20,000 nucleotides of DNA from an uncultured virus (IMG/VR IMGVR_UViG_3300011339_000567) (Duplodnaviria; Heunggongvirae; Uroviricota; Caudoviricetes), in IMG/VR virus record IMGVR_UViG_3300011339_000567. One strand, written 5' to 3'. A program made the position numbers and the translations under genes. Below the pieces are notes generated by a model. It was not told the origin of the DNA. It did no database searches and was given only the letters and a program-made list of their open reading frames with translations. Below are positions 1-20,000 of the stretch, in pieces (the first letter of the stretch is position 1; the number at the start of each line of letters is the position of its first letter).

Positions 1-2
1 CC

Positions 3-95
3 TGCGGCATCTCGTTCACATGCGAGGCCGCATTCGAACGCTGGCTGGAGCGCAACATGACTCCCGTGCAGTTGGGTCTTTTCGGGTCACAGTGA
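3..95 (+). CDS. 3' end of a hypothetical protein running in from the window edge; ends ...TPVQLGLFGSQ
   Basis: Own translation of frame 3: open from the window edge to TGA at 93-95. Confidence 0.55.
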   Translation, partial: CGISFTCEAAFERWLERNMTPVQLGLFGSQ

Positions 96-99
96 CCCG
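83..99. promoter_or_regulatory. 17-bp palindrome CGGGTCAC-A-GTGACCCG, candidate operator (copy 1)
   Basis: Perfect 8-bp arms; second copy at 1274-1290. Confidence 0.5.
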
Positions 100-110
100 C
101 AGACAACAAG

Positions 111-198
111 GTGCGATAAGACTCGGTACGGATTTGAGATAAGACTCGTACAAAATTGAGATAAGACTAAGTGTCCAGACCGTCCCTTCTTATCGCAC
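111..198. repeat. Iteron-like repeats GATAAGACT x3 plus one inverted partial copy
   Basis: GATAAGACT at 115, 138 and 160 (22-23 bp period); GTGCGATAAG 111-120 is inverted as CTTATCGCAC 189-198. Confidence 0.7.
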
Positions 199-457
199 TT
201 TGTGCTAAGCACCCAGTACAGCCGCAACCCGCATGGATGCTGGGTTCTTGGGGGTAAGTGTCCGCGCCCTCTATCTAAATCTTTATATATAATATATATT
301 AGAGAGTGTGTATATGCGTGTGCTCGGGCTTTTGTTTTTACTTAAAGGCTTTGGCTATGGCTAGTTGTCTGTTGGATAGTGAGCTGGACACTTTTTCAAG
401 AAACCTAGCATTCATGCGGCCTGCGAGGTGTCCAGACGCTTAGCACAACATGCGATA
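191..457 (+). other. Long imperfect inverted repeat around an AT-rich core; candidate replication origin or structured single-stranded element
   Basis: 191-210 pairs with 438-457 (18/20); 223-250 with 397-425; 256-263 with 386-393; TA-rich core at about 275-302. Confidence 0.55.
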
Positions 458-497
458 CAATTCCCACTCTGTCCAAAACTCGGTATGAAAAGGAGAT

Positions 498-1256
498 ATG
501 ACTATGGATTTCCCCAAATCCTACCTGCGAATGAGCGAACGCACCCTACGCAAACACCTTGCAAAACGCAAACTTCCCTTGGGCTACGCTGAAAACCTCA
601 TATCTCAGGTGATGTCCGAGAGGCACAAGAAGTTCGCGCATCTCGCCCGAGATACGCAACACGCCCGATTGTGGGGCGACCTCATAGCCCCTGCCAAGGC
701 CGAACGCCGCATCGTGCAGAGGATGTTGAGTTTAGATTTAGCCAATAACAGCCCCGAACGCACCCTTGCACTGGAGGCTTATCTCATGGTGCTTGACGCC
801 ATCATCGGGCGGCTCACGCTCAAGGCCAACACAGCAGAAGCAACGCCGAGGCAAGTGGCCGAGGAGACAAATGTCCCCAACAAAGGCGAGCACTGGGTGG
901 ACTGGATGCCGCCCAAGAAGATAGCGCTCATCAAGGAGTACTTCGCCCAGATACCCTACATCAAGGGCGTGAGGCAGAAGACCCCGTTCGAGCGCCGGTG
1001 GCCCACGACACAACACGCCATACACAAGAAGCGCCTGATTGAGCGCACCGACAAGGAGCTTGCCATCCTTGAGCGCCGCATGGCCGTGGAGCTTGCCGAT
1101 GCTAAGTTGACCGACACGCACATCTTCAAACAGCAGGAGATCAACGACATGCGTATCCAGATCAGCAAGATGCAAGCGGCCATGCACACCATCAAACTAC
1201 TGCGCCCGACTGACCTCGTGCCGGTGACATGGCACGGCATCGACCTGCCGGACTGA
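498..1256 (+). CDS. Hypothetical phage protein, 252 aa, basic and helical
   Basis: Long ORF with AAGGAG just upstream; the start may be the second Met at 504; no family recognised. Confidence 0.85.
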   Translation: MTMDFPKSYLRMSERTLRKHLAKRKLPLGYAENLISQVMSERHKKFAHLARDTQHARLWGDLIAPAKAERRIVQRMLSLDLANNSPERTLALEAYLMVLDAIIGRLTLKANTAEATPRQVAEETNVPNKGEHWVDWMPPKKIALIKEYFAQIPYIKGVRQKTPFERRWPTTQHAIHKKRLIERTDKELAILERRMAVELADAKLTDTHIFKQQEINDMRIQISKMQAAMHTIKLLRPTDLVPVTWHGIDLPD

Positions 1257-1273
1257 CGAATGTCAATTTGTTT

Positions 1274-1296
1274 CGGGTCACTGTGACCCGTTTTTT
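1274..1296 (+). terminator. Palindrome CGGGTCAC-T-GTGACCCG followed by T6; possible intrinsic terminator and/or operator (copy 2)
   Basis: GC-rich stem plus TTTTTT, starting 18 nt after the stop at 1256. Confidence 0.55.
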
Positions 1297-1339
1297 ATCG
1301 GTTAGCGGTCTGCCGTCTCAGACCGCATTTTAAGGAGAA
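1297..1339 (+). promoter_or_regulatory. Conserved leader hairpin, copy 1: GCGGTCTG-CCGTCT-CAGACCGC plus RBS
   Basis: 8-bp stem at 1305-1326; homologous copies at 2460 and 5089. Confidence 0.7.
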
Positions 1340-1343
1340 AGCA

Positions 1344-2018
1344 ATGAAAACCACACTGAACAAAATCCGGGCGCAGCACCCTTGCGAAGACGGCTGGAAG
1401 AAGCTGCTTGCTTATTTAGGTAAGACCAAGCCAGACGACGAGCCGCTAGCCATCGTAACTATTCTTGACAGTAACGGACTGGATGACGCGCTCTGGTGCC
1501 TGCGGGCAGTCGAGGGTTACGATAAAGAAATGCGCTTGTTCGCGGTGCGGTGCGCCCGACGTGTACAGTACTTAATGACTGACCCGCGCAGCATCGCAGG
1601 GGTAGACGTTGCCGAACGCTTCGCAAACGGTGAAGCCACTACGGAGGAGTTGACTGCGGCGGGGGATGCCGCGTGGGCTGCGGCGTGGGCTGCGGCGGGG
1701 GATGCTGCGTTGGCTGCTGCGTGGGCTGCTGCGAGGGTTGCGGCGGGGGCTGCTGCGAGGGTTGCGGCGGGGGCTGCTGCGAGGGATGCTGCGAGGGTTG
1801 CCGCGTGGGCTGCGGCGTGGGCTGCGGCGGGGGATGCTGCGTTGGCTGCTGCGTGGGCTGCTGCGAGGGTTGCGGCGGGGGCTGCTGCGAGGGATGCTGC
1901 GTGGGCTGCTGCGTGGGCTGCTGCGAGGGTTGCTGCGAGGGCTGCTGCGAGGGCTTCTGCGTTGGCTGTACAAGAAGCAGACTTGCGTCAAATGTGTAAC
2001 AAAGGAGAAGTGAAATGA
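1344..2018 (+). CDS. Phage protein with Imm-5-like helical region and Ala-rich 4-residue repeats
   Basis: RBS AAGGAG; RLFAVRCARRV...DPRS...AERFANGEAT.EEL followed by AA(W/R/G)(A/D/V) repeats, a pattern I recognise from phage proteins. Confidence 0.8.
   Translation: MKTTLNKIRAQHPCEDGWKKLLAYLGKTKPDDEPLAIVTILDSNGLDDALWCLRAVEGYDKEMRLFAVRCARRVQYLMTDPRSIAGVDVAERFANGEATTEELTAAGDAAWAAAWAAAGDAALAAAWAAARVAAGAAARVAAGAAARDAARVAAWAAAWAAAGDAALAAAWAAARVAAGAAARDAAWAAAWAAARVAARAAARASALAVQEADLRQMCNKGEVK
1655..1968 (+). repeat. 12-bp-period coding tandem repeat with an exact 95-bp internal duplication
   Basis: Unit GCN GCG NGG GNT; 1667-1761 is identical to 1799-1893. Confidence 0.9.
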
Positions 2019-2230
2019 CAGCAATGCACTTAGACCACGACATGCGGCTACAAGCCGCCCGATGTATGGAGCGTGAGGGAGGCAGTTTCGCAGGGCATAT
2101 CGCCCGAGCGTACTATGTGGCCGACACGCAGAACGCAGAGGCACTACTGACTGCGTTCGATATGTTGTTCCTCAAGTTCTACGCGGAGCACTGCCGCAAT
2201 GAGCGCATGAAAGAAAGGGAAACGCAATGA
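2015..2230 (+). CDS. Hypothetical phage protein (GGSF...A...AD..N motif)
   Basis: ATGA coupling with the upstream gene; RBS AAGGAG. Confidence 0.8.
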   Translation: MTAMHLDHDMRLQAARCMEREGGSFAGHIARAYYVADTQNAEALLTAFDMLFLKFYAEHCRNERMKERETQ

Positions 2231-2433
2231 CCATGCTAAGCCTACCAAAACAAATCGAGGCAGCACGCCTACTCACGCTGCGCCAGATGCTCAAGCTAGA
2301 GATGAAGGGGATGCACAGGAGCAGAGGCCACACGGCATACAACACGCTCAAACAGATGGGGTTCAAAGGCACTCGTGAGCAGGTGCTCGCACAGATGGAT
2401 GAGATTCGCAATGAACTCATAGGTAAGGAGTAG
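2227..2433 (+). CDS. Hypothetical protein, 68 aa
   Basis: ATGA overlap; purine-rich RBS. Confidence 0.75.
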   Translation: MTMLSLPKQIEAARLLTLRQMLKLEMKGMHRSRGHTAYNTLKQMGFKGTREQVLAQMDEIRNELIGKE

Positions 2434-2435
2434 AC

Positions 2436-2484
2436 GGGGACATTTGTCCCCAACAGTATGAGGGTGCTGTCTCACCCTCGCTTT
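2436..2484 (+). promoter_or_regulatory. Palindrome GGGGACA-TT-TGTCCCC plus conserved leader hairpin copy 2: GAGGGTG-CTGTCT-CACCCTC
   Basis: Palindrome at 2436-2451; hairpin at 2460-2479; intergenic. Confidence 0.65.
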
Positions 2485-2511
2485 CAGTAAGTAAAACATC
2501 AAGGAGTTTTT

Positions 2512-3969
2512 ATGTTCTTAGGATATTCCCCCAAGGCCAAGTGCTTTATGTACGCCGCCGATGTTGTGCGCTACTCGCGCCAGTGGCATCAGAGTTTGCA
2601 AAACAGATTCGAACTGCACCCCGCAGTGGCCGATGCGTTCCAGATGCACGACCCAGAGGACTGGCAACAGTTACTGCTTGAGTGGCCGCATGTGGCAACG
2701 ACCGATGCGACCCGCTTGGCCTATACCCGTGACGAGCGAGCAGGCGAGGCCGACAGGCAGACGCTGACATCATTGGGCAAGTACCTGAAGCAGCACTGGC
2801 CGAACCTAGCAGACCATCACATCAGGGATTATGTGGCCAAGTACGCTACAGCGGCTAGCTTTCACATTGAGCGCACCACCGAGGCCATCGTCAACGCAGT
2901 GCAGAAAGGCCCTGCCTCGTGTATGAAGTTCAACGAGGACGATGAGGACGAGCGGAGCCAGCTTGATGATCTCGGTGCTCACCCTTACGAGGTGTACGAC
3001 CCGCAGTATGGCTGGCATGTGGCAACGCGCCGCTTGGGTCATCAGATCGTAGGTCGTGCGCTACTCATGCAACGGGACAATGCCGAGAGCAACCCCAAGT
3101 ACTTCGTGCGTACCTACAAGCACCAGGACGGCGAGCGTTACTCACAGCCCGATGACGAGCTGCATCAGTGGCTACATTCGCAGGGGTACGAGAAGCGCAA
3201 CGAATGGAAGGGCGAGCGTCTGGCGTACATCCCTAGCGGGCGGTACAACAGCGACTTCATCGCCCCGTACATCGACGGCGGTGCTCAGGAGGTAGATGTC
3301 GAGCGCGAGCGCACAGATGATGGCACATACAAGCAGTACTTACGCATCACGCGCAGTGGTGAGTGGGAGTGCTGCAACCAAAACGGCACTGCGACTGAGC
3401 AGGGCGCATGCAGTTGTGCGGACTGCGGCGAGCGCATCAGTGAGGACGAGCAGTGCGGCATAGGGGTGTATGGAGATCACATCGTTGGTGAGTGCTGCAT
3501 CGATGAGTACACACATGTCACTGGGCGCAGGGGCAACGACTACTATGTGCCCAACGATGAGGCCGTGGAGGTTGATGGCACTTACTACGACCGCGACTAC
3601 CTCAGTGACAACAACATCGTGGAGCTTGCGAACGGCGACTACTGCTCGATGGACGATGCGGTCTATGTTGACGATGAGTGGTATCACACCGATGACGATG
3701 CGATTGTGTGCGATTACACTGGCGGCTACCAAATGCGCGATGACTGCGTAGAACTGCATGACGGCGAGTGGGCGCTGCTTGACGAGACATGGGAGTGCCA
3801 AGGGTCGGGCAACTTCTACTTGTACGATGACGATGCACCTGTCGAGATTGACGGCAACATGTACCACGAGGACTATGTACCCGAGCCAGAAGAAGTCGAG
3901 CCATGCCCCGTACGGGATGTGTGCCTGTCCATTGAACCAACCACAGTAACAATCAAGGAATCAACATGA
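2512..3969 (+). CDS. 485-aa phage protein: central SCM...GRALL...PYIDG domain, Cys cluster and acidic ~15-aa C-terminal repeats
   Basis: RBS AAGGAG; long ORF; CSCADC...ECC; repeats such as DEAVEVDGTYY, DDAVYVDDEWY and DAPVEIDGNMY. Confidence 0.85.
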   Translation: MFLGYSPKAKCFMYAADVVRYSRQWHQSLQNRFELHPAVADAFQMHDPEDWQQLLLEWPHVATTDATRLAYTRDERAGEADRQTLTSLGKYLKQHWPNLADHHIRDYVAKYATAASFHIERTTEAIVNAVQKGPASCMKFNEDDEDERSQLDDLGAHPYEVYDPQYGWHVATRRLGHQIVGRALLMQRDNAESNPKYFVRTYKHQDGERYSQPDDELHQWLHSQGYEKRNEWKGERLAYIPSGRYNSDFIAPYIDGGAQEVDVERERTDDGTYKQYLRITRSGEWECCNQNGTATEQGACSCADCGERISEDEQCGIGVYGDHIVGECCIDEYTHVTGRRGNDYYVPNDEAVEVDGTYYDRDYLSDNNIVELANGDYCSMDDAVYVDDEWYHTDDDAIVCDYTGGYQMRDDCVELHDGEWALLDETWECQGSGNFYLYDDDAPVEIDGNMYHEDYVPEPEEVEPCPVRDVCLSIEPTTVTIKEST

Positions 3970-5072
3970 ACAAGAAATCAATACTCTGCAAGACGCTATC
4001 ACGCGCCCTGTCAATGAAGCGGCCACATGGCACACGCGCAGTCATCGAGTTCACGGACTGGCTGCACTCAAACCTACCCAAGCGCAAGCACATCGCTGTC
4101 AGCTATGACAAGGTGGGCAACCTGCATGTGGACGCACGACTTGACGACACCAACCGCACGCTATTCGTAGCCCATGTGGACACAGTGCATCGTGAGACAG
4201 GTGCTAACAAGATCAGGAAGACTCAAGGCAAGTGGTACGCCGATGGTGCGCCCCTTGGCGCAGATGATGGGGCTGGATGCGCGATCCTTATGCACATGCT
4301 GCATGCTGGTGTACCGGCGTACTACATCTTCACGCAGGGCGAGGAGCGCGGGGGTATCGGTGCTAAGTACCTTGCCGACCACAGCCCCGAGTTGTTGGCC
4401 TGCTTTGATCGTGCCATTGCGTTCGACAGGCGCGGCATCGACAGCGTTATCACGCATCAGGGGTGGGGCAGGTGCTGCTCTGATGAGTTCGCTGACGCAC
4501 TGTCCGGTGAGCTGTGTGCTGACGGCGTGCTGATGTATCTGGGCGATGACACAGGTGTGTACACCGACACTGCCGAGTTCGTTGACATCATCCCCGAGTG
4601 CACCAACATCAGCGTGGGCTACGACAACGAGCACTCAGACCGCGAGACTCTGGACATCTTCCACTTCACGGCGCTGGCTGCTGCGGCCGTCAAGATCAAG
4701 TGGGATGCCCTGCCCGTGGGGCGTGACCCGACAGTCATCGAGAAGCTGCCCCTGACTGACTGGCGCAGTTACTACAGCACGACAAGCCTGACCTCATGGG
4801 ACGGCAAGTGGTCTGACGCCAGCGCCTACGGGTACACGGACAACGACATGCTGGAGGACGCACTGCGCGATGCCATGCGTGGGATGTATCACGACCTGCT
4901 CGACATGATCGCAGAGGCAGCGTATCCAGAAGACCCCATGATGGCGCTCAAGTTCCTCAACAAGCGCATGCTCACTGACGAGGTGTTGCAGCGTGCGATG
5001 TCTGACTGCGCTGTCTACGATGCCGATACTGTGTTGCTGTCCCTGTTCGACACAGTTCACTGCGAAGTCTGA
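3966..5072 (+). CDS. Zn-dependent exopeptidase, M20/M28 clan
   Basis: Metal-ligand motifs AHVDTVH, LGADDGAG, GEERGGIG, AFDR, YTDT and GYDNEH. Confidence 0.88.
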   Translation: MNKKSILCKTLSRALSMKRPHGTRAVIEFTDWLHSNLPKRKHIAVSYDKVGNLHVDARLDDTNRTLFVAHVDTVHRETGANKIRKTQGKWYADGAPLGADDGAGCAILMHMLHAGVPAYYIFTQGEERGGIGAKYLADHSPELLACFDRAIAFDRRGIDSVITHQGWGRCCSDEFADALSGELCADGVLMYLGDDTGVYTDTAEFVDIIPECTNISVGYDNEHSDRETLDIFHFTALAAAAVKIKWDALPVGRDPTVIEKLPLTDWRSYYSTTSLTSWDGKWSDASAYGYTDNDMLEDALRDAMRGMYHDLLDMIAEAAYPEDPMMALKFLNKRMLTDEVLQRAMSDCAVYDADTVLLSLFDTVHCEV

Positions 5073-5080
5073 CGGGTGTC

Positions 5081-5124
5081 ATCGGTTTGCAGCCTGCCGT
5101 CTCAGGCTGCGCTTTAAGGAGAAG
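5081..5124 (+). promoter_or_regulatory. Conserved leader hairpin, copy 3: GCAGCCTG-CCGTCT-CAGGCTGC plus RBS
   Basis: 8-bp stem at 5089-5110; same ATCGGTT 5' flank and TTTAAGGAGAA 3' flank as copy 1. Confidence 0.7.
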
Positions 5125-5128
5125 ACGA

Positions 5129-5299
5129 ATGATCAAGATAACCATATCCAAGAGCGTGATTCAAAACCACATAAATGACCTACTCCACCAAGTTCAGTCA
5201 CTTATGAAAGGAAAAACTCTGGACAACCGTGAACTAAATGACATGCAAGAACTACTCTGGCGCGTCGAGCACTACATCAACCAAGGAGAAGACAAATGA
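5129..5299 (+). CDS. Hypothetical protein, 56 aa (MIKITISK...)
   Basis: ATG at 5129 after AAGGAG; start moved from the track's 5087. Confidence 0.75.
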   Translation: MIKITISKSVIQNHINDLLHQVQSLMKGKTLDNRELNDMQELLWRVEHYINQGEDK

Positions 5300-5589
5300 A
5301 AACAGATGAACTGACAGGTGCCGCCCTTGATTGGGCGGTGGCGAAGTGTGAGGGTGTAGAGATCATCGTGCGACAAGAAAATTGGGACTGGTACTCAACC
5401 GATTGGGCACAAGGCGGGCCGATCATTGAGCGGGAGAAGATCGCAACCGCTTGGCACATCACGCGCTGGGTTGCATGGCGTGGCGTGATCGAACACCCCG
5501 GCCCCACACCCCTGATCGCAGCCATGCGCTGTTATGTGGCAAGCCGACTTGGCAATGACATTGAGATACCGGAGGAGCTAAATGTTTGA
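5296..5589 (+). CDS. NinX/DUF2591-like phage protein
   Basis: LTGAALDWAVA...YSTDWAQGGPIIEREKI...GPTPLIAAMRCYVAS.LG signature. Confidence 0.8.
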   Translation: MKTDELTGAALDWAVAKCEGVEIIVRQENWDWYSTDWAQGGPIIEREKIATAWHITRWVAWRGVIEHPGPTPLIAAMRCYVASRLGNDIEIPEELNV

Positions 5590-5674
5590 CAGAGAAGACA
5601 CCATCACGCGGGTAGTGTTCCTACTCGCGCTTATCGTAGTAGCGCTTGACCTTTTATATTGGAGACCGTTATGA
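5582..5674 (+). CDS. 30-aa single-TM membrane peptide MFDREDTITRVVFLLALIVVALDLLYWRPL
   Basis: Own translation; GGAGG RBS; hydrophobic stretch. Confidence 0.65.
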   Translation: MFDREDTITRVVFLLALIVVALDLLYWRPL

Positions 5675-5713
5675 GGGTGGGAAACCCCTTACAAAAAAGA
5701 GTGAACACTAACA

Positions 5714-5729
5714 TGTCTAATAGTGGACA
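5714..5729. promoter_or_regulatory. Candidate operator TGTCTA-ATAG-TGGACA
   Basis: Dyad matching 16369-16384; intergenic, upstream of ATG 5758. Confidence 0.5.
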
Positions 5730-5757
5730 ATACCCGATTTCAATCAAGGAGAAAACA

Positions 5758-6357
5758 ATGCCAGATATGAAGACCGCACTGCATGCCGTGCTGAACGAGT
5801 GGGAAAAAGCCGAGACTCCCCTATCAACATCTTCTCAGGAGCAACCTGCATCCGCCAAGCAAAAGCAGTACTTCAAAGTCACAGTAGGTGTGTCGCAAGC
5901 ATCGTTCAACTATGTCAGGGACAACCCCTACACAACAGCCGCGCAAGCCACAGCCGCGCTGGCGAAACAAGGGTTCAAGAAGACTTCGCTGACCTCGCTG
6001 TACACGCAGATGATTCGCCAAGGACACTTGAGCAGAGACAAGGACGGCAAGCTGACGGCGCTCATTCCAGAGTTCCGTCCACTGAAGGCGACAGCTACCA
6101 TACGCAACTTAGAAATCGCGCTGAGAAAGAAAGCTGCCAAAGCAGAACCACCACGCCAACCAGCGAAGGTGAACATCGACATCGCGGCCATCAAGAAGCA
6201 AAACGGGATACGCGCAGGGATAGCTACGCTCAACGCGTCCCATGCCCAAGCTGCCCCCGCGCCGACACTTCTCACGGCCAAGCAGGTGTTGGAGACGCTC
6301 AGCATCAAGGAAGCGCACATGCTGTACCGCGAATTGCAAACAATGTTTGGAGGTTGA
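5758..6357 (+). CDS. Hypothetical protein with possible winged-helix DNA-binding segment, 199 aa
   Basis: AAGGAG before ATG 5758 (MPDMK); FNYVRDNP.TT....LTSLYTQMIRQGHLSRDKDG resembles a wHTH. Confidence 0.75.
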   Translation: MPDMKTALHAVLNEWEKAETPLSTSSQEQPASAKQKQYFKVTVGVSQASFNYVRDNPYTTAAQATAALAKQGFKKTSLTSLYTQMIRQGHLSRDKDGKLTALIPEFRPLKATATIRNLEIALRKKAAKAEPPRQPAKVNIDIAAIKKQNGIRAGIATLNASHAQAAPAPTLLTAKQVLETLSIKEAHMLYRELQTMFGG

Positions 6358-6358
6358 T

Positions 6359-6571
6359 ATGTGGAAATACATTTGGACTGAATTGAGGTTGATGCTGAAA
6401 ACCGTGACGCCGATACAGGCCGTTACGCACGAGTTGATGCACGCCGAGCATGCCCTGCTGCAAGCCGAGAGTGGGGTTGAGTACGCACAGGCGCTGGTGA
6501 CTTACAACAAGCAACGAGTCAAGCGCTTGAAGGCGTATCTGGCAGTAGACGAAGTGAAGGAGCCGACATGA
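6359..6571 (+). CDS. Hypothetical coiled-coil protein, 70 aa (MWKYIW...)
   Basis: GGAGGT RBS before ATG 6359. Confidence 0.75.
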   Translation: MWKYIWTELRLMLKTVTPIQAVTHELMHAEHALLQAESGVEYAQALVTYNKQRVKRLKAYLAVDEVKEPT

Positions 6572-6807
6572 AATACCGCGAAACAGGTGGATCAGCGTTT
6601 CCGCATACGGTTGAGTACAAAGGTGCGGATTGTGGCGGGGTAGTGCCTCATGGCGGCATGACCCTGCTTGACTACGCTGCGATCAAAGCGATGCAAGCCC
6701 TTTTGTCAGACCCCGACTGGCGGCAAGACATGAGCTTTGCAGTCACCGCCGCTACCGCATACAAACAAGCAGCAGAAATGATTGCAGAGAAAGCGAGGTA
6801 CGCATGA
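6568..6807 (+). CDS. Small phage protein of the GG.AFP...GMTLRDYFA type (paralog 1)
   Basis: GGSAFP...GMTLLDYAAIKAMQ; ATGA coupling. Confidence 0.8.
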   Translation: MKYRETGGSAFPHTVEYKGADCGGVVPHGGMTLLDYAAIKAMQALLSDPDWRQDMSFAVTAATAYKQAAEMIAEKARYA

Positions 6808-7010
6808 CTAAAGATACAAGTGGACCAGCGTTTCCATGCCACCCGGGCATTGAGAACCCAATCTATGACGGCATGACCTTGCGCGATTACTTTGCTGCCA
6901 AAGCGATGCAGGGCGATCTTATTGGCGGCGTTCACCATGACATTTTTGACATAACTGCAAAACGCGCATACGCATTGGCAGACGAAATGCTGAAAGCGAG
7001 GAAAGCATGA
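6804..7010 (+). CDS. Small phage protein of the GMTLRDYFA type (paralog 2)
   Basis: GPAFP...GMTLRDYFAAKAMQG...AYALADEMLKAR. Confidence 0.82.
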   Translation: MTKDTSGPAFPCHPGIENPIYDGMTLRDYFAAKAMQGDLIGGVHHDIFDITAKRAYALADEMLKARKA

Positions 7011-7186
7011 ACGAAGAAACCCGCAAGGTCAAGCCATATCCGTCAGTACCTGATGACATCGACCCAGTGCCGGAAACATGGCACAGGATTGGAGCGTTCA
7101 TGCTTTGGTCTATTTTTACAGTGCTGGCAGTGATCTGCCTTGGACTGTTCTTTACCGGTCTTTGGATATGGAGCTTGTTGATATGA
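7007..7186 (+). CDS. 59-aa membrane protein (MNEETRKVKPYP...FMLWSIFTVLAVICLGLFFTGLWIWSLLI)
   Basis: Own translation; ATGA overlaps at both ends; long hydrophobic C-terminus. Confidence 0.75.
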   Translation: MNEETRKVKPYPSVPDDIDPVPETWHRIGAFMLWSIFTVLAVICLGLFFTGLWIWSLLI

Positions 7187-7320
7187 AAAAAAGCCTACAC
7201 CTGAAGACTGAGTTCTTGCCGCGCAAGTGGCCCTGCTTTGCCATTGGGTTTTTTAGCAGTGGTGACGAGTTCATAGTGCACCTGTACCTTGTGTGTTTCC
7301 GTATTCGATGGGGGTATTGA
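7183..7320 (+). CDS. Hypothetical protein, 45 aa (MKKSLHLK...)
   Basis: GGAG RBS and ATGA overlap; start moved from the track's 7078. Confidence 0.65.
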   Translation: MKKSLHLKTEFLPRKWPCFAIGFFSSGDEFIVHLYLVCFRIRWGY

Positions 7321-7321
7321 T

Positions 7322-7588
7322 ATGAAAAAAAGCTATATCACAGGAAGAAACCACGACTTCTACGATAAGGGCAAGGCAATGTTTGACCGGATACGGGTGC
7401 TGCCTGAGCATCAAGCCATTACCCAAGCCATTCCTCAGATTCCTCAAGAGCATTCCTCAAACCGGCAGTGGGTGGGCCTGACCGAGTGGGAGCGCGAGGC
7501 TATTGCGCTTGAGTGCGGGGCCATGTCTGCCGACTGGCTGGTGTTTATGGAGGCTGTGGAAAAGGCTTTGAGGGAGAAGAACGCATGA
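7322..7588 (+). CDS. Hypothetical protein, 88 aa, with WVGLT...ALREKNA tail
   Basis: ATG 7322; shares the C-terminal module with 8278, 9368 and 9568. Confidence 0.75.
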   Translation: MKKSYITGRNHDFYDKGKAMFDRIRVLPEHQAITQAIPQIPQEHSSNRQWVGLTEWEREAIALECGAMSADWLVFMEAVEKALREKNA

Positions 7589-7776
7589 CACAAGAAGACA
7601 TAGGAAGCTACACCTTTACAGAACAGTCCTCCAAGATTTTCTTGATGGCTGCGCCACCCACATCTGTTGGCGGCTACCGTGTGGGCGAAATTATCTTTAA
7701 CCTAAATAAGAAACCCCTCTGGATTCACCGCATGGGTGTGCGTCTGGTGCTGGGTTGGAAGTGGGAGGACGCATGA
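7585..7776 (+). CDS. Hypothetical protein, 63 aa (MTQEDIG...)
   Basis: GGAG RBS; ATGA overlaps. Confidence 0.7.
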   Translation: MTQEDIGSYTFTEQSSKIFLMAAPPTSVGGYRVGEIIFNLNKKPLWIHRMGVRLVLGWKWEDA

Positions 7777-7982
7777 AACAAGAAGACATCATCCGCATGG
7801 CGCGGGAGGCCGGGTTTGCCGATGGTGTGGCAGAAATCGTGGGGCTTGAGGGTTTTGCCCGCTTCGCCGCCCTTGTCGCCGCCGCAGAGCGTGAGGCGTG
7901 TGCGAAGGTGTGTGATGAGTTGCATCCCGGTTTGGCAACTAAACGGGCCGCTGAAATCATCAGAGCAAGGGGACAAGCATGA
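7773..7982 (+). CDS. Hypothetical phage protein, 69 aa (IIRMAREAG...FAALVAAAEREACAKVCD...IRARG)
   Basis: GGAGG RBS; recognisable small-phage-ORF motif. Confidence 0.8.
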   Translation: MKQEDIIRMAREAGFADGVAEIVGLEGFARFAALVAAAEREACAKVCDELHPGLATKRAAEIIRARGQA

Positions 7983-8281
7983 CCAAAGACGAAGCACTAA
8001 AACTGGCGCTGGAGGCGCTGGAACAATTGGACGGTATAGACACTGAAACAGAGTGCGTAACGATTGATGTTGGTGATGTTATGAACACCATCAAACAAGC
8101 CTTGGCACAGCCAGCACAGGCAACTAGCGGATGGAGTTTGCGTTATGTGTATTTTGATGAAAACGGAATACCACTGATGCACAGAGAGCCAGAGGAACGC
8201 AACTTCTGCCCAAGGTGCGGCAAGCGCACTGCTGACCCGACCACGATTCACACATGCACACCGCCACAGGAGAACACATGA
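7979..8281 (+). CDS. Hypothetical protein, 100 aa, with C-terminal CPRC...HTC zinc ribbon
   Basis: ATGA overlaps; EALKLALEALE N-terminus; FCPRCGKR...IHTC. Confidence 0.8.
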   Translation: MTKDEALKLALEALEQLDGIDTETECVTIDVGDVMNTIKQALAQPAQATSGWSLRYVYFDENGIPLMHREPEERNFCPRCGKRTADPTTIHTCTPPQENT

Positions 8282-8508
8282 CTGAAGAAGATGAAGAATT
8301 TCAGCGCCTTGAGCGCGAAGCCAAGATGCGAGCCTTGGAGGACGATGACATCCAAGACTACAAGAAGCCGTGGGTAAACCTGACGGACACACAGATACAA
8401 AACATCTACTACAAGATTGTGGATGAACACCGAGGCGCTCCGATGCCGTGGGGTCAAGTGCAGTTTGGCAGAGCATTGCAAGCCAAACTTAAGGAGAAGA
8501 ACACATGA
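8278..8508 (+). CDS. Hypothetical protein, 76 aa, with KKPWVNLT...AKLKEKNT tail
   Basis: AGGAG RBS; ATGA overlap. Confidence 0.78.
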   Translation: MTEEDEEFQRLEREAKMRALEDDDIQDYKKPWVNLTDTQIQNIYYKIVDEHRGAPMPWGQVQFGRALQAKLKEKNT

Positions 8509-8675
8509 TTTATTTTGAATACGATCAACCACATTACCTTGTGTGGCCTGCGCTTGCAGTTGGAATTGATGATGAGTTTTGGATTGGTATAGGCTGGCTG
8601 AATTTTGAAATTGGCTGGCGAAATGGTGATGGCGGCGGGGGCAATGAAGCCAAACTTAAGGAGAAGAACACATGA
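8480..8675 (+). repeat. Perfect 29-bp direct repeat AAGCCAAACTTAAGGAGAAGAACACATGA (8480-8508, 8647-8675)
   Basis: Direct comparison; 27/29 copies at 9543-9571 and 9746-9774. Confidence 0.92.
8505..8675 (+). CDS. Hypothetical protein, 56 aa (MIYFEYDQPH...EAKLKEKNT)
   Basis: Own translation; bounded by identical 29-bp repeats. Confidence 0.72.
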   Translation: MIYFEYDQPHYLVWPALAVGIDDEFWIGIGWLNFEIGWRNGDGGGGNEAKLKEKNT

Positions 8676-8830
8676 CCAAGTTTGGAGACGCACCGATAAA
8701 AATGGAAGGCGGCATTGCTGACCCTGATGAATTTACATGGGAGTGCAATTGCAAAGCATGCAAGGTCAAATATCAAAAGTGGAAAGCAGCGTTTGACGCT
8801 CAACAAAAACAACTCAAGGAGGAGTCATGA
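8672..8830 (+). CDS. Hypothetical protein, 52 aa, with CNCKAC motif
   Basis: Own translation MTKFGDAPIK...QLKEES; ATGA overlaps. Confidence 0.72.
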   Translation: MTKFGDAPIKMEGGIADPDEFTWECNCKACKVKYQKWKAAFDAQQKQLKEES

Positions 8831-9192
8831 TACGAGCACCGAACGGCAAACCCATACTCAACGAGCCGGACGCTGAAGGGTTGTACACCTGCCAGTACAC
8901 GGGGCTGAGAGTGTCGCGTGAAGAGGCCATCTTCTTGGGGGCATGCGTACCACAGGTCAACGGTACATACGTGTGCCACCCGACTGCACTGCCATTCTTT
9001 AAGAAGTCCAAGCGCAATTTTGACGAGAGCGAGGCCAACTGCAATACCTGCAAACATCTTGTTCGCGTAAAGCATGAGCCAAGAAAAGATGGCATGTTAC
9101 GGGGCGAGTGCCAAACGATGCCCAATTTGCTGTTCCACCCCGATGACTTTATGGGGATGAGTTGCTACGAACAAAGACCGGAGAAGACATGA
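8827..9192 (+). CDS. Cys-rich hypothetical protein, 121 aa
   Basis: AAGGAGG RBS; NCNTCKHL...C...C pattern. Confidence 0.8.
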   Translation: MIRAPNGKPILNEPDAEGLYTCQYTGLRVSREEAIFLGACVPQVNGTYVCHPTALPFFKKSKRNFDESEANCNTCKHLVRVKHEPRKDGMLRGECQTMPNLLFHPDDFMGMSCYEQRPEKT

Positions 9193-9371
9193 TTCACCCG
9201 TTTTTTGAACACATAGCAGCACTGCCTGAGAAAGAACGAGACTCATTTTGGCGCAGCATCATGGCAATGGTTGATGCAGGGGTTGAGACAAAAACGCCGC
9301 CCAAAGAAATGGCGGCGTATATGGGCGCTTATTTCAAAGAGGTTGGCCAACAACTCAAGGAGAAGACATGA
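9189..9371 (+). CDS. Hypothetical protein, 60 aa (MIHPFFEH...)
   Basis: GGAG RBS; ATGA overlaps. Confidence 0.72.
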   Translation: MIHPFFEHIAALPEKERDSFWRSIMAMVDAGVETKTPPKEMAAYMGAYFKEVGQQLKEKT

Positions 9372-9571
9372 GCAAACTGACAGGAGCCGCACTTGACCGA
9401 GCCGTAGCCAACGCGATGGGGCTTAAAAGCGTACACAACTGCGAGAAGTGGGTAGGGCTGACGGAAGATGAGATTGACAAAATATTTTTAGATGTAGCAG
9501 GCCCAAATAAAGGGACAAAACAGCGGTTTGCCCGTGCCATCGAAGCCAAACTCAGGGAGAAGAACACATGA
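9368..9571 (+). CDS. Chimeric-looking small protein: NinX-like N-terminus plus WVGLT...EAKLREKNT tail
   Basis: LTGAALDRAVA matches the 5296 gene; tail matches neighbouring genes. Confidence 0.78.
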   Translation: MSKLTGAALDRAVANAMGLKSVHNCEKWVGLTEDEIDKIFLDVAGPNKGTKQRFARAIEAKLREKNT

Positions 9572-9774
9572 GCACAGACATGACTAAGACATGGTTTGAT
9601 GGAAAGAACATCATCACGCAGGAAATACCCGAGACTGAAATCTACAAGAAGCCGTGGAAAAAGCTGACGGAGGAGGAGAGGGCAAGTTTTGAGGCGGCAC
9701 TTCCGAAGACTCAAGAAGAATGGGATGAGTTATTTAACGGCATAGAGGCCAAACTCAAGGAGAAGAACACATGA
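9568..9774 (+). CDS. Hypothetical protein, 68 aa, with KKPWKKLT...EAKLKEKNT tail
   Basis: RBS and ATGA overlaps. Confidence 0.78.
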   Translation: MSTDMTKTWFDGKNIITQEIPETEIYKKPWKKLTEEERASFEAALPKTQEEWDELFNGIEAKLKEKNT

Positions 9775-9968
9775 TCGACCCAAAGAAATTGCAGTGTTAC
9801 ACGATGGCCCACCGCCTGCGCGGTTACGCTGACGGTATTGTTGATAAAGACAGCCACAACTCGCTGACCCACATGCTCAGAAAGGCTGCGGAGATGTTGG
9901 AAGCCGTGTGGGCTGAGTACGAGCTAACGCTGCCTGAAGACAAACGAGTAGGGGGGCTGAACCAGTGA
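9771..9968 (+). CDS. Hypothetical protein, 65 aa
   Basis: AAGGAG RBS; ATGA overlap. Confidence 0.75.
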   Translation: MIDPKKLQCYTMAHRLRGYADGIVDKDSHNSLTHMLRKAAEMLEAVWAEYELTLPEDKRVGGLNQ

Positions 9969-10162
9969 AATGCCCAACCTGTAACGAGTGGACGACAGTC
10001 GAACAGACAAAGAACTTGGGCGGCTTTGTAGAGCGCAGACGCAGATGCGCTAACGACCACACATTCACAACCGAAGAGCGGGTAATCCCCGACAAGAAGC
10101 GCGGACGCCCAAAGAAAACCAAGGAGAAAGTAGATGACAATAGCCACCCTGTCCCGTTATGA
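9965..10162 (+). CDS. NrdR-N-terminal-like zinc ribbon protein with AT-hook-like KKRGRPKK
   Basis: MKCPTC...RRRRCANDHTFTTEE parallels the NrdR CxxC...RRRR.C..C..RFTTYE pattern; GTG start in a GTGA overlap. Confidence 0.75.
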   Translation: MKCPTCNEWTTVEQTKNLGGFVERRRRCANDHTFTTEERVIPDKKRGRPKKTKEKVDDNSHPVPL

Positions 10163-10460
10163 CCCCATCAAAGGATGTTTTGTTTTGAAAGATTTAAACC
10201 CCAAGCCCCCCGCCAATGCGTTCGAGTGGAAGCGCTATGTTGTAGAAGAAGCCAGCAGGCGCGGCGACAAGCCCGTCACACAGGACATGACTTACAAACG
10301 CAGCACAATGTCCACCAAGACTGTCGAAAGAGTGCGCGAGACTAACCCGAACTACGGCACCGTGCCGTTCACCACCAAGACAGAAGCCCTGATCGCGCTG
10401 AAGCCCAAGCAGTTCACCATTTACAGCAAAGCACAACGAGCTAAAGGAGTAGCCCAATGA
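10134..10460 (+). CDS. Hypothetical protein, 108 aa
   Basis: AAGGAG RBS before ATG. Confidence 0.72.
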   Translation: MTIATLSRYDPIKGCFVLKDLNPKPPANAFEWKRYVVEEASRRGDKPVTQDMTYKRSTMSTKTVERVRETNPNYGTVPFTTKTEALIALKPKQFTIYSKAQRAKGVAQ

Positions 10461-10672
10461 AAGCAGACGAAGTACAGGTCAGCGGCAGTCACTACAAGGA
10501 CATGCCCATCCAGCCTTGGGCGCTGATGGAAGCGGTGCTTACCCCAGAGGAGTTCCAAGGATTTCTCAAGGGCAACATCATTAAGTACGCCATGCGTGCT
10601 GGCCGTAAAGATGGCAGCGATGACGCAGGCAAGGCCAAGCACTACATGCAGAAACTCAAAGAGGTTATCTAA
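10457..10672 (+). CDS. DUF3310 (SaV-like) protein
   Basis: GSHY...IQPW...GFLKGNIIKY..RAGRK....D..KA.HY signature. Confidence 0.88.
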   Translation: MKADEVQVSGSHYKDMPIQPWALMEAVLTPEEFQGFLKGNIIKYAMRAGRKDGSDDAGKAKHYMQKLKEVI

Positions 10673-10965
10673 TGGCCCAAACCCCCGAAGGCAAAGTCAA
10701 AGCAGCAGTGCGTAAGCTGCTGGTTGAGTTCGGTGTCTACTACTTCTCACCTGCGGCCAATGGCTTCGGGCGTGCTGGGATACCGGACATCATCTGCTGC
10801 TTCGGGGGGCGCTTCATTGCCATCGAGTGCAAGGCAGGTAAGGGAGTCACCACTGCCCTGCAAGACAGGGAGCTAGCCGCCATCCGTACAGCAGGGGGCA
10901 TGACGATGGTGGTCAACGAAACAAACATACAGGAACTAAGGGAGAAGCTGCAATGGATGAGATGA
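10672..10965 (+). CDS. VRR-NUC domain nuclease (putative Holliday junction resolvase)
   Basis: E.KVK...GIPDII...GRFIAIECKA......LQ. Confidence 0.9.
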   Translation: MAQTPEGKVKAAVRKLLVEFGVYYFSPAANGFGRAGIPDIICCFGGRFIAIECKAGKGVTTALQDRELAAIRTAGGMTMVVNETNIQELREKLQWMR

Positions 10966-11231
10966 CACGAGAAGAAATTGACAAAGCAATCGGGGAGTTG
11001 GACGAGGCCGAGCGGGACTACCTCAAGCTCCTCATCAGCCGCATAGTGCGCTGCTTTGTAGACGACGACCACGAGGCGGTGCTGCTGTTCGGCAGGTACA
11101 ACACCAATCAGATCGCAATGTGTACCGTTAACTGTGACGAGATACCCGCTGCCAACATGATTAACTACGCACACAACCTGACGTCGTTCATGGCCACAGT
11201 AGGCGCACCACCCAAGGAGAAATTTAATTGA
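10962..11231 (+). CDS. Hypothetical protein, about 89 aa (MTREEIDK...)
   Basis: ATGA overlap with VRR-NUC; alternative start at 10953. Confidence 0.75.
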   Translation: MTREEIDKAIGELDEAERDYLKLLISRIVRCFVDDDHEAVLLFGRYNTNQIAMCTVNCDEIPAANMINYAHNLTSFMATVGAPPKEKFN

Positions 11232-13198
11232 GCGCCCCCTACGACCAGATAGTAAGCATTGACTTTGAGACAGTGTGGGACCGCAAGACCGGCTACTCAC
11301 TGTCCATGATGACAACCGAGGAGTACATACGCCATGAGAGATTCCACGCGTTCGGAGCTTGCGTCCATGTATACGGAAGCGACGAGCCAATTGAGTGGGT
11401 ACGAGGACGAGACCTATCTGAGTACCTTCAGCAGTACGACTGGGGACGAACCGCCATCCTTGCTCATAACGCACAGTTCGACGTATCCATCCTTGGATGG
11501 GAATACGACATCCACCCCTGTTTCATCTTCGATACCCTGTCAATGGCGCGAGCTTTGCGTGGCGTTGAGGTTGGCAACAGTCTCGCCCGACTTGCAGCAG
11601 CTTTTGGTCTTCCCGCCAAAGGGACAGCCGTATACAGTACCGATGGTCTGGCCGAGCTGGACGCGAACATGGAACATGAACTTGCAGAGTATTGCAAACA
11701 CGACGTATATCTATGCGAACAAATCTTCCAACGGCTATCACGAGGCTACCCAGCGAAGGAACTTAGGCTTATAGACATGACGCTCAAGATGTACACGAAC
11801 CCGGTGCTACAACTTGACAGTGCTATGTTGGTCGATGCACTACATGAAGAAAAGGAAAAACGTGAAGCACTACTACATCGGCTCGGCGTGGACGAGGCTG
11901 TACTGGCATCGAACCCTAAATTTGCAGAAGCACTGGAAGCGCTCGGCATACCGCCGCCGCGCAAAATCAGTAAGACAACCGGCAAGAGCACGCTTGCTCT
12001 CGCTAAGAATGACGCTATGTTCCAAGCCCTCCTCAACGGAGCCAATGAAGACGTGGCGCATCTATGCGAAGCGAGACTGGCGGTCAAATCAACTACTGAA
12101 CGTACGCGTGCTCAAAGATTTCTTGACATCAGCAAGCGCGGAGCGCTGCCGGTCCCGCTCAGCTATTACGGGGCCAGCACGGGTAGGTGGACGGCCAGCA
12201 AAGGCAGCGCCATCAATATGCAGAACCTCAAACGAGGCTCGTTCCTACGCAAAGCAATTATGGCTCCCGAGGGGCACCAGCTGGTCGTTGGGGACTTATC
12301 TCAGATTGAACCGCGAGTTCTTGCATGGCTTTCGGATTACGAAGGTATGCTCAACATCTTCAAGGGAGGTGGTGACCCTTACGCGGCCTTCGGGGCGCAG
12401 ATGTTCAATATCCCGGGCCTTACGAAAGAGTCTCATCCCGACCTTCGCCAGTCTGCGAAGTCAGCTTTACTTGGATGCGGGTACGGTCTCGGTTGGGCTT
12501 CGTTTGCCGCTCAGCTACTCGTCGGTTTCCTCGGTGCTCCACCCGTGCGCTACACCAAGGAGTTTGCCAAGACGCTGGGAGTGACTGCCAATACCGCTGA
12601 GAAGTTCTTAGACTGGGATGACAACGTAAAGAAGCTCGAAGAGATTCCGCACATCTGCACCATGACGGAGCTGGTCATCCACTGTCTCGCAGCCAAGGCC
12701 ATCATCGACAAGTACCGCCTGACTGCCGAGCCTGTGGTGGCGCTGTGGAACATGTTCGGGCACCTGATCCAGTACAGCCTGTACGAAGGCAAGGAGTACA
12801 CCCACAAGTGCGTGACCTTCAAGAAGGGCGAGATCGTGCTGCCTTCTGGCATGAGCCTGCTATATCCTGACCTGAAACCGGGGAAAGATGAAAAAGGCAG
12901 GTTGCAGTGGACATACGGCGCAGATGAGACTAAACTGTATGCAGGAAAAATAACCAACAATGTCACGCAGGGCGTAGCGAGATGCGTGATGACTGATGGG
13001 ATGCTGAGAACCGCGAAGAGGTACTTCGTGGCTGGAACCGTGCATGACGAGCAGATTGCTGTTGTGCCTGATGAGGACGTTGCTGACGCTAAGACATGGG
13101 TTTTGGCGCAGATGACTATGGAGCCGAAGTACATGCCGGGCATACCACTGGCCGCTGACGGAGGCGCACACAAGCGTTATGGCTTGGCTAAAAATTAA
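11228..13198 (+). CDS. polA: Phage family A DNA polymerase with 3'-5' exonuclease domain
   Basis: Exo motifs DFET, HNAQFD, YCKHD; polymerase motifs DLSQIEPR, RQSAKSALLGCGYG, TVHDE; TTG start after AAGGAG. Confidence 0.96.
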   Translation: MSAPYDQIVSIDFETVWDRKTGYSLSMMTTEEYIRHERFHAFGACVHVYGSDEPIEWVRGRDLSEYLQQYDWGRTAILAHNAQFDVSILGWEYDIHPCFIFDTLSMARALRGVEVGNSLARLAAAFGLPAKGTAVYSTDGLAELDANMEHELAEYCKHDVYLCEQIFQRLSRGYPAKELRLIDMTLKMYTNPVLQLDSAMLVDALHEEKEKREALLHRLGVDEAVLASNPKFAEALEALGIPPPRKISKTTGKSTLALAKNDAMFQALLNGANEDVAHLCEARLAVKSTTERTRAQRFLDISKRGALPVPLSYYGASTGRWTASKGSAINMQNLKRGSFLRKAIMAPEGHQLVVGDLSQIEPRVLAWLSDYEGMLNIFKGGGDPYAAFGAQMFNIPGLTKESHPDLRQSAKSALLGCGYGLGWASFAAQLLVGFLGAPPVRYTKEFAKTLGVTANTAEKFLDWDDNVKKLEEIPHICTMTELVIHCLAAKAIIDKYRLTAEPVVALWNMFGHLIQYSLYEGKEYTHKCVTFKKGEIVLPSGMSLLYPDLKPGKDEKGRLQWTYGADETKLYAGKITNNVTQGVARCVMTDGMLRTAKRYFVAGTVHDEQIAVVPDEDVADAKTWVLAQMTMEPKYMPGIPLAADGGAHKRYGLAKN

Positions 13199-13209
13199 AG
13201 GAGAAGTAA

Positions 13210-13527
13210 ATGGCAACAGTTAGAGCACCGATACCGCGCAAGGTGCGCGTGGGTAACAAGCAGTATTCAATCGAGATCGTGGAGGCCATGCTGGAGAAGC
13301 GAGTCATGGGACGCATCAGTTACACGGCGCAGACAATCAAGCTGGGCAGGCGCAGCAATGTGACGCAGAAAGTCTTTCCGCCCGAGCAAGTACAGGAGTC
13401 GTTCTGGCATGAAGTCACTCACGCCATCCTGCACGACATGGGGCGTGACACGCTGAACCGAGACGAGAAGTTTGTTACCGAGTTTGCACACCGGCTTACC
13501 AAGGCCATCAACTCAGCGAGATTTTGA
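13210..13527 (+). CDS. Small HExxH zincin-like metallopeptidase-fold protein
   Basis: SFWHEVTHAIL...DEKFV; AAGGAG RBS. Confidence 0.8.
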   Translation: MATVRAPIPRKVRVGNKQYSIEIVEAMLEKRVMGRISYTAQTIKLGRRSNVTQKVFPPEQVQESFWHEVTHAILHDMGRDTLNRDEKFVTEFAHRLTKAINSARF

Positions 13528-14196
13528 ATGACCAAGCCAGTAACGTGGAGCCACAGCTCCCTCAAGGACTACGAAGGCTGCGCCCGCCGCTACCACGAAG
13601 TCAAGATTCTCAAGAAGTACCCGTTCGTTGAGACTGAGGCAACGCGCTACGGAACGATACTGCACAAGGCCGCAGAAGAGTACGTGGCTGACGGCACGCC
13701 CATCCCCCCTGAGTTCGAGTACGTCAAGGACACGCTCGATGCGCTGCTCGCCAAGCCCGGGCGCAAGATAGCCGAGCTTCAGATGGCGCTGACTCAGGAC
13801 TTACGAGTGTGCGATTGGAAGTCCAAAGACGCATGGGCGCGGGGTATTGCCGACTTGCTCATCATCGACGACGAGAACATGACAGCGTGGGTCGTGGACT
13901 ACAAGACGGGCAACGACAAGTACCCAGACCGCGACCAGCTACGCCTCATGTCATTGATGGTGTTCAAGCACTTCCCGCACATACGCAAGGTTAACTCTGC
14001 GCTTTTGTTCGTGGTCAAGAACTCGATGGTCAAGCACAGCATGACGGTTGACGAAGCCGATGCTGAGTGGTGGCGCTATCGGGAGCGAGTCGCTAAGATT
14101 GAGGCGTCAGTAGCAAACAATGTGTGGAACCCCACACGAACCCCGCTCTGCGGCTGGTGCCCCTGCGCTGGCTGCGAGTTCAACACTAAGAGGTGA
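13528..14196 (+). CDS. PD-(D/E)XK exonuclease, Cas4/AddB-like
   Basis: WSHSSL...C; GT.LH; GIADL; VVDYKTG; QL..; C-terminal CGWCPCAGC. Confidence 0.9.
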   Translation: MTKPVTWSHSSLKDYEGCARRYHEVKILKKYPFVETEATRYGTILHKAAEEYVADGTPIPPEFEYVKDTLDALLAKPGRKIAELQMALTQDLRVCDWKSKDAWARGIADLLIIDDENMTAWVVDYKTGNDKYPDRDQLRLMSLMVFKHFPHIRKVNSALLFVVKNSMVKHSMTVDEADAEWWRYRERVAKIEASVANNVWNPTRTPLCGWCPCAGCEFNTKR

Positions 14197-14199
14197 AGC

Positions 14200-14511
14200 G
14201 TGAAAGATGCAGACTACGCCGCACTAAGAAGGACACTGGAAAAATACTCTGCGACACAGGGAGAGATTGAGTGTGAACATTGCGGCACGCAGGCTAAGAA
14301 GCTGTATTTAGTTAGCCCTCACAGGGACGAGGCGTTTGAACTTATTGTGGATGAGGGGTACGACATGGGCTTTGATCCTCAACAGGAAAAAGCCATTTTT
14401 TATGAAGTCACCCAAGCCGCAATTATTAAAAAAATGTTTGAGTTAGGAGACACCGCAACGCTTTGTAAAGGGTGCGGTTCAAGACTGTTGAAAATTTTTA
14501 GAAACCTTTAA
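14200..14511 (+). CDS. AT-rich hypothetical protein with two CxxC motifs
   Basis: GAGGT RBS, GTG start; CEHC and CKGC; fills the gap between two genes. Confidence 0.7.
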   Translation: MKDADYAALRRTLEKYSATQGEIECEHCGTQAKKLYLVSPHRDEAFELIVDEGYDMGFDPQQEKAIFYEVTQAAIIKKMFELGDTATLCKGCGSRLLKIFRNL

Positions 14512-14524
14512 CCGGAGCATTAGC

Positions 14525-14758
14525 ATGGCAACCAGAGACTACAAGAAAGAGTACAAGCGCGATTTAGAAACCGGCAAGTCCGGCCCTAGTTCAGACCAAC
14601 ACGAACGCCAGAAGGCACGGCGGGCGTACGACAAGAAGGGCGTAGACCGCGCAGGCAAGGACATCGACCACATCAAGCCCCTGCGCAAAGGTGGCAAGAC
14701 CGTACCGGGCAACACGCGACTACGCAGCAAGAGCGCCAATCAAGGCGACAACAAATAA
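14525..14758 (+). CDS. Minimal HNH-type endonuclease protein
   Basis: DIDHIKPLRKGG.....N.R.....AN motif. Confidence 0.8.
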   Translation: MATRDYKKEYKRDLETGKSGPSSDQHERQKARRAYDKKGVDRAGKDIDHIKPLRKGGKTVPGNTRLRSKSANQGDNK

Positions 14759-14773
14759 GAACATGGAGAAGCA

Positions 14774-16336
14774 ATGGAAATCATCGAGAACAAGGCGCTG
14801 CTCTTGCGTACGCGCAGCCCTGAGAAGTATCAGGTAATTCCGAGAAGTAAGATAGTTGAAGAGCACGATGACGGATCAAGTTCTGTAGCAGTGTTCTGGG
14901 GGTTGGATGAAGTCAGAGTTCTCAAGAACCTCGGCGTCAAGAACTTGCCATCGCCGATCACACGCAACTACGACTGGCCCGGACGCTACACGCCGATGGA
15001 GCACCAGATCGAGACGGCATCGTTCCTGACGCTTAACCGCAAGGCGTTTGTGTTCAGTGAACCCGGCACAGGCAAGACGCTCAGTGCGCTGTGGGCTGCT
15101 GACTATCTGATGCAGCGTGGGGAGATCAGGCGCGTGCTTATCCTGTGCCCGTTGTCGATCATGCAGTCCGCTTGGATGGGGGACATCAGCAACAGCGTCA
15201 TCCACCGCTCGGCCATCATTGCCCACCACCCGCAAGCATCGCGCCGCATCGAGATGATCCAGAAGAACTACGATATCGTCATCACCAACTACGAGGGCTT
15301 GAATCTGATCGCCAGTGAGATCGTGGCCAACGGCAAGTTTGATCTGGTCATCGTTGATGAGGCCAATGCGTACAAGACCATGAGCACCAAGCGCTGGAAG
15401 TCCCTATCAACAATCATCAAGCCCCAAACTTTTTTGTGGATGATGACAGGCACGCCAGCGTCTCAGTCTCCGGTCGATGCGTATGGCTTGGCCAAGCTGG
15501 TGAACCCGGACGGCGTGCCAAAGTTTTTTACCGCATGGCGCGACAAAGTGATGAACAAGATCACCATGTTCAAGTGGGCACCGAAGCCTGACGCAAAGAA
15601 CCTCGTGCATGAAGCGCTGCAACCGGCCATCAGGTTCACCAAGGCGCAGTGTCTGGACTTGCCGCCGGTCGTTACAGTAACGCGTGAAGTGGCGCTCACA
15701 CCGCAGCAGGCCAAGTACTACAACTTGCTCAAGGACAGCATGATGATCCATGCGGCGGGGGAGACAATCAGCGCGGTCAATGCCGCAGCTAGCGTGTCCA
15801 AGCTGCTCCAGATCAGTTGTGGTGCGGCCTACACGGACGACCATGAGGTAGTAGAGTTTGATGCCAGCCCAAGGCTTAGCGTCATTGAAGAAATCCTTGA
15901 GGAGACTGACCGCAAGGTTCTGATCTTCGCGCTGTTCCGCTCCAGCATTGACGCGCTGCACACGCACCTGCTCAAGAAGGGCATCAGCGCGGAGTGCATA
16001 CACGGCGGCGTTACAGCGCCCAAGCGTGCTGACATCATCAAGCGCTTTCAAACCGAAGCCAACCCACGAGTCCTTGTGATGCAACCGCAAGCATCGGCAC
16101 ACGGGATTACCCTAACTGCTGCGGACACTGTGGTGTTCTACGGGCCGTTGATGTCTGTTGAGCAGTACGTGCAGTGCATTGCACGCGCTGACAGGAAGGG
16201 TCAGAACTCTGACAAGGTAACGGTCATTCACATCGAGGGTAGCCCCATCGAGAAGAAAATGTTCAAAGCCCTGCAAAGTAATGTAAGCAGTCACTCACTT
16301 TTGACTGAAATGTTCAACATGGAAATTAAAAAATAA
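14774..16336 (+). CDS. SNF2-family DNA helicase/ATPase
   Basis: EPGTGKT, ILCPLS, IVDEAN, MTGTP, HGITLTAA, ARADRKGQ. Confidence 0.93.
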   Translation: MEIIENKALLLRTRSPEKYQVIPRSKIVEEHDDGSSSVAVFWGLDEVRVLKNLGVKNLPSPITRNYDWPGRYTPMEHQIETASFLTLNRKAFVFSEPGTGKTLSALWAADYLMQRGEIRRVLILCPLSIMQSAWMGDISNSVIHRSAIIAHHPQASRRIEMIQKNYDIVITNYEGLNLIASEIVANGKFDLVIVDEANAYKTMSTKRWKSLSTIIKPQTFLWMMTGTPASQSPVDAYGLAKLVNPDGVPKFFTAWRDKVMNKITMFKWAPKPDAKNLVHEALQPAIRFTKAQCLDLPPVVTVTREVALTPQQAKYYNLLKDSMMIHAAGETISAVNAAASVSKLLQISCGAAYTDDHEVVEFDASPRLSVIEEILEETDRKVLIFALFRSSIDALHTHLLKKGISAECIHGGVTAPKRADIIKRFQTEANPRVLVMQPQASAHGITLTAADTVVFYGPLMSVEQYVQCIARADRKGQNSDKVTVIHIEGSPIEKKMFKALQSNVSSHSLLTEMFNMEIKK

Positions 16337-16341
16337 AGGAG

Positions 16342-16384
16342 TTGCAAAGACCAGAAACCTGTGTACACTGTCCAACCTTAGACA
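16342..16384 (+). promoter_or_regulatory. Possible sigma70 promoter TTGCAA-16-TACACT overlapped by the dyad TGTCCA-ACCT-TAGACA
   Basis: -35 at 16342-16347; -10 at 16364-16369; dyad at 16369-16384; intergenic. Confidence 0.5.
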
Positions 16385-16404
16385 AACAAAAACAGGAGAA
16401 GCCC

Positions 16405-16809
16405 ATGACTACAACAGTCATACCACTCGACAAGTTAGCGAAGGTCTACCGAAAGATTCGCAGCGAAATCGAAACCCTGACCAGAGAGTACGACACGAAA
16501 GTGGAGTTGCTCAAGGCCACGCAAGACGACATCAAGCATGCAATGAAAGACCAGATGCAAGCGCTTGGTGTCACATCCGTCAACACGCCGCAAGGCACTG
16601 TTGTCATGTCGATCAAGACACGCTACTCAACATCGGACTGGGATTCGTTCAAGACCTTTGTGACGCAGCATGACGCGCTCGACCTGTTCGAGAAACGAAT
16701 TGCTCAGACCAACATGAAACAGTTCCTCGAAGAAAACCCCGGCGTTCTGCCACCCGGACTCAACTCCAACGCAGAATACGACATCAGTGTAAGAAAGCCG
16801 TCCAAATGA
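16405..16809 (+). CDS. Phage replication-module protein, 134 aa (coiled coil plus DW..F...PPG; Gam/gp157-like architecture)
   Basis: AGGAG before ATG 16405; start moved from the track's 16342. Confidence 0.8.
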   Translation: MTTTVIPLDKLAKVYRKIRSEIETLTREYDTKVELLKATQDDIKHAMKDQMQALGVTSVNTPQGTVVMSIKTRYSTSDWDSFKTFVTQHDALDLFEKRIAQTNMKQFLEENPGVLPPGLNSNAEYDISVRKPSK

Positions 16810-17372
16810 CCTACGCACCTGCGCAAACAAAAACTGTTCCGCTTGACTGGATTGACTCACGTTGTGTGGTCACTGATCTGGGCACTGTCTACAGCTACGC
16901 CAACAGTCACGGGGGTTGGAAACAACACGGCCCTCGGCTACTCAAGACACAAGTTACAAACAGCGGTTATGCACAGGTGCGTCTTCCCGTCAATGGAAAA
17001 TACAAGTGGGTGTTAGTGTCGCGGTTAGTCTTGCGTGCTTTTACGGGCATACAGGGAGAGCAGTGCAACCATAAAAACGGCATCCGTCTTGACAACAGAT
17101 TAGAAAACCTTGAGTGGTGCTCTATGTCTGAGAACATGCTGCACTCGTACCGAGTACTTGGCCGAAAGCACCCGCGACCCCACCAAGGGAAGCAAGGCGC
17201 ACTATGCAAATTAAGTAAACGAGTGTCGCAGTACCGACTGGATGGCAGCTACGTAAAGACGTGGAATGCCATACAGGAAATCGCCCGCGCTGGGTTTAGC
17301 GCAGGTAACGTGAGCGCTGTGTGCCGAGGCGTTCGTAGCAGTCACAAGAACTTCCTCTGGAAGTTTGTTTAA
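16806..17372 (+). CDS. NUMOD4-HNH-NUMOD1 type homing endonuclease
   Basis: VTDLGTVYS, GYAQVRL, RLVLRAF, CNHKNGIRLDNRLENLEWCSMSENMLH, VSQYRLDG. Confidence 0.9.
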   Translation: MTYAPAQTKTVPLDWIDSRCVVTDLGTVYSYANSHGGWKQHGPRLLKTQVTNSGYAQVRLPVNGKYKWVLVSRLVLRAFTGIQGEQCNHKNGIRLDNRLENLEWCSMSENMLHSYRVLGRKHPRPHQGKQGALCKLSKRVSQYRLDGSYVKTWNAIQEIARAGFSAGNVSAVCRGVRSSHKNFLWKFV

Positions 17373-17391
17373 CCAAGTAAGAAAGAAGACC

Positions 17392-18369
17392 ATGAGTAAC
17401 GTAGCCCTTTTTAACCCCGCCCAAGTACCCGCCTTCGCACGCAAGGCCGAGATGTCTGACATTGCCAAAGCCCTTGCGGGTGGTGGTGCTGCCAGTGGCA
17501 AACGCGTGTCGATCAAAGGTGGCGTGTTCCGTCTGATCTCTGACGGCAAAGAAATCGCAGCAGTCGATGAGCGCTTCCTCGATGTGGTGATCGTTAAGGC
17601 CGCACCGAAAGTAGCCCGTGTGTTCTACGCAGCCAAGTACGACAAGGACGCAACCGCAACCGCGCCTGACTGCCAGTCCAACGATGGCGACACGCCAGAC
17701 CCCAAGAGCAAGAACAAGCAGTCCGACACCTGCGCCTCCTGCCCACAGAACGTAGCCGGTTCCGGTACTGGCAATACCCGCGCTTGCCGTTACCAGCAGC
17801 GCTTGGCAGTCGTCTTGGCCAACAACATTGAAGGCGATGTGATGCAGTTGTCCCTGCCAGCCACCTCGATCTTCGGTAAGGACGAAGGCGACAACCGCCC
17901 ACTGCAAGCCTACGCACGCTGGCTCGTGGCCCAAGGCGTTGACCCCAGCACGGTAGTGACCCGCATGAAGTTCGACACCGCCAGTGAGTCCCCCAAGCTG
18001 TTCTTTAAGGCAATGCGCTGGTTGACTGATGACGAGTTCGCTGAAGCCACCAAGCAGGGCGCAACCTCCGAAGCCAAGAAGGCCATCACGATGGACGCCG
18101 CTGGTATGGACATGGGCAAGCCTACTGACGCACTCAAGGGTGCCGCACCCAAGGCCAAGGCCGCACCCGCGCCAGAAGCCGAGGAAGAAGACGAAGCTCC
18201 CGCACCAGCCCCCAAGCCTAAAGCCAAGGCCAAAGGAGCGCCCCCTCCCGAGCAAGAAGCCGAAGATGACGAAGAGCCAGTCGTGAAGAAGGCAGCAGCG
18301 GCAAAGCCCACGGCTGTGCCCGGCAAGAAAGCGCTGGCCGATGTCGTTGCCGACTGGGATGACGAGTAA
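17392..18369 (+). CDS. Putative ssDNA-binding/annealing protein, 325 aa
   Basis: C...CASC...C motif, Pro/Ala/Lys/Glu linker and acidic aromatic tail ADWDDE; position in the replication module; function inferred. Confidence 0.7.
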   Translation: MSNVALFNPAQVPAFARKAEMSDIAKALAGGGAASGKRVSIKGGVFRLISDGKEIAAVDERFLDVVIVKAAPKVARVFYAAKYDKDATATAPDCQSNDGDTPDPKSKNKQSDTCASCPQNVAGSGTGNTRACRYQQRLAVVLANNIEGDVMQLSLPATSIFGKDEGDNRPLQAYARWLVAQGVDPSTVVTRMKFDTASESPKLFFKAMRWLTDDEFAEATKQGATSEAKKAITMDAAGMDMGKPTDALKGAAPKAKAAPAPEAEEEDEAPAPAPKPKAKAKGAPPPEQEAEDDEEPVVKKAAAAKPTAVPGKKALADVVADWDDE

Positions 18370-18377
18370 TTAGTTTC

Positions 18378-18470
18378 GGGGGGAAAGCGGATGCTGTAGT
18401 TGAAGTCGCCTCGACTAGTACGCATGTCGTGCCGCCAAAGCTAGTCCGCTACAGTGCAGCGAGTACCCCC
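18378..18470 (+). ncRNA. Candidate structured RNA with loop-E (AGUA/GAA) internal loop
   Basis: Nested pairings GGGGG/CCCCC, GC/GC, TGC/GCA, TGTAG/CTACA and GACTAG/CTAGTC fill the intergenic gap. Confidence 0.6.
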
Positions 18471-18485
18471 ACCTTTAAGACCACT

Positions 18486-18764
18486 ATGGCTTACTCACAA
18501 AAAACAATCGACATGGTTATGCGTGCGCCGAAGACTCCGGGCAATCAGCTCGGACGTTGGGCTGTTCACCACGACTTCTCTGTCGTTCGCATCTCCAAGG
18601 CGCTGGGCGTTACACGCCAGACCGCATACAACTGGTTCGCAGGTGGAGACATCTTCCCTGCGTACGAGCACCGCGTAGAAACGCTGCTCAAGTTCCTTCA
18701 AAATTCACGCTCTGCCGATGAGGCATGGAAAAAAATATGTCATCACTACAACCTTCAAGCCTGA
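18486..18764 (+). CDS. Cro/XRE-like helix-turn-helix regulator, 92 aa
   Basis: SVVRISKALGVTRQTAYNWFAG HTH; ATG 18486 preferred over GTG 18429. Confidence 0.85.
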   Translation: MAYSQKTIDMVMRAPKTPGNQLGRWAVHHDFSVVRISKALGVTRQTAYNWFAGGDIFPAYEHRVETLLKFLQNSRSADEAWKKICHHYNLQA

Positions 18765-18919
18765 GCAACCGCGAGTTGATCTTGCACTGCGACAACATCT
18801 GGACAGCAGAGGGCTTCCCGCTCGACATTCAGTTTGAGTTGTATGCCCGTTTTTGCCGCCTCGCCGTTATCAACGAATACCCCGTCCGCGACGAAAAGCA
18901 ACTCGACCTGTTCGCGTAA
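18737..18919 (+). CDS. 60-aa protein ending in QLDLFA (beta-clamp-binding-like motif)
   Basis: ORF between the HTH gene and the primase; start at 18737 or 18725. Confidence 0.72.
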   Translation: MSSLQPSSLSNRELILHCDNIWTAEGFPLDIQFELYARFCRLAVINEYPVRDEKQLDLFA

Positions 18920-18934
18920 ACCCCAAGGACTTTA

Positions 18935-20000
18935 ATGAACCCGCTTGAATTCCTTGCGGTGGTTTTGCCGTCCCCAGATAACGGGTTGTACTGCGCGGCG
19001 GGACTGAGCACAAAAAAGAAAGAGCATCGGTATGTCGAGAATCTGGAAGACATTTACCCTGCCGTAGACAACTGGGTCGAGGCACAGCAGGACGTTTACT
19101 TCGCGCTGGCTACGTTCGAGACATCGGGCAAGCGCACTGCGGAGAACTCCCGCTTCATCAGGTCACTGTTCATCGACATGGACGGCTACGCTTCCAAGAA
19201 GCAAGCTGCACTGGCGCTTGGTGCGTTCCTTGCCGACACTGGCTTGGATGCGCTGGGTGCTCCGTGGATTGTGTTCTCTGGCGGTGGCCTGCACTGCTAC
19301 TGGCCGTTTACTGAAGACATCGATGTGGCTGTGTGGAAGCCCACTGCCGAGAACTTGAAGCGCCTGTGCAAGCAGCAAAAGCTCAACATCGACATGACTG
19401 TGACAGCAGACGCTGCACGGGTGCTGCGCATCCCCAACACGTTCAACTTCAAGAAGAACAAAGAGGACGGCTCGTGGAAGTACGGAGAGCCTAAGCAGGT
19501 CAAGCTGCTGACCGAGGGCGACCGCTTTAACTTCGACACCATCAGCCAAGCCATTGCCGCCAAGCTAACTACGACGGCTCCAGCAGCGGCAACGTCTGCG
19601 TTGAGCCTGCCGGGGAAGCGCCCAGATGCAGCGCCAGCAGTCCCTGCCACGATGGCCGGAGCCAAGTTGTTTGAGAACAGCACGACCAAGTTCGGCACGA
19701 TCTTCCTGAAGACCAAGAACGGCACCGGCTGCGCTCAGCTTAAGCACTTCGTAGAGAACGCCGAAGAGGACGGCATGGAGCCCTTATGGCGTGGCTGGCT
19801 GAGCATTGCCCAGAAGTGTTCGGACGGCGAGCGTGCAGCGGCGTGGCTCAGTGGGCTGCATCCCTATGACGAGCAGCGCATGCGTGAGAAGCAGGCGCAG
19901 ATCAAGGGGCCGTACCCGTGCGTGAAGTTTGAGAGCGAGAACCCGGGCGGCTGTGACGGGTGTCAACACTTCGGCAAGATCACCAACCCGCTTGCGCTTG
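18935..20000 (+). CDS. AEP-superfamily (RepB-like) primase, truncated at the window end
   Basis: Own translation MNPLEFLAVVLP...; motifs FIDMD, SGGGLHCYW, DAARVLRIP; Cys cluster PC...GCDGC; AAGGA RBS; no stop before 20000. Confidence 0.9.
   Translation, partial: MNPLEFLAVVLPSPDNGLYCAAGLSTKKKEHRYVENLEDIYPAVDNWVEAQQDVYFALATFETSGKRTAENSRFIRSLFIDMDGYASKKQAALALGAFLADTGLDALGAPWIVFSGGGLHCYWPFTEDIDVAVWKPTAENLKRLCKQQKLNIDMTVTADAARVLRIPNTFNFKKNKEDGSWKYGEPKQVKLLTEGDRFNFDTISQAIAAKLTTTAPAAATSALSLPGKRPDAAPAVPATMAGAKLFENSTTKFGTIFLKTKNGTGCAQLKHFVENAEEDGMEPLWRGWLSIAQKCSDGERAAAWLSGLHPYDEQRMREKQAQIKGPYPCVKFESENPGGCDGCQHFGKITNPLAL

What the first reader, a model, noticed from the sequence alone, without database searches (positions are those of the whole stretch)
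1297..5124. Three leader hairpins with one conserved cap (TG-CYGTCT-CA) on different, covarying stems
Seen: the intergenic gaps before ORFs 1344, 2512 and 5129 each hold a hairpin: GCGGTCTG-CCGTCT-CAGACCGC (1305-1326), GAGGGTG-CTGTCT-CACCCTC (2460-2479) and GCAGCCTG-CCGTCT-CAGGCTGC (5089-5110). Stem bases change while pairing is fully kept, and the loop and two closing pairs are conserved. Copies 1 and 3 also share a 5' ATCGGTT and a 3' TTTAAGGAGAA; copies 2 and 3 are both followed by GCTTT. I saw no copy inside a gene. Inference: a loop-specific protein-recognition element co-regulating early genes, for example a boxB/nut-like antitermination site, a translational or processing signal, or an N4-style hairpin promoter. 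I do not recognise the motif.
Basis: partly seen in the sequence, partly recalled or inferred. Interest (0 to 1): 0.78.

Follow-up and report, generated by a model that had tools for sequence, protein, structure and literature searches.

The report
Small pseudoknot before phage early genes
The three hairpins are real, but each is half of a tiny knotted RNA fold that sits just before the ribosome-binding site of early genes in a group of uncultured phages; it probably shields those messages from decay or helps ribosomes load, and its job is untested.

Summary
Observation confirmed; interpretation incomplete. The 'conserved loop' pairs with a triplet just upstream of the stem, giving a ~28-nt H-type pseudoknot (P1 3 bp, P2 8 bp). 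In scans that left both triplets free, 104 of 108 full-stem matches paired 3/3, with all four Watson-Crick types at the outer pair; window copy 2 adds a CAG/CTG change. It lies on the sense strand, 16-25 nt before the start codon (149 of 160), before unrelated early genes, in phage groups with different capsid families. Relatives lacking it often carry a different 10-12 bp pseudoknot at the same place: 61 of 697 early leaders against 0-2 in shuffles and 2 of 642 middle leaders. No Rfam match; no phage RNA polymerase recognised. Best reading (0.4): a constitutive coaxial roadblock to RNase E scanning that stabilises each cistron; rivals are S1/30S recruitment (0.25) and a protein operator (0.15). 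No expression data. The scan has noted similar pseudoknot leaders on other phage DNA (e1-6225226 may be this motif; sequence look-ups found none).

The parts
1299..1326 (+). Pseudoknot copy 1: P1a 1299-1301, L1 1302-1304, P2a 1305-1312, P1b 1313-1315, L3 1316-1318, P2b 1319-1326; SD 1333-1337; start 1344
   Evidence: (52.5 bits)
2453..2479 (+). Pseudoknot copy 2, compensated variant: (A)CAG 2453/2454-2456 pairs with loop CTG(T) 2467-2469/2470; P2 2460-2466 with 2473-2479; SD 2502-2506; start 2512
   Evidence: 28.3 bits; same variant in L001, L002, L004, L005, L007
5083..5110 (+). Pseudoknot copy 3: P1a 5083-5085, L1 5086-5088, P2a 5089-5096, P1b 5097-5099, L3 5100-5102, P2b 5103-5110; SD 5117-5121; start 5129
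   Evidence: 50.3 bits
1274..1290 (.). 'Element A' palindrome (17 bp) followed by T6, 8 nt before copy 1; member of a separate repeat family, terminator-like here
2436..2451 (.). 'Element A' palindrome (16 bp) directly before copy 2
83..99 (.). 'Element A' palindrome with no pseudoknot beside it
1344..2018 (+). Gene behind copy 1: 224 aa, phrog_18326 (unknown function), Ala-rich repeats
2512..3969 (+). Gene behind copy 2: 485 aa conserved early protein, no Pfam or PHROG family; its leader is the commonest site of the element in relatives
3966..5072 (+). M28/M20-like peptidase gene (phrog_4191), used to fetch relatives; ends 10 nt before copy 3
5129..5299 (+). Gene behind copy 3: 56 aa, unknown; 60% identical homologue in the other phage group (G006)

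Best explanation
A constitutive H-type RNA pseudoknot of about 11 coaxial base pairs at the 5' side of early cistrons. SHOWN: fold by covariation, sense-strand orientation, position just 5' of an SD, restriction to early leaders, interchangeability with other pseudoknots of like size. INFERRED: the early polycistronic RNA made by host polymerase is cut in the A/U-rich single strand upstream; the pseudoknot, unlike a plain hairpin, interrupts the single-stranded path along which RNase E scans from the new 5' monophosphate, so the cistron behind it lasts longer and makes more protein. The invariant bases at the helix junction would then serve to hold a 3-bp helix in place (base triples), not as a protein-reading code.
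For: P1 covariation with both triplets free: 104 of 108 full-stem matches, 0 of 28 broken-stem matches; 84 of 86 unique cores collected without requiring P1. P2: 6 of 8 pairs with double changes, 100% of cells paired. Sequence-distinct pseudoknots at the orthologous leader (4+7 bp form, 3 pairs with double changes in 10 distinct rows) and 22 non-type-I among 61 of 697 early leaders against 0, 0, 2 in shuffles: size and topology are kept, sequence is not. PMC9943677 reports that H-type pseudoknots impede RNase E scanning in proportion to coaxial length, that composition matters little and that orthogonal hairpins do not. A-rich 5' flank (A at -2 in 143 of 163). Downstream genes are unrelated (over 100 distinct N-termini listed). 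T4 gene 32 precedent: RNase E cut at -71, pseudoknot at -67, unusually stable mRNA (PMC3014915).
Against: No transcript data at all. In PMC9943677 the 11-bp VPK pseudoknot is only a 'modest' impediment. Seven positions are invariant in the 84-row alignment, more than a composition-blind obstacle needs. Distance to the start codon is tighter (IQR 19-23) than distance from the upstream stop (IQR 10-34), which fits a ribosome-related role at least as well. The host is unknown, so RNase E dependence is assumed. Many relatives have only a palindrome or nothing at that leader, and 9 of 25 genome records had no type I match.
Confidence: 0.4

Rival explanations
1. Translation enhancer: the pseudoknot plus the A/U-rich spacer docks ribosomal protein S1 and the 30S subunit just 5' of the SD, speeding initiation on internal early cistrons.
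For: P2 ends 16-25 nt before the start in 149 of 160; the spacer is about 69% A+U. PMC7708055 shows an H-type pseudoknot needed for S1/30S binding and notes the diversity of S1-binding pseudoknots. Explains interchangeable pseudoknots equally well. Not exclusive with the best explanation.
Against: The SDs are strong (AGGAG in 93 of 157) and fairly open in a nested-fold model (median unpaired probability 0.63), whereas tisB standby overcomes a sequestered site 100 nt away. Tight spacing may only reflect compact intergenic regions.
Confidence: 0.25
2. Operator for a phage or host RNA-binding protein that switches early genes off together (gene 32 / RegA style), reading the invariant junction.
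For: Invariant junction bases in type I; confinement to early leaders; A/U-rich spacer up to the SD as in gene 32.
Against: Different pseudoknots replace it in relatives. No early-region protein is shared by G002 and G006 at E<=1e-3. Two small proteins outside that region are shared: an 82-aa protein that is missing from the part of G010 fetched, and an HTH protein whose place in G013 was not fetched.
Confidence: 0.15
3. Transcription-level element: put- or nut-like antiterminator acting on host RNA polymerase, or a DNA hairpin promoter of N4 type.
For: Terminator-like palindrome plus T6 at 1274-1296; often two stems in tandem (palindrome within 13 nt of P1 in 105 of 157); sigma70-type promoters read by eye in G006.
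Against: The element lies after, not before, the terminator-like site; the first stem is absent in 52 of 157 and the linker runs 1-13 nt, unlike the fixed 73-nt V of putRNA (PMC9378689). G-U tolerance is on the mRNA strand only. No polymerase family or motif in the large virion proteins.
Confidence: 0.08
4. Ligand-sensing or self-processing RNA: the invariant junction is a pocket, as in small pseudoknot riboswitches, or a catalytic core.
For: Invariant bases cluster at the P1/P2 junction and in both loops; same topology class as guanidine-III and SAM-II (recalled).
Against: No Rfam match; only about 28 nt; SD lies outside the fold; loop-SD pairing fails (12 of 16 ACU loops face GGAGA); downstream genes share no pathway.
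Confidence: 0.07

Closest known systems
T4/T2/RB69 gene 32 leader pseudoknot (PMC3014915, passages read)
   Same: H-type pseudoknot with coaxial stems in a phage mRNA leader, A/U-rich single strand between it and the SD, RNase E site just 5' of it, stable mRNA
   Different: Gene 32 has one copy, 67 nt from the start, bound by its own product; this one has up to 4 type I copies per locus, ends about 21 nt from the start, precedes unrelated genes, and has a 3-bp P1
Pseudoknot obstacles to RNase E scanning (BWYV, VPK, hTR, SARS-CoV-2 inserts; PMC9943677, parts 1-3 of 5 read)
   Same: H-type, 11 coaxial pairs like VPK, placed in a 5' UTR ahead of the ribosome-binding site
   Different: Those are foreign pseudoknots inserted into an E. 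coli reporter; this is a natural, ligand-free, repeated phage element whose effect is untested
tisB +42 mRNA 5' pseudoknot (PMC7708055, abstract and discussion read)
   Same: Compact H-type pseudoknot in a bacterial leader with nearby single strand; candidate S1/30S dock
   Different: tisB acts about 100 nt from a sequestered RBS; here the SD is close, strong and mostly open
HK022 putRNA (PMC9378689, passages read)
   Same: Protein-free structured RNA in a phage early transcript; two stems are often seen in tandem here
   Different: put is a 73-nt two-stem V with a triplex that binds the beta-prime zinc-binding domain; here the first stem is optional, the linker varies and the element is per-gene
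T4-type promoter-early stem-loop (PeSL) cassettes (recalled, not read)
   Same: Repeated leader modules before small early genes in a region where genes are swapped
   Different: PeSL carry a sigma70 promoter and a plain stem-loop; no promoter was seen before the three window copies

Membership tests
H-type pseudoknot | Hairpin loop pairs with a flanking strand; order P1a-L1-P2a-P1b-L3-P2b | tested here: met
   104 of 108 with both triplets free; 84 of 86; five P1 types in 158 unique contexts
H-type pseudoknot | Fold forms in solution with coaxial stacking | not testable with these tools
   The folding tools give nested structures only; P1 stacking is -4.2 to -6.6 kcal/mol for the 3-bp forms, so tertiary contacts are probably needed (inference)
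Any Rfam 15 family (riboswitches, ribozymes, curated motifs) | Score at or above a family's gathering threshold | tested here: not met
   Window: 3 weak matches, none on the element; 7 loci: 0 at gathering; 20 member loci: 6 matches, all below threshold
Gene 32-type autoregulatory operator | Single copy before the gene of its own binding protein | tested here: not met
   Several copies per genome before unrelated genes
Gene 32-type autoregulatory operator | Protein binding represses translation | not testable with these tools
   Needs binding and reporter assays
N4-type hairpin promoter | Phage-encoded single-subunit virion RNA polymerase (feature recalled) | tested here: inconclusive
   PF00940 found in 0 of 5 near-complete relatives, but the control rang nowhere; three large virion proteins show LPD38 or unknown families and no polymerase motif
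N4-type hairpin promoter | DNA hairpin with 3-nt purine loop on the template strand (feature recalled) | tested here: not met
   6-nt loop; wobble pairs only on the mRNA strand
Lambdoid nut boxB | Purine-rich GNRA-like loop left free for an N protein (feature recalled) | tested here: not met
   Loop is pyrimidine-rich and half of it is paired
HK022 put | Two obligatory stems, fixed junction, about 70 nt | tested here: not met
   Upstream stem absent in 52 of 157; linker 1-13 nt; put features
RNase E scanning obstacle (works-like) | Coaxial pairing in the scanning path 5' of the protected region | tested here: met
   11 coaxial pairs in types I and II, upstream of the SD
RNase E scanning obstacle (works-like) | Protects downstream sites in 5'-monophosphorylated RNA | not testable with these tools
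   No RNA holder was listed; needs a reporter

The most novel reading that the evidence does not exclude
These phages use a natural, ligand-free class of one-helical-turn pseudoknots as per-cistron roadblocks against host RNase E (or as S1 docks), and have built them repeatedly out of a repeated palindrome: one extra complementary stretch downstream turns the palindrome into a pseudoknot (11 of 138 palindrome copies, all 11 before an SD; swap control mean 1.66, max 7). This would be a general phage strategy for tuning early mRNA lifetime and a minimal 28-nt portable mRNA stabiliser.
Probability: 0.3. Interest if true: 0.8.

Novelty: new variant of a known kind. Interest (0 to 1): 0.58.

Why it matters
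Pseudoknots are known to block RNase E scanning mainly from engineered reporters, and phage leader pseudoknots mainly from T4 gene 32. Here is a natural family with many copies, ready-made compensatory variants and interchangeable forms, in uncultured phages whose capsid is related to the abundant HTVC023P-type group (62.6% identity for relative G002). It makes directly testable, in E. coli, whether phages time early gene expression by structural protection of each cistron, and it could serve as a very small expression part.

Tried and rejected
Rfam: no match. Literature: 'pseudoknot + put RNA + HK022' 0 papers; motif strings gave 35 papers, and the 15 listed were unrelated by title; topic searches listed no description of this motif. 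Fremin et al. 2023 (PMC10690425) mined IMG/VR intergenic regions; four of its six listed supplement files were searched without a hit, two zip files could not be read and three files, including the largest archive, are too large, so the hairpin may be among its 8,495 candidates. RNA data: no RNA holder was listed; no reads laid. Bacterial genomes: 25 pattern matches, 2 with model E<1e-5; L358 lacks an SD and L363 has one A-C mismatch: no host clue. Cultured relatives: model found 0 of 5; blastn of copy 1 hit only SD-level words; the structure-only scan gave 4 candidates in 5 genomes, one neat 3+8 bp case in DSL-LC04, near chance level. Loop-SD pairing rejected (weak association p=0.04, from one clade by eye). 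A fourth P1 pair is not conserved (A-U in 71 of 157). tRNA-like/RNase P reading rejected: the 3' flank is mostly ACU, not RCCA (feature recalled). Likeness to the Neisseria uptake sequence and to the type I-F CRISPR repeat was noted from memory and dropped: the pairing differs. The window's own genome is not held. P1 counts on alignment A1 are circular because rows were chosen for P1.
Full report
Setting. The window is the early and replication region of an uncultured phage: small unknown genes, an M28-like peptidase, then family A DNA polymerase, exonuclease, helicase and HNH genes, all on +. Its own genome is not held. The peptidase fetched 80 IMG/VR loci at 46-99% identity. The capsid protein of relative G002 is 62.6% identical to that of pelagiphage HTVC023P and 70% to Pag-Yong1; the host is unknown.

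Observation. The 10-base cap occurs 3 times against 0.15 expected, and 0 of 200 shuffles reached 3. In the 80 loci plus the window, this cap was the commonest on perfect stems of 6 bp or more: 29 hairpins in 15 sequences. Six of the 67 had one G-U on the mRNA strand and none had five pairs plus a mismatch, which points to RNA on the sense strand.

The CGG three bases before the stem is complementary to the first three loop bases. Window copy 2 changes both sides (CAG with CTG). Two scans left both triplets free. Of 136 matches, not de-duplicated, 108 had a complete stem and 104 of these paired 3/3: CGG/CCG 90, GGG/CCC 10, TGG/CCA 3, AGG/CCT 1. The four exceptions lacked an SD, and none of the 28 broken-stem matches paired 3/3. 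Of 86 unique cores collected without requiring this pairing, 84 had it. The element is therefore an H-type pseudoknot: P1 3 bp, L1 3 nt, P2 8 bp, no L2, L3 3 nt. P2 shows double changes at 6 of 8 pairs with all cells paired. The invariant bases cluster at the helix junction. Related sequences share changes, so these are counts of sequences, not events; at least four separate double changes are needed for the five P1 types.

Where it sits. A covariance model gave 57 matches at E<1e-4 in the window and 26 of the 80 loci, all on the strand of the early genes. It matched 16 of 25 genome records, with copies clustered in the early region, for example four within 20,674-24,877 of the 61-kb G002. It also occurs in G006 and G010, whose early genes differ and whose capsid (G006) belongs to another family; the gene behind window copy 3 has a 60% identical homologue in G006, so gene exchange is a plausible route (inference). 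Of 165 unique contexts, 157 had an SD and start by pattern; of the other 8, three had a GAGG SD the pattern missed, two were cut by contig ends, and L066, L164 and L358 had none. P2 ends 16-25 nt before the start in 149 of 160 (median 21), whereas the distance from the upstream stop is broad (IQR 10-34). The downstream genes are unrelated.

Interchangeable forms. At the leader of the 485-aa gene, relatives that lack this form often carry another pseudoknot with a 4-bp P1 and 7-bp P2, again 11 pairs, with compensatory changes in both helices. It aligns by eye with the first form through a one-base register shift. Further sequence-distinct forms of 10-12 bp appear in L013, L019, L021, L023, L024 and L063. 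A structure-only scan found pseudoknots in 61 of 697 early leaders (22 not of the first type), against 0, 0 and 2 in three shuffles, 2 of 642 middle leaders and 2 of 217 opposite-strand leaders. Many relatives have only a palindrome or nothing at that leader.

The palindrome. The inverted repeats at 83-99, 1274-1290 and 2436-2451 belong to a separate family, repeated several times per early region, usually of one length within a genome, and present in G013, which lacks the first pseudoknot type. Its mismatches include A-C, C-C and A-G as well as G-U, so it may be a DNA site; this is unresolved. One lies within 13 nt of P1 in 105 of 157 contexts. In 11 of 138 copies a downstream complement of 6-7 bases turns it into the second pseudoknot form; all 11 precede an SD, and swapping downstream flanks gave a mean of 1.66, at most 7.

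Mechanism. Shown: fold, strand, position, early restriction, replaceability. Inferred: function. Size and topology are kept while sequence is not, and the genes share no pathway, which argues for a generic structural role. PMC9943677 (parts 1-3 of 5 read) shows that H-type pseudoknots, but not plain hairpins, impede RNase E scanning in proportion to coaxial length and largely regardless of composition; an 11-bp pseudoknot was a modest obstacle. T4 gene 32 mRNA has an RNase E cut four bases before its leader pseudoknot and is unusually stable (PMC3014915, passages). I give the roadblock model 0.4. The S1/30S enhancer model (PMC7708055, abstract and discussion) gets 0.25: it explains the spacing better, but the SDs are already strong and fairly open. 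A protein operator gets 0.15: the invariant core favours it, the replacements and the lack of a shared early protein do not. Transcription-level readings get 0.08 (PMC9378689, passages), ligand or catalytic readings 0.07.

Known or new. No Rfam family matches, and the paper searches listed no description. The alignments of PMC10690425 (passages read) could not be searched, so prior listing as an unannotated candidate is open. Earlier notes of this scan describe other pseudoknot leaders before phage early genes; e1-6225226 could be this motif, but three sequence or place look-ups found no look-alike. I class it as a new variant of a known kind: an uncatalogued leader pseudoknot family with strong structural support and no functional data (no RNA holder listed). 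The bioRxiv paper 10.1101/2019.12.14.876532 was read in passages for the phage group only.

Noticed in passing
window 83-99, 1274-1290, 2436-2451; G002 18209-21862; L016 4834-8504; L349 7692-11442: Repeated 15-19 bp palindromes, homogenised within each genome and different between genomes, intergenic in the early region: candidate operators, terminators or recombination anchors. A small HTH gene (window 18486-18764) is a possible binder.
   Followed up: partly
window 110-500: Short direct repeats (GATAAGACTC at 115 and 138), an AT-rich core near 280-300 and a long imperfect inverted repeat around it; a similar arrangement is seen by eye in G002 and G006. Looks like a replication origin next to ORF 498.
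   Followed up: no
G002 18701-18815 (L335): After a palindrome, a longer structured leader that begins like the pseudoknot and contains a 9-bp hairpin; no Rfam match at gathering.
   Followed up: no
L339 about 16610-16540, minus strand (G006): Three tandem hairpins in the leader of a 116-aa early gene.
   Followed up: no
L339 18140-18110, minus strand (G006): After the paralogue of the gene that precedes the pseudoknot, a 9-bp hairpin takes the same intercistronic position; possibly another pseudoknot.
   Followed up: no
window 1660-1970: ORF 1344 carries imperfect Ala-rich tandem repeats.
   Followed up: no
L363 1498-1531, minus strand: Near-perfect copy with one A-C mismatch, before an SD and a 101-aa ORF in a Nevskia MAG contig with non-phage neighbours; real or chance is undecided.
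   Followed up: partly
OR003939.1 (phage DSL-LC04), leader of a 63-aa gene starting near 7252, minus strand: A 3+8 bp H-type pseudoknot candidate of unrelated sequence in a cultured relative; a possible test system if real.
   Followed up: partly
L337 564-9629, minus strand (G002): 3021-aa virion protein with an LPD38 domain and an HExxH motif; no solved relative.
   Followed up: partly
L001-L008, leader after the peptidase gene: Close relatives keep the pseudoknot but carry different genes behind it, which suggests the leader marks a gene-swap boundary.
   Followed up: no
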